Assembly: GCA_963695555.1 (NCBI GenBank)
Contig: CAVOGR010000004.1
Coordinates: 85,952-149,951, forward strand
Origin: an uncultured Gemmatimonadales bacterium
Lineage (GTDB): Bacteria > Gemmatimonadota > Gemmatimonadetes > Gemmatimonadales > GWC2-71-9
Length of the DNA stretch: 64,000 bases
Direction: 5' to 3'
Shown here piece after piece: positions 1-64,000 of the stretch (positions are counted from its first letter, which is position 1; each line of letters begins with the position of its first letter). The notes below the pieces were generated by a model that made no database searches, was not told where the DNA came from, and saw only the letters and a list, made by a program, of their open reading frames with translations. The position numbers and the translations under genes were made by a program.

Positions 1-218
1 TGGAGTCGGCCCACACGTTGGAGGCCCGCGACGAACTCGAACACGTCGTCGAGGAGCGCCCCGACTTCCTCGATGCCCAAGCGGCGCTCGGGCTGGCCCG
101 ATTCTTATCCGGCGACGCGGCCGGCGCCACCGATGTGTGGCGGGCATGTCTGGCCCGTCGCCCGGAGAACGTCCGGGTGGAAGCCTACCTCGCCATGGTC
201 GGGCGGGCGGAGGAATGA
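1..218 (+). CDS. C-terminal part of a TPR-like protein, truncated by window start
   Basis: Helical repeat pattern (PDFLDAQAALGLARFLSGDAAGATDVW); its TGA overlaps the next ATG (ATGA 215-218). Confidence 0.65.
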   Translation, partial: ESAHTLEARDELEHVVEERPDFLDAQAALGLARFLSGDAAGATDVWRACLARRPENVRVEAYLAMVGRAEE

Positions 219-1135
219 GGGCCGTTTCCGGACGGGCCTTCGTGATGGGGGCCGTGCTTCTCGTGTCCTGCCGGCTCGCGGGACAAGAGCAAGTCGGCGA
301 CGTTGCGTACCGTGAGGCTCGATTTGCCGAGGCCCTCCAGGCCTACCGGCGGGCCAGCGACCGTACCGACGACCCCGGCATTCAGGCAAAACTCGGCGCG
401 GCGGCCATTCGGGCCGGGGACGTTCGTGAGGCCATCGATGCCTATCGCCAGCTGGCATCTCGCGCACCGATCCGGAAAGAAGAAGCGGTTTACGGCATCG
501 ATTTGGCGGCCCGGATGGCCCTCGAGACCGGCGACGAGGAAGCCGTTCGCGAGGCCGTCATCGCGCTCGAAGCCCTGGCTCCTCGCTGGCCCGTCGGCCG
601 GTATGCGCTCAGTCTGGTCCAGTCCCGCACCCTCCCAGTGGACGAAGAGCTTCGGCTCATTCCCGCCGCCATCGGGGCGGCGGGCGATCGCCCGGCCGCC
701 GACTCCCTGCTTCGGGAGTACGCTCGGGCCCTTCGAACCTCTGCATCCTGCGATTTGGCGATTCAGGCATACCGGTCGCTTCGGCGCCGGACGGAGACGG
801 ACAACCCGTCCTTGGCTCGCGGGGCCGCGACGGAGTACGCCGCCTGCGCCCTGGAGCTGGGTCTGCGGGACGAGCGGGCGACGCCGTGGACGGCTGAGGA
901 GTACTTCCGTGAGGCCATCGCGGTCGATTCCGCCAGCCCTGTCGGTCGCAGGAGCCTGGTGGCCTTCGGTGACGCTCGCATGGCGCAGGGTGACATGTTC
1001 GGCGGGGCGATGGCCTATCAGGCAGCCCTGGATCTCGCCGCCGAACCCGACTCGATCGTCGACTTGGCCACGGAGCGCCTCAACAGTATCGCGGCCGCTC
1101 GCACCGTAGACGATTCCACCGCGGTGATTCCGTGA
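215..1135 (+). CDS. Exported TPR-repeat protein
   Basis: ATG 215 after GGAGG; hydrophobic N-terminus (GAVLLVSC); repeated TPR-like helices; GTGA overlap with bamD. Confidence 0.7.
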   Translation: MRAVSGRAFVMGAVLLVSCRLAGQEQVGDVAYREARFAEALQAYRRASDRTDDPGIQAKLGAAAIRAGDVREAIDAYRQLASRAPIRKEEAVYGIDLAARMALETGDEEAVREAVIALEALAPRWPVGRYALSLVQSRTLPVDEELRLIPAAIGAAGDRPAADSLLREYARALRTSASCDLAIQAYRSLRRRTETDNPSLARGAATEYAACALELGLRDERATPWTAEEYFREAIAVDSASPVGRRSLVAFGDARMAQGDMFGGAMAYQAALDLAAEPDSIVDLATERLNSIAAARTVDDSTAVIP

Positions 1136-1908
1136 AATATCTCGCGCCTCTCGGGATCGCCCTGTGTGGGGTGGCATGCGGGCTGCCGTCGCCGGAGCCG
1201 TTGACGACGCCAATCGTACCGCTCGCGCAAACCGCCTCGCCCAGTGAAGTCGATTCGTTGTGGGATGCCGCCAACGGGAAGTTCCGGCAGGGCAAGTGGA
1301 GTGCCGCCGCGAGCATCCTGGAGCGCCTGGTTCTCGAATTCCCTCCCGGCGATCAGCGGCTTCCGCGGGCGAGACTCCTGCTGGGCAACGCGTACTTGGC
1401 CTCGAAGAGCCACCTCCAAGCCGTGCGCGAATTCCGTAAGCTGTCGGACGAGCGGCCGGGCGATCCGTTGGCCGCCATGGGCCTGTTGCGTGCCGGCGAC
1501 GCGTATGCCGGCCTGTGGCGCCGTCCTGAGCTCGACCCGTCCTACGGGGAAACCGCATTGGCGACCTACCGGGAGCTCCTCAATCGCTATCCCGACTCCG
1601 AGGCGGGGGCGCGGGCGCGGATCAGGATCGCCCAGCTGGAGGAGAAGTTCGCCATCAAGCAGTTCAAGTCGGCCCAGTTCTATTTTCGTCTCAAGGCCTA
1701 CGACTCGGTCATCCTCTACCTGAAGGATCTGGTTGCGAGCTACCCCCGGACCTCGACGGCCCCTGACGCGCTCGCGCTCCTGGTGGACGCGTATCGCAGG
1801 GTGGGATACGAAGAGGATGTGACGGAAACCTGCGGCTATATGCGCCGGTTCCATCCCAATGCGCGGCAGACCGCTGAAACGTGCCCGCTCGATCAGGCGG
1901 ATTCGTGA
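1132..1908 (+). CDS. bamD: Outer membrane protein assembly factor BamD
   Basis: Lipobox GVAC; TPR motifs; YRELLNRYPDS and KQFKSAQFYFRLKAYDSVILY are BamD-like. Confidence 0.88.
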   Translation: MKYLAPLGIALCGVACGLPSPEPLTTPIVPLAQTASPSEVDSLWDAANGKFRQGKWSAAASILERLVLEFPPGDQRLPRARLLLGNAYLASKSHLQAVREFRKLSDERPGDPLAAMGLLRAGDAYAGLWRRPELDPSYGETALATYRELLNRYPDSEAGARARIRIAQLEEKFAIKQFKSAQFYFRLKAYDSVILYLKDLVASYPRTSTAPDALALLVDAYRRVGYEEDVTETCGYMRRFHPNARQTAETCPLDQADS

Positions 1909-2474
1909 CCGTTGGCCTGCTCGGCGGATCGTTCGACCCCATCCACCATGGCCACCTCCTCGTCGCCCAAGCTGCGGTGGAGGTGCTTGGGCTCGATGAG
2001 CTCCGATTCGTGCCCGCGCGCCAGCAACCCTTCAAGGTTGGTCATCACGGGGCGAGCGCCGAAGACCGGCTCCGAATGGTTGAGATGGCCATCGCCGGCG
2101 AACCACGATTCGCGTTGGAGCAGAGCGAAATCGACCGGTCGGGACCATCGTTCACGGTTGACACCCTTCGTACCCTTCGAGACCGGGAACCAGGCCAGGC
2201 GTTCGTGCTGCTGGTTGGGGCCGATGCAGCGGCGGAGTTGCCCACGTGGCACCAGGCAGAAGAGATTCCACGGTTGGCCCGCGTGGTGATGTTCGCCCGG
2301 CCCGCTGGGCCGGACTCCCGAACGGTCGGAGGCTTCGAGGCCGTTCGGGTGCCGCAGGTAGACATTTCGGCGTCGGAGATCCGCCGTCGGGTGCGTGCCG
2401 GCCAATCGATTCGGTATTGGGTACCCGACGCGGTGCGAGACCACATTACCGCCCGCCGGCTGTATTTGGACTAG
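1905..2474 (+). CDS. nadD: Nicotinate-nucleotide adenylyltransferase
   Basis: [11 protein letters not shown] (HxGH), [20 protein letters not shown]. Confidence 0.96.
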
Positions 2475-2481
2475 GACGCGC

Positions 2482-5652
<3,171 letters not shown>

Positions 5653-5721
5653 CGGCGTAATCCGGCGCCGGTCGGCGCCCGTTTGGGTGGGTGAGCCACC
5701 GCGCCGGCCCCACATTGGCGG

Positions 5722-6405
5722 GTGGCTCCTCCTCTCGCCGACCTCCCCTCCGACGACCGTCCCCGAGAACGACTCTGGGCCCATGGCGCGTCTGCGTTGA
5801 CGGCCACCGAACTTCTTGCCATCCTTGTAGGTACAGGGGCTCGGGGGTCCAGCGCACTCGAGGTGGCCCGGGATCTCCTCCGCCTGGGTGACGGGTCGCT
5901 CCGCCGGCTCGCCGGTCGGGTGCGCTCTGAATGGCTCGCCGTGCCCGGGGTGGGTCCCACCAAAGCGGCGCGCGTGCGGGTCGCTCTGGAGTTGGGGGCA
6001 CGGTATGCTCGCGAAGCGCGCCCTCCCGTTCTCCAGGTTCGGGCGCCGGACGACGTGGCCCAGTTGCTGGCCCCGAGGCTCCGGGACCTCGAGGTCGAGG
6101 AGTTCCATGTCCTGGCGCTGGACAGCCAGAGCCAGATCGTGCGCGACGTTCTCATCACCCGGGGTTTGTTGAACAGTTCGCTCGTGCACCCGCGGGAGGT
6201 CTTCCGGGCGGCGATCGTGGAGGCAGCGGCCGGAATCATCGTGGTGCACAATCATCCGAGCGGAGACCCGACACCCTCACTCGAGGACCAGTCGGTCACC
6301 CGGCAGCTGGTGGCGGCCGGGCGTCTCCTCGATGTCCCGGTCTACGATCACGTCATCATTGCCGGCGACCGGTTCGTGAGTCTTGCCACCATGGGACTAC
6401 TGTGA
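5722..6405 (+). CDS. radC: RadC (JAB/MPN domain) protein
   Basis: RPRERL N-terminus, HhH-like VPGVGPTKA, VHPREVF, HNHPSGDPTPS, DHVII. Confidence 0.95.
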   Translation: MAPPLADLPSDDRPRERLWAHGASALTATELLAILVGTGARGSSALEVARDLLRLGDGSLRRLAGRVRSEWLAVPGVGPTKAARVRVALELGARYAREARPPVLQVRAPDDVAQLLAPRLRDLEVEEFHVLALDSQSQIVRDVLITRGLLNSSLVHPREVFRAAIVEAAAGIIVVHNHPSGDPTPSLEDQSVTRQLVAAGRLLDVPVYDHVIIAGDRFVSLATMGLL

Positions 6406-8564
6406 CGGGAACCCTTACCGACCTGACTCCGGCATTCCAGAGCGTGCTCAAGCGCCACGCCGACCGGCTGGATTTGGATCTCATCCAGCGGGCCTGGGCG
6501 TTCAGCGCGTCCGCCCACCGCGGCCAGAAACGGATGTCAGGCGAGGACTTCATCTCGCACAGTATCGCGGTGGCGATGATCCTGGCCGACCAACACCTCG
6601 ACTCCACCTCGATCGCGGCAGCACTGCTCCATGACGTCGTCGAGGATTCCAACGTCCACCTCGAAGACATCGCCAAGGGGTTCGGCCCAGAGGTCACCGC
6701 GATCGTCGATGGTCTCACCAAGATCTCCCATCTGACGTTCCGGTCGACGACCGAGGAACAAGTCGAAAACTACCGCAAGTTTTTGTTGTCCATCGCCAAG
6801 GATGCGCGGGTCATCATCATCAAGCTCGCCGATCGCCTGCACAACATGCGCACCCTGGAATTCCTGTCCCGCGAGCAACAGGAACGCATCGCCACGGAAA
6901 CACGCGAAATCTACGCCCCGCTGGCGCACCGGTTTGGGATGGCAGGGGTCAAGGCCGAACTCGAAGATCTTGCCTTCAAGTTCTTGGAAACCGAGGACTA
7001 CAACAAACTCAGTGCCCAACTCGCCGAGAGCCAGGCGGAACGGGATGACGCGATCCAGCGTCTGAAGGAGCCCCTCGAGCGGGAACTCGAACGGGCCGGA
7101 ATCGAGGGGTTCGAAATCACCGGCCGGTCGAAGCATCTGTGGTCGATCCACCAAAAGATCACCCGCCGCAACAAGCCGTTGGACGAAATCTACGACCTCA
7201 CGGCGTTGCGGGTGTTGGTCAAGACGGTCCCCGATTGCTATCACGTGCTCGGGATCATCCACCATACCTGGACCCCGATTCAGGAGCGGATCAAGGACTA
7301 CATCGCAAGCCCCAAATCCAACGCCTACCAGTCGCTGCACACCACCATCTTCGGCCCGGGAGGGCAGCTGTTCGAGGTGCAGATCCGGACGGAGGAGATG
7401 CACCGGACGGCGGAATACGGCATCGCCGCCCACTGGGTGTACAAGGAGACAGGCGACCGCGACGAGTTGGACCACGCCCTCGGATGGTTCCGGCAGCTGC
7501 TGGAGCTTCAGCAGGATGCCCAAGGGCCCGAGGAGTTTCTCGAATTCCTCAAGGTCGACCTGTATCAGGACGAGATCTTCGTGTTTACGCCTGAAGGCGA
7601 CGTGAAGCGGCTCCCCAAGGGAGCGACCCCGATCGACTTTGCGTTCCACGTCCACACCGAGGTGGGCCTCCGGTGCCAGGGCGCCAAGATCAACGGGCGG
7701 ATCGCCCCGCTGCACCGCGAGCTCCGCAACGGGGAAACGGTCGAGATCCTCACGTCGCAGAGTGCCCGGCCCAGCCGCGATTGGCTGAGCCACGTGCACA
7801 CTGCCCGCGCTCGGCACAAAATCCGCGCGTGGATCCGGCAGGAGGAGGAGACGGTCAGCCTCGATCTTGGTCGCGAAATCATCGCTCGTGAGCTGCGCCG
7901 CCGACGGCTCTCAGCCCCGAATGCGGACCGGATGGACGAAGCGGCCGAGGGACTCGGCCTCGCCAACGGGAAGCAACTCGAAGTGGCGGTGGGGCGGGGG
8001 GACGTCCCGATCGGCCAATTGATTCGGGCGCTGTTCCCGGATCTGCCGCGCGAGGCGGTCAAGGAACCCAAGCCAACCATGTTCGGCCGGGTGATCGACC
8101 GTATCCGGCTTGGCCGCGGCATCCGAATCCAAGGAGTCGACGGCCTGATGGTGCGCTATGCCCAATGCTGTCAGCCTGTGCCGGGCGATCCGGTCGTCGG
8201 GTACGTGACTCAAGGGCGCGGGATCTCCATCCATCGGGCCGATTGTCCCAACCTGCTCACGCTCTCGACGACCGATCGCCGCGTCGAGATCGACTGGCAG
8301 GAGGTCGAAGGTGAGGCCTTTGCGGTGCGGCTGGCCCTGGCGGGGGAAGACCGGCGTGGCCTCTACGCCGACATCATGCAGGCCATCAGTCAGACGGGCA
8401 CCAACATCCAATCGGCTGACATCCATACCAAGGATGGCACGGTCTTCGGGACCATCTTCGTCGAGGTCGACAACCTGCCCCACCTCGGCAAGGTGCTGAA
8501 GGCCGTGCGGAAGGTGAAAGGGGTCACCGACGTCGAGCGCCGAGAGGCCCCCTCCCCCAACTAG
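6402..8564 (+). CDS. rel: Bifunctional (p)ppGpp synthetase/hydrolase (long RSH)
   Basis: Intact hydrolase LLHDVVED; KLADRLHNMRTL; RIKD motif; YQSLHT; TGS, CC (AQCCQP...HRADC) and ACT domains; GTGA overlap with radC. Confidence 0.96.
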   Translation: MTGTLTDLTPAFQSVLKRHADRLDLDLIQRAWAFSASAHRGQKRMSGEDFISHSIAVAMILADQHLDSTSIAAALLHDVVEDSNVHLEDIAKGFGPEVTAIVDGLTKISHLTFRSTTEEQVENYRKFLLSIAKDARVIIIKLADRLHNMRTLEFLSREQQERIATETREIYAPLAHRFGMAGVKAELEDLAFKFLETEDYNKLSAQLAESQAERDDAIQRLKEPLERELERAGIEGFEITGRSKHLWSIHQKITRRNKPLDEIYDLTALRVLVKTVPDCYHVLGIIHHTWTPIQERIKDYIASPKSNAYQSLHTTIFGPGGQLFEVQIRTEEMHRTAEYGIAAHWVYKETGDRDELDHALGWFRQLLELQQDAQGPEEFLEFLKVDLYQDEIFVFTPEGDVKRLPKGATPIDFAFHVHTEVGLRCQGAKINGRIAPLHRELRNGETVEILTSQSARPSRDWLSHVHTARARHKIRAWIRQEEETVSLDLGREIIARELRRRRLSAPNADRMDEAAEGLGLANGKQLEVAVGRGDVPIGQLIRALFPDLPREAVKEPKPTMFGRVIDRIRLGRGIRIQGVDGLMVRYAQCCQPVPGDPVVGYVTQGRGISIHRADCPNLLTLSTTDRRVEIDWQEVEGEAFAVRLALAGEDRRGLYADIMQAISQTGTNIQSADIHTKDGTVFGTIFVEVDNLPHLGKVLKAVRKVKGVTDVERREAPSPN

Positions 8565-8690
8565 GACCCAGGGTTTCGCCCACCGCGGGGTCCGAGCGCC
8601 CGCTTCCCCTCCAGAGTACTTTCGAGCCAATGCCCGTGCGCGACCAGCCCGACGCCGGGAGACATCGGTACCGCAACCAAGGGACCCCGA

Positions 8691-9098
8691 ATGGCGTATT
8701 GGATTCTCAAGACCGAGCCATCCACCTATGGCTACGCGAACTTGGAGCGAGACGGGACAACCAGATGGGATGGGGTCAAGAACCCGCTGGCACTCAAGCA
8801 CATCCGATCGATGCGCCGTGGTGACGACGTCCTGATCTACCACACCGGCAAGGAAAAGGCCCTCGTCGGCAAGGCGCGGATCAGCACCGATCCGTACCCG
8901 GACCCCGGCGCGGACAACCCGGCGCTCGTGGTCGTGGACCTCGAGGCATCAGGCCCCCTCCGCAAGCCCGTTCCCTTGAGCGCGATCAAGGCGGAGCAAT
9001 CCTTCGCCGACTTGGCCCTCGTCAGAATGGGGCGGCTCTCCGTGGTGCCGGCAACGCCGAGTCAGTGGAAGCGGCTGCTCAAGATGGCGGGCGAGTGA
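8691..9098 (+). CDS. EVE domain protein
   Basis: [28 protein letters not shown]. Confidence 0.92.
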
Positions 9099-11134
9099 GC
9101 CCTCGCTTCGAGGTCGAGGCCCCGTTCGAGCCGGCCGGCGATCAGCCGAAGGCCATCGAGCAGCTCGTGGCCGGCCTTCAACGAGGTGATCGCTATCAGA
9201 CGCTGTTGGGCGTGACCGGGTCCGGCAAGACCATGACCCTGGCGCACGTCATCGCGGCGATCGGCAGACCGACGCTGGTCATGTCTCACAATAAGACCCT
9301 GGCGGCCCAGCTGTACGGTGAGTTCCGGCAGTTCCTGCCACGCAATGCGGTGGAGTATTTCGTCTCCTACTACGACTACTACCAACCGGAAGCCTACGTC
9401 CCGGCGACCGATGTCTACATCGAAAAGGATGCGTCCATCAACGAAGACATCGACCGGCTCCGGCTCCGGGCCACGTCGAGCTTGATGGAACGGGACGACG
9501 TCGTCATTGTCGCGTCGGTCAGCGCCATCTATGGATTGGGTGATCCCGTCGAGTATCGGAAATCGATGGTCACGGTGGCGCGGGGAGAAGCGCGCGGCCG
9601 CGACGCAATCCTCTCCGACCTCGTCGACATCCACTATCGCCGCAACGACGCCGCCTTCGAGCCGGGGCACTTCCGGGTCCGGGGCGACACGGTGGAGATC
9701 TACCCGGCCTACGAAGAACAGGCCGTGCGAATCGAGCTCTGGGGCGATGACGTCGAACGGATCGCCAAGATCCACCCGATCACCGGGGCCACGATCGCCG
9801 ATCTCGACCGGTGCGCCATCTACCCTGCCACCCACTTCGTGACGCAACGCGAAACCATCGAGCGCGGTGTGGTACGAATCCGTGCGGAACTAAACGACCG
9901 CCTCCATTCGCTCCGCACCGCGGGCAAGCTGCTGGAGGCGCAGCGACTCGAGTCGCGAACCCAGTTCGACATCGAAATGCTGCTCGAGGTGGGGACATGT
10001 GCCGGCGTCGAGAACTACTCGCGACACTTGACTGGCCGGCAGGAGGGGGAACGTCCGGCCTGCCTGCTCGATTACTTTCCGCCCGACTATCTGGTCGTCG
10101 TGGACGAATCGCACGTCTCGCTGCCCCAAATCGGGGGCATGTACAACGGCGACCGGGCGCGCAAGCTCACCCTGGTCGAGTACGGGTTCAGGCTTCCCTC
10201 CGCGCTCGACAACCGGCCGCTCCGTTTCGAGGAGTTCATGGAGCTGGTTCCCCGGATGATTAACGTGTCGGCCACGCCCGGCGAGCAAGAGCACACCCTC
10301 GCGGGTGGCGTCGTGGTCGAACAGATCATCCGGCCTACCGGGTTGCTCGATCCGGAAGTCGAGGTGCGCCCGGTGAAGGGTCAGGTGGACGATCTGTTGC
10401 ATGAGATCCGTGCCCGCACGGCCCGCCGGGAGCGGGTTCTCGTGACCACACTGACCAAGCGCATGGCGGAGGATCTCACGGATTACCTCCAGCAGACCGG
10501 AGTGCGCGTGCGGTACCTCCACTCGGACATCGACGCGATTGAGCGGATGGAGATCCTCCGAGGCCTCCGGTTGGGCGACTTCGATGTGCTGGTCGGCATC
10601 AACTTGCTGCGCGAGGGACTGGATCTGCCGGAAGTATCTCTGGTGGCGATTCTCGATGCCGATCAAGAGGGATTCTTGCGTTCCGACCGGTCGCTGGTTC
10701 AGACGGTCGGCCGCGCCGCGAGGAACGAGCATGGGTCGGCCATCCTCTACGCCGACCGCATGACCGGGTCGATGGAGCGCGCAATCGCGGAAATGGACCG
10801 CCGGCGCCGGATCCAGGCGGCGTACAACGTCGAGCACGGGGTCATCCCGAAGTCCATCATCAAATCCGTCGAACAAGTGCGGCTCTCGACCCGCGTGGCC
10901 GACGCCCGAACGGAACGGAAACCCAAGGCCGAGCCCGAAGTTCCGGCGGACCTGCACGATCCGGCACGACGCAAGGCCGCCATCGTGGCGCTCGAACTTC
11001 AGATGAAAGAGGCCGCCGCCAATCTCGAATTCGAGATGGCCGCGTTGCTGCGGGATCAGATCAACGACCTGAAGGCGGTGGATGCTCCTCAGGTGCGGCG
11101 CGAGCAGCAACCGCGCCACCGGCGGCGCGCATGA
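9095..11134 (+). CDS. uvrB: Excinuclease ABC subunit B
   Basis: [41 protein letters not shown]-terminal UVR motif [11 protein letters not shown]. Confidence 0.99.
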
Positions 11135-11541
11135 TCCGGAACCTGACCGAGGCCGAGCTGACGGAGGAAGGTGAGCGCCTGGGACAGAGTCTTCCTCCCG
11201 GGGCCGTGTTGCTGTTCGAAGGCGAACTCGGGGCAGGGAAAACGACGTTCATCAATGCCATCGCCCGTGGGCTCGGAGTAACCAGGCGCGCGACGAGCCC
11301 GACCTACGCCTTGGTGCACCGCTATCATGGGCGGCGCGGTCCGGTCTTTCACGTCGATTGCTATCGGCTCGAGGCTCCCGACGAGGCACGTGACCTCGAT
11401 TGGGAAGGGATGATGCGCGACGGTGACGCCATCCTGGTCGAGTGGCCGGAACGCGCCGGGGACTGGGTGCCTCCGGCAACAGCCCGATTCCGGTTGTACC
11501 ATCGTGCCGACCCGGAGCAGCGCGGCGTGGAGGCGCTCTAA
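11131..11541 (+). CDS. tsaE: tRNA t6A biosynthesis ATPase TsaE
   Basis: [26 protein letters not shown]. Confidence 0.95.
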
Positions 11542-12263
11542 TGTGGCTCGCCATCGACTCGGCCTGGGGCATCGGGTCGGTTGCGGTGGGCCGCCCTGGG
11601 GAGGTCCTGGCGCTGGATATCATGCCCAGGCCGCGAGAGCATGCCGCGGCACTCGTCCCGATGATCGAGGCAGTTCTCAATCGGGCCGGAGGAGGGTTGG
11701 CGGACCTGGCCGGCATCGTGATCGGCGACGGCCCGGGCAGCTTCACCGGCCTGCGAATCGGAGCGTCCGTTGCCAAGGCACTGGTCGAGTCGCGTGGCAT
11801 CGAGCTCTGGACCGCTCCCTCGCTCATGGCCAGGGCTTGGGCCGCCCACACAGGCGACGGCCATGAGACCCTCGCCTTTGCCGACGCCCTCCGTGGTGAG
11901 GTGTTTGCCGGCCTCTATCGATTCGAGGCCGATCGCGTGATCACGCTGTACCCCGCGGCCGCACGGCAACCCGGTACCATCACGGATACCTTTCCCGTGC
12001 CCGACATGATGATCGGGGAAGCTCCCAAATCGATCGTCCAGGCGTTTGAGGCATGGGCGGGAAGTCACGTGCTGCCGGTTTCAGAGGGAGGGGCTGCGAC
12101 ACTCCTGGATCTCATGATTCCCGCAGGTGGTGCCCGTCGGATTCCCAACGCCGATGTGTGGGCCTGGGAGCCGGACTACGGCCGACCCGCGGAAGCACAG
12201 GTCAAGTGGGAGCAAGCGCATGGACGTCGATTGGCAGATTCGCCCCGCGCGGATCGAGGATAG
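11541..12263 (+). CDS. tsaB: tRNA t6A biosynthesis protein TsaB
   Basis: WLAIDS start, GPGSFTGLRIG, DALRGEVF; TAATG overlap with tsaE. Confidence 0.95.
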   Translation: MWLAIDSAWGIGSVAVGRPGEVLALDIMPRPREHAAALVPMIEAVLNRAGGGLADLAGIVIGDGPGSFTGLRIGASVAKALVESRGIELWTAPSLMARAWAAHTGDGHETLAFADALRGEVFAGLYRFEADRVITLYPAAARQPGTITDTFPVPDMMIGEAPKSIVQAFEAWAGSHVLPVSEGGAATLLDLMIPAGGARRIPNADVWAWEPDYGRPAEAQVKWEQAHGRRLADSPRADRG

Positions 12264-12693
12264 CGATCAGATCGCGGTCATCGAGGCGGAGAGTTTCACC
12301 GATCCGTGGCCCCGCGACGGCGTGCGAGCGGTACTCGCAAGCGCGGGGGTGACGGGGCTGGTGGCCGAGAAGGATGGTCGTGTGCTGGCCTACTCGATCG
12401 CGCGGGGCGTGGCGGAAGTTGCCGAGATTCTGGATCTGGCCGTGCACCGCGACTGGAGGCGCGCGGGCGTTGCGACCGCGCTCTTGCAACAGCTGCTGGC
12501 GTCATTTGCCGCCGACGGGGTCCGGGAGGTATTCCTCGAGGTGCGGGAATCAAACCGGGCAGCCCAGGCGCTGTACCGGGCGCATGGCTTTCGCGCCGCC
12601 GGCACACGGCCGAGCTATTATCGCAAACCGACCGAGGACGCTATCCTCCTCAGGCTCCGGGTGGCGGGGCGTGCGTCCGAACGGCCGCAGTAG
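12220..12693 (+). CDS. rimI: RimI-family N-acetyltransferase
   Basis: GNAT motifs LAVH..WRRAGVA, FLEVRESN, RPSYY..PTEDA; overlaps the tsaB 3' end. Confidence 0.92.
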   Translation: MDVDWQIRPARIEDSDQIAVIEAESFTDPWPRDGVRAVLASAGVTGLVAEKDGRVLAYSIARGVAEVAEILDLAVHRDWRRAGVATALLQQLLASFAADGVREVFLEVRESNRAAQALYRAHGFRAAGTRPSYYRKPTEDAILLRLRVAGRASERPQ

Positions 12694-12781
12694 CGTATAT
12701 TCGATGCTAGCGAATGCGAGGCGCCCCGGTACGTTCTCCGGGTCGGTTCCCAATCCTTGCTAATCAGCCCTGGAGGTCATC

Positions 12782-13243
12782 GTGAGCCGGAGTCTCAACA
12801 AAGCAACCCTCATCGGCAACCTCGGCGCGGATCCGGAGGTGCGGAGCACATCCAACGGGTCGCGGGTCGCCACCATCTCCCTCGCCACCAGCCGCCAATG
12901 GACCAACAAGGCCGGCGAGCGGCAGGAGAAGACCGAATGGCATCGGGTGGTGCTGTGGAACAACCGTGGGTCGAGTTTGGCCGACATCGTGGAGAAGTAC
13001 GTGAAGAAGGGGGACAAGGTCTACGTGGAAGGCAGTATCGAGTACCGCACCTGGCAGGATCGGGAGGGGCAGACCCGGTACACCACCGAGATCAACGCCC
13101 GCGAACTCATCATGCTCTCCGGGCGGAGCTCCGACCAGGGCGAGGCGGTAGCCTCGTCGGTTGGAGCGGGGTCACCGCCCAAGGAGTCGTTCGATGACTT
13201 TCCGGCGGCCCTCGACGGGGACGATGACGACCTCCCCTTCTAA
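12782..13243 (+). CDS. ssb: Single-stranded DNA-binding protein
   Basis: NKATLIGNLGADPE, TEWHRVV, KGDKVYVEG, acidic tail DDDDLPF; GGAGG RBS. Confidence 0.98.
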   Translation: MSRSLNKATLIGNLGADPEVRSTSNGSRVATISLATSRQWTNKAGERQEKTEWHRVVLWNNRGSSLADIVEKYVKKGDKVYVEGSIEYRTWQDREGQTRYTTEINARELIMLSGRSSDQGEAVASSVGAGSPPKESFDDFPAALDGDDDDLPF

Positions 13244-13599
13244 ACGCTTCATTCTGCGCCCCCTGCTGCGTTTCGCAAAGCCGGAAACCAGCCGGGTCCT
13301 GGGGCTCCTCCGCGCACCCTTCTCCGGGGATGGCAGGCTCGAAATCGCCTGTTCTCCCCGGGGTTCGGTGGGAGCCACCCCCCCCCGCAGGGCGGGAATT
13401 GATCTTGCATGACCCCATCCCCAGCAGGAGCACCCGGGGCAAACATAGGGTCCACCGGGGAATCTGCTTGGTATAAGTGATTATTTTTCATTATGTTAGC
13501 GCCCAAGCTCGCTCGCAAGACTTGGGCTGCGTCGGTGACGGCTGAATCTCATAAGCTGTTGTATTACAAAGAATTGACCCCAACTCCACGGATCGCGCT

Positions 13600-14724
13600 A
13601 TGCGAAGAATCTGTTCCCGGCTAGTCCGTTTGGCCCCCTGTCTGGCTCTCGCCGCCCTCCCGGCCACGGCTCTAGCCCAGGCTGTTCCCGAAACGCACAC
13701 CGTGCGGGAAGGTGACACCCTTTGGGACCTCGCGGGGCGTTACTTTGGCGATCCTCTTCTCTGGCCCGAGATATACCGGCAGAATACGATGGTGGTTGAG
13801 GACCCCCACTGGATCTATCCTGGCGAGGTCCTTCGGCTGAGCGGGACGGCGGCTGTGTCGGCCATTCCGGACGTCGGGCCGTCGGGGCAGGTGGTCGACG
13901 CCGTGGACATGGCCGATGTACAGGCCCGGGGCGATGCGGAGCGGGGGGCCTTGGAGTCCGGCTTGTTCCAGCGCCGCTCCAGACTCAATCCCGATCAGGC
14001 CAGTCTCGCCGCGTACCAGACTCGTCCGCCGAAGTCGTTGAGCGCCAGTGAATTCTACTCGTCGGGTTTTCTCACCGAAGGTCGATCCCTCCCGTTTGGG
14101 AAGCTGATCGGCCCGGTCACCCCGAAGGAGATTGGGGCGACCCGGATGCCGGAGTCGGCGCAAATCTTCAGTAAAATTCTGGTCGATCCGCCCTCCGGCG
14201 GCGCCTACCAGATCGGTGATTCCCTGCTGATCGTGTCATTGGCCCGCGATGTTGGTGGCTACGGTCGCGTTGCTGTTCCGACGGGAATGGCGCGCGTCAC
14301 CACGATCGATGGCGAGCGGAACATCGCCGAGGTCGTGGGGGTGTACGGTGATATCCGCGCGGGCCAGCGGATACTCCTGGTCGAGCCGTTTCCAGACCCC
14401 GGCGTAGTTCGCCCGGTCGCGGTCGAGGACGGGATTCGTGCCCGGTTCCTGGCCAGCCGCGATAACCAGATCATGAAGGGGCCGCTCGACGTCATCTTCT
14501 TGGATCAGGGGCGTCAAGACGGGGTGGCCTTGGGAGACATCTATGAGCTGCACGCGACCCCCGCCAATCGGGGCGGGGTGGAGTCGAACGTGGATGAAGA
14601 GCTAGCCACGGTTCGGGTCGTTCATGTGGGGGACCGCAGCGCCACCGCGCGCGTGGTGAGCGTGAAAGCTCCCGACATCGCGGAGGGGACGCCGGCGCGG
14701 CAGATCGCCAAGCTTCCGTCCTAG
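13600..14724 (+). CDS. Exported LysM peptidoglycan-binding protein, TsaP-like
   Basis: Signal peptide ALA|Q; LysM HTVREGDTLWDLA...WPEIY...DPHWIYPG; C-terminal FLDQGRQDGVALGD...SATARV region resembles TsaP/FlgT-C. Confidence 0.75.
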   Translation: MRRICSRLVRLAPCLALAALPATALAQAVPETHTVREGDTLWDLAGRYFGDPLLWPEIYRQNTMVVEDPHWIYPGEVLRLSGTAAVSAIPDVGPSGQVVDAVDMADVQARGDAERGALESGLFQRRSRLNPDQASLAAYQTRPPKSLSASEFYSSGFLTEGRSLPFGKLIGPVTPKEIGATRMPESAQIFSKILVDPPSGGAYQIGDSLLIVSLARDVGGYGRVAVPTGMARVTTIDGERNIAEVVGVYGDIRAGQRILLVEPFPDPGVVRPVAVEDGIRARFLASRDNQIMKGPLDVIFLDQGRQDGVALGDIYELHATPANRGGVESNVDEELATVRVVHVGDRSATARVVSVKAPDIAEGTPARQIAKLPS

Positions 14725-14744
14725 ACCGCTCTTCTCCCACCTCT

Positions 14745-14789
14745 CGGGGCGGCTGCCCGCTGTACTAGGCCGGGCAGCCGCCCCGTTTC
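14745..14789 (+). terminator. Intrinsic terminator-like hairpin after the LysM gene
   Basis: Perfect 15-bp stem CGGGGCGGCTGCCCG (14745-14759) / CGGGCAGCCGCCCCG (14771-14785), then TTTC. Confidence 0.7.
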
Positions 14790-14891
14790 ACATCCGTGAC
14801 CGGGGGTCGGTGGTTCGAGAACCCCGGCGTGTCCATTACATTTCCAGCGTTTTTGTGCAACGTGACGGTCGTCCTGACGGGGGGAGTTCTG

Positions 14892-15842
14892 ATGAGCGGA
14901 AGGGTGCTGGTAACCGGCGGAGCGGGGTTCATTGGGTCCCATCTGGCCGAAGCGTACCTGGCCGCCGGCTGGGATGTGGTGGTGCTCGACAACCTGTCCT
15001 CAGGCAAGGAAGCGAACATTCCGCAAGGAGCGACCTTCGTGCGGGCGGATACTCGATCGCCTGAGGCCAAGGAGGTGGTGGCGAGCGGTGGCTTCGACGT
15101 GCTCAACCTCCATGCGGCCCAGATCGATGTGCGGGTATCCGTCGAGCAGCCAGGGCTGGACGCGAGCATCAACCTCGTTGGGCTGGTGAACTTGCTGGAA
15201 GGCGCCCGGGCCGGCCGAGTCCGCCGGGTGGTGTTCGCCAGCAGCGGCGGAGTGGTATACGGCGATCCGACCGTCATTCCGACGCCGGAGACGGCTCCCA
15301 AGGAACCGGTCTCCCCCTACGGGGTGAGCAAGCTGGCCGGCGAGCATTACCTCCATGCGCTTGGCCTGCTCTACGGCTTCGAGCATGCGGCGCTCCGGTA
15401 CAGCAACGTGTACGGGCCCAGGCAGGACCCGAAGTCGGAGGCAGGCGTGATTTCCATATTCGTTTCGCGCGTGCTCGCCGGTCAGCCACTGACGGTCTTC
15501 GGCGACGGCCGACAAACCCGCGATTATGTTTTCGTGAAGGATGTGGCCCGGGCCAATGTGATGGCGAGCACCAGCACCCTCGCGCCAGGCAGCGGGATCG
15601 ACGCGACCGCATTCAATATTGGAACTTCGGTTCAGCGAAGCGTTCTCGACCTGGCCAAGGCTGTTGGCGGCGCGCTGAAGGTCGAGCCCGAGCTGACGTT
15701 CGCTCCGGCGCGCGCCGGAGAACTCCTCCGGAGCGCGCTGGATATTGCCAAGGCCAAGGGCCAGCTCGGGTGGACGCCCGCGTCCCGGTTCGAGGATGGC
15801 TTGGCGCAGCTCATCACGTGGTTTCGAGAGGAGGCCGAGTGA
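14892..15842 (+). CDS. NAD-dependent epimerase/dehydratase (UDP-glucose 4-epimerase-like)
   Basis: TGGAGFIG, YGVSK, YSNVYGPRQ, TRDYVFV. Confidence 0.92.
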   Translation: MSGRVLVTGGAGFIGSHLAEAYLAAGWDVVVLDNLSSGKEANIPQGATFVRADTRSPEAKEVVASGGFDVLNLHAAQIDVRVSVEQPGLDASINLVGLVNLLEGARAGRVRRVVFASSGGVVYGDPTVIPTPETAPKEPVSPYGVSKLAGEHYLHALGLLYGFEHAALRYSNVYGPRQDPKSEAGVISIFVSRVLAGQPLTVFGDGRQTRDYVFVKDVARANVMASTSTLAPGSGIDATAFNIGTSVQRSVLDLAKAVGGALKVEPELTFAPARAGELLRSALDIAKAKGQLGWTPASRFEDGLAQLITWFREEAE

Positions 15843-16546
15843 CCGTGCAGGCCGCTGGTGCGGTTCCGACATCCAGCCTGGACTTGATTCGTGTCTCGAG
15901 CGCGGAGACGCAGATCGTCCTGGCTGTGATCGCGCTCTTCTCGCTCATCACCTGGTTCCTGATCGGTCTCAAGTGGTGGCAGCTGCGCAAGGTACGGCGC
16001 CATGCGGATCGGTTCTTCGGGGAACTCGAGCGGACGACGAAGTTGAAGGACGCGTATCACGCGGTCATGAAACTCCCTCCATCGCCGTACAACCGGACAT
16101 TCCGAGAGGGTGTGCATTTCCTGCAGGAGCTGCATCCGGGAGCGCTGCGGGACGAAGGCCCCAAAATCACGATGTCCCCGGCCCACGTGGAAGCCATGAA
16201 GATGGTGCTCAGCAAGGAAATATCGGCCGAGCGCGACCTCCTGGCTCGATTCGTTCCCTGGCTCGCGACCATCGGGTCGGTAAGCCCGCTCCTGGGGCTC
16301 TTGGGCACGGTGCTGGGTGTGATGGACGCCTTCATCGGGATCGCCATCAACGGCTCGGGCAACATCTCGGCGGTCGCCCCCGGGGTCGCTGAGGCCCTGG
16401 TCACCACGGTCGCCGGCTTGGCAACCGCCATTCCCGCCATCATCGCGTACAACCTCTTCGTCAATCGGATTCGACTGGTCGTGAGCGAACTCGAGGGCTT
16501 CGGTAACGAGGTCATCGGCACGATGGCGCGCGAGGGCCTGTTCTGA
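15839..16546 (+). CDS. tolQ: MotA/TolQ/ExbB proton channel protein
   Basis: LATIGSVSPLLGLLGTV, VAPGVAEALVTTVAGL..AIPA; first gene of the tol-pal run. Confidence 0.9.
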   Translation: MTVQAAGAVPTSSLDLIRVSSAETQIVLAVIALFSLITWFLIGLKWWQLRKVRRHADRFFGELERTTKLKDAYHAVMKLPPSPYNRTFREGVHFLQELHPGALRDEGPKITMSPAHVEAMKMVLSKEISAERDLLARFVPWLATIGSVSPLLGLLGTVLGVMDAFIGIAINGSGNISAVAPGVAEALVTTVAGLATAIPAIIAYNLFVNRIRLVVSELEGFGNEVIGTMAREGLF

Positions 16547-16968
16547 TGCTGAAAGTATCGAGCGGCGGGGACGCGCGCGGCGAGCTCCCCTTCAATGCCG
16601 ACATAAACGTGACCTCGTTGGTCGATGTCGCCTTCGTGCTCCTCATTATCTTCATGATCACGGCGCCCATCATGCAGGGCGGAGTCGATGTCCAGTTGCC
16701 CCAGGCGGAGGCGAGGCCACTCACACCCAATCAGGGCATGGTGGTATCGGTCGATCGCCAGGGGCGCATCTTCATCGACGAGACCGAAGTGACCTACGAT
16801 GAATTCCGGGTGGCCTTCCGCGGGCTGGTGGAGCGCCGCCAGCCGTCGGGCATCTACGTCCGCGCCGATCGCCGGGTCCCCTACGGTGACGTCGTCCGGG
16901 TCTTGGCGGTGGTTCGGAATTCCGGCATCAAGGACGTCGGCCTCGTGGCCGAGGAGGAATTCCGATAG
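16546..16968 (+). CDS. tolR: TolR/ExbD protein
   Basis: DINVTSLVDVAFVLLIIFMITAP, RADRRVPYG. Confidence 0.9.
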   Translation: MLKVSSGGDARGELPFNADINVTSLVDVAFVLLIIFMITAPIMQGGVDVQLPQAEARPLTPNQGMVVSVDRQGRIFIDETEVTYDEFRVAFRGLVERRQPSGIYVRADRRVPYGDVVRVLAVVRNSGIKDVGLVAEEEFR

Positions 16969-17666
16969 TGCGTGTGGGGCTCTCGCCGATGGCACATCGG
17001 CAGCCAGGCATCGCCGTGGGGGCAGCGGGAACTGTGCTCATTCACCTCGGTTTCATGCTGTGGCTCTTGCTGGCCGTGACGCCGCAGGTGGAGCTGCCCC
17101 CGGTGTATGCCGTGGAGTTGGTGGCGGCTCCCAGACCCGTGCGCCAGGTACGGCCGGCGCCCGAGGCCGTCCAGCGCCCCGCCGACCAGCCGGCTCCCGT
17201 CGCGCCGACGCCGGAGCCCGCGCCGCCAAAGCCCGAGCCGACCCCGGCGGCCCCTGTCGCGACGCCCAAGGACCGGGAGCCACCGCCGCGGACCGCCGCC
17301 CCGGTGGAGCCGGTCCCGGGTGAGGCCCCGAACACCGGCGTCGACGTCGCCACGGTCAAGACCCCCGGGCTCGCGTTTCCGTATCCCGAGTATTTGCGGA
17401 ACATCGTGACCCAGGTGTATCGACGGTGGGACCGGCCGCGGAGCAAATCGGGGCTCCAAGCGGAAATCTTCTTCCTCATCTCTAGGGACGGAAGCGTGCG
17501 TGAAATGCGGTTTATCAACCAGTCCGGCAATTTCTCGTTTGACCTGGGTGCGCAGGGCGCGATCGAAGCCGCCGGCAACGCAAACGCCTTCGGCCCCCTG
17601 CCGGACGGCTTCGAGAACGACGTGTTGCCGGTTAGTTTCTTCTTCACGCCGAGGCCTGCACAATGA
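16968..17666 (+). CDS. TolA/TonB-like energy transducer (alternative start ATG 16989)
   Basis: TM helix with His (VLIHLG), Pro-rich linker, C-terminal domain SGNFSFD; lies between tolR and tolB. Confidence 0.85.
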   Translation: MRVGLSPMAHRQPGIAVGAAGTVLIHLGFMLWLLLAVTPQVELPPVYAVELVAAPRPVRQVRPAPEAVQRPADQPAPVAPTPEPAPPKPEPTPAAPVATPKDREPPPRTAAPVEPVPGEAPNTGVDVATVKTPGLAFPYPEYLRNIVTQVYRRWDRPRSKSGLQAEIFFLISRDGSVREMRFINQSGNFSFDLGAQGAIEAAGNANAFGPLPDGFENDVLPVSFFFTPRPAQ

Positions 17667-18943
17667 GGTGGCTTGGCGCGGTCGCGGCGGCCGTGCTGGT
17701 GGCGGGCACTGCGTCAGCGCAGGACTCCATTCCACCGGCGGACCAGGGCGTGCGGGTCGGTATTACCTACACTCCCGGGGTGCGCCCGCGACTCCTGGTG
17801 ATGCCGGGCACGGGCTTCGATTCGGTCCGTGCCATTCTGAAGCGCGATTTGGATTACAGCGATCGCTTCGAGATGCTCGTGCTCGAGGACAACGGCTCGG
17901 GCTCGGGGGCCGTCAACTACGGGCTCTATGCCGCGCTCGGGGCCCAATACGGCGTGGAGGTCTCGGCGGCGGGTGCGGCGATCAAGCTCCGGCTCCATGA
18001 CTTTACCCGGGCCGAGGTCATCAACGAGCAGGCCTTCGTGTTCTCGGCTTTCGATTCGCCGGCGTTCCGAATGGAGGCGCACCGTGCCGCGGACGAAGTG
18101 GTCCGGTGGGTAACCGGAACACCGGGGATCGCGGCCACGCGCCTCCTGTATGTGGGATCCGGCCGCGTGTACCGGGTTGACAGCGACGGCGCGAACATCC
18201 AGGCGTTGACGCCCGGCGAGGATCAGGCACTCTCGCCGGTCTGGGCACCAGACGGCGCCTCCTTCGCCTACACCCGGTTTGACGAGGGTCGGGGGGCAAT
18301 CCTGATCCGGAACCTCAACGGCGGCGCCCCGATCACGGTGCCATCGACCTCGACAAACCTCAATTATGCCGCGGCGTTCGCGCCGGATGGAAGAAACCTG
18401 GCATTCACCCGATCCGACGAGAGCGGTACGGACATTTTCGTGGCGAACGTCGCGGACCGGTGCTGCGTCCGGCGCTTGACCGTGGGTCGCTACGCAGATA
18501 ATCTATCACCGACATATTCGCCCGACGGCAACCGGATCGCCTTCGTCTCAACGCGCGCCGGCCCGCCGCAGATCTACGTGATGGCGGCCGAAGGGACCGA
18601 CCAGGAGCTCCTCGCCCCCTTCGACTTTGGGGTGACCGGCTCCTCCAACGGCCCCGAGTGGTCTCCCGACGGGGCGAGCGTGGCCTTTCATCGGGAAGTC
18701 GACCGGAGTTCCCAGATCTTCGTGCTCGATGTGGCCACCCGGCGTGCGCGGCAGCTCACTTCCGCCGGGCGCAATACCGACCCCACCTGGGCACCGGATG
18801 GTCGCCACCTTACATTTGTATCGGATCGGAGTGGTCAACGGCAGCTGTGGGTGATTGATACCGAAACGGGACGGGTACGGCAGCTTCATACCCCGACGTT
18901 CGCTCGCCTGCCGGCCTGGTCTCGTTGGCTGGTGCAACCGTAG
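17663..18943 (+). CDS. tolB: Tol-Pal beta-propeller protein TolB
   Basis: Signal peptide ASA|Q; DLDYSDRF; PD40 repeats (SPVWAPDG, SPTYSPDG, PEWSPDG, PTWAPDG). Confidence 0.93.
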   Translation: MRWLGAVAAAVLVAGTASAQDSIPPADQGVRVGITYTPGVRPRLLVMPGTGFDSVRAILKRDLDYSDRFEMLVLEDNGSGSGAVNYGLYAALGAQYGVEVSAAGAAIKLRLHDFTRAEVINEQAFVFSAFDSPAFRMEAHRAADEVVRWVTGTPGIAATRLLYVGSGRVYRVDSDGANIQALTPGEDQALSPVWAPDGASFAYTRFDEGRGAILIRNLNGGAPITVPSTSTNLNYAAAFAPDGRNLAFTRSDESGTDIFVANVADRCCVRRLTVGRYADNLSPTYSPDGNRIAFVSTRAGPPQIYVMAAEGTDQELLAPFDFGVTGSSNGPEWSPDGASVAFHREVDRSSQIFVLDVATRRARQLTSAGRNTDPTWAPDGRHLTFVSDRSGQRQLWVIDTETGRVRQLHTPTFARLPAWSRWLVQP

Positions 18944-18980
18944 ATGTAGTCCCTCATCCATCAAAGTTATGGAGCCCTTC

Positions 18981-19574
18981 ATGAATCGCTCATCGATACT
19001 CCTTGCCACTCTCGTGGTGGCCCTTACAGCATGCGGTGGCACGCCTGAGCCGGAACCGCCGGCCCCCGTGGTGGACAGCATGGCCATCCGAGAGCAAGCG
19101 CGGCGCGATTCGATTGAGGCCGCCCGGCTCGCCCGTGAAGCGGCGGAGCGGGCCCGGCTCGAGGCCGAGCGGCGAGCTCGGGAAGAGGCGGAACGCGCGC
19201 GTGCGGCTCTCATGGCCGACCTGAACGCCATGATCAACTTCGACTTCGATCGATCGGACATCCGGTCGGTGGACATGGCCAAGCTGGACCGGAAGGCCGC
19301 GATCCTCGCCGCCAACCCCGGAGTGCGGCTCCGCATTGCCGGCCATTGCGACGAGCGCGGTTCGGACGAGTACAATCTCGCGCTGGGCAACCGGCGGGCC
19401 TCGTCAGCCAAGCGGTACCTGGTAAACAAGGGGGTCGACGCCTCGCGCATCGAGATCGTGTCCTTTGGCGAGGAGCGCCCGCTCGACGCCGGGCACACGG
19501 AAAGCGCGTGGGAGCGGAACCGGCGGTCTGAGTTCGAGCTCACGGCCGGTGGCGCGACGCTGGTAGCGCCGTAG
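18981..19574 (+). CDS. pal: Peptidoglycan-associated lipoprotein
   Basis: Lipobox LTAC; INFDFD, GHCDERGSDEYNLALGNRRA, VSFGEERP, NRRSE. Confidence 0.95.
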   Translation: MNRSSILLATLVVALTACGGTPEPEPPAPVVDSMAIREQARRDSIEAARLAREAAERARLEAERRAREEAERARAALMADLNAMINFDFDRSDIRSVDMAKLDRKAAILAANPGVRLRIAGHCDERGSDEYNLALGNRRASSAKRYLVNKGVDASRIEIVSFGEERPLDAGHTESAWERNRRSEFELTAGGATLVAP

Positions 19575-20350
19575 TGCGTGTTCGCATCGGTGTTCTCGGA
19601 ATCCTCGCGGCCACGGCCGCTCTGGGCGGCTGTGCGCTCAAGAGCGACGTGCGCCGCGTGGAAACCGAGGTCGCACTGCTCAAGGCGGAATCCGCCCAAC
19701 GGGATTCCGCCGCCGCGACGCGATTGGTGGAGCTGATGACCCGGCAGCAGCAGATGCTCGACTCGTTGGTGGCCCACCAGCGGGCGTTGACCAGTGCCCG
19801 GGGCGAGCTGTCCGGCGAGCATTACATCATTCAACAGCTGCTGGTGCAAGTTCAGGAGTTGACCGGTCAAAGCCAACAGCGGCTGAGCGAGCTGCGGGCC
19901 CAACTGGAAAGCGAACGGGCCGCGCCCGCAGTACCGGCGGAGGGTGCGGCCGGGGTGGACGTGCCCGCGCCCACCGGTCCGTCGGCCGAGCAGATGTATC
20001 AGGTCTCGGTGGCGCAACTGAGGCGGGGCAGTCTGGGAACGGCGCGCCTCGGCTTTCGGCAGTTGATTCAGACCTATCCCCAGGACGAACGGGTTCCCGA
20101 CGCGCTCTATTTCATTGGCGAGAGCTACTCCGCGCAACCGGATTCTGCCGCGCAGTACTACACTACGGTTGTACGGGACCACCCACGCTCGCCGCGGGCG
20201 TCATCGGCCCTCTACAAGCTCGGATTGCTCGCCGAGCAGCGGCAGGACCCCGCGGAGGCGGGGGCGTTGTATCGTCGGGTGGTTGATCAGTATCCCACAT
20301 CCGATGCCGCCTCCCTCGCCCGAGATCGACTCCGCGCACTAGGTCAGTAG
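19574..20350 (+). CDS. cpoB: Tol-Pal TPR protein CpoB/YbgF
   Basis: Lipobox LGGC, coiled coil, TPRs (PDALYFIGESY, SALYKLG); directly after pal. Confidence 0.88.
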   Translation: MRVRIGVLGILAATAALGGCALKSDVRRVETEVALLKAESAQRDSAAATRLVELMTRQQQMLDSLVAHQRALTSARGELSGEHYIIQQLLVQVQELTGQSQQRLSELRAQLESERAAPAVPAEGAAGVDVPAPTGPSAEQMYQVSVAQLRRGSLGTARLGFRQLIQTYPQDERVPDALYFIGESYSAQPDSAAQYYTTVVRDHPRSPRASSALYKLGLLAEQRQDPAEAGALYRRVVDQYPTSDAASLARDRLRALGQ

Positions 20351-20377
20351 CCGGTCCACTCCCCACCCTCGTCCGCG

Positions 20378-23300
20378 ATGACCAGCCCCGCAGGCGAGAT
20401 GCCCTTCCTCGACCACCTCGAGGAGCTCCGCGTCCGCATTTTCAAAGTGCTGGCGGCGGTGGTCGTTGGTGTGGTTGTGGGGTTTTGGGTGGTGCAGCGG
20501 TTCAAGGTCATCGCTATTCTGAAGCAGCCAATCGAGCCCTATCTCCCCTCGGGAAAGCTGACCGTGCTGAGCCCTACCGAGCCGATACTCATCGTGCTCA
20601 AGCTGGCGCTCGTGGTCGGTCTCGTGCTTGCCTCGCCCGTCATCATCTACCAAGTATGGGCGTTTCTCTCTCCCGCACTCTACGCTCGCGAGAAGCGGGC
20701 CCTCATTCCGGGGCTGGTGGTGGGGTTGTTCCTGTTCCTCGTCGGGGCCGCGGGCGGGTTCTTGGTGATCGTGCCGGCGGCGTTACGCATTTTGCTGAGT
20801 ATCGAGCCGGACACGTTGCAGACGATGATCACGTTCGGGTTTTACTTCAGCTTCGTCACTCAGCTGTCACTGGCCATGGGGGCGTCGTTCGAGCTTCCGC
20901 TGCTCCTCATGCTCCTCACCTGGCTTGGCGTGGTGACGCCGGCCAAACTGCGCCGCTTCCGCCGCTTTGCGCTCGTGCTCGCCGCGCTGTTGGGTGCGCT
21001 GCTCACGCCGGCAGACGTCACCTCAATGGTGATCCTCACCAGTATCCTCGTGGTGCTCTACGAGGTGGGGGTGCTCGGCTCGGTGCTCGTGGCGAAACGT
21101 CGGGCGCGCACGACTGGGGGACCAGGTGCCTTGTTGGTGGTTGGCTTGTTGCTGACCGCGGGCTCGTTGTCCGCGCAAGTGCCGACCAAACCGCCGCTGG
21201 TGCGCCCGCCCAAGACTGCGCGGACGCCCACCGATACCGTGACCGGGGCGCCCTTGCCACAGCCTGGCCAAGCCCTCGATACCGCTAGCGCCCGGCGGGT
21301 GGGGCTCCCGACCGGCCCTACCCGGCAATTCGCCCAGCCGGATTCGATGGTGCAGGCCTTGCTCGCGCGCCCCGGATTCAGGGTGACACGCTATAGCGCC
21401 GACACGGCCACCCTCTTCGCAGCTGAGCGGCGCATGCTGCTCGATGGACGAGCCCTGACCGAGCGTGAGGGCACGACCCTCGAGGCGGATCACATCCGGT
21501 ATCGGGACGCCGAGTGCCTACTCGATGCGTCCGGCGATCCTCGGCTGTTCGACGCGGGAAGCGTGTTGGTGGGGGAAGGGATCGGGTACAACACCTGTAC
21601 GCGGCGCGGCTTCGTCACGAATGCGTTGACGAGTTTTCCTGAGGGATCCACCGTGTGGTTCCTGCGGGGGAACATCGCCCAGGACTCCAGTTCGAGCCGG
21701 ATCTACGCCGCGTCGAGCGAGATCACGAGCTGTGATCTTCCGGAGCCACACTACCACTTTGCCGCGCGGGAAGTGAAGTGGATCTCGAAGAATGTTCTGG
21801 TGGCCCGTCCCGCCGTGCTTTACATCAGCGACGTCCCGGTCCTGTGGCTCCCATTCGTGTTCCAGGACACCCGGCCGGGGCGACGATCCGGCATTCTCGT
21901 TCCGCAATTCGGTCTCAACGATCTGGTCCGGACCTCCGGCGGCTACAGCCGCCAGGTGACCAACGTCGGATACTACTGGGCACCGAACGACTACATCGAC
22001 ATCACCGGGCGGCTCGACTGGTACTCCGATCGGTATCTCCAGCTGGGCCTTGCCGGCCGATATCGGTGGCTGAACCGGTTTGCCAACGGGGAGATCGCGT
22101 ACAGTAATCAGCGGGAGAGCGGCGGCGCGTCGTCGACCAGCATCCGCTGGCTCCACCAGCAATCGTTCGACCTGACCACGTCGGTGAACTTGAGCTTCAA
22201 CTACGTCAGCAACACCACCATTACGAGCAGGAACGCCATCGACCCGCTGCTCAACACCCAGCAGATCACCAGTGCGCTCAATCTGTCCAAGCGCTATCGG
22301 TGGGGGACCGTGACGCTCGGCGGCAATCGGCGGCAGAGCCTGTCCGACAACAGCACCACCACCCAGTTTCCCGCCATTACGATCTCTCCGAAGCCGTTGG
22401 ACATCGCGTCTGATATCACGTGGTCGCCGTCGTTGTCGTTCGTCCAGAATCGGGCTTCCAATACGCCAGGCGGGACCGTGTTGATTGCCCGAGCGGGCGG
22501 CGGGCTGGATTCTCTGACCCTCACCGGATCGAGTCGCACGACGTCCGTCTCGGTCGCCACACCGTTTCGGATCGGCTCATTCAATTGGCAAAACACCCTA
22601 AGCCTGAATGACCGAAAGAACGAGGGACGCATCGTCGAGACCTTCCGAGTGCCCGATCCGGGCTCGTCCAACCCGGCGGACTCACTCACAGTTAGCCGGG
22701 TGACCACGGGAGACTTCGAGACCGGAATCGATTGGACGACCGGCATCAATCTGCCCGTCCTCTTGCGGCGGACCTGGAAGTTGCAACCGGTGCTCGGGAT
22801 CGCGAACACCACCGGCGGTCCCTTCCTGTTGCGGAATCGCCGGACCGGGGGGGACTTCGTAAGTCAGGGTAAGCGCTTCGCGCTGGTGCTCAACGTGACG
22901 CCAACGTTGTTCGGTTTCCTCCCGGGGTTCGGACCGCTCTCCCGCATCCGGCACAGTATCTCTCCCATCATCTCCTACTCGTACAGCCCAAAGGCCACCA
23001 TTCCCGAGGACTACGCCCGCGCCATCACCCCGGAGGGACAAGCGCCGCGGCGGACGAGCGACGCGGCTCAGCGCCTGAGCATCGGATTGTCCCAAAATTT
23101 CGAAGGCAAGACCCGCCCGGCCCCGGGAGACACCAGCGACACGCCCGCGACTCGGAAACTCCGTCTGCTGAGCATCGCGACGAGCCCCATCGTCTACGAC
23201 TTCGAGCAGGCCAAGAAGCCTGGCCGGACGGGGTGGGTAACATCGACCCTCACCAATACGTTCCAAACCGATCTCCTGCCCAGCTTCAGTCTGAGCATGA

Positions 23301-23884
23301 CCCATGACCTGTGGCGTGGAGCGGTCGGAACAGACACGGCCAAATTCGATCCCTTCCTGCAAAACGTGAACATGAGCTTCGCGCTCTCCACCCGGACAGT
23401 TCGGTCATTTCTCGGACTGTTCGGGTTAGGCAGCGGAAGCGCAGCCCAGGAAGGCGACGAGGAGCCGCCGCCCAGCTACCTGGCTCAATCCGGCCGAGGG
23501 TTGGGCCGGACCGGAGCCTTCAACACCGATATGCCGGAAGGCGGCGCCCGGCGGCCCTTCTCGGCGAACGTCAATTTTTCGTTGTCGCGCGTCAGACCGC
23601 TTCCGGGAGCGACCTCATCGGTGGCGGATCGCCAGAACCTGGGATTCAGCACCAGCTTCTCCCCGACGCCGTTCTGGGGGGTTTCGTGGTCGACGCAATA
23701 CAACATTACCGACAAGAAGTTCGAGTCCCAGATCGTGCGCTTGGAGCGGGACCTACACGACTGGCGGGCCCGCTTCGAATTCATCCGCAACGCCAACGGC
23801 AACTTCGCCTTCTTCTTCTCGATCTACCTCACCAGCCTGCCCGATCTGAAGTTCGACTACGACCAGCGTACGATCTCGAACTGA
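20378..23884 (+). CDS. tatC-lptD: TatC (aa ~1-240) fused to an LptD-like LPS-assembly protein (aa ~267-1168) through an internal signal-peptide-like segment
   Basis: TatC: MPFLDHLEELRVRI, YQVWAFLSPALY, FELP, LTPAD, LYE. LptD-like: TSCDLPEPHYHF, VPVLWLPF, RRSGILVPQFG, GYYWAPNDY, C-terminal RDLHDW...DLKFDYDQ. No stop between the two parts. Confidence 0.85.
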   Translation: MTSPAGEMPFLDHLEELRVRIFKVLAAVVVGVVVGFWVVQRFKVIAILKQPIEPYLPSGKLTVLSPTEPILIVLKLALVVGLVLASPVIIYQVWAFLSPALYAREKRALIPGLVVGLFLFLVGAAGGFLVIVPAALRILLSIEPDTLQTMITFGFYFSFVTQLSLAMGASFELPLLLMLLTWLGVVTPAKLRRFRRFALVLAALLGALLTPADVTSMVILTSILVVLYEVGVLGSVLVAKRRARTTGGPGALLVVGLLLTAGSLSAQVPTKPPLVRPPKTARTPTDTVTGAPLPQPGQALDTASARRVGLPTGPTRQFAQPDSMVQALLARPGFRVTRYSADTATLFAAERRMLLDGRALTEREGTTLEADHIRYRDAECLLDASGDPRLFDAGSVLVGEGIGYNTCTRRGFVTNALTSFPEGSTVWFLRGNIAQDSSSSRIYAASSEITSCDLPEPHYHFAAREVKWISKNVLVARPAVLYISDVPVLWLPFVFQDTRPGRRSGILVPQFGLNDLVRTSGGYSRQVTNVGYYWAPNDYIDITGRLDWYSDRYLQLGLAGRYRWLNRFANGEIAYSNQRESGGASSTSIRWLHQQSFDLTTSVNLSFNYVSNTTITSRNAIDPLLNTQQITSALNLSKRYRWGTVTLGGNRRQSLSDNSTTTQFPAITISPKPLDIASDITWSPSLSFVQNRASNTPGGTVLIARAGGGLDSLTLTGSSRTTSVSVATPFRIGSFNWQNTLSLNDRKNEGRIVETFRVPDPGSSNPADSLTVSRVTTGDFETGIDWTTGINLPVLLRRTWKLQPVLGIANTTGGPFLLRNRRTGGDFVSQGKRFALVLNVTPTLFGFLPGFGPLSRIRHSISPIISYSYSPKATIPEDYARAITPEGQAPRRTSDAAQRLSIGLSQNFEGKTRPAPGDTSDTPATRKLRLLSIATSPIVYDFEQAKKPGRTGWVTSTLTNTFQTDLLPSFSLSMTHDLWRGAVGTDTAKFDPFLQNVNMSFALSTRTVRSFLGLFGLGSGSAAQEGDEEPPPSYLAQSGRGLGRTGAFNTDMPEGGARRPFSANVNFSLSRVRPLPGATSSVADRQNLGFSTSFSPTPFWGVSWSTQYNITDKKFESQIVRLERDLHDWRARFEFIRNANGNFAFFFSIYLTSLPDLKFDYDQRTISN

Positions 23885-24016
23885 TGTCCTCGCCAAGTGA
23901 CATCCGTTCCCCGGGCTGACTTACGCAAGTGCTTGTCCTCAAAGGATCTATGGCTCCCGCCGGTCTGGCACGCTCTCTGCCATAGGTTTGGATGGACTCC
24001 CTCCTCGGAGATACTC

Positions 24017-25150
24017 ATGCGACGCTTGTTGCTCGCCTTGCCCATACTTCTCGTGATGGCATGTTCGGGAGACGACACCGTCTTCGGTGGCGGCGGCACG
24101 GTCGCCGCTCCACAAAACCTCTTCTACGTCGTTGAGCCCAACGGCACTGGGAATTCTCCAACCGGTATCCTGCTGCGTTGGGACGACGATCCCGACCCCG
24201 ATCTGGCGGTCTGGCATGTGTATTCCCGGGGGAGCAGCTCGGGCACCTTCGGGCTCCGTGGCTCCACCACTTCCAATTCATTCCATGATCAGGGCGTGCC
24301 GCACCTCGAGTACTACGTGACCGCTGAAGATCTGGACGGATTCGAATCCGGCCCCAGCAACGTGATCACGGTCGATGAGCGTCTCACGTTGCAGGCACCC
24401 AGTTCGCTGTCCAGCACCTCGCTCAATGGCGCCATTGCCCTCACCTGGTCCGATAACGCGTTTACCTCGGATCCGGCGGGCTTCAGCCAGTACCGCGTGT
24501 ACAGCGTGGGATACGACCTCGATGCCGGATTGTGCGACCTCGACTGGGCGCTGGAAGGCACCACGGTCGCACCGGAGTTCGTGGCCGGCGCGCTCCTCAA
24601 TGGCGCCCCCCGGTGTTTCGGCGTCTCCGCTGTGAGCGTGGAGGGCTGGGAGAGCCTCTGGTCTCCGATCCGGGACGATACGCCCCGACCCGACGCCAGA
24701 AACGTGGTGGTGTGGACCAGTCAAGCTGATGTCACCCAAAGCGGATTCCGCTTCTGGCGCGACCTGAACCTCGACGGGTTGGCTCAACTGTCCGAACTTG
24801 GCCGGATAGGGGCCGGCACCGCGCCGGATATCGACTTCTCATTTGAGCGGAATCCTTCGGGCCTGGTCTTCTTCCGGCCAGTCAGGCTCGGGACCGGTGT
24901 CCTCTCGGTCGGTCAAGTCGCCGATCTGACCAGCATCGACTTCGCGCCCAATGCCGCATACGGCACGGGCCAGATCGAGGCGCTTCCAGGTAATGGATAC
25001 ATCTTCGAGATGGACGGCGGCGACGGTTTCGCCCGCTACGGTGCCATCCGCGCGACCCACGTGGGTCAGAATTTCGTGATCCTCGACTGGGCTTTCCAGA
25101 CCGACCCCGGCAACCCGGAACTCCTGGTTGGGGGTATCGGCGGCGGCTGA
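24017..25150 (+). CDS. Lipoprotein with two FN3-like repeats and an uncharacterised C-terminal domain
   Basis: GGAG RBS, lipobox VMAC; two P.NL/P.SL...L.W...VYS...V.A...G.ES units. Confidence 0.7.
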   Translation: MRRLLLALPILLVMACSGDDTVFGGGGTVAAPQNLFYVVEPNGTGNSPTGILLRWDDDPDPDLAVWHVYSRGSSSGTFGLRGSTTSNSFHDQGVPHLEYYVTAEDLDGFESGPSNVITVDERLTLQAPSSLSSTSLNGAIALTWSDNAFTSDPAGFSQYRVYSVGYDLDAGLCDLDWALEGTTVAPEFVAGALLNGAPRCFGVSAVSVEGWESLWSPIRDDTPRPDARNVVVWTSQADVTQSGFRFWRDLNLDGLAQLSELGRIGAGTAPDIDFSFERNPSGLVFFRPVRLGTGVLSVGQVADLTSIDFAPNAAYGTGQIEALPGNGYIFEMDGGDGFARYGAIRATHVGQNFVILDWAFQTDPGNPELLVGGIGGG

Positions 25151-25261
25151 GTGTAGACACGCACGCCCCAGAACAGAGGCGGTGTGTGGGGGCCAAACTC
25201 TCAATTCCAGGCGGACCATAGGGCCGCGGACAGGTAGAGTTGAGAGGCCCGCGCACCGCCC

Positions 25262-25290
25262 TTGTTATTGAGCCTCCCTGCCGCCACTTT
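25262..25290 (+). promoter_or_regulatory. Possible sigma70 promoter giving a leaderless hutH mRNA
   Basis: TTGTTA-N17-CACTTT, 6 nt before ATG 25297; no clear SD. Confidence 0.35.
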
Positions 25291-25296
25291 CGGCGG

Positions 25297-26844
25297 ATGA
25301 CATCAGCGACCGTCGCCCTCGACGGCTCCTCCCTGACCATCGACGAGGTCGTTCGCGTTGCCCGCGACCCCACAGTGACGGTTACGCTCGCTCCCGCGGC
25401 GGTCGATGGTGTCGCGCGGAGCCGTGCTCGAATCGAGGCGGCACTCGAGCACGGCGACACCATCTATGGCATCAACACGGGCTTCGGCAAGCTGGCCAAC
25501 GTCCGGATCGCGCCGGATGCCCTGGACCGGCTCCAGGAGAATCTCATTCGGAGTCACTGTGCCGGGGTGGGTGATCCGCTTCCGGCCGACATCGTGCGCG
25601 CCAGTATGCTGCTTCGCGCCAACGTACTCCTGCGCCCGACGAGCGGGGTCCGCCCGGAACTCCTCCACGCATTGCGGAACCTGGTGAACAGCGGTCTCGT
25701 CCCCGTGGTACCCGAGCAGGGCAGCGTCGGGGCCAGTGGCGACCTTGCCCCCCTCAGTCACATCGCGTTGGTCCTCATGGGAGAGGGTGACGTCCTCACC
25801 GAAAGCGGGGAGCGGTTGGGTGCCGCCACCGCCCTCAGCGAGGCTGGTCTCACGCCTCACCGTTTCGGTACCAAGGAGGGATTGGCGTTCATCAATGGCA
25901 CGCAAGTGCAGACGGCGGTCCTTGCCCTCGCGGTCCACGACGCCTGGGTGCTCTGGAGGAGCGCGCTTGGGGCCGCGGCCATGAGCCTCGAGGCGCTCCG
26001 GGGGACCCCGATCCCGCTCGACCCTCGAATCCACGCCGCCAGGCCACATGACGGCCAGCAGTTGGCCGCGGCGCTGATGCGGGCGCTCGTCGACCAGAGC
26101 GAAATTCGCGAGTCTCATCGCGACAACGATCCACGCGTCCAGGACGCGTACAGTGTGCGATGCGCGCCGCAGGTGATGGGTGCCGTGGCCGATGCTATCC
26201 GCTTTGCCGAGCAGACGGTCAGGATCGAGCTCAACGCGTCGACCGACAATCCGCTCGTCTTCGAGAACGGCGACGTGCTGTCCGGCGGTAACTTCCACGG
26301 GCAGCCGATCGCTCAGGCGCTGGACATCCTCGCCATCGCGTTGACCACGCTCCAAGGCCTCGCCGAACGTCGCATCGAGCGACTGGTCAATCCCGATCTG
26401 TCGCAGGGGCTTCCGGCATTCCTCACCAGCGATCCCGGGCTGAGTTCGGGATACATGATGGTTCAGGTCACTGCCGCCTCATTGGTGGCCGAATCGCGGA
26501 CCCTCGCGTACCCGGCGAGCGTGACATCGATCCCGACGGATGCCAATCAAGAGGACTTCGTGCCGATGAGCATGGCGGCCGCGTTCAAGACGCGGCGCGT
26601 GCTGGCAAATGCGCGGCGGGTGGTCGCCGTGGAGTTTCTCTGTGCGGCCCAGGGACTGGACTTCCTCCACCCGCTGAAGTCGGGTCGGGGTGTCGCCGAC
26701 CTCTATCGTCGGATCCGAGCGGATCATCCACCGATCCAGCCCCTGGACGCCGACCGCCCGCCGGCGCCTGACATCGAGCAGCTCACCTCCCGGATTGCCC
26801 AGGGCGCCCTCGATCCCCTGGCGTACCTGCCGTCGGAGCGCTGA
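25297..26844 (+). CDS. hutH: Histidine ammonia-lyase
   Basis: YGINTGFG, LIRSH (His-specificity pair), GASGDL (MIO-forming ASG), KEGLAFINGT, QDAYSVRC, GGNFHG. Confidence 0.93.
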   Translation: MTSATVALDGSSLTIDEVVRVARDPTVTVTLAPAAVDGVARSRARIEAALEHGDTIYGINTGFGKLANVRIAPDALDRLQENLIRSHCAGVGDPLPADIVRASMLLRANVLLRPTSGVRPELLHALRNLVNSGLVPVVPEQGSVGASGDLAPLSHIALVLMGEGDVLTESGERLGAATALSEAGLTPHRFGTKEGLAFINGTQVQTAVLALAVHDAWVLWRSALGAAAMSLEALRGTPIPLDPRIHAARPHDGQQLAAALMRALVDQSEIRESHRDNDPRVQDAYSVRCAPQVMGAVADAIRFAEQTVRIELNASTDNPLVFENGDVLSGGNFHGQPIAQALDILAIALTTLQGLAERRIERLVNPDLSQGLPAFLTSDPGLSSGYMMVQVTAASLVAESRTLAYPASVTSIPTDANQEDFVPMSMAAAFKTRRVLANARRVVAVEFLCAAQGLDFLHPLKSGRGVADLYRRIRADHPPIQPLDADRPPAPDIEQLTSRIAQGALDPLAYLPSER

Positions 26845-26860
26845 TCGTGCGGGCTTCGGG

Positions 26861-26889
26861 TTGCTCCGCTTTGGGGGGACCCCTATCTT
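26861..26889 (+). promoter_or_regulatory. Sigma70-like promoter for the TPR/polyprenyl synthase/tatA run
   Basis: TTGCTC-N17-TATCTT in the intergenic gap. Confidence 0.5.
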
Positions 26890-26959
26890 TTGCTCGGGGT
26901 GTGTCGGGACGCTAAGTACAAGTCATTTCGCTCTTTCCCCTCGTCTGATAGTGAGCTGA

Positions 26960-29623
26960 ATGAACCTCAAGAAGCTCAAAGAGTCTGCTAGAAAACACGA
27001 GCAGAAAGAGGATTGGCCGACAGCCGTCAAGATCTATCTACGGGCAATCGAGGCGTCTGAATCCGGCCTCGAACCGGTGCCGGATCTCTCCCTGTACAAT
27101 AGGGTCGGCGATCTTTACATGAAGCTCAACGATACCGCTCGGGCCGTGAAGACCTACGAGCGGGCCGTCGATCTGTATGCCGACCAGGGGTTTGCCAACA
27201 ACGCCATCGCCATCTGCGGCAAGATCCTCCGGGTCAACCCCGGCCGCATGCACACCTACCTTACGCTCGCCAAGCTGTACGCGCGGAAGAACTTTGTGGT
27301 CGATGCCAAGAAGAATCTGCTCGAGTATCTCGACCGCATGAACAAGGCCAACCGACGCGACGAGGCCTTTCGCGAAGTAACCGGCTTTGCCGAGCAATTC
27401 CACGGCGAAGCCGAAATCCGGGACATGTTGCGCGAGTTGGTTCAGGCGGCCTCGCGGGAGACACACTCCGCTGAGCAGCTGGACAAGCTCGCGGCCCAGT
27501 TGGAGGCGGGACCCGCTGGGGCATCGACCGGCGATGTAGGTGTGGGGTCGGCTGCATCGAGGCAGGGGAGGAGGCCGGGGGAGCTGGTTTTCCTGGACAC
27601 CAGCGCCGCTCTCCCGGCGGAGCCCCTGTTGGAGCCGCTCCCGGAGGTCCCGGAGCCGCCGGTCGAGGCTCCGCCCGAACCTCCAGTCCAACCACCGGAA
27701 GTGACTAGCCCGACATCGGATCTCCCATTGATCGATCTCGGCGATGAGGCTTCTGCAGAGACCTTGGCACCTGACTCCGGGCTCGAGCTGGAAGAGGAGT
27801 TTGGCGGCGAGAGCCTGCTTGATGGTGATGCCGTGTCGGAGCAATTGGCAGACGATGTGCCGGAGCTCGAAGGTGTCGAGCCAACTGCCCTCGCGGGCGA
27901 TGATTCGGCAGATGTGGAAGTCTTGGAGGGGCTGGAGGTCGGCGGGGGCCTCACCATCGAAGATCAATTGGAGGGGGAAGAGCAGGAGCTGGAAGAAGGA
28001 GTTGAGCCCACGGCACTCGACGGCGTTGAACTCGAATCCGTCCCCACCCGGTTGGAAGATCTCGAGGTCGCTGAGTTCGAGGACCTCGATGGCGCGGAGC
28101 CCGGACCGGTCACGATGGATGAGCAGGCCCTCGAGGCCGATGCCGCGGCCGAAGTCGGCTCGGAAGAAGAGGTTGAGCTCCAACCGGTAGATCAGGTCGA
28201 GGAGCTCGACACTGTCGGTTCGTGGGACACGGATGCCCCCGAATTCGTTAAGGAGGCCGGACAGGCCGATCAGGAGCCGCCCGAGGAGGCTTGGGCGGAG
28301 GAGGATGTTCAGGGAGAGGGTCCGGCCGCCGCGCTGCCATGGCTATCGGGTGAAGAGGCCGCCGGGGATCTGGAAGACCCTGACCTTGCGGGGGCGGAGC
28401 CGAACTGGGTCGATGAGGATGCGGTTGAGGCCGAGGCCGAGGCCGAGGAGAAAGCCGCGGAGCCGCTCGAAGTGTCCGGATTCGCGGCGGAGGACGAGGC
28501 GGTCGAAGAGGACGAATTCCCTGCGTTTGAAGCGCCCGCCGCCGACGAGATGCCCCCAAGCTCGCCGGGATGGGCACCCCAGGGTGTTGGGACGATGGAC
28601 CTCGTGCAGGCGGACATCGCCGGACTCGAGCAACAGCTGGCGCAAAGCCCGAACGATCCCTTCGCCCACCGGGCTCTTGGCGAAGGGTTGATCACGGCCG
28701 GATCGAAAGAGCGCGGACTGTACGAGCTCGAATTGGCTCTGGCAGGGTTCGAAGCGCGGCAGGATTGGGGACGGAGCACGGACGTGCTCCGGGAACTCGT
28801 CCGCCTCGACCCTAACCGGATCTGGTACTACCAGAAGCGGGTGGAACTGGCCTTTCGCTCCGGAGAAAAGGGACGCTTGGTGGAGGCGTACCTCGAACTC
28901 GGTGATGTCCTGGTGCGGGTGGGCTCGCTCGAAAAGGCGCTCGCCGTGTATGGCCGCGTCTTGGAACACGATCCCGCGAATGAGTTTGCCAGCGCTGCCC
29001 TGGACGTGCTCCGGCCGGCGAGGCCTGCCGAAGTGGATCAGCCGGCGAGGCCGTCGCGCCGCCGCGCAGACGCCGATGCCGAGCGAACAGAGGAAGAATA
29101 CGTCGACCTCGGTGCACTCGTGCTCGAGCCCCGGCCGCGGCGCGACACCCGTATCCGGGTCGGGGATGAAGAGCCGACGGGTGACGAGGAACGGGACTTC
29201 GAGCTGATGCTCGAGCAGTTCAAGGCCGCGCTGGAGGAGAGCCTGACTGACGAGGATTACCAAGCCCACTACGACCTCGGCGTCGCCTTCAAGGAAATGG
29301 GCTTGTTGGACGAGGCGATCGCCGAGTTCCAGAAGGCCCTTCGAGCGCCGGAGGGCCGCTTGCGGACGTCCGAAGCGTTGGGAGTGTCGTTCTACGAGAA
29401 GGGACAATATGCCGTGGCCGAAGCAATCCTTCGCCGTGCGGTGGACGGAATCTCCGGATTGGACGACGAGAAGATCGGTCTGTTGTACTGGCTCGGACGT
29501 TCGACGGAGTCGCTGGGTCGAGTCCGTGAGGCCCTCAAGGCTTATGAGCGCGCGATGGCGGTGGATGTCGGCTTCATGGACATCAACGAGCGGGTCCGGC
29601 GGCTCGAGGCGGGGTCCGCATGA
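26960..29623 (+). CDS. Large TPR protein with a long Asp/Glu-rich linker
   Basis: N-terminal TPRs (LYNRVGDLY), acidic low-complexity centre, C-terminal TPRs (HYDLGVAFKEMGLLDEAIAEFQKA); no signal peptide. Confidence 0.85.
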   Translation: MNLKKLKESARKHEQKEDWPTAVKIYLRAIEASESGLEPVPDLSLYNRVGDLYMKLNDTARAVKTYERAVDLYADQGFANNAIAICGKILRVNPGRMHTYLTLAKLYARKNFVVDAKKNLLEYLDRMNKANRRDEAFREVTGFAEQFHGEAEIRDMLRELVQAASRETHSAEQLDKLAAQLEAGPAGASTGDVGVGSAASRQGRRPGELVFLDTSAALPAEPLLEPLPEVPEPPVEAPPEPPVQPPEVTSPTSDLPLIDLGDEASAETLAPDSGLELEEEFGGESLLDGDAVSEQLADDVPELEGVEPTALAGDDSADVEVLEGLEVGGGLTIEDQLEGEEQELEEGVEPTALDGVELESVPTRLEDLEVAEFEDLDGAEPGPVTMDEQALEADAAAEVGSEEEVELQPVDQVEELDTVGSWDTDAPEFVKEAGQADQEPPEEAWAEEDVQGEGPAAALPWLSGEEAAGDLEDPDLAGAEPNWVDEDAVEAEAEAEEKAAEPLEVSGFAAEDEAVEEDEFPAFEAPAADEMPPSSPGWAPQGVGTMDLVQADIAGLEQQLAQSPNDPFAHRALGEGLITAGSKERGLYELELALAGFEARQDWGRSTDVLRELVRLDPNRIWYYQKRVELAFRSGEKGRLVEAYLELGDVLVRVGSLEKALAVYGRVLEHDPANEFASAALDVLRPARPAEVDQPARPSRRRADADAERTEEEYVDLGALVLEPRPRRDTRIRVGDEEPTGDEERDFELMLEQFKAALEESLTDEDYQAHYDLGVAFKEMGLLDEAIAEFQKALRAPEGRLRTSEALGVSFYEKGQYAVAEAILRRAVDGISGLDDEKIGLLYWLGRSTESLGRVREALKAYERAMAVDVGFMDINERVRRLEAGSA

Positions 29624-30612
29624 CGGGGCAGGGCACAGCTGGGATTGGTCTTGCCGACATCCAGGGGCAGCTCCTTCCCCGACTCACCGCCGTCCGCCGA
29701 GAATTGCGGCGGATCGTGGAGACGGATTTCGCGCTGATTTCTCTGGCAAATGCCCACCTCATGCAGATGCAGGGAAAACTGTTCCGGCCGACCCTGGTGT
29801 TGTTGGCCGAGCAGGCGACGGGACCGGCGCGGCCGCGGGCGATTACGCTGGCGGCGGTGGTGGAGTTGATTCATCTCGCCACTCTCGTGCACGACGATTC
29901 GGTGGATCATTCCGTGCTCCGCCGCGGGATGCCGACCTTGAACGCGCTGTTCAGTCACCAGGTGTCCGTGATCATGGGCGATTATCTCTACTCGCGCGCC
30001 GTGATCGAATTGGTGCGGTTGAACGACCTCGAACCGCTCCGCATCCTGGCGCGAGTCACCAACGAGATGACGATCGGGGAGATGCGCCAGCTGACGGCGC
30101 ATGACCCTTTGGCGTTTACCGAAGCCGATTACGATTTGTTGATTCGCTCCAAGACGGCCTCCCTCCTGTCCGGGGCATGTGAAGTTGGTGCCCTCAGCGC
30201 AGATCCTCCCGCCCGTGCGGCACTCCGGCGTTTCGGCGACAATTTGGGTATGGCGTTTCAGATCATCGACGACTTGATCGACTACACCGAGGAGGAGGCG
30301 ACCACCGGCAAACCTTCCGGATCGGACCTCCGGGAGCACAAGGTGACCCTCCCCTTGATTTACGCCTTGCCCAGGCTGTCCGCCTCGGAGCGAGGGGTCA
30401 TCGACGAGCTGATGGCAACCGTCGAACCGTCGGATGACTTGATCGCTACTGTGATCGAGCTCGTGGCCGGTGCCGGTGGCTTGGCGTATGCCCGGGAGCG
30501 GGCCCAGCAGTTTTGCGACCAAGCCGAGGCGGAACTGGACAATCTGATCCCCTCGCCAGCCTGCGAGGCGCTCCGGGCGAGTCTCACCTACCTGCTCGAA
30601 CGGCGGAGTTGA
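29620..30612 (+). CDS. Long-chain trans-polyprenyl diphosphate synthase (IspB-like)
   Basis: GKLFRP, ATLVHDDSVD..LRRG, FQIIDDLID, GKPSGSDLREHKVTLP. Confidence 0.93.
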   Translation: MTGQGTAGIGLADIQGQLLPRLTAVRRELRRIVETDFALISLANAHLMQMQGKLFRPTLVLLAEQATGPARPRAITLAAVVELIHLATLVHDDSVDHSVLRRGMPTLNALFSHQVSVIMGDYLYSRAVIELVRLNDLEPLRILARVTNEMTIGEMRQLTAHDPLAFTEADYDLLIRSKTASLLSGACEVGALSADPPARAALRRFGDNLGMAFQIIDDLIDYTEEEATTGKPSGSDLREHKVTLPLIYALPRLSASERGVIDELMATVEPSDDLIATVIELVAGAGGLAYARERAQQFCDQAEAELDNLIPSPACEALRASLTYLLERRS

Positions 30613-30884
30613 TGGCCACCGGACCGCATCGGCCGGGCTTCTACCTGGGTGTGCTGATCTCGGGTTTCATCACCGGCGGCTTCGTCACGGCGCTGCTCGC
30701 CCGCTTTCTGCCGGACAGCACCTTCAAACAGGTCTTCGTCAGCACCTGGACGCCGACGGTCGGCCCTGTCTCTGTCGACCTCCTAGTGGTAAACTTCACG
30801 GTAGGGCCGGTTGGACTGGCCGTGTCGGTCTTGAGCCTCGTCGGCGTGATCATCGCCTACTTCGTGGCGCGTTCGCTCTTTTAA
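30612..30884 (+). CDS. Small membrane protein (DUF4321-like)
   Basis: Two hydrophobic segments around PVSVDLLVVNFT; TGATG coupling. Confidence 0.6.
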   Translation: MATGPHRPGFYLGVLISGFITGGFVTALLARFLPDSTFKQVFVSTWTPTVGPVSVDLLVVNFTVGPVGLAVSVLSLVGVIIAYFVARSLF

Positions 30885-30896
30885 GGTGGTGGCGCT

Positions 30897-31142
30897 ATGG
30901 GCATCGGGAACTTGGGATTCGGTGAAATTCTCATCATTCTGGTGGTGCTGCTCCTCGTGTTCGGGGCTCGTCGCTTGCCGGAAATCGGGGCGTCCTTGGG
31001 GAAGGGGATCCGCGAATTCAAGCGAAGCATCACGGAAACGAGCGATGCGGTGACGCGGGGCAACGATCAGGAGCCGCCGGCTCGACAAATCGATGCGCAG
31101 GCATCACCGACGGACGGTGAGCCGAAGCGCTTGTCCCAATAG
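30897..31142 (+). CDS. tatA: Twin-arginine translocase TatA
   Basis: LGFGEILIILVVLLLVFGARRLPEIGASLGKGIREFK. Confidence 0.95.
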   Translation: MGIGNLGFGEILIILVVLLLVFGARRLPEIGASLGKGIREFKRSITETSDAVTRGNDQEPPARQIDAQASPTDGEPKRLSQ

Positions 31143-31171
31143 CGGTCGAGCATCTCCGGCAGGGGCCTGAG

Positions 31172-31211
31172 GTGAGCGGGGCGGTTCGACTGGTCGAACC
31201 GCCCCGCTCAC
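31172..31211. terminator. Perfect inverted repeat between convergent tatA and ppiD-like genes (probable bidirectional terminator)
   Basis: GTGAGCGGGGCGGTTCGAC-TG-GTCGAACCGCCCCGCTCAC, 19-nt arms. Confidence 0.75.
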
Positions 31212-31241
31212 ATTTCGGGAATGATCTCGAGCGCGCGACTG

Positions 31242-33110
31242 CTAATACCCGACTGCTCCCTGGCTCCGGCTCTGCTGCCGCTCGGCTTCCGCCTCCAGCT
31301 GCGCCGCCGTTCGGTAGAGATCGTCCCGTCGGTCCACCACGTTGGCCGAAGCACGGAGCGCCGTCAAGTAGTTCCGCACCCGGTCTTGGCGCACCAATCG
31401 AACTTCCTGGGCCCGGTATTCATCGAGGGTCTTCACGAATTCAGCAGAATCGGCTGGGACGCTGCTGAGAACTCGGATGACATACAGGCCGTCGCTGGTG
31501 TCGAGGAGCCCGCTCCGCGTGCCTGGCGCCAGGCCGAACGCCGTTCCAACCAGGATCGGGTTCGGAAACGGCGGCCGGGTTCGGACGAAGGGCCCGACCT
31601 CGCGGTAGGGCAACCCCATCGCCTCGGCCGCTTGTGCCATGGACGCCCCACCGGTCAGCCGGTCCAGGTACTCCTGGCCTCGGGCCCGAGCGGCGTCCCA
31701 TTTCTTGAGCGATCGGACCTCCTGGGTGACGGCGGCCCGGACCGTGGGGTCGGTCAACGGCGGGACACCTTCGGGCTGCAAGCTGTCGAGCCGGAACAGA
31801 TAGAAATTCCGGGAGTCCTCGATGATGGGACTGACCTCACCCACCTGCGCCCGAAAGGCCCAGACGCCGGCGTCGGGCACGATCAGATTGCCAACCTGCA
31901 CCCTGCTCCCCGGTTGGAGTGGCGCTGCCGGATAGATCGGCAGGCCCAACGCCCGGGCCACGGTGTCCAACGCCGCCGGGTCCAGGCGCTCGGCCCCAAT
32001 CGCCTCCATCGAATCTGCCTGGGCATCGACCAAGTCGCGATGAGCGCCTGCCAGCTCGATGGGGATCAGGATATGTCGTCCCTCCGCGGTGTCGGCCCGG
32101 CGGGACGTGACCTCGATCACGTGGTACCCGAACTCGGTGAGCACCGGTTGGGAAAGGGTGTTGAGCCGCATGGCGAAGGCGGCTGAGTCGAACGCGGGGG
32201 TAAATGAGCCCCGGGTCCAGGAGCCGAGATCCCCACCGGCGTTGCCGGACACGGTATCCGCCGACTCCCGGCGGGCAACCTCCGCGAACGGCGTGCCGTC
32301 GAGAATCTCCTGCCGGGCCTGCTCCGCCCGGGCCAACGCCGTGGCGGTGTCGCTCGCGTTAGGCGCGCGCGGGAGGACCACGGCACTGAGATAGGCCGTC
32401 GTTGGCCGCGTCAGATCGTCCGCGTGGCTCCGGTAGTAGGCGGTAATCTCGTCGTCGGCCACCGCGACGGCCGAATCCGGGATCACCTGCCGAGGGATGA
32501 GTGCGGTGACGCCGATGGTTACCGCCTGATTCGCGTCGCGATAGCGCTCCCACAGCGCCGCGTCGGAAAGGTAGACGTCTGCGGTGACCAGACGGAGAAG
32601 TTTTGACCGCATGAGTTCACTGCGATACTGGGCTTCGAGCAGCGGGACGTACTGCATGCCCACGCTCGACGTGAGCCAGCGCTGGTACTTGGCCATGTCG
32701 AACCGGCCGTCGGTCTGAAAATCCGGTTGTTGCTGCAGCTCCGGCGGCGGCACATTCCGCAGGAAATCAGCCACTTCGCCGGGCGACACCGAAATCTTCC
32801 GTCGCGCGTATTCCGCGTTGAGCACGGTGTTCGAAACGAACTCCTCCCATACGTCGTCTCGAATCCGCTCGATGTCATCGAGGGTCAGCGTTTGTGGAGA
32901 CTGCTGCTGGACGAGTTGGATCCGGTCCTGCACGACCTGCTGGTACGTTCGCGTATCGATACTCCGGCCATTGACCTTCCCGACCGAGGTGCTCGAGACC
33001 CCGGCTCCGGAGCCGCCGCCAATGCCGCTGAGTTGGATCAGAAAGAGCACCATGAGCACCGCGAACACGATGGCGATGATCTTGGCGCTGCTGCGAAATG
33101 CTTGCATCAT
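31242..33110 (-). CDS. ppiD: Membrane-anchored parvulin PPIase/chaperone (PpiD-like)
   Basis: N-terminal TM, VGKVNG, FQTDGRFD, FAEVARRESAD..GGDLG, PVLTEFGYHVI. Confidence 0.85.
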   Translation of the reverse strand: MMQAFRSSAKIIAIVFAVLMVLFLIQLSGIGGGSGAGVSSTSVGKVNGRSIDTRTYQQVVQDRIQLVQQQSPQTLTLDDIERIRDDVWEEFVSNTVLNAEYARRKISVSPGEVADFLRNVPPPELQQQPDFQTDGRFDMAKYQRWLTSSVGMQYVPLLEAQYRSELMRSKLLRLVTADVYLSDAALWERYRDANQAVTIGVTALIPRQVIPDSAVAVADDEITAYYRSHADDLTRPTTAYLSAVVLPRAPNASDTATALARAEQARQEILDGTPFAEVARRESADTVSGNAGGDLGSWTRGSFTPAFDSAAFAMRLNTLSQPVLTEFGYHVIEVTSRRADTAEGRHILIPIELAGAHRDLVDAQADSMEAIGAERLDPAALDTVARALGLPIYPAAPLQPGSRVQVGNLIVPDAGVWAFRAQVGEVSPIIEDSRNFYLFRLDSLQPEGVPPLTDPTVRAAVTQEVRSLKKWDAARARGQEYLDRLTGGASMAQAAEAMGLPYREVGPFVRTRPPFPNPILVGTAFGLAPGTRSGLLDTSDGLYVIRVLSSVPADSAEFVKTLDEYRAQEVRLVRQDRVRNYLTALRASANVVDRRDDLYRTAAQLEAEAERQQSRSQGAVGY

Positions 33111-33207
33111 GGGACGTGACTCCGGGCCGGCTCAACAAAGGGTGGCGAAAGGCTGTAAGTGTAAGCCTGCCAACGCACAATCTCAAGCGGGCGGGCCGAG
33201 CGGATAG

Positions 33208-33236
33208 TTGACATGGTTTGGTACGGATACTACTGT
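33208..33236 (+). promoter_or_regulatory. Sigma70-like promoter for the TPR-aroQ-efp-acc run
   Basis: TTGACA-N17-TACTGT. Confidence 0.6.
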
Positions 33237-33276
33237 TTGGCGAACTCCTGCAACAACTTACGCCACGGGATCTCGG

Positions 33277-35190
33277 ATGGCCGCGACTCGCGAACTCGAT
33301 AAGCTCGAACGCCAGTACCAGGAGAACCCAGAAGGCACCGCCTTCGCTCCCCTCGCGAACGCTCACCGCAAACTTGGAAACATCGAGCGGGCGCTCGATA
33401 TCCTGCAGGGTGGGCTGTTCCACCACCCCGACTATGCTCCCGCTCGGATCGTGTTGGGCCGTTGCTATCTGGATCAGGGCCATGACGATGCGGCAGAGCG
33501 TGAGTTCGGCCGCGTGCTCGACCGCGACCAGGAAAACGTCATCGCCCTCCAGGCCCTCGCCGACATCGCCGAGCGGACGGCGCGCCTCGATGAGGCGGAA
33601 CGGTGGCTGACCATCCTCCTCGGCATCGACCAGGGCAACGCGGCCGCGCGCGAACAGCTGGCACGTGTTGCGGCCGGGGCGGGGCCGGACGTGAGCGCCG
33701 AGCCGGCGTGGTCTTCCGCTGAGGAGGATGCGGAGTCGTCAGACGGCGAATCTCTCGATCGCACTGAAGCTGGCTACGACGACGCGTCTGACATCGTCGG
33801 TCCGCTGGAGGGTCTCGAGGTGCCGCGGTCTTTCGCTCTGGAGGAGGATACAGAGCTGTCAAACGGCGAATCTCTCGAGCGCGTTGAAGCTGGCTACGAC
33901 GACGCGTCTGACAGCGTCGGCCCGCTGGAGGGTCTCGAGCTTGCCGAGTCTTTCGACTCAGAGGTGGCCGATGAGGAGGTCGAGGAGCTCGATATCGTCG
34001 GCCGCGGCATCGAGTTGGAGCCGGTCGAAGGGCCAGCCGACCTCGAGCGCTTGGAACCAGGAGACCAGACGGGTGTGGAGGAAGCGGAAGCGAGTCCGGA
34101 GGAAACCGAGCCAGCGGAGCAGGAATCCGAGTGGCTTCGACCACGTATGCCAGAAGCAATGAGTAGCCTGAGTGCCTGGGATGTCGAAGGCGAGGAATCT
34201 GCCGACGAGGAGTCCACGGTGCTCGACGACGCGGTGGATGAGACCGCGGTGGTGGCCGGGCCCGAGTCGATCACGGCCGATGTGGAAGGCGGGCTCGCGT
34301 GGGAGCCCGAGTCCGACCTCGACGTCGAAGAAGAGGAGGGGGAGCAGGAAGGTGATGAAACGCCGGCGGCGTTTGCGGAGCTGGATTCGCTAACCGGCTT
34401 CGAGGAGTCATTGACCGACGAGCGCATCCCGGAGGAGGAGCGAGCCGGTGCGGCCGAGCTTCCGGCCTTCGAGGAAACGGCTCCGCTGGACGGCTACGAG
34501 ATGGCCTGGGACGAGGGGCCGGCCGAGACGACCGAGGGGGTGACGGACGGCGCCGAACCGGAGCCAGAGCCGGTGGCAACGGAGACCATGGCCGAGCTCT
34601 ATCTCAGCCAAGGACACCGGGTCGAGGCGCTCGGCATCTACCGCACACTGTTAGCCCGGCAACCCGATAACCTCCGGTTGAAGGAGAAGGTCGCTGTGCT
34701 GGAAGAGGAAGGAAAGCGGCCGGCGGCCAGTCCGGTCGGCGGCTCGAGCGAGTTTGCCGGGACGTCACGCGGTGGCCAGAGTGTCTCGGATTTTTTCCGG
34801 GTGCTGCTCGCATCTCGACCCGACTCCGAACCGCCGGCGGACGCAGAGCGTCAGCCGACCGAATCCAGCGCCCCCACCGGAGAGGCTCGAGCCAGCGATC
34901 TCCGGGGGCCCTCCGAGAGCGGATCCGTTGGAGAGCCCACTCGCCCCGCGCACGATCGTCTGCTGTTGAGCTCGGTGTTCGGCGAGGATGCATCCCCGGT
35001 GCCGCCTGCGGTGCGGGGCCCCGGTGGGCGCGGGATGTCCGGAACGACCGGTCGCTTCTCCTTCGACGCCTTCTTTGGTGGCCAGCGGGGTGAGAGCGTG
35101 CAGCCGCCTGAGGTGGGTGCGGGAGGTACCCGGATCGAGGAGGAGGACCTGGACCAATTCCAGGCCTGGTTGCAGAGCCTCAAGGGCTAG
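33277..35190 (+). CDS. TPR protein with acidic linker and internal 40-aa tandem repeat
   Basis: FAPLANAHRKLG...ARIVLGRCYLD TPRs; acidic linker; TETMAELYLSQG TPR; C-terminal DLDQFQAWLQSLK. Confidence 0.82.
   Translation: MAATRELDKLERQYQENPEGTAFAPLANAHRKLGNIERALDILQGGLFHHPDYAPARIVLGRCYLDQGHDDAAEREFGRVLDRDQENVIALQALADIAERTARLDEAERWLTILLGIDQGNAAAREQLARVAAGAGPDVSAEPAWSSAEEDAESSDGESLDRTEAGYDDASDIVGPLEGLEVPRSFALEEDTELSNGESLERVEAGYDDASDSVGPLEGLELAESFDSEVADEEVEELDIVGRGIELEPVEGPADLERLEPGDQTGVEEAEASPEETEPAEQESEWLRPRMPEAMSSLSAWDVEGEESADEESTVLDDAVDETAVVAGPESITADVEGGLAWEPESDLDVEEEEGEQEGDETPAAFAELDSLTGFEESLTDERIPEEERAGAAELPAFEETAPLDGYEMAWDEGPAETTEGVTDGAEPEPEPVATETMAELYLSQGHRVEALGIYRTLLARQPDNLRLKEKVAVLEEEGKRPAASPVGGSSEFAGTSRGGQSVSDFFRVLLASRPDSEPPADAERQPTESSAPTGEARASDLRGPSESGSVGEPTRPAHDRLLLSSVFGEDASPVPPAVRGPGGRGMSGTTGRFSFDAFFGGQRGESVQPPEVGAGGTRIEEEDLDQFQAWLQSLKG
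33721..33960 (+). repeat. 120-bp in-frame tandem duplication
   Basis: GAGGAGGAT...ACGGCGAATCTCTCGA...TGAAGCTGGCTACGACGACGCGTCTGACA.CGTCGG.CCGCTGGAGGGTCTCGAG occurs starting at 33721 and again at 33841. Confidence 0.9.
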
Positions 35191-35628
35191 ATGCGCATCG
35201 CTGTCCTCAATGGTCCAAATCTCAACCTGTTGGGCGATCGTGAGCCGGACGTGTATGGCCGGGTCACGCTTATTGAGATCGAACGCAGCATGCGGGCCCG
35301 GGCCGAGGAATTGGAGACCCAACTCGAGTGGGTGCAGAGCAACCATGAAGGGGAGTTAGTTGACCTTGTGCAGCGACTCCCCGAGCGGGCCGACGGCGCG
35401 ATCGTCAACGCAGCGGGCCTGACCCACACCAGTGTCGCGCTTCGGGACGCGTTGGTTGGATCGCGGCTCCCCTTTATCGAGGTTCACCTGTCCAACATTT
35501 TCGCGCGCGAGGAATTCCGCCGCCGGTCGCTGTTGGCCGACGTGGCGGTGGGTGTAGTGGCCGGACTTGGTGCGGGCGGGTATGTGTGCGCGCTGAATGC
35601 GCTCGTTCAGCGATTGCGTGACGCCTGA
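35191..35628 (+). CDS. aroQ: Type II 3-dehydroquinate dehydratase
   Basis: LNGPNLNLLGDREPDVYG, QSNHEG, THTSVALRDA, EVHLSN. Confidence 0.96.
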   Translation: MRIAVLNGPNLNLLGDREPDVYGRVTLIEIERSMRARAEELETQLEWVQSNHEGELVDLVQRLPERADGAIVNAAGLTHTSVALRDALVGSRLPFIEVHLSNIFAREEFRRRSLLADVAVGVVAGLGAGGYVCALNALVQRLRDA

Positions 35629-36706
35629 TCGGTGCGGTGAGCGACAACGGGCGCTCCGGCAGCGGATGGCGGGAGAGACGCTGGACGCCCTCCTCGTCAC
35701 GCACTTACCGAACATCCGATACCTGACGGGCTTCACCGGTTCGGCGGCTCTCGCCTTCATCACGACCCAACAGCTCTTCCTGGTCACCGATTCGCGGTAC
35801 GCCGTGCAAGCGCCGGCGGAGGTCAAGGCTGCCGCCGAGGTGCTGATCGATCCGGTGAACGTATGGTCGCGGCTGGCCAGCCTCCTGGCGCAGCACAGTC
35901 ACGGACGAGTCGGGATCGAGGCCCACGCGCTCACGGTGCGGGACGCGACCCGCGTCGAGCGCGACTTCCGCGGCGACGTGATCCCGGTGGTGGATCTGGT
36001 AGAGGACCTGCGTGTCGTCAAGTCGCCCGACGAGGTCGAAGCCATCCGTCAGGCGGCGGCGCTGGCCGAGGAGGCCTTGGCCGAGACCTTACGCGCAGTG
36101 CGGGTGGGGTCGAGCGAGTTGGCGATCGCGTCCGACCTGGAAGGGGCACTTCGGCGAAGGGGCAGCGAGTGGCACCCGTTTCCGACCATCGTTGCCTCGG
36201 GGCCCCGGTCGGCCTTGCCGCACGCCCGCACCGGCCGTCGTGTGCTCGAAGCCGGCGATCTGCTCCTGGTTGACTTCGGTGCGCAGGTGGACGGATACTG
36301 TTCGGACCTCACGCGGTGCTATGTCGTCGGGGCCCACGCGGATGAGCGTCAGCGGATGGTCTACGACTTGGTCCTCGAGGCCCAGCGCCGGGCGTTGCGG
36401 CACCTCAGAGCCGGTATGACCGGGGCAGAGGGCGACGCATTGGCGCGGCAAGTGATCCAACGGCGTGGTTTCGGCGATGCCTTCGGACACGCACTCGGGC
36501 ATGGGCTGGGCCTGGAAGTCCACGAGGCACCACGACTTGCGTCCAGCTCAGACCACCCCATTCCGGCCCACGCAGTAGTCACGGTGGAGCCGGGTATCTA
36601 TCTTGGAGGGTGGGGTGGGGTCAGGTTGGAGGACGATCTCTACCTTGGCCCGGACGGTCCGGAATGCCTCTCGACCCCGGCCGCGGAACTCATCGAACTC
36701 ACGTAG
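35618..36706 (+). CDS. Xaa-Pro peptidase (M24B)
   Basis: [15 protein letters not shown]...[33 protein letters not shown]; upstream of efp. Confidence 0.92.
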
Positions 36707-36714
36707 GAGAAGGT

Positions 36715-37276
36715 GTGGCAACCACTTCGGATTTCCGAACTGGCATGGTGCTCGAAATCGACGGCCAGCTCTTTCAAATGACCTACTTCCAGCATGTGAA
36801 GCCGGGCAAGGGCGGTGCCTTTGTGCGGACCAAGCTGCAAGAACGTCATGACCGGCGCGGTGATCGACCGCACCTGGAACGCGGGAGAGCGCGTCAAGGA
36901 CGTTCGGTTAGAGCGACGGCGGATCCAATTCTCCTATGCCGACGGACATTTCTATCATTTTACTGGACATGCAGACCTTCGACGATATCATGATCACCGA
37001 TGCGGTGCTGGGCGAGGATCAGCAGAAGTACCTCAAGGAGGGGATGGAATGTGAGGGGCTGGTCCACGACGGCACGGTGCTCATGATCGAGCTTCCACCT
37101 TCGTGGAGCTGACCGTGACCAAGACCGACCCAGGCATTCGGGGCGACACCGCGACCGGCGGCACCAAACCGGCTACGCTCGAGACCGGGGCCATCGTTCA
37201 AGTCCCGCTCTTCATCGAGGAAGGCCAGGTCATCCGGGTCGATCGCCGCGAAGACAAATACCTGACGCGCGTATGA
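36715..37276 (+). CDS. efp: Elongation factor P, with about 3 apparent indels (probable sequence errors)
   Basis: [15 protein letters not shown], then in shifted frames [40 protein letters not shown]; shifts near 36836, 36962 and 37098. Confidence 0.93.
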
Positions 37277-37794
37277 CAGTCAATGAAATGCAGGATCTCG
37301 CCCGGCTGCTGCAGAACGTTCCGGGAATCAAGTCGGTCGACCTGGGCGACGTAAAGCGGTTGGTCAAACTGCTCCGCGATTCCCCGGAAGTCGGCTCGAT
37401 TGAAGTGAAGGGGTGGTTCGGAACAGGGGTCGTGGTGACGCGGGCGGGATCGGGTGCGGTAACTGCCAACGCCGCGCCACCGACCGCCGTCCCTCCGGCG
37501 CCAGCCGCCGCGCCGGCCGCGCCGGCGCCGTCCCCCGCGGCGGCCTCGCCCCTGAAGGAGATCACCTCGCCCATGGTTGGTACGTTTTACCGTGCTCCGG
37601 AGCCTGGGGCGGAGCCGTACGTATCCGCCGGCGCCCGGGTGACCATGGGGCAGACGGTGTGCATCATCGAAGCCATGAAGATCATGAACGAAATCGAGGC
37701 GGAGATCGCTGGCGTGATTCGCGAGATTTGCGTCGAAGACACGCAGGCCGTGGAGTATGGGCAAGTCCTCTTCCGGGTGGATCCCAATGGCTGA
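37273..37794 (+). CDS. accB: Biotin carboxyl carrier protein
   Basis: [27 protein letters not shown]; Ala/Pro linker. Confidence 0.95.
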
Positions 37795-38956
37795 TCCGAC
37801 ATCTAAGGCGGGCACCGTGCGCCCGTTTAATTTCAAGCAGTCCATCGTCGAGATGGTTCAGCGCAACGGGTCCGATCTGCTGCTGAAGGTCGGCCGTGCC
37901 CCGACCGTGCGGGTCAACGGCGAGCTGGCCAATCTGGAGATGGCGCCGCTCAGGCCCGAGGACCTGAAGCAGCTCGCGGAGCAGATCATGACTCCGCGGC
38001 AGGTCAAGGAGTTCGCCGACCGGAAGGAGGCGGATTTCGCCATCGGCGTGCCTGGCGTGGGCCGGTTCCGCACCAATATCTACCAACAACGCGGCACGTT
38101 GGCGTTCGCGTTCCGCGCGATTCCCTATGAGGTCAAGAGCATCCAGGAGTTGAACCTTCCGAAGGTCTTGGAAGACATCTCGCTCCGGCCGCGGGGCCTC
38201 GTGCTGGTCACCGGCATTACCGGATCCGGCAAATCAACCGCCCTGGCCGCGATGATCGACCATGTCAACCAGCACCGTCGCGTCAACATTATCGCGATCG
38301 AGGATCCGATCGAATTTCTGCACCGAGACGTGAAAGCCAACATTTCACAGCGCGAAGTCGGCAGCGACACCTTGTCGTTCGGATCCGCGCTGCGGCACGT
38401 ACTGCGCCAAGACCCGGACGTGATTCTGATCGGAGAAATCCGCGATATCGAGACGCTCGATACGGCTCTCAAGGCGGCGGATACCGGACACCTGGTCTTC
38501 TCCACGCTGCACACGACCGATGCGACTCAGACTATCAACCGGGTGATTTCGTTTTATCCGCCACACCAGCATCAAGAAGTGCGGTCCTTGCTCTCCACCG
38601 CGCTGGCCGCGGTGGTGTCCCTCCGGCTGGTGCCGCGGGCGGACGGGAACGGGCGAGTCCCCGCCTCGGAAGTGTTGATCAATACCGCGGCGGTGGCCGA
38701 CAACATCCGGGACATGGACAGGGCCCTGAACATTCCGGATTTGATCGCGGAGGGCACCGTCTCATACGGCATGCAATCCTTCGACCAGTCCCTCATGCGT
38801 TGGTTTAAGGAGGAAGCCGTCTCGTACGAGAGCGCTCTCTTCTATTCGACCAACCCGAGTGAGTTTGCGTTGCGTGCCTCCGGTGTGAGCTCGGCTTCAG
38901 ATCACCGGCTGGGTGGGGCGACCGGCTCGGAGATGCCGGCCGGCCTGAACCCGTAA
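37787..38956 (+). CDS. pilT: PilT/PilU-family type IV pilus retraction ATPase
   Basis: [55 protein letters not shown]. Confidence 0.9.
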
Positions 38957-40314
38957 TGTTCAAGAAAGTCCTGATCGCCAACCGCGGGGAGATCGCCCTG
39001 CGGGTCATCCGGGCGTGTCGGGAGTTGGGTATCCAGACCGTCGCGGTCTACAGTGAAGCGGACCGGGAGTCGCTCCACGTCAGGTTCGCCGACGATGACG
39101 TCTGCATCGGCCCGCCTCCGTCACGGCTCTCCTACCTCAAGATTCCGCACATCATCGCCGCCGCCGAGTTGACCGGCGCCGACGCCATCCACCCCGGCTA
39201 CGGGTTCTTAGCCGAGAACGCCGAGTTCGCCGACATCTGCAAGGCGTCGAACATCACGTTCATCGGCCCGACGGGAGATCAGATCCGACAGATGGGCGAC
39301 AAGGCCACGGCCCGACGCCTGGCTCAGGAAGCCGGGGTGTCCACCGTGCCCGGATCGCAAGGCACCATCGAGGAACTCGATGACGCGCTGGAGGTGGCGA
39401 CGGAGATCGGGTATCCCGTCATCATCAAGGCCACCGCCGGTGGCGGCGGCAAGGGCATGCGCATCGCCCGAGATCCCGACCAGTTCGCCCAGGTATTCAC
39501 GCTGGCCCAAAACGAGGCCCTGTCGGCCTTCGGCAATGGGAGTGTGTACGTCGAGCGATTCCTGGGTGCCCCGCGGCATGTAGAGATCCAGATCCTCGGC
39601 GACTCGCACGGCACCGTCGTCCACCTCGGCGAGCGTGATTGTTCCGTGCAGCGACGGCATCAGAAGCTGATCGAAGAAAGCCCAAGCCCCGCCGTCGACG
39701 CGGCCACCCGAGAAGCAATGGGCAATGCCGCGGTGCGCCTTGCCGCAGCCATCGGGTACGTCGGGGCCGGCACCATCGAGTTTCTCATGGACCCCGACGG
39801 CCATTACTACTTCATGGAGATGAACACCCGCATTCAGGTTGAACACCCCGTTACGGAGATGGTTACCAGCTTCGATATCGTGAAGGAGCAGATCCGGATT
39901 GCCGCGGGAAACAAACTTGGGTTCCGGGGCGACGGACGCCGCCTGCGAGGCCATGCCATTGAGTGCCGGATCAACGCGGAAGACCCGGCACGGAACTTCC
40001 AACCGAGCCCCGGTCTCATCACGGCCTTCCACCCCCCTGGTGGCCCCGGCATCCGGGTGGATACCCACGTCTATGCCGGCTACACCGTCCCACCCTACTA
40101 CGATTCCCTGATCGCCAAGCTGATCGTCCACGGCAACGACAGGGAAGAGGCCCTGCTCCGGATGGGCCAGGCGCTCGATAGCTTCATCATCGAGGGCCCC
40201 ACCACCACGATCCCATTCCTGGCTCGCGTGCTCCGGCACCCGGATTTCGTTGCGGGAAGGATCGACACGAACTTCCTCGAGCGTGAACCCGGCCTCCTGC
40301 GTCCGGAGGCATGA
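38956..40314 (+). CDS. accC: Acetyl-CoA carboxylase biotin carboxylase subunit
   Basis: [51 protein letters not shown]. Confidence 0.97.
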
Positions 40315-41060
40315 GCTTCGACGTTCTGTTCTCTCCCCGCGCCGTGGGACCGGACGACCTGGCGGGGCGGACGGTGATCGTTATCGATATCCTGCGGGCG
40401 ACCACCACAATGTGTGCCGCCCTCCATCACGGTGCGCGGGCGATCATCCCGACGGCCTCGCCGGACGAGGCCAGAGCCGTTGCGAGGACCATGGGGACCG
40501 ACGCAGTCGTGTTGGCCGGGGAGCGCAACGCCATGCCCATTCCCGGTTTCGACCTTGGGAACAGCCCCCGTGGAATGACGCCGGAACGAGTCCGCGACAA
40601 GACGGTGGTGCTCTCTACCACCAACGGGACCAAAGCCCTGCTGAGCGCCCAATCGGCCATGGCGGTCTACCCCGGGGCGGCCTGCAATCTTAGTTTGCTC
40701 GCAGCGCTGGGCCGCGCCACCCTCGAAGCGGAGGGATCGCTCCTGGTCCTGTGCGCCGGCCGTGCCGGGAAGTTCGGGTTGGATGACGCCTATTGCGCGG
40801 GACGCCTCGTGACGGCGGTCCTCGAGCAGGCAGACCCTGGTGTCCACGATGTGCTCAGCGACAGCGCGCGCGCGGCCGTCGAGATCGCGCGAGGCCTTGG
40901 CCAGCGCTGGGACATCCCGCTCAGGCTGAGCATGGCCGGGCAGGACCTCCAGCGACTCGGCTTTGGTGCCGACATCGACGACGCAGCACGAGAAGATGTG
41001 TTCCCATCTCTCATCAGGTTCCACGATGGCCAAGTCGCCCGCCACGCGGAGACAACGTGA
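40311..41060 (+). CDS. 2-phosphosulfolactate phosphatase (ComB) family protein
   Basis: [35 protein letters not shown]. Confidence 0.9.
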
Positions 41061-43318
41061 GCACTGAGCAGCGTCGCAAACTCGGCGCGATCGCAGCCCT
41101 TGCCGCGGGCATCTTCGTGGCCCTCGCCCTGCTCCTGACCCCTTGGACTGGGCCGCTCGGTTCCGTCCTCGGGACCAGCCTCTGGCGCTGGCTCGGCGTC
41201 GGCGCGGTGGGACTCCCGCTCCTCGGTCTCGGGCTGGCCCTCGCGGGGTTCGGGTACCTGCCACAACTCTCCATGCCACGGGTAGCCGCGCTGGTTGGAG
41301 GGCTCTGCCTCATCGTGCCCTTCATCCTGGGGGTGCTCTTTCGCATCACGCCCGATGCCTTCGTGCCCGAACTCGCCGAGTGGGGCATCGACGCTCGACT
41401 GACCGGGCTCCTGCCCGGTGTGCTGGCCCGGGGGGCGTACAGCGTCGTCGGGTTCGCCGGCGGGCTTTTGTTGGGGTTCCTCCTCCTCTCCGCCGTCACG
41501 CTCGGAACCATCGCCTGGCACCCGCTCAAGCCGCTGGAGCAGCCCGAGGTGACGGGATGGACCCAGGCGGCCCGGTCGATGCTCGCGCGGCGTCAGAGCG
41601 ACTCATCCGAGCCGGACGATGTCGTCTCCGAACGGGAGCGGGCACCGGCCGAGCAGCGTAACCCAGCCACTCCGGCAAAGCTCTCGACGGCCGAGCGACC
41701 CGTGAGACCGGCGCGACCGGGACGGTCGAAACCGACCCCTGAGCCCCAGGCCCCCGAGGCCGATGCAGCACGCCATGACGCCCTGCCGCCGGTCGAACTA
41801 CTCAACCCCGTTCCCAGTGCGGAAGTCGATGCCGGGCAGTCCGAGCTCGACCGCCTTCAGCAGGTGCTGCTCGATACGCTCAAGACCTTCAATGTGGAGT
41901 GCCGCGTGGTGGGCCGGACGACTGGTCCGGTGGTCACGCAATTCGAAGTGGTGCCGGCGCCGGGCGTGAAGGTGGGACGGATCGCCGCGCTGGCGGACGA
42001 TCTGGCGCTCACCATGCACGCCCCATCGATCCGGATCGTCGCTCCGATTCCCGGACGAGGTGCGGTTGGCGTCGAGGTGCCGAACCCCACGCCGCGCCTG
42101 GTGGCCATCAGGTCGCTGATCGAGAGCCCCGAGTGGACCCGTGCCCGCGCGACACTCCCCATCGTGCTCGGCCGCGACCTCGAAGGACGGCCGGTGATCG
42201 CCGATTTGGGCAAGATGCCGCACCTGCTGATTGCCGGAGCCACCGGCTCGGGCAAGTCGGTCGCCATCAATACGATCATCACCAGTCTGATCTATCGGTA
42301 TGCACCGAAAGCGCTGCAGTTCTTGATGATCGATCCGAAGATGGTCGAGCTGTCGATGTACAACACCCTGCCGCATCTCAAGCACAAGGTGGTCACCAAC
42401 AACCACGAAGCGGCCAAGGTGCTCAAGTGGGCGGTCATGGAAATGGACCGCCGCTATGCCCTGCTTCATGCCAACAAGGCGCGCAATGTTGCCGACTTCA
42501 ACCGGAAGGTCGAGCAGGGAAAGCCGCTGCGGCATCCCGAGCCGCCGAAGCTGACCCTGTCGACCATCAGCGCGGAGCCGCCTGACACGCCGCCCCCGCC
42601 CGAGCAGCCCGAGGAATACACCGCCGGTCAGCTGCCGCTCATCGTGATCATCGTCGACGAGCTGGCGGACCTCATGATGACGGTGCAGGGCGAGATCGAG
42701 ACGCCGTTGGCCATGCTGGCCCAAAAAGCCCGCGCCATCGGCATTCACCTCCTGCTGGCGACCCAGCGGCCCTCTGTCAACGTCATTACCGGCCTCATCA
42801 AGGCAAACTTCCCGAGTCGCATTGCGTTTCGGGTCGCCTCCAAGGTGGACAGCAGGACTATTCTGGACCAAAACGGGGCCGAGGCCCTCCTCGGGAACGG
42901 AGACATGCTGTTCCTGCCTCCGGGCAAGAGCGAGCCACAGCGGCTCCAGGGCGCATTCATCGCGACGGAAGAGACCGAGCGCATCATGCGGTGGTACGAC
43001 ATGCGAGACCTCGAGCCCGGGGGTGCGGAGGAGGACATCCTCGAAGTCGTGCGGGCCCGGGAGTCCGAGGCCGAGGGTGGGCCCACGCGTGAGGGGCCCG
43101 AGGAACGCGATGCGCTGTTTCGCGAAGCGGCCGAAGCATGTCTTCATAACGACGGCGGGTCGACCTCGCTGCTTCAGCGCCGGCTCCGGATCGGCTACGG
43201 CCGCGCGGCACGCATCATCGACCAGCTGCACGAGGCCGGTATTCTCGGACCGCCGGACGGGAGCAAGCCGCGAGATCTGTTGATCGGTTTCGACCAACTC
43301 GACGAGTACTGCGACTGA
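41057..43318 (+). CDS. ftsK: DNA translocase FtsK
   Basis: N-terminal TMs; PHLLIAGATGSGKS, DPKMVEL, DELADLM, ATQRPS, SLLQRRLRIGYGRAAR. Confidence 0.97.
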   Translation: MSTEQRRKLGAIAALAAGIFVALALLLTPWTGPLGSVLGTSLWRWLGVGAVGLPLLGLGLALAGFGYLPQLSMPRVAALVGGLCLIVPFILGVLFRITPDAFVPELAEWGIDARLTGLLPGVLARGAYSVVGFAGGLLLGFLLLSAVTLGTIAWHPLKPLEQPEVTGWTQAARSMLARRQSDSSEPDDVVSERERAPAEQRNPATPAKLSTAERPVRPARPGRSKPTPEPQAPEADAARHDALPPVELLNPVPSAEVDAGQSELDRLQQVLLDTLKTFNVECRVVGRTTGPVVTQFEVVPAPGVKVGRIAALADDLALTMHAPSIRIVAPIPGRGAVGVEVPNPTPRLVAIRSLIESPEWTRARATLPIVLGRDLEGRPVIADLGKMPHLLIAGATGSGKSVAINTIITSLIYRYAPKALQFLMIDPKMVELSMYNTLPHLKHKVVTNNHEAAKVLKWAVMEMDRRYALLHANKARNVADFNRKVEQGKPLRHPEPPKLTLSTISAEPPDTPPPPEQPEEYTAGQLPLIVIIVDELADLMMTVQGEIETPLAMLAQKARAIGIHLLLATQRPSVNVITGLIKANFPSRIAFRVASKVDSRTILDQNGAEALLGNGDMLFLPPGKSEPQRLQGAFIATEETERIMRWYDMRDLEPGGAEEDILEVVRARESEAEGGPTREGPEERDALFREAAEACLHNDGGSTSLLQRRLRIGYGRAARIIDQLHEAGILGPPDGSKPRDLLIGFDQLDEYCD

Positions 43319-43444
43319 GATCGAGCGCCACCCACGGCGCTCACACGCCCGCCCCACACCTCGAACACATACACCTCGAACAATCTCGACCAACATCGCG
43401 CTGAAACGGTGCCGACAATGCGGCGCTGGGCGCTAGGTTGGCCT

Positions 43445-43855
43445 ATGGCTCGCACCCGTCGCTTTCTGCCGGTCGAAGCCTGGGACGATGCCCGGCATCG
43501 CTTGGGGTTCCGGGGTGAGATGGCAGCGCTGGCCTACCTCACATCGTGCGGGTGGAGCATCGAGGCCCACCGCTTTCGGTTGGGACGGCACGACCTCGAC
43601 CTGGTTGCGCGTCGAGCGAAGGTCGTGGCGTTCGTGGAGGTCAAGACGCGTCGGGGAAGCAGCTGTGGCGCCCCACTCGAATCACTCGGCGCACGACAGC
43701 GGGCAACCATCATGCGGCTCGCTGAGATCTGGCGGCTCAGGTATGGCCGGCCGGGCGACACCTACCGATTCGACCTCATCGGAGTATTGGAGCGGACCGG
43801 CGGCGGCCACCTGATCGAACACGTGCCCGACGCATGGCGAGGAGGGGGGCGGTAG
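43445..43855 (+). CDS. yraN: YraN family endonuclease-like protein
   Basis: LGFRGEMAA, DLDLVA, FVEVKTR, YRFDLI. Confidence 0.88.
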   Translation: MARTRRFLPVEAWDDARHRLGFRGEMAALAYLTSCGWSIEAHRFRLGRHDLDLVARRAKVVAFVEVKTRRGSSCGAPLESLGARQRATIMRLAEIWRLRYGRPGDTYRFDLIGVLERTGGGHLIEHVPDAWRGGGR

Positions 43856-43865
43856 GACTCGAGGC

Positions 43866-43894
43866 TTGCTTCGGCAAATCTTCGGTAGTATACT
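43866..43894 (+). promoter_or_regulatory. Sigma70-like recA promoter
   Basis: TTGCTT-N17-TATACT; GAGG RBS before ATG 43948. Confidence 0.65.
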
Positions 43895-43947
43895 GGTAGT
43901 GTCAAAGTGTAGCAAAATCGGTCACTTTTTCTCTTTCTGAGGTTACC

Positions 43948-45062
43948 ATGGCAGCCGAGTCAGAACGCCGGAAGGCCCTCAACCTGGCCATCGCGCAGAT
44001 CGAGAAGCAGTTGGGCAAGGGCTCGATCATGCGGATGGGGGCAGACGGGCCGCGCGTGCCGGTCGCAGCGATCCCGACCGGTGCCATCAACCTCGATGCG
44101 GCGACCGGTGTCGGCGGGGTTCCGCGCGGCCGGGTCACCGAGATCTACGGGCCCGAGTCATCGGGGAAGACCACGCTCTGACGCTCCATCTCGCTGCCAA
44201 TACCCAGCGCGCCGGCGGGGTGGCGGCGTATGTCGACGCCGAGCACGCGCTGGACATCGAGTACGCCAAGAAGCTCGGCGTCGACATCGAAAACCTGCTG
44301 GTGTCGCAGCCGGACACCGGGGAGCAGGCGCTCGAGATCGTCGAGATCCTGGTACGCTCGGGCGCGGTGGACCTCGTGGTGATCGATTCGGTGGCGGCGC
44401 TCGTGCCCAAGGCGGAAATCGAAGGGGAGATGGGCGACAGCCACGTGGGGTTGCAGGCGCGTCTCATGAGTCAGGCGCTCCGTAAGCTGGCCGGTGCCAT
44501 CAGCCGCTCGAACTGTGCCGTGGTGTTCATCAACCAGCTGCGTGAGAAGATCGGTGTCATGTTCGGCAATCCCGAGACGACCACCGGCGGCAAGGCGCTC
44601 AAGTTCTATGCTTCGCTTCGGCTGGATATCCGCCGCATCGGTCCCGGTCAAAGAGCGCGATGCAGATCGTGGGCAATCACGTGCGGGTCAAGGTGGTCAA
44701 GAACAAGGTCGCGCCGCCCTTCAAGCAGGCGGAATTCGACATCATGTTCGATGAGGGCATCAGCCACACGTCCCTGCTTGGTCGATATCGCGGCCGAGGC
44801 CGGCATCATCCAGAAGTCCGGGGCGTGGTACTCCTATGGCGATCAGCGCATCGGCCAGGGCCGGGAGAACGCCAAGCTCTTCCTGAAGGACAATCCGGAA
44901 CTCATGGCGGAAGTCGAGGTCAAAGTCCGAGAGCTGCTCGGCCTTCGGCCTCAGATCGATGCCCCCGTGGTTCCTGAAGCCGCGGCTACGCCGGCCGACC
45001 CCGAGCCCGCAAGCGGTGCTGCTGCCCCGGCCAGGTCGAAGAAATCGGTCGCGGCCAAGTAG
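43948..45062 (+). CDS. recA: Recombinase A, with about 4 apparent indels (probable sequence errors)
   Basis: [57 protein letters not shown] spread over frames; shifts near 44178, 44645, 44662 and 44780. Confidence 0.96.
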
Positions 45063-45760
45063 TGGGTCTCACCCTGCTTCACGTGGATCACCCGGCCGGC
45101 CTCCCAGCCCGCGCCTCCATCACGGCGCTCGAGCCCGATCCCGTCCGACCGGAAACGGTGCATGTGTGGGTGGACGGGAGGCGGTTTTGTACCGTTCCGG
45201 TTGAGGCGCTTCGCGACGCAGGTCTCACGGTGGGGAGTGCCGTCGATCGGGCGGCAGAAGCAGAGCTGGGGCAGGCGGCCGATCGGGAGGCCGCCTTTCG
45301 CACGGCGCTGAGAGCACTCGAGCGCCGTGCGTTCTCGGCCAATGACTTGGCCCGACGCCTGGTGCGGAAGGGCCACCCTCCCCAGGCGGTCGATCATGCC
45401 ATCGAGCGGCTGAACGCCGTCGGCCTGCTGGACGATGCCAGGTACGCGGCCCAGTTCGTCGAGGTGTACTCGGCGCGCGGCCGCGGCCCCGTGCGCCTCC
45501 GGGCCGATCTCCGTCGACGGGGGGTGGGTTCCGACGTCATCGACCGGGCGCTGGCGGAGCAATTCCCCCCGGGAACAGATCTCAAGGCTCAAACCGTGGC
45601 CCTCGCGAAGAAGCGAGCGGCGCAGCTGGGCGACCTGTCGCACGGGGTGAAGCGCAGGCGCCTGCTGGCCTACCTGGCCCGGCGGGGATTCAGGGGCAGC
45701 GAGGTCCTCGAGGCGGTCAACGAGGTTCTGATGCCGCCCGCCTCCTGGTCGGATTCCTGA
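45062..45760 (+). CDS. recX: RecX regulator
   Basis: LLDDARYA, GRGPVRLRADLRRRGV, LLAYLARRGF; TAGTG coupling to recA. Confidence 0.9.
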   Translation: MGLTLLHVDHPAGLPARASITALEPDPVRPETVHVWVDGRRFCTVPVEALRDAGLTVGSAVDRAAEAELGQAADREAAFRTALRALERRAFSANDLARRLVRKGHPPQAVDHAIERLNAVGLLDDARYAAQFVEVYSARGRGPVRLRADLRRRGVGSDVIDRALAEQFPPGTDLKAQTVALAKKRAAQLGDLSHGVKRRRLLAYLARRGFRGSEVLEAVNEVLMPPASWSDS

Positions 45761-45804
45761 CAGCTGGCCGCCGGACGGCGTGGCCGCGCGACGCGTGGTA
45801 GTGA

Positions 45805-48463
<2,659 letters not shown>

Positions 48464-48467
<4 letters not shown>

Positions 48468-48769
48468 CCGCCGCCCAATCGTGGATTGCTGATCGCGTCG
48501 GTCGGGCACCGGCGGAACTCAGGGACCAGATACTCCGCGACACCGAAGACACTTCCCCCACGGCATCGCTGCAGGATGCTCTGGCCGGCGCGGGGCTGGC
48601 CGCCCTGGAAAGGGCACTGGCCACACCCGCCGACCGTGCGACCGCACTCGACCTCCTCACGGCCGACGCGTTGATTACGCTGGCCCTCTTGGCGCAGGCC
48701 GAGGTCCGACCCGAGGAGCTCGGGCGATTCGCCGGAACACTCGTGCTGGTCCATTCGGCTCAGGCGTGA
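48464..48769 (+). CDS. Small helical hypothetical protein
   Basis: TTGA and GTGA overlaps with both neighbours; ALDLLTADALIT. Confidence 0.6.
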
Positions 48770-49530
48770 TCGATCTCCACAGCCACCTCCTACCCGGAGT
48801 CGATGACGGCGCACGTTCCGTGGATCAGGCCGTTCCAGTTCTCGCCCAGATGGCAGCCAGCGGGGTCACCGACGTGTGTCTCACACCCCACCTCCTCGCG
48901 AGCACCCTCGGTCAAGGGATCCCGGGGTCCCACGACCGCGCATTCGAGGTGCTGCGAGAGCAAGTTGGCGGCTCACCCCGGCTTCACCGCGGGGCGGAGG
49001 TCATGCTGGACCGGCCACTGGAGAGCGGCGTCGCCTCCGAGCGAATGGCCACCCTGGCGGGATCGCGCTACATGCTGGTCGAGTTTCCCCGCCTCGTGGC
49101 GTACGGCGCCGTCGTACAAGCCCTCCAACGAGTGGTCGACATCGGTCTCGTACCAATTCTCGCCCATCCGGAACGGTACGCCTGCTGTACAGTGGGCGCG
49201 GTGCAGCGCTGGCGGGAACTCGGAGCGCGCATGCAGGTGGATGGCACTACGGTGTTGTCGCTTCATGGGCGGGGCAATCGGGCCCGACGGCTCCTCGACG
49301 AGGGACTGGCAGACCTCCTGGCATCGGACAACCATGGCGATGAACGCATGCTGACCGGGGCCGCGAATCTACTGGTAGAGCAGAACGGTGCTCTTCAGGC
49401 CTCCATATTGACGGAGCGGAATCCCGGGGCGATCCTCGCGGATGAAGACCTCGAGCCAGTTCCGCCATTTTCCATACGGACGTCCTGGATCGAGCGTGTT
49501 CGCGGGCTGCTCGAGCGGGGGGATCGATGA
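48766..49530 (+). CDS. PHP-family tyrosine phosphatase (CpsB/YwqE-like)
   Basis: IDLHSHLLPGVDDG, LTPH, ILAHPERY, ASDNH. Confidence 0.9.
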   Translation: MIDLHSHLLPGVDDGARSVDQAVPVLAQMAASGVTDVCLTPHLLASTLGQGIPGSHDRAFEVLREQVGGSPRLHRGAEVMLDRPLESGVASERMATLAGSRYMLVEFPRLVAYGAVVQALQRVVDIGLVPILAHPERYACCTVGAVQRWRELGARMQVDGTTVLSLHGRGNRARRLLDEGLADLLASDNHGDERMLTGAANLLVEQNGALQASILTERNPGAILADEDLEPVPPFSIRTSWIERVRGLLERGDR

Positions 49531-50099
49531 GAGAAGAACGCGTTGCGGATGGGTTACGTGCGCTCGCCCGGCTGGCGGAGGCCACGGTCGATCAGCGTGA
49601 GGCGGTGGTCGAGTTGGCGGACCTGTACCTGCAAGCGCTTCGCGCTGGCGGGACGCTCTATTTTGCCGGTAATGGCGGCAGTGCCGCCGATGCGCAGCAT
49701 CTCGCCGCCGAGTATGTGGTCCGTTACGGACGGACCCGTCGAGGACTGGCCGCGGTCGCGCTGACCACCGACAGCTCGATCCTGACCGCGCAGAGCAACG
49801 ACGTCGGATTCGAATCGGTGTTTGCCCGTCAAGTCGAGGCGTTCTGCGGAAAGGACGACCTGCTCGTGTTGCACAGTACGAGCGGACGGAGCCCCAACCT
49901 CCTGCGGGCGGCTGAAGCCGCGCGGCATGCGGGCACGAAGGTCGTGGCATTCGTCGGGCAGCATGGCGCCGCCTTGGCCGACATGGCCGATGCTTCCTTT
50001 GTCGTGCAGAGCGCCGACCCCAGCCACATCCAGGAAATCCAACTCGCTGTTCAGCACCTCATCGTTGGGTTGGTCGAAGAAAGCGTGGCGGAATCATGA
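49527..50099 (+). CDS. gmhA: Phosphoheptose isomerase
   Basis: GNGGSAADAQHLAAE, FARQVEA, STSGRSPN, IQE. Confidence 0.92.
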   Translation: MREERVADGLRALARLAEATVDQREAVVELADLYLQALRAGGTLYFAGNGGSAADAQHLAAEYVVRYGRTRRGLAAVALTTDSSILTAQSNDVGFESVFARQVEAFCGKDDLLVLHSTSGRSPNLLRAAEAARHAGTKVVAFVGQHGAALADMADASFVVQSADPSHIQEIQLAVQHLIVGLVEESVAES

Positions 50100-50848
50100 T
50101 CGATTTGGCGGGAAAAGCAGCGCTGATCACCGGAGCATCGCGGGGCATCGGCCAGGCCACCGCTCTCCTGTTTGCCGAGGCCGGTGCGGACGTTGGCGTC
50201 ACCTATCGCGTGCGGAGGGCCGAGGCCGAAGCGGTGGTGCGGAGCATCCGGGACCTCGGCCGGAACGCCTATGCCGGCGGCGGCGACCTGGCAGACTCGC
50301 AGGTGGTGGCCACGATCATGCGGGAGTTTCTGGCCTGTTTCGGTCGGCTCGATTACCTGGTGGTGAATGCGGGCGTGTGGCCCGAGGCGGCGGTCGCTCT
50401 GGGTGAGCTCGATGAGCGGCGGTGGCGGAGTACCATGTCGGCAAACCTCGACGCGGTGTTCCAGACCTGCCGCGCCGCGCTATCGCACATGGGAGGAGGC
50501 GGAAGCCTGGTCTTGGTCTCGAGCACAGCCGGTCAGCGGGGCGAAGCATTCCACGCCGACTACGCGGCCACCAAGGGCGGAATCATCGCACTGACCAAGT
50601 CGCTCGCCATCGAGTACGCCCCCGACATCACCGTCAACTGTGTTGCGCCCGGCTGGGTCGACACTGAAATGAGCGCCTCGGCGTTGGCGGGGGAAGGACG
50701 GGCCGCAGTGACGGCCACGATCCCGCTCCGACGCATCGCATCCGCTGCCGATGTGGCCGGACCCATTCTCTTCTTGTGCAGTCACCTGGCACGCCACATC
50801 ACGGGCGAGGTGCTCAACGTGAACGGTGGGAGTGTCCTCTGTGGCTGA
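50096..50848 (+). CDS. Short-chain dehydrogenase/reductase (FabG-like)
   Basis: TGASRGIG, VNAG, YAATK, VNCVAPGWVDT. Confidence 0.92.
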   Translation: MIDLAGKAALITGASRGIGQATALLFAEAGADVGVTYRVRRAEAEAVVRSIRDLGRNAYAGGGDLADSQVVATIMREFLACFGRLDYLVVNAGVWPEAAVALGELDERRWRSTMSANLDAVFQTCRAALSHMGGGGSLVLVSSTAGQRGEAFHADYAATKGGIIALTKSLAIEYAPDITVNCVAPGWVDTEMSASALAGEGRAAVTATIPLRRIASAADVAGPILFLCSHLARHITGEVLNVNGGSVLCG

Positions 50849-52112
50849 ACCATTGACGTTTCCCGATTCCATTGAAGTCCCGCCGCGGGTGCTGGAGATC
50901 ATTCAGCAACTCGAGGACGCCGGGTACGAAGCCTGGTGTGTCGGTGGAGCCATTCGGGACGCATTGCTCAAAAATCCTCATGCGGACTTCGACGTGGCGA
51001 CGTCGGCAACACCCGAAACGGTGCAGTCCTTGTTTCGCCATACCGTGCCGGTGGGGATTAAGTATGGGACGGTCGGCGTATTGGATCCGGACCGCGTCCT
51101 GCACGAGGTCACCACCTTCCGTCGCGATGTCCGCACCGATGGGCGCCATGCTGAGGTCGAGTTTGGCGTCAGCCTCGAAGAAGATCTCGCGCGACGGGAC
51201 TTTACCATCAACGCCATTGCCTATCACCCTCTGCAACGCGAGTGGCGCGACCCGCATGCCGGTCGGCAAGACCTCGAGCGGCACATGGTTCGGGCGGTCG
51301 GGGAGCCGGATCAACGATTCCGCGAGGACTATCTCCGGATCCTTCGCGCACTGCGGTTCGCAGCCCGGTTCGGATTCCAAATCGATGCCCTGACGTGGCG
51401 GGCAGCACGGGCAGAGGCCGCCGGGCTCCGCGGCCTGTCGGCGGAACGGGTGCGGGATGAATGGTATAAGGGGCTCCGAACCGCCAGGTCGATCAATCGC
51501 TTGGTCCGGGAGTGGGTGCAGGTCGGTGCCGCGGAAATCTGGATTCCCGAGTTGATCACCCCCTCGCGTGGCGGGGACGTCGAAGCCGGCCGTTGGCGGC
51601 GCCTCGTCGACGGCGGAGCCGTTGAGATCGCCTCTGACACTGGCGAAATCGACCGAGGGGCTGTGCGCGATCCTGTGCCGCTCACGGTCTTGCTCTGCCT
51701 CGATCCTGTTGCCGTTCTTCGGCGGTTCAGGGCATCGAACAGCGAGATCTACCGAGCGACAGCCATGATGGCCGGTCCATTGGAGCCGGCAGGTGGAGAC
51801 GAGGTATCGGTGCGGCGTTGGATGGCCGCCGTCGGAGAAGCGGCCGACGACTTGGCCCAGCTTTGGACCCTTCGGCAGGGCACGCCGTGGCCCTGGGATT
51901 CCGTGATGCGGCGGATCCAGGAGCGCGGCGATCCACTCACTCGCGCCGATCTCGCGGTGACGGGGACCGACCTGACCGAAGCGGGGATCGCGCCCGGACC
52001 GACCCTCGGGGAGTGCCTCGAGACCTTGTTGATTGCCGTGGTGGAAGATCCGTCGCGGAATACCCGTGAGCAGCTCCTCTCACTGGCCCGAGAAGCCGTG
52101 CGCCTACCGTGA
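50841..52112 (+). CDS. cca: Class II tRNA nucleotidyltransferase (CCA-adding), without an HD domain
   Basis: VGGAIRD..DFDVAT, EDLARRDFTINA, RFREDYLRILRALRF, SAERVRDE. Confidence 0.88.
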   Translation: MAEPLTFPDSIEVPPRVLEIIQQLEDAGYEAWCVGGAIRDALLKNPHADFDVATSATPETVQSLFRHTVPVGIKYGTVGVLDPDRVLHEVTTFRRDVRTDGRHAEVEFGVSLEEDLARRDFTINAIAYHPLQREWRDPHAGRQDLERHMVRAVGEPDQRFREDYLRILRALRFAARFGFQIDALTWRAARAEAAGLRGLSAERVRDEWYKGLRTARSINRLVREWVQVGAAEIWIPELITPSRGGDVEAGRWRRLVDGGAVEIASDTGEIDRGAVRDPVPLTVLLCLDPVAVLRRFRASNSEIYRATAMMAGPLEPAGGDEVSVRRWMAAVGEAADDLAQLWTLRQGTPWPWDSVMRRIQERGDPLTRADLAVTGTDLTEAGIAPGPTLGECLETLLIAVVEDPSRNTREQLLSLAREAVRLP

Positions 52113-53440
52113 ACGAGTCGGGCTTGTTCCACCCAGCCGAGCCGCTGGCGGCGCGGATGCGGCCACGAAGCATCGACGAGTGCGTCGGCCAGGGCCATCT
52201 CTTGCCGGTGGGGCGGCCGCTGGGCGACGCCATCCGCCGCGGCGATGTGGGAAGCGTCATCCTGTGGGGGCCGCCCGGTTCCGGCAAGACCACGTTGGCC
52301 ATGCTGATCGCGCGATACACCGACCGATACTTCGTCGCGTTCAGCGCCGTGACCGAGGGGATCCCGCGCATTCGGCAGATCCTCAAGGAGGCGGACGCCC
52401 ACCGCCAGCTCGGGCGGGGCACGATTGTATTCTGCGACGAGATCCACCGGTTCAACACCGCGCAACAAGACGCCCTGCTGCCCCATGTCGAGCAGGGGCT
52501 CATTACCCTGATCGGCGCGACGACCGAAAATCCAAGTTTTGCGTTGAACGCCGCGCTGCTCTCGCGATGCCGGGTGTATGTGCTCGAGCCGCTCGGGTCG
52601 GAGCACCTGGTGAAGCTCATTCGCCGAGCCTTTGGAGACGGGGATCGGGGCCTGGGTAATTTGCGTCTCCAGGTGGATGATGAAGCGGTCGTTTTCCTTG
52701 CCGCTCACGCCGACGGGGATGCGCGGCGGGCGCTCAGTGTGATCGAATCCGCCGCCCACCACGTCGGTCCCGGGGGGCACGTCACCCACACCGTCATCGC
52801 CGAGGTATTTGCCCGGCGCGTCCCCGCCTACGACCGGGATGGCGAGCGGCACTACAACTCCATCTCGGCGCTACACAAGGCCGTCCGGGGCAGTGACCCG
52901 CAGGGTGCCCTCTATTGGTTGGCGCGGATGGTCGAGGGCGGGGAAGATCCGCTGTACCTCGCCCGCCGACTGGTTCGCATCGCCACTGAGGACATCGGAT
53001 TGGCCGATCCGCGTGCGCTCACGGTCGCGCTGGCGGCAAAGGAAGCCTACCAGTTCCTGGGGACGCCCGAAGGGGAGCTCGCCTTGGCCGAGGCACTGGT
53101 GTACCTGGCGACCGCCCCCAAGTCCAACAAGGTGTACACAGCTTGGCAGGACGCCGTCTCGGCCGCCCGGGCAACGCCTGCGCTGGACGTGCCGCTCCAT
53201 TTGAGGAACGCGTCGACTCCTCTCATGCAGGCCCTCGGCTACGGGCACGGCTATGCCTACGACCACGATGCCCTGGGGGGGATTGCGTCGCAGACCTACT
53301 TGCCGGAAGAGCTGGCGGGCCGGCAATTCTATGTTCCCGGTGCGACTGGCTTCGAACAACGCATTGCGGAACGGTTGGCATGGTGGGAAGAGCGGCGGCA
53401 GGCCATCCGGCCCGCGGCGGATCCGGCGTCAGTTGAGTGA
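52109..53440 (+). CDS. rarA: Replication-associated recombination protein RarA/MgsA
   Basis: PLAARMRP, GPPGSGKTT, DEIHRFN, GATTENP, ISALHKAVRGSD, EDIGLADP. Confidence 0.96.
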   Translation: MNESGLFHPAEPLAARMRPRSIDECVGQGHLLPVGRPLGDAIRRGDVGSVILWGPPGSGKTTLAMLIARYTDRYFVAFSAVTEGIPRIRQILKEADAHRQLGRGTIVFCDEIHRFNTAQQDALLPHVEQGLITLIGATTENPSFALNAALLSRCRVYVLEPLGSEHLVKLIRRAFGDGDRGLGNLRLQVDDEAVVFLAAHADGDARRALSVIESAAHHVGPGGHVTHTVIAEVFARRVPAYDRDGERHYNSISALHKAVRGSDPQGALYWLARMVEGGEDPLYLARRLVRIATEDIGLADPRALTVALAAKEAYQFLGTPEGELALAEALVYLATAPKSNKVYTAWQDAVSAARATPALDVPLHLRNASTPLMQALGYGHGYAYDHDALGGIASQTYLPEELAGRQFYVPGATGFEQRIAERLAWWEERRQAIRPAADPASVE

Positions 53441-53511
53441 TGCCCCGTCGGCGGACTTGGCTATATTGAGACCATGCGATGCACGGAACGACTGGAGGTT
53501 GGCTGCGCTTG

Positions 53512-53997
53512 ATGCAATCTCTGAGCAGATGCTGGTCCATACTCCTCATGGTGGCCCTATCCGCCTGTTCAACTCTCGGCTTGCAGCAATTCCAAGATCC
53601 AACGATCGAGCTTCATGGCATCCTGGTCCGCAACGTCACCCTGGCCGGTGGGACGCTCGATGTTGAGGTCCGGGTCCGGAATCCAAACAGCTATGCCATC
53701 CGGGCGACTCGTCTCGCGGTCGGTTTGCGCGTTGCCGGGACCCCAATCGGCGAGATCGTTCATGATGCTGCCTTCGATCTCCCGAAGGCCGGAACCACGC
53801 CGATGACTCTCCCGTTCGATTTTCGGTGGGAGGGCGTCGGAGCCGCGACACGCGCGGCGGTGCTCGATGGCCGGTTTGCGTACGACTTCGCCGGTACCGT
53901 GCGAGTTCGTACATCGTTCGGTGAGCGCGATGTTGGCTTCCACCGCGACGGGGTAATTGACTTTACTCCCTCAAGGCTTGGCAGGTCCACCGATTAA
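53512..53997 (+). CDS. LEA type 2 (WHy) domain lipoprotein
   Basis: Lipobox LSAC; VRNPNSY motif; GGAGG upstream. Confidence 0.8.
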   Translation: MQSLSRCWSILLMVALSACSTLGLQQFQDPTIELHGILVRNVTLAGGTLDVEVRVRNPNSYAIRATRLAVGLRVAGTPIGEIVHDAAFDLPKAGTTPMTLPFDFRWEGVGAATRAAVLDGRFAYDFAGTVRVRTSFGERDVGFHRDGVIDFTPSRLGRSTD

Positions 53998-55297
53998 GAC
54001 ACCGATCCCTGTGCGTGCGCCGGTCGAGCGGGCGGTTCTCGTCGCCGCCCCGCGCAAGGGCTCGCGAGACGCAACCCAGGTAGCCGAGCATTTGGACGAG
54101 CTTGCACGGCTGGTGGATACGGCTGGCGCCCACGTGGTGGCCCGGCTGACGCAGCACGTCGCGGCTCCCCAGCCCGCCACCCTGATCGGCGAAGGCAAAG
54201 TCCAGGAACTCGCATCCCTTGTTCGAACGAAGGATGCAACGCTGGCCATCTTCGACGAGGAGCTGACCCCGGTGCAAGGGGCAAATCTCGAGCAGGCACT
54301 CGGTGTCCGCGTCATGGACCGCGCGGAAGTCATTCTCGATATTTTCTCGACCCGCGCCCGCAGCCACGAGGCCAAACTCCAAGTCGAATTGGCCCAGCTC
54401 GAGTACCTGTTGCCCCGCCTCACCCGCATGTGGACCCACTTGTCCCGAATTCGAGGCGGCATTGGGTTGCGCGGACCTGGTGAAACCCAGCTCGAAACAG
54501 ACCGACGGATCATTCGGCGGAAGATCCGTTCCCTGAAGGCCAAGCTCCGCGATGTCGCTCACCATCGGGAGCGCTTGCGCGCCGGGCGTCGGCCGCTTCC
54601 GAGCGTTGCCTTGGTGGGGTACACCAATGCCGGGAAGTCCAGCTTGCTCAGGGCCCTCTCCGGCCAGCACGATATCGTGGTCGAGGACCGCCTCTTTGCG
54701 ACGCTCGATACGCTCACCCGTGAAATCGATTTGGGAGACGGCTACCGGGTCCGGCTGACTGACAGCGTGGGCTTCATCCGCAAGCTGCCGCACCACTTGG
54801 TGGCGAGCTTTCGTGCCACGCTCGAGGAAGCACGCAATGCCGATGTTCTCCTGCACGTGGTCGATGTCAGCCACCCGGATTGGGAGGAGCAGATGGATGT
54901 CGTCGAGCATGTCCTGGCGGACTTGGAGCTCCAGGACGTGCCGGTGATTCCGGTGTTCAACAAGGTTGATCGGTTGGACGGCAGCCAGGAGCAACTCACC
55001 CGGGTTCGGGCGTTGCATCCCGACGGTGTCCTGGCCACGGCCATGCGGACTGACGGCGTTCTCGAGGTGAAGGCGGCCCTCCGGCGCAGGGTTGAAGGCG
55101 AGCGCCAGACCGTCCGGGTTCGCGTGGGGGTTGCAAACGGCGCGGGGCTTGCGGCCGTCTACCGCCTTGGCGAGGTGGTGTCGCGGGTGCAGGCCAACGG
55201 CGGGTACGACCTCGTGGTCCGGGCCGACCGGAGCGACCTCGACCGATTGCGAGGCGAAGGAGTCGAGATAACGGACGGGAAGGAGCTGGATAAGTGA
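53978..55297 (+). CDS. hflX: GTPase HflX (start uncertain)
   Basis: ELARLVDTAG, RGPGETQLETDRR, GYTNAGKSS, LFATLD, DSVGFI, NKVD. Confidence 0.95.
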   Translation: MAGPPIKTPIPVRAPVERAVLVAAPRKGSRDATQVAEHLDELARLVDTAGAHVVARLTQHVAAPQPATLIGEGKVQELASLVRTKDATLAIFDEELTPVQGANLEQALGVRVMDRAEVILDIFSTRARSHEAKLQVELAQLEYLLPRLTRMWTHLSRIRGGIGLRGPGETQLETDRRIIRRKIRSLKAKLRDVAHHRERLRAGRRPLPSVALVGYTNAGKSSLLRALSGQHDIVVEDRLFATLDTLTREIDLGDGYRVRLTDSVGFIRKLPHHLVASFRATLEEARNADVLLHVVDVSHPDWEEQMDVVEHVLADLELQDVPVIPVFNKVDRLDGSQEQLTRVRALHPDGVLATAMRTDGVLEVKAALRRRVEGERQTVRVRVGVANGAGLAAVYRLGEVVSRVQANGGYDLVVRADRSDLDRLRGEGVEITDGKELDK

Positions 55298-55327
55298 GCC
55301 TGTGTCGCCCCGGATGAAAGGGTTTCG

Positions 55328-56464
55328 ATGAAAGCGATGGTCGTCGCCGGCGCGAGGCCCAATTTCATGAAGGTGGCGCCGATCCTCCGGGCACTCGACG
55401 GGGCGGGTGAAGAAGGCATCCTGGTCCATACCGGACAACACTACGACACCCAGATGTCCGATGCCTTCTTTCGCGACTTGGGCCTCCCCGAGCCGGCGTA
55501 TCACTTAGGCGTCGGCTCCGGCACTCACGCCCAGCAAACGGCTAGGGTCATGGAGGCCTTCGAGCCGATTCTCGTGGACATTCGTCCGGACTGGGTGGTG
55601 GTGGTTGGGGATGTGAACTCTACATTGGCGTGCGCCCTCGTCGCGGCAAAGCTGAAACCGGAGCTGGGCTCAGCTGTGGCTCACGTCGAAGCGGGCCTTC
55701 GCAGCGGCGACTGGCGCATGCCCGAAGAGATCAACCGCGTGCTCACCGATCGTGTCTCCGACCTCTTGCTGACCCCTTCGCGGGATGCACACCCGAATCT
55801 CCTCGCCGAGGGCATACCCGCGGACAGGATCGTGTTCGTCGGCAACGTCATGATCGACACGCTTCTAGCGCAATTGTCCATGGCACAACAGTTGGACATG
55901 CCGGGTCGTCTTGGCGTGCGACCGAGCGAGTTTGCGCTGGTTACGCTTCACCGGCCATCGAATGTGGATGATCCGGCAGCCCTGCGTGCCGTGCTCGAGG
56001 CGTTGGCCGAAATCGCGACGCAGATGCCGGTCGTGCTCCCGCTCCATCCTCGCACGCGGAAGAATGCTGATGCTTTCAGCATGGCAGACCTGCTTGCCCG
56101 CCTGCACGTGACCGAGCCGGTCGGGTACACCGAGATGCTGTCGTTGACCAGCAGCGCCGCGGTGGTGCTCACCGATTCCGGGGGATTGCAGGAGGAGACG
56201 ACGGTGCTCGGCGTTCCGTGTGTCACGCTCAGAGAACAGACCGAACGCCCGATCACCCTCAGCGAAGGGACCAACCGGATGGCTCCCTGGCCGCTGACGG
56301 CCAACGGAGTCCGGATGGCGTTTGACGAGGCCCTGTCGGATGGGCGGGTTGGCGTCGGCGAGCGGGTGCCGGAAGGGTGGGATGGGCGGGCTGCCGAGCG
56401 GGTGGTCTTGGCGCTTCGGGAGCGGTCAGGGTTCAAATCTCTGCAGCCGGGCGGGAGCGCCTAA
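55328..56464 (+). CDS. wecB: UDP-N-acetylglucosamine 2-epimerase (non-hydrolysing)
   Basis: GARPNFMK, HTGQHYD, HVEAGLRS, PEEINR, TDSGGLQEE, TERP. Confidence 0.94.
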   Translation: MKAMVVAGARPNFMKVAPILRALDGAGEEGILVHTGQHYDTQMSDAFFRDLGLPEPAYHLGVGSGTHAQQTARVMEAFEPILVDIRPDWVVVVGDVNSTLACALVAAKLKPELGSAVAHVEAGLRSGDWRMPEEINRVLTDRVSDLLLTPSRDAHPNLLAEGIPADRIVFVGNVMIDTLLAQLSMAQQLDMPGRLGVRPSEFALVTLHRPSNVDDPAALRAVLEALAEIATQMPVVLPLHPRTRKNADAFSMADLLARLHVTEPVGYTEMLSLTSSAAVVLTDSGGLQEETTVLGVPCVTLREQTERPITLSEGTNRMAPWPLTANGVRMAFDEALSDGRVGVGERVPEGWDGRAAERVVLALRERSGFKSLQPGGSA

Positions 56465-56725
56465 ATCATGATATGACAAAAACTTATAGCATATTGCGAG
56501 CTTTGGTGCCCGGGGAGTGTGGCTCGGTTTCTGCACCTGTGTGCTCGACTGCATGGCGGAATCTCGCCTGCCGGGGGGGCAACCGGCGGTCCGGGGTCCC
56601 GGTCGGATCCCGATAAGTCCTAGCGGTGATTTGGTTTACAATTTGCGCCGGTTCGGCTAGTTTCCGCTGTTAGTCCGCTCACGTAACGGCCGCATGTTAT
56701 TGCACAACTCCAATTAGGTACGCGC

Positions 56726-58264
56726 GTGTCAGGTTATCCAGCCGTTACTTCTCCTGACCTGATAGACTCGGCCGCCCGAGCATCGGAGGCGGCGCCCCCT
56801 CTAGCCACGCACGAAAAGTCGAAGCCGGCCTTGTTCCCCAGGGCCCCCGCCGTGTTTCGCCGTCATGTCGTTCGTGACGTCGTCCGAATCTCGGTGCTCG
56901 CGACCGGCGACCTCATCGTGCTGGTCCTGCTGTTGATTGCCCTCCGAGTGCTACAGGACCCGGGGCTCGTAGGAGCCGGCATCGCGGGTCTCATGACCCG
57001 ACTCATACCGCTCGGCGCGCTTCCGGTGGCCCAGGTTCTCCCAGCGGTGATCCTGGGATTGACCGTGCTCGGCAACTTCGGCGCGAACGATCGCCGTCGT
57101 GATGGCGGCCGTTTGGTCGCCGGGGTCTCACTCGGGTTGCTGCTGCCGTTCTGGGCCTACGTCTGGAGCAACTTCGCGCCTTTTGTGATCCCCGGGTATT
57201 TCGTGCTGGCGGGAGTCGCCGGTACCGCGCTGATTCTCGAGCGCCAGCTGATCGATCGCTTGGTCCGTGCGGTGCGTCCGGTGAGTCCGGTTGCCGCCCA
57301 TGCGCTCTTGGTTGGCGGGCCGGAAGACTGTGCGCGGGCCCGAAAGCACCCGGCGCTGGCCGATACGCGTGAGTACGCGATCGTTGGCACTCTCGATCCT
57401 GCGTCGCTGTCGAAGGCGGGTGGTGTCCGGCAAGTGGCCCGGCTGGCGCAGACCATCGACCGTCATCAGGTGGACACGTTATTCCTGACCGGACCGCTTG
57501 ACGACGATTTGTTCGCGATGGTGCTCGAGGCAGCCAATATAGGCGGATTTGAAGTCTTTGCTCTGGCGCGGTCCTACGGCGTGGGCCAGGTCGAGCCGCG
57601 GGTCGCCTGGCGGCGCGGTGCCCCGCTCATCTCATTGACGCGGCCGGGCCTTCGGGGCCAGCAGCTCGTTCTCAAGCGGACCCTCGATCTCGTGCTGGGT
57701 GCCCTCGGCCTCCTGGTTTGCCTTCCAGGGATGATCGTGATTGCGTTGGCCATTCGGATGACTTCGCCTGGCCCCGTCCTGTTTCGCCAGACGCGGGTAG
57801 GCCGGGCGGGGCGGCAGTTCACGATCACCAAGTTCCGAAGCATGGTCGTCGACGCGGAGGAGCAGAAGGACACCTTGGCGGACCAAAGCCTCTACCAAAG
57901 CGGGCACCTGTTCAAGTTGAAGGACGATCCGCGGGTCACCCGGGTCGGGGCCTTCCTCCGGCAAACGAGCCTCGACGAGTTGCCGCAGCTCTGGAACGTG
58001 GTCAAAGGCGAGATGTCGCTCGTCGGGCCTCGCCCGCCACTGCCGAGCGAAGTTGCGTTGTACGAGGAGCACCATTATCGCCGGTTCGACATGAAGCCCG
58101 GCATCACCGGCCCCTGGCAGGTCAACGGCCGGAACGCCGTGAGTGATTTTGAGGAAGTTATCCGATTGGAAGCGTGCTACATCCGCGACTGGTCGATCTG
58201 GACGGACCTTGGCATCCTGCTCCGCACCGTTCCCGCGGTGCTGACGATGCGGGGGGCTCACTAA
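56726..58264 (+). CDS. Priming polyprenyl-phosphate glycosylphosphotransferase (WcaJ/CpsE-like)
   Basis: N-terminal TMs; [45 protein letters not shown]. Confidence 0.93.
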
Positions 58265-58281
58265 CCTCGACGCACGACTCT

Positions 58282-59550
58282 GTGCCCCTCTCCTCGACCG
58301 CGGCCGCGGGCGCCCTGCCCGGGGTTGCCATCATCAGCTCGAATTTCTGGCCGGAGCCCACCGGCATCAGTCAAACGACTGGCGAGTTTGCCAGCTTCCT
58401 GGCAGCCCGTGGCTATCGAGTAGCTGTGGCCACGGCGATGCCGTACTATCCCGAATGGCAAATACGCCAGGGCTACCGGCGGCAGCTGTGGATGCGCGAG
58501 GACATCGACGGCGTTCAGGTGTACCGCGCGTGGCATCTGGTTTCGCCACGCCCGTCTACCTTGACCCGCCTATTGCATGAAGTGACCTTGTGCGTGTTCC
58601 TGGTGCCCCAAATGGTGCGGGCCATCAAGCGCGCGACCGTCGTGTATGTGGTCAGTCCCGATCTCAGCGTTGCGGTGCTCGGGCTTTGGGTTGCCCGGGT
58701 GCTGGGCCGCCCACGGGTGCTCGTCGTGAAGGATGTGATGCCCGATGCCGCGGTGGACCTCGGCATGATGCGGAACCCGGCGCTGATCGGCGTATCGCGC
58801 TGGCTGGCACGGCGGGCCTACGCCTCGGCGAGCGTGATCCACACGTTGGGAGACGGCATGCGACGGCGCATCGCGGCACTGAACCCCGCCCGCCCGATCG
58901 AGATCGTACCGGACACGATCGATGCCGACGAGTTGGCACCGCCAGCCCCAGCCGGTAATCTGTTTCGAGCCCGGTTCGTGCCGCCCGGTACCTTCGCCGT
59001 TGTCCACAGCGGAAACATGGGCAAGAAGCAGGATCTCGACCTGCTCCTCCGTGCCGCCGACCTGGTGCGAGATGACTCCGCCATTCACTTCTATGTCTTC
59101 GGCGACGGCGCGGTCCGCGAGCGCTTCCTTCGGCGTCGGGACGAACTCCGGTTGGCCAACGTGTCCCATCATCCGTTACAGGAACGCTCGCTCTTGCCGC
59201 ACATGCTGGCCGGTGCGGACGTCCTGCTGGTGAGCCAGCTCGCGGAGGTGGGCGATCTGGTCGTACCCTCGAAGCTCATCACGGCCATGGCCGCCGGCGC
59301 CATGGTCGTGGCCGCGTGCTCGGCCGATAGCGAAACGGCGCGGCTCGTGACCGAGAGCGGTGGCGGGATCCGAATCGAGTCGGGGGATGCCCCAGCGTTG
59401 GTGGAGACAATCGGACGACTCCGGCACGAGGAAGTCGATGCGGAGCCATTCCGGATCAAAGCCCGCGCCTACGCCACTGAGCGCTTCGATCGGAACGTGG
59501 TCTACGGACGCGTCGCGGAGGAACTCAACGCGTTGGCTACCCGCAGATGA
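58282..59550 (+). CDS. GT4 glycosyltransferase (WcaI-like)
   Basis: NFWPEPTG, MPYYPEW, HSGNMGKKQ, VPSKL. Confidence 0.85.
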   Translation: MPLSSTAAAGALPGVAIISSNFWPEPTGISQTTGEFASFLAARGYRVAVATAMPYYPEWQIRQGYRRQLWMREDIDGVQVYRAWHLVSPRPSTLTRLLHEVTLCVFLVPQMVRAIKRATVVYVVSPDLSVAVLGLWVARVLGRPRVLVVKDVMPDAAVDLGMMRNPALIGVSRWLARRAYASASVIHTLGDGMRRRIAALNPARPIEIVPDTIDADELAPPAPAGNLFRARFVPPGTFAVVHSGNMGKKQDLDLLLRAADLVRDDSAIHFYVFGDGAVRERFLRRRDELRLANVSHHPLQERSLLPHMLAGADVLLVSQLAEVGDLVVPSKLITAMAAGAMVVAACSADSETARLVTESGGGIRIESGDAPALVETIGRLRHEEVDAEPFRIKARAYATERFDRNVVYGRVAEELNALATRR

Positions 59551-60338
59551 CCATCGCAAACAGCCACGATCGCGCGCGGAGCCGGCGGCATTCCCTCAAG
59601 GCCGCCGTGCGACGAGTACTTCAGGTTGCGGACATCCTGGTCAGCGGCGACGCCTCCATCGCGGATGTGCTCAGGCCCGGGTTTTCGCTGACGTCCGCGC
59701 GAATGATTGCGCGCATTCGGGCACACGTGCCCGCGCTCCAGACTATCCTCGACGCTGGAGCCAATGTGGGTCAGTTCACCCTCGCAGCCGCGCGAGCATA
59801 TCCGGATGCGCGCGTGCTCGCCTTCGAGCCGGTGCCGAATGCGGCGGCGATCCTCCGCCGAAGAAGCAGTGGGAATCCTCATGTCGAAGTACACGAGTGC
59901 GCGCTCGGTCGGGAAACCGGGGAACTCACTTTGTTTCAGAACGAATATTCCCACGTGAGCTCCGCCCTCCCAATCCACCCGAAGAATCCGCACCCCAATT
60001 ACGACCCGACCAAGGTCCAGGCGGTGCAGGTCAAGGTAGCCCGACTCGACGACTGTGTACTTGCGAACGATCTCGCCGCGCCGGCCCTGTTGAAACTCGA
60101 CGTGCAAGGTTATGAGCGCGAGGTGTTGGCCGGAGCGCACGGCATCCTGTCCGGGATTGAGTACCTGGTCGTCGAGGCCGCCTTCGTGGAGCTGTACCAG
60201 GACCAGCCGATGTTCGAGGATCTCCATGGGCTGCTCCGCGAGAGTGGATATGAGCTCGTGGCCCCCGTTGGGGTCCAAGAGGGTTCGGCGGGCGTCGTCA
60301 TCGAGATGGATGGCCTTTACCGGCGCCGTCCGACATGA
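59547..60338 (+). CDS. FkbM-family methyltransferase
   Basis: LDAGANVGQ, AFEP, LKLDVQGYE. Confidence 0.9.
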   Translation: MTIANSHDRARSRRHSLKAAVRRVLQVADILVSGDASIADVLRPGFSLTSARMIARIRAHVPALQTILDAGANVGQFTLAAARAYPDARVLAFEPVPNAAAILRRRSSGNPHVEVHECALGRETGELTLFQNEYSHVSSALPIHPKNPHPNYDPTKVQAVQVKVARLDDCVLANDLAAPALLKLDVQGYEREVLAGAHGILSGIEYLVVEAAFVELYQDQPMFEDLHGLLRESGYELVAPVGVQEGSAGVVIEMDGLYRRRPT

Positions 60339-61335
60339 CCGAGTCGGGAGGCGGAGGGTTTCGCTGGACAGGACGCCGAATCCTAATCACCGGAGGGTCG
60401 GGATTCATCGGCACCAATGCAGTGCGCCATTTCGCTGCAGCGGGCGCGGATGTGTGTAATCTCGACCTCGTGCCCCCTCGAGATGCGAGCCAGCGGGAGC
60501 AGTGGGTAGGATGTGACATACGCAATGAGCGGGATGTCATGGACGCGGTCACCGGTTGTGGTCCAGACACCGTCTTTCACCTGGCCGCGCGCACCGATCT
60601 GCTCGAGCGCCGGGATCCCGGTGGCTATGCGGCCAACACGCGTGGAGTCCACAACCTGCTCGCGGCACTTCGGGCGGCTGGGACCGTACGTCGGTTGATC
60701 GTGGCGTCGAGCAGAATGGTGTGCACAGATCGGCTATGTTCCCCGGGCCGAAAACGACTACTGTCCACCGAATCTGTATGGGGAAAGCAAGGTTGAAACC
60801 GAGCGCATCGTCCGTGAAGACAACCCACCGTTCGAGTGGATCATCGTACGCCCGACATCGATATGGGGACCCTGGTTTGGCGTACCGTACCGGAATTTCT
60901 TCGATGCGATTGCCCGCGGGGTGTATCGCCATCCCGGCTCCGCCGACCCCGAAAAGTCGTTTGGCTTCGTCGGCAACTTCGTCTACCAGCTGGAGTGTCT
61001 CGGAGCCAACCCGTGTGACGAGCTCATGGGTCGGACCATCTACCAGTGCGACTACCCGCCGTTGCGCCTTCGCCCATGGGCCGACTTGATCCGCCAGGAG
61101 CTGGCGCAACCGCCAATCAAGTCGGCGCCCCAGGGCCTCCTGCGCTTGGCCGCGATGGTCGGCGATGCTGTCGAGCTGGTGGCGCCGGGCCGTGCACCAC
61201 TCACGACGTTTCGGCTGAACAACTTGCTCACCAACATGGTGTATCCAACCGAGCCTCTCGAGCGCACCTGCGGTAGCGCTCCCACACAGTTTGCCCGAGG
61301 GCGTCCAACTCACCGTCGCGTGGATGCGTCAATGA
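60335..61335 (+). CDS. NAD-dependent epimerase/dehydratase (frameshifted)
   Basis: TGGSGFIG, HLAARTD; after a shift near 60725, YGESK and RPTSIWGP; second shift near 61275; TGA at 61333. Confidence 0.78.
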
Positions 61336-61392
61336 TGAGGCGGGGGTATCCCCAGCCTCGCTCACAGGCTCGCGCCCCAACCAGATGAGTGC

Positions 61393-62451
61393 ATGAAGAT
61401 CCTTGTCACGGGCTCGTCAGGCTTGATCGGCTCAGAAGTCGTCGACCTACTTCGACCGACTCGGCTGGGAGGTGCACGGCGTCGACAACAACCAGCGCGC
61501 CGATTTCTTCGGGCCGCAGGGCGACACGCGCTGGAACCAGGAACGGCTGCGGCAGGACTTGCCGGCGCTTCGTCCATCACGAGCTGGACATCCGGGACCC
61601 CGGGCCGCTCGACCAATGCTTCGAGCGCCTCAACCCGGACGCCATCATCCACACCGCCGCCCAGCCTCGCATGACCTGGCCGCGACCCGCCGTTCGACGA
61701 CTTCGACGTGAATGCCGTGGGCACGCTGAACCTGCTGGAGGCGGCCCAGCGGGTCCATGCCCGGAGGCCTCTTCGTCCACATGTCGACCAACAAGGTCTA
61801 TGGCGACCGGCCGAACGACCTCCCGCTGAGGGAGCTGGAGCGGCGCTGGGACTACCAGCGGGATGAGGATGCGGCGGCATTCGCGAGGACCTTCCGATCG
61901 ACCAATCGAAGCACTCGCTGTTTGGCGCCTCGAAAGTCGCGGCCGATGTGATGGTGCAGGAGTATGGCCGTTATTTCGGATTGCCCACCTGTTGCCTGCG
62001 CGGCGGGTGTCTGACCGGGCCCAATCATTCCGGGGTAGAATTACACGGCTTCCTGAGCTACCTGGTCAAGTCCAACGTCGAAGGCCGCGGTACCGCATTT
62101 ATGGTTACAAGGGCAAACAGGTTCGTGACAACATCCATGCCTATGATGTCGCGCGGTTCATCGAGCTGTTCATCCGGAGTCCCAGGATGGGCGGGTGTAT
62201 ACGACCTGGGTGGGGGTCGGGAGAATTCCTGTTCGATTCTCGAGGCGTTCAAGCAAGTGGAGGCCATGACGGGCACGCCCATGCAGTATGACTACCTCGA
62301 GCAGAACCGGGAAGGGGACCATATCTGCTATGTGTCCGATCTCACCAAGATGAAATCGCACTACCCCGAGTGGGGCATCACCAAGTCACTCACCGATATT
62401 CTCCACGAGACGATTGTCGCGTGGAACACCCGGCTGGGCCCAGGGCGATGA
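61393..62451 (+). CDS. NAD-dependent sugar epimerase (CDP-paratose/tyvelose 2-epimerase-like; multiple frameshifts)
   Basis: [61 protein letters not shown] across frames. Confidence 0.78.
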
Positions 62452-62526
62452 GGCCGCCGCCGCGGACCGCGATCCTTTGGCCCGAGGTCCGGGGACGATA
62501 CGAACCATCGCTGCGGTCCAACTGAC

Positions 62527-63697
62527 GTGCGCGTTCTGCTGGTAACTGAAGAACACGAAGCCCGCGGCGGCTCCGGCCTCACGACGGCGGTCCAGGAACT
62601 CGCCCGTCACCTCGCGCTGGCCGGGTACGAGGTGTCGATCCTCTGCACGGGCCGAGATCCTCTGGCACCGCCGGAAGGCGCCTCGATCATCCGACATACT
62701 CCGAGCCGGGCCGGGCGACGGTGGGGTTGGAATCCAAGGCTCTTCCCAGCCATCGATGCGATCGTGCGAGCCGGCGCGCTCGATCGGGTCCATCTCCACG
62801 GCGTGTGGCAAGCGGCGCACTGGTATGCCGCGCGGCGAGCCACATCCCAGGGGATACCGGTCATCCTCAGCAGTCACGGCATGCTCGAGCCCTATCACTG
62901 GAATGACCGCGGCCGGCGGGAAGTATCTCATGAAACGGGCATACTGGACGACCATGGCGTATCCCGCGTTCGAGACGCGCGAGCCTGATTCATGCGATTA
63001 CCCCGACCGAGGCACACAACCTCCAGGCGCTTTTCCCCGGCAGAGAGATTCACATCATTCCCAATGCGGTGGACCTCGATGAAATTGATCGACGAATTGA
63101 ACAGCTCGCCCTTGCCGGGCCATTCGCACGGGAACCGTGGTTGGCTTCATCGGACGGTTTCATCCGAAGAAGGGATTGGACGCGTTCATCGATGCGTTCT
63201 CGAGTGCCCGATTGCCGGCATCCTGGCGGCTGCGCATCGCTGGGCCACCAGGGACTCCGGAATACATGGCTCGGCTCGATCTGGCCATGGCGAAGAGCGG
63301 CAGGCGGGATCGGATCGAGGTTGTAGGCCCGTTGTTCGGGAGTGACAAGTGGCGCTTCCTCCGAACAGTCAGCGTCCTCGCCGCACCCTCGCTATCCGAG
63401 GCCATTGGCTTGGTCAATCTCGAGGCTGCGGCTTGTGGCACACCAACCATTACGACGCATGCGACGGGTCTCGAGGACTGGGAGCATGGAGGCGGGTTCC
63501 TGGTTGCTCCGGATACGGAACAGCTCCGCACTGCGCTGGAACGGGTGAGCCGGGCTTCGACCGAAGAGTATGACGCGAGGTCGCGTGGTAGCCGTGACCT
63601 GGTGGAGCGCCGCTATTCATGGGCGGTGGTCTCGACCCAATGGCGGAATGCATACCTCCGACTCGGCGCCCCGCAGCCGGCGCCGACCCTCGCATGA
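62527..63697 (+). CDS. GT4 glycosyltransferase (frameshifted)
   Basis: VHLHGVW, SSHGMLEP, IIPNAVD, FIGRFHPKKG, SEAIGLVNLEAAACGTP. Confidence 0.8.
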
Positions 63698-64000
63698 CGA
63701 CCCCACCAGGGCAACGAGAGGTCGTCGTTGTCACGACAGGCCGAATGCCAGGTCCTCCACTCGATCGAGCCGTCGCCTTCGCCCGTCGATTTGCCGGCGC
63801 GGTCCCAACGGTGGCCTTGCTCGTGCCGTCGTACACCGCCAATCACCTGCTGCGCGCTGCCGTCGCGCCTGCCGCGCTCGAGTTCGTCGCGCCGGGACGG
63901 CTGGAAGGGGTGAGGAAGTGGAATCGGCTGCGCAAGCGCCGCCCTGCAATGATCTATTGCGTGGGCGGCTGCGTACCGGAATGTCGTGCCTGCGGTACTG
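63694..64000 (+). CDS. 5' part of the next cluster gene, truncated by window end; product not determined
   Basis: ATGA overlap at 63694; frame open to the window end (MTTPPGQREVVVV...). Confidence 0.5.
   Translation, partial: MTTPPGQREVVVVTTGRMPGPPLDRAVAFARRFAGAVPTVALLVPSYTANHLLRAAVAPAALEFVAPGRLEGVRKWNRLRKRRPAMIYCVGGCVPECRACGT

Follow-up and report, generated by a model that had tools for sequence, protein, structure and literature searches.

In an uncultured Gemmatimonadales bacterium and in most of its family, TatC and LptD are encoded as one chain. In this natural and widespread fusion, a single bacterial gene has to provide a translocase subunit of the inner membrane as well as an essential protein of the outer membrane. 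The fusion gene lies on the forward strand at positions 20378..23884 of the window, i.e., the whole stretch of 64,000 nucleotides that was analysed. It is composed of 1168 codons and a TGA stop (23882-23884) with no internal stops, and relatives share this single frame. The chain is probably made as one precursor in which, judging by comparison with unfused relatives, the old signal peptide of LptD would serve as a seventh helix and signal peptidase I would cut after Ala266, yielding a seven-helix TatC and a mature LptD.

The fusion gene and its protein parts

The reading frame, the Pfam and NCBIfam searches, the AlphaFold2 model and the Foldseek comparisons all bear out the original prediction that one 1168-aa frame holds a complete TatC, a linker and an LptD. 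The TatC moiety (aa 1-237; 20378..21088, + strand) has six transmembrane (TM) helices, and complete TatC corresponds to aa 8-237 of the ORF. It matched Pfam PF00902 over aa 12-221 (E 4.3e-58, 197 bits; cut-off 25.1), the NCBIfam model tatC TIGR00945 over profile positions 2-215 of 215 (191.7 bits; cut-off 132.7) and the PDB profile 4b4a (E 2e-65). The AlphaFold2 model has the helices of this fold at aa 9-244, and Foldseek matched the TatC part to 9e01_A, 9dzz, 4b4a and 4hts with TM-scores of 0.76-0.82 on the target. E15 and E16 were invariant and E105 was at least 90% conserved among 116 fusions; we take E15/E16 and E105 to be Glu15 and Glu103 of the E. coli twin-arginine binding site. The partner of the TatC moiety is tatA (TatA_B_E family; 30897..31142, +), and no other TatA/B-type gene was found in the genome.

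The C-terminal 900 aa is, in the predicted structure, a whole LptD fold, which goes beyond mere LptD motifs. The AlphaFold2 model of the fusion (mean pLDDT 77.9) contains a periplasmic beta-jellyroll (aa 337-445; 21386..21712, +) and an outer-membrane beta-barrel (aa 474-1151; 21797..23830, +). Besides the model strands, the jellyroll is identified by a PDB profile match to residues 158-331 of LptD 8h1r, and the barrel by Pfam LptD_2 PF19838 (aa 475-670, E 5.7e-35, 121.3 bits; cut-off 22.5); the classical LptD profiles PF04453 and PF03968 gave no match to the LptD part. The best PDB matches of this part in Foldseek were LptD chains, i.e., 8h1s_C (E 7e-23), 9kn3_A, 4q35_A and 5iv9_A, and the matches to full-length LptD chains covered about 900-980 aligned columns with E values of 7e-23 to 1e-18. 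Its putative role is LPS insertion. Other LPS-related genes in the genome are LptE (PF04390, E 9.7e-11), LptF/G and LpxC, and the LptA/LptD_N-type profile PF03968 had no match anywhere in this 87%-complete genome.

Between the two folds lies the linker, at nt 21089-21178 as originally predicted, which reads VAKRRARTTGGPGALLVVGLLLTAGSLSA and then QVP. It includes a signal-peptide-like segment (aa 238-266) that ends in SLSA and is directly followed by Gln. The mature LptD would begin with a Pro/Arg-rich N-terminal linker (aa 267-336; 21176..21385, +), in which D301, A305, R307, G309, P311, P314 and D322 are invariant in the fusion alignment and the motif GQxLDTAxARRxGLPTxPxR is conserved around aa 297-325.

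The original prediction had left some doubt whether a lost stop or an indel falsely joined two genes. The sequence indeed comes from a metagenome-type assembly of 14 contigs, and one relative (G137) carries a frameshift inside tatC, but an artefact or pseudogene is already refuted and the fusion is real. Three independent runs gave contigs across the junction, two of them with 0 gaps (run X2, 20836-21700, 10 substitutions; run X6, 20854-21700, 29 substitutions) and one identical (run X3, 21065-21329), and no inserted or deleted letters were found in any of the four runs compared. In a family sample of 121 genomes from 78 genera, 100 have a single open frame across the tatC-lptD junction. Two more are fused, G083 with a loop 45 aa longer and G137, whose frameshift lies earlier than the junction, which brings the count to 102/121. 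PF00902 and PF19838 occur together in 120 of 120 database proteins among the matches listed (1169 at E <= 1e-3, 8000 scored), and these proteins derive from NCBI, JGI, ENA and Logan assemblies. Every carrier found is an uncultured, metagenome-derived genome, and no paper describing a TatC-LptD fusion was found in the literature. The mean column identity of the fusion alignment is 73% with many invariant columns, indicating strong purifying selection on both the TatC and the LptD halves, which also argues against an artefact. No second TatC and no second LptD-family gene was found in the genome, therefore both halves of the fusion must work.

Origin of the linker

In other Gemmatimonadota, tatC and lptD are adjacent and translationally coupled through a GTGA/ATGA overlap. 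Such separate pairs, found in families f2 and f3 and in others of the phylum sample, encode the same proteins in the same order and neighbourhood as the fusion. The lptD start lies at -1 of the tatC TGA in eight of 15 pairs and within 4 nt in four more. The separate TatC has the same RRR cluster after TM6, followed by an Ala/acidic tail of 15-30 aa and a stop, whereas in the fusion the tail, stop, start and n-region are gone and the frame is continuous. The separate LptDs of 15 relatives begin with Met or Val, a short n-region, an h-region and an A-x-A|Q site, and they share the Pro-rich start of the fusion's LptD part. The fusion linker matches this N-terminal signal peptide, with the cleavage site and the +1 Gln co-located, and this homology indicates that the linker is the former LptD signal peptide. 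Between the congeners G106, with separate genes, and G017, with the fusion, the mature ends (QERPVRPP... and QERVRPPP..., respectively) align, and G017 lacks about 38 nt of G106 that carry the stop, start and n-region.

The basic cluster KRRAR (aa 240-244; 21095..21109, +) is TatC's own cytoplasmic juxtamembrane tail, which now also provides the internal signal peptide with its n-region. Among the 116 fusions, conservation of R241 and R242 is at least 90%, and each of the 15 separate TatCs has this cluster as well. The h- and c-region (aa 245-266; 21110..21175, +), TTGGPGALLVVGLLLTAG plus SLSA, is homologous to the signal peptide with which separate LptDs begin and is the proposed seventh TM helix; its h-region is a Gly/Leu-rich stretch of 18 aa (aa 245-262). 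The pLDDT of the h-region was low (29-46 in the full model, 54-60 in a TatC-plus-linker model), which leaves the placement of the seventh helix without structural support. The basic n-region, the hydrophobic h-region (typically about 10-15 residues) and the small -3/-1 residues of a signal peptide are thus represented by KRRAR, the 18-aa stretch and SLSA|Q, respectively. A signal peptidase I site is predicted between Ala266 and Gln267 (21173..21178, +), where A266 is kept in 110 and Q267 in 114 of the 116 aligned fusions. Among 96 fused junctions, one per genome, all had an [AGSCTVIL]-x-[AGSC]|Q site, with A (85), G (10) or S (1) at position -1 and A (45), L (38), V (6), S (3), G (3) or T (1) at position -3. 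The distance from the last basic residue to this site was 21 residues in the median (range 17-33). Leu at -3 of a signal peptidase site is tolerated but less favourable than Ala, and its presence in 38 of the 96 junctions counts against cleavage.

The fused state has to change at least nine times on an LptD tree with 45 rows; eight of these changes are forced by starred branches, and the tree includes the sister pairs G035/G031, G459/G025 and G017/G106. Such easy interconversion is expected if both states yield the same products. With at least nine changes among 45 genomes, these translationally coupled genes with overlapping stop and start are a clear case of flipping between the separate and fused states.

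Proposed processing and its alternatives

The adjacent, coupled arrangement of tatC and lptD is the ancestral one in Gemmatimonadota, and in this lineage a small deletion would have taken the tatC stop, the lptD start and the n-region of the LptD signal peptide, with the consequence that both proteins would be translated as one 1168-aa precursor. The six helices of TatC would insert via SRP, SecYEG and YidC and leave the C-terminus cytoplasmic. The retained h-region behind KRRAR would then insert N-in/C-out as a seventh helix and start Sec/SecA-driven translocation of the 900-aa LptD part, and signal peptidase I, whose gene is present in the genome, would cut after S-L-S-A266. After the cut, TatC with an extra C-terminal helix would remain in the inner membrane, and mature LptD from Gln267 would pass to periplasmic chaperones and BAM and assemble with LptE. 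This topology, the Sec routing and the cleavage are what we infer from sequence. Equimolar synthesis of TatC and LptD is one forced consequence of the fusion; otherwise the fusion is probably close to neutral, because cleavage would restore two ordinary proteins. [quoted passage not shown]

LptD could also be made mainly alone, from a start where the TM6 coding region ends (here GTG 21089, which the original prediction had named for internal initiation); the linker would then be an ordinary N-terminal signal peptide and the full-length product minor or unproductive. GTG 21089 sits two codons before KRRAR, and in 69 of the 96 fused junctions an ATG, GTG or TTG that could yield a pre-LptD with a basic n-region lies in the interval from 6 codons ahead of the first basic residue to the last one. 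Within the 4 codons directly ahead of the basic cluster, 15/18 fused loci have a start-capable codon versus 8/15 separate tatC genes, a small difference between related loci, and G459, G017 and G035 keep an ATG beside the h-region. Internal initiation may contribute in some species. However, no start position is conserved: the congener G003 has GTC in place of GTG 21089, a canonical start is missing there in G010, 27 of the 96 junctions have no ATG, GTG or TTG in the same interval, and seven have no canonical start at all from the YE motif to the h-region centre. LptD is nevertheless the only copy found. The stretch that precedes lptD in the separate genomes (TatC tail, stop/start overlap) is deleted in the fusion, and the only upstream Shine-Dalgarno-like motif, GAGGTG from the codons of the conserved Y-E-V, stops 21 nt short of 21089. 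Moreover, Val codons that end a TM helix are often GTG by chance at 65% GC. Internal initiation as the main source of LptD is therefore unlikely.

It is distinctly doubtful that the fusion is more than tolerated, either because the old signal peptide works on the cleaved TatC as a seventh helix with a periplasmic C-terminus, e.g., at the TM5/TM6 face where TatA/TatB dock, or because an uncut fraction ties the LptD jellyroll to the inner membrane. If either were true, Tat export and LPS insertion would be made 1:1 at the same membrane site. A wholly uncleaved chain, in which the seventh helix is a permanent anchor, the 70-aa Pro-rich linker allows jellyroll and barrel to get to the outer membrane with TatC still attached and the Tat and Lpt machines are physically coupled, appears improbable. 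In its favour, the Pro-rich stretch of aa 267-336 is long and disorder is predicted for it (pLDDT <50 for aa 247-299), and the fusion is retained in most of the family. But the same Pro-rich linker is present in separate LptDs and hence did not arise with the fusion. The -3/-1/+1 cleavage pattern, which an anchor would not need, is kept in 96/96 junctions, and the h-plus-c length given above fits a signal peptide. Frequent reversal to separate or unlinked genes likewise argues that the covalent link is unneeded.

The original prediction had further raised Tat-linked export in cis. In such export, the RR beside TatC would be a twin-arginine motif and the LptD part would be handed to Tat like the last helix of dual Sec/Tat proteins. 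R241 and R242 are indeed nearly invariant, K or R occurs in the last six residues before the site in 34/96 junctions, and internal Tat signals are described for Streptomyces Rieske proteins (PMC5449189, PMC13186574). PMC5449189 also states that Tat-dependent internal helices require low hydrophobicity, whereas the h-region of the fusions is very hydrophobic (mean Kyte-Doolittle of the best 9-residue window 3.0 over 96 junctions). The arginines were inherited from the TatC tail, being part of the cluster found in 15/15 separate TatCs, and a twin arginine is absent from the signal peptides of most separate LptDs. Barrels of the outer membrane have to pass the inner membrane unfolded to reach BAM, whereas a Tat signal peptide combines an S/T-R-R-x-F-L-K-like motif and a weakly hydrophobic h-region with a folded passenger. 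On these grounds, and with RR-x-hydrophobic-hydrophobic in only 25 of the 96 junctions, the segment was rejected as a Tat signal peptide, and export in cis through KRR is highly improbable. The other part of that prediction, a linker derived from a signal peptide that would span the membrane a seventh time and be cut by signal peptidase I in one precursor, is the best-supported reading on comparative evidence, because of the linker homology, the conserved -3/-1/+1 site, the lack of a conserved internal start and the frequent interconversion.

Comparison with known systems

A similar architecture is that of the cytochrome b/c1 precursor FbcH of Bradyrhizobium japonicum, in which one ORF likewise joins a multi-spanning protein of the inner membrane to an internal signal peptide and an exported protein; its splitting after membrane insertion was reportedly demonstrated by experiment by Thony-Meyer and colleagues, whereas that of TatC-LptD is deduced. 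The fusion ORF has this polyprotein architecture, and its TatC moiety, with a cytoplasmic C-terminus, is assigned the topology of the solved homologues that it matched. FbcH joins two subunits of one complex that both stay at the inner membrane, whereas the present fusion joins two unrelated machines and its passenger is bound for the outer membrane. The old signal peptide is most likely the cut point between TatC and LptD.

As compared to canonical TatC (Aquifex 4B4A/4HTS, E. coli 9DZZ/9E01), which has six helices and a free cytoplasmic C-terminus, the TatC moiety has the same fold, but its chain runs on into a seventh hydrophobic segment and LptD. Canonical LptD (4Q35, 5IV9, 8H1S) has the same fold as the LptD part, which is of the LptD_2 family, but an N-terminal signal peptide; that of the fusion begins at residue 238, behind six TM helices. 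To our knowledge, the seven-helix TatC predicted here has no counterpart in any structure or model of the Tat system. The fusion also tests the reach of Sec insertion and signal peptidase I on an internal signal peptide behind a six-helix protein.

LtaS of S. aureus is similar in that a type I signal peptidase cuts between a multi-spanning membrane domain and a large extracytoplasmic domain. However, the cut in LtaS inactivates one enzyme (PMC12260438); two independent proteins are not separated by it, and it has no origin in a gene fusion. The Streptomyces Rieske protein Sco2149 has an internal signal-like last helix after arginines in a multi-spanning protein. Such dual Sec/Tat proteins (PMC5449189, PMC13186574) have weakly hydrophobic, Tat-dependent helices and folded cofactor domains, unlike the Leu-rich helix and beta-barrel passenger of the fusion.

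Nearly all listed fusion proteins with a source name are called only 'twin-arginine translocase subunit TatC' or equivalent. As a result, annotation-based surveys miss LptD in these genomes and obtain distorted statistics of TatC length.

The fused gene and its occurrence

The tatC-lptD fusion occupies positions 20378-23884 of the window on the forward strand as a single open frame of 1168 codons, and both of its halves were recognized by profile searches. PF00902 (TatC) matched fusion residues 12-221 (E 4.3e-58), the NCBIfam equivalog TIGR00945 scored 191.7 bits over its whole profile length against a cut-off of 132.7, and PF19838 (LptD_2) matched residues 475-670 (E 5.7e-35). The AlphaFold2 model of the fusion, built on an alignment of 116 fused homologues (mean pLDDT 77.9), placed the TatC helices at residues 9-244, a low-confidence stretch at 247-299, a beta-jellyroll at 337-445 and a large barrel at 474-1151. 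The top Foldseek matches in the PDB were full-length LptD chains (8h1s_C, E 7e-23; 9kn3_A, 4q35_A and 5iv9_A), and the matches of the N-terminal part were TatC structures (9e01_A, 4b4a, 4hts and 9dzz_A) with TM-scores of 0.76-0.82 on the target. The linker VAKRRARTTGGPGALLVVGLLLTAGSLSA|QVP lies between the two halves at nt 21089-21178 (+), where the original prediction had placed it. The single open frame, the Pfam and NCBIfam matches, the model and the Foldseek results clearly confirmed the TatC-LptD fusion as a single gene with the TatC, linker and LptD parts that had been predicted, and in this genome, which is 87% complete, it was the only TatC and the only LptD-family gene found.

The possibility of an assembly artefact, raised with doubt in the original prediction, was rejected. 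We used fusion residues 150-420 as the query against 121 sampled genomes, representing 78 genera, of the Gemmatimonadales family to which this genome belongs (the host family), and 100 of them gave a single stop-free match across the junction; without two unpublished genomes, G087 (one of the 100) and G018, the count is 99 of 119. Two further genomes are also fused, namely G083, with a loop 45 aa longer, and G137, whose tatC is frameshifted earlier, in the TM4-5 region (locus L044, G137:C303:4300-6100), which reflects either faulty assembly or decay of the TatC part. Adjacent separate genes were found in nine genomes (G005, G098, G014, G104, G106, G054, G120, G063 and G128), this state being confirmed on DNA for G005, G014 and six more and judged from the match table only for G098. 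Three genomes carry lptD alone with tatC elsewhere (G011, G016 and G095), contig ends interrupt the locus in three (G015, G018 and G131), and no match to query residues 150-420 was found in four (G012, G111, G129 and G133). The "1 TAG" flagged in matches of genus g17 is, in G020 (L008), the gene's own terminal stop, and the g17 genomes are fused.

The TatC-LptD architecture is visible in public databases, labelled only as TatC. In a protein database search (8000 scored), both PF00902 and PF19838 were present on all 120 matches listed, of 1169 at E <= 1e-3; the listed proteins came from NCBI, JGI, ENA and Logan, and nearly all of those with a source name were called TatC only. Contigs of three independent public sequencing runs crossed the junction without a gap (X2 at 20836-21700, X6 at 20854-21700 and X3 at 21065-21329), which gives continuity across it; these data are contigs, so that uncovered stretches carry no meaning. 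X2 is a metatranscriptomic (RNA) library, and its contig fits, without proving, a transcript running through the junction. The database proteins, the open junction across the host family and the contigs of the three runs together rule out an artefact. Literature searches turned up no account of a TatC-LptD fusion, judged by titles and the beginnings of abstracts, and no relevant paper on TatC and the outer membrane in Gemmatimonadetes.

The linker as a candidate internal signal peptide

The linker was compared over 96 fused junctions, one per genome (98 loci minus L058 and L081, which failed parsing). A site of the form [AGSCTVIL]-x-[AGSC]|Q exists in 96/96; the script favoured sites before Gln, and the Gln at +1 in all 96 is therefore partly by construction. 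Position -1 was Ala in 85, Gly in 10 and Ser in 1, position -3 was Ala in 45, Leu in 38, Val in 6, Ser in 3, Gly in 3 and Thr in 1, and the last basic residue preceded the site by a median of 21 residues (range 17-33). In the alignment of fusions, whose rows are related and whose counts are thus non-independent, A266 was Ala in 110 of 116 and Q267 was Gln in 114 of 116. In this genome the predicted mature LptD would start at (pyro)Gln267, QVPTKPPLVRPPK, and the stretch spanning the predicted cleavage junction ends ...TAGSLSAQVPTK. By these features the linker looks more like a signal peptide than an anchor.

The C-terminus of TatC is cytoplasmic in solved homologues, so a hydrophobic segment preceded by arginines would insert N-in/C-out, as signal peptides do. 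The hydrophobic segment of the linker, with the arginines before it, would insert in this way behind TatC, and signal peptidase I would cut at the linker, separating TatC from LptD. The closest natural precedent is the FbcH cytochrome b/c1 precursor of Bradyrhizobium. Cleavage of a multi-spanning protein just after its membrane domain by a type I signal peptidase is documented for S. aureus LtaS (PMC12260438), and in E. coli a passenger is freed by an engineered signal peptidase site behind an internal helix (PMC5449189). One precursor cleaved at an internal signal peptide is most likely the right reading and the best supported by the sequences; the predicted seventh TM segment, derived from a signal peptide and cut to give TatC and LptD, stands to that extent as a probable mechanism.

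The main rival, for which GTG 21089 had been named as the start, is that LptD is made from an internal start codon at the junction. In 69 of the 96 junctions a canonical start codon does lie in the interval that opens six codons ahead of the first basic residue and closes at the last one, and codons able to serve as starts immediately precede the basic cluster in 15/18 fused loci versus 8/15 separate tatC genes; however, these loci are related, and GTG for Val is frequent where a TM helix ends. In the congener G003, GTC stands in place of GTG 21089, G010 lacks any ATG, GTG or TTG from the YE motif to halfway through the h-region, 27/96 junctions lack a canonical start in the interval just described, and 7/96 lack one up to the h-region centre. 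For LptD in those genomes, a non-canonical start is the only alternative to synthesis from the fusion. SD evidence is uninformative on an internal start, since even the true start at 20378 lacks an obvious SD. Internal starts may contribute in some species.

A permanent uncut tether between TatC and LptD is unlikely in view of the conserved cleavage pattern, of a Pro-rich linker that is older than the fusion, and of lineages that have reverted to separate or unlinked genes. Tat-linked export in cis through the linker KRR is weak and not supported, because the arginines belong to TatC itself (present in 15/15 separate TatCs), RR-x-hydrophobic-hydrophobic fits only 25/96 junctions, and the h-region has a strong hydrophobicity (Kyte-Doolittle mean of 3.0 over the best 9 residues, 96 junctions), whereas Tat-dependent internal helices rely on low hydrophobicity (PMC5449189).

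A seventh helix on TatC was not placed with confidence in either AlphaFold2 model: residues 250-300 had pLDDT 29-46 in the full-length model, and a helix at 250-260 had pLDDT 54-60 in the model of residues 1-272 (14-row alignment). The idea that fused lineages lost TatB, with the seventh helix taking over from a TatB helix, found no support: among 41 genomes, TatA_B_E counts were the same whether tatC and lptD were fused or separate, mostly 1 and sometimes 2 genes per genome.

Origin from adjacent genes and changes of state

The phylum-wide sample comprised 131 genomes, 60 of the host family and 71 of eleven other families. The junction was open in 50 of the 60 (including the unpublished G203), and G083 makes 51; it was open in only 2 of the 71 (a set that contains the unpublished and unfused G462), namely G035 and G459, both of family f2. 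The tatC and lptD genes remain adjacent in the eleven other families, and in G435 an in-frame TAG separates them. In 8 of 15 separate-gene relatives lptD starts at -1 of the tatC TGA (GTGA/ATGA overlap), the classic arrangement of translational coupling, and in 4 more it starts within 4 nt of the stop.

Separate TatCs carry an RRR cluster after TM6, as in the fusion, followed by an Ala/acidic tail of 15-30 aa, and separate LptDs have an M/V start and a short n-region ahead of the h-region, with A-x-A|Q and the same Pro/Arg-rich sequence after it. The fused genes lack the TatC tail, the stop, the lptD start and the n-region, so that TatC's own basic cluster directly abuts the h-region. Between two congeners, the fused G017 lacks about 38 nt present in the separate G106 (the stop, ATG and MKRAPRPLGIS), and the mature LptD ends align (QERPVRPP in G106 versus QERVRPPP in G017); this was the only sister pair with a clean junction alignment, G035/G031, G459/G025 and G022/G014 being too diverged.

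A tree of the LptD halves from 45 genomes (IQ-TREE quick, LG+G4, SH-aLRT; partial rows L012 and L039 excluded) required at least 9 changes of the fused state, and good branch support made 8 of these unavoidable; its rows were picked to include known exceptions and are hence uninformative on rates. Each f2 fusion was sister to a separate-gene genome with 100% support, and all three lptD-alone genomes were each sister to a fused genome. A second, stand-alone tatC exists beside the fusion in G105 (L045, G105:C1:2127700-2129300) and G035 (G035:C2:141617-142336), and in some relatives a stand-alone tatC of about 286 aa does not adjoin lptD. G016, a congener of G105, has a stand-alone tatC on another contig (G016:C11:3966-4691) and a detached lptD; in G016, G011 and G095 alike the unlinked tatC occurs together with a detached lptD bearing a new 5' end.

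Neighbouring genes and a conserved motif

Directly upstream of the fusion, at 17663-20350 (+), Pfam identified a TolB-like PD40 propeller, an OmpA/Pal-like protein and a YbgF/CpoB-like TPR protein on the same strand, which puts the fusion last in an envelope cluster of Tol-Pal type. The tatA gene at 30897-31142 (+), about 7 kb downstream, was the only TatA/B-type gene found in this 87% complete genome, and lies at a comparable distance in relatives, fused and separate alike. Genes for signal peptidase I, LptE, LptF/G and LpxC were all found in this genome. A 417-aa ORF at 23897-25150 (+), directly 3' of lptD, has a lipoprotein-like N-terminal stretch (…LLVMAC…) and matched no family in the Pfam search.

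The motif GQxLDTAxARRxGLPTxPxR...PDS at 21266-21352 (+; residues 297-325) follows the predicted cleavage site and precedes the LptD jellyroll. Its residues D301, A305, R307, G309, P311, P314 and D322 are near-invariant in the 116 fusions, and it was modelled at pLDDT 72-83, the residues just upstream being disordered. Separate LptDs of families f1 and f3 share the motif, those of f2 lack it, and it may serve to dock a partner.

Among solved TatC structures, PDB 9e02, 9e03 and 9e07, from Nitratifractor and Myxococcus, have chains of 382 and 409 residues, far above plain TatC length, and these may be other TatC fusions.
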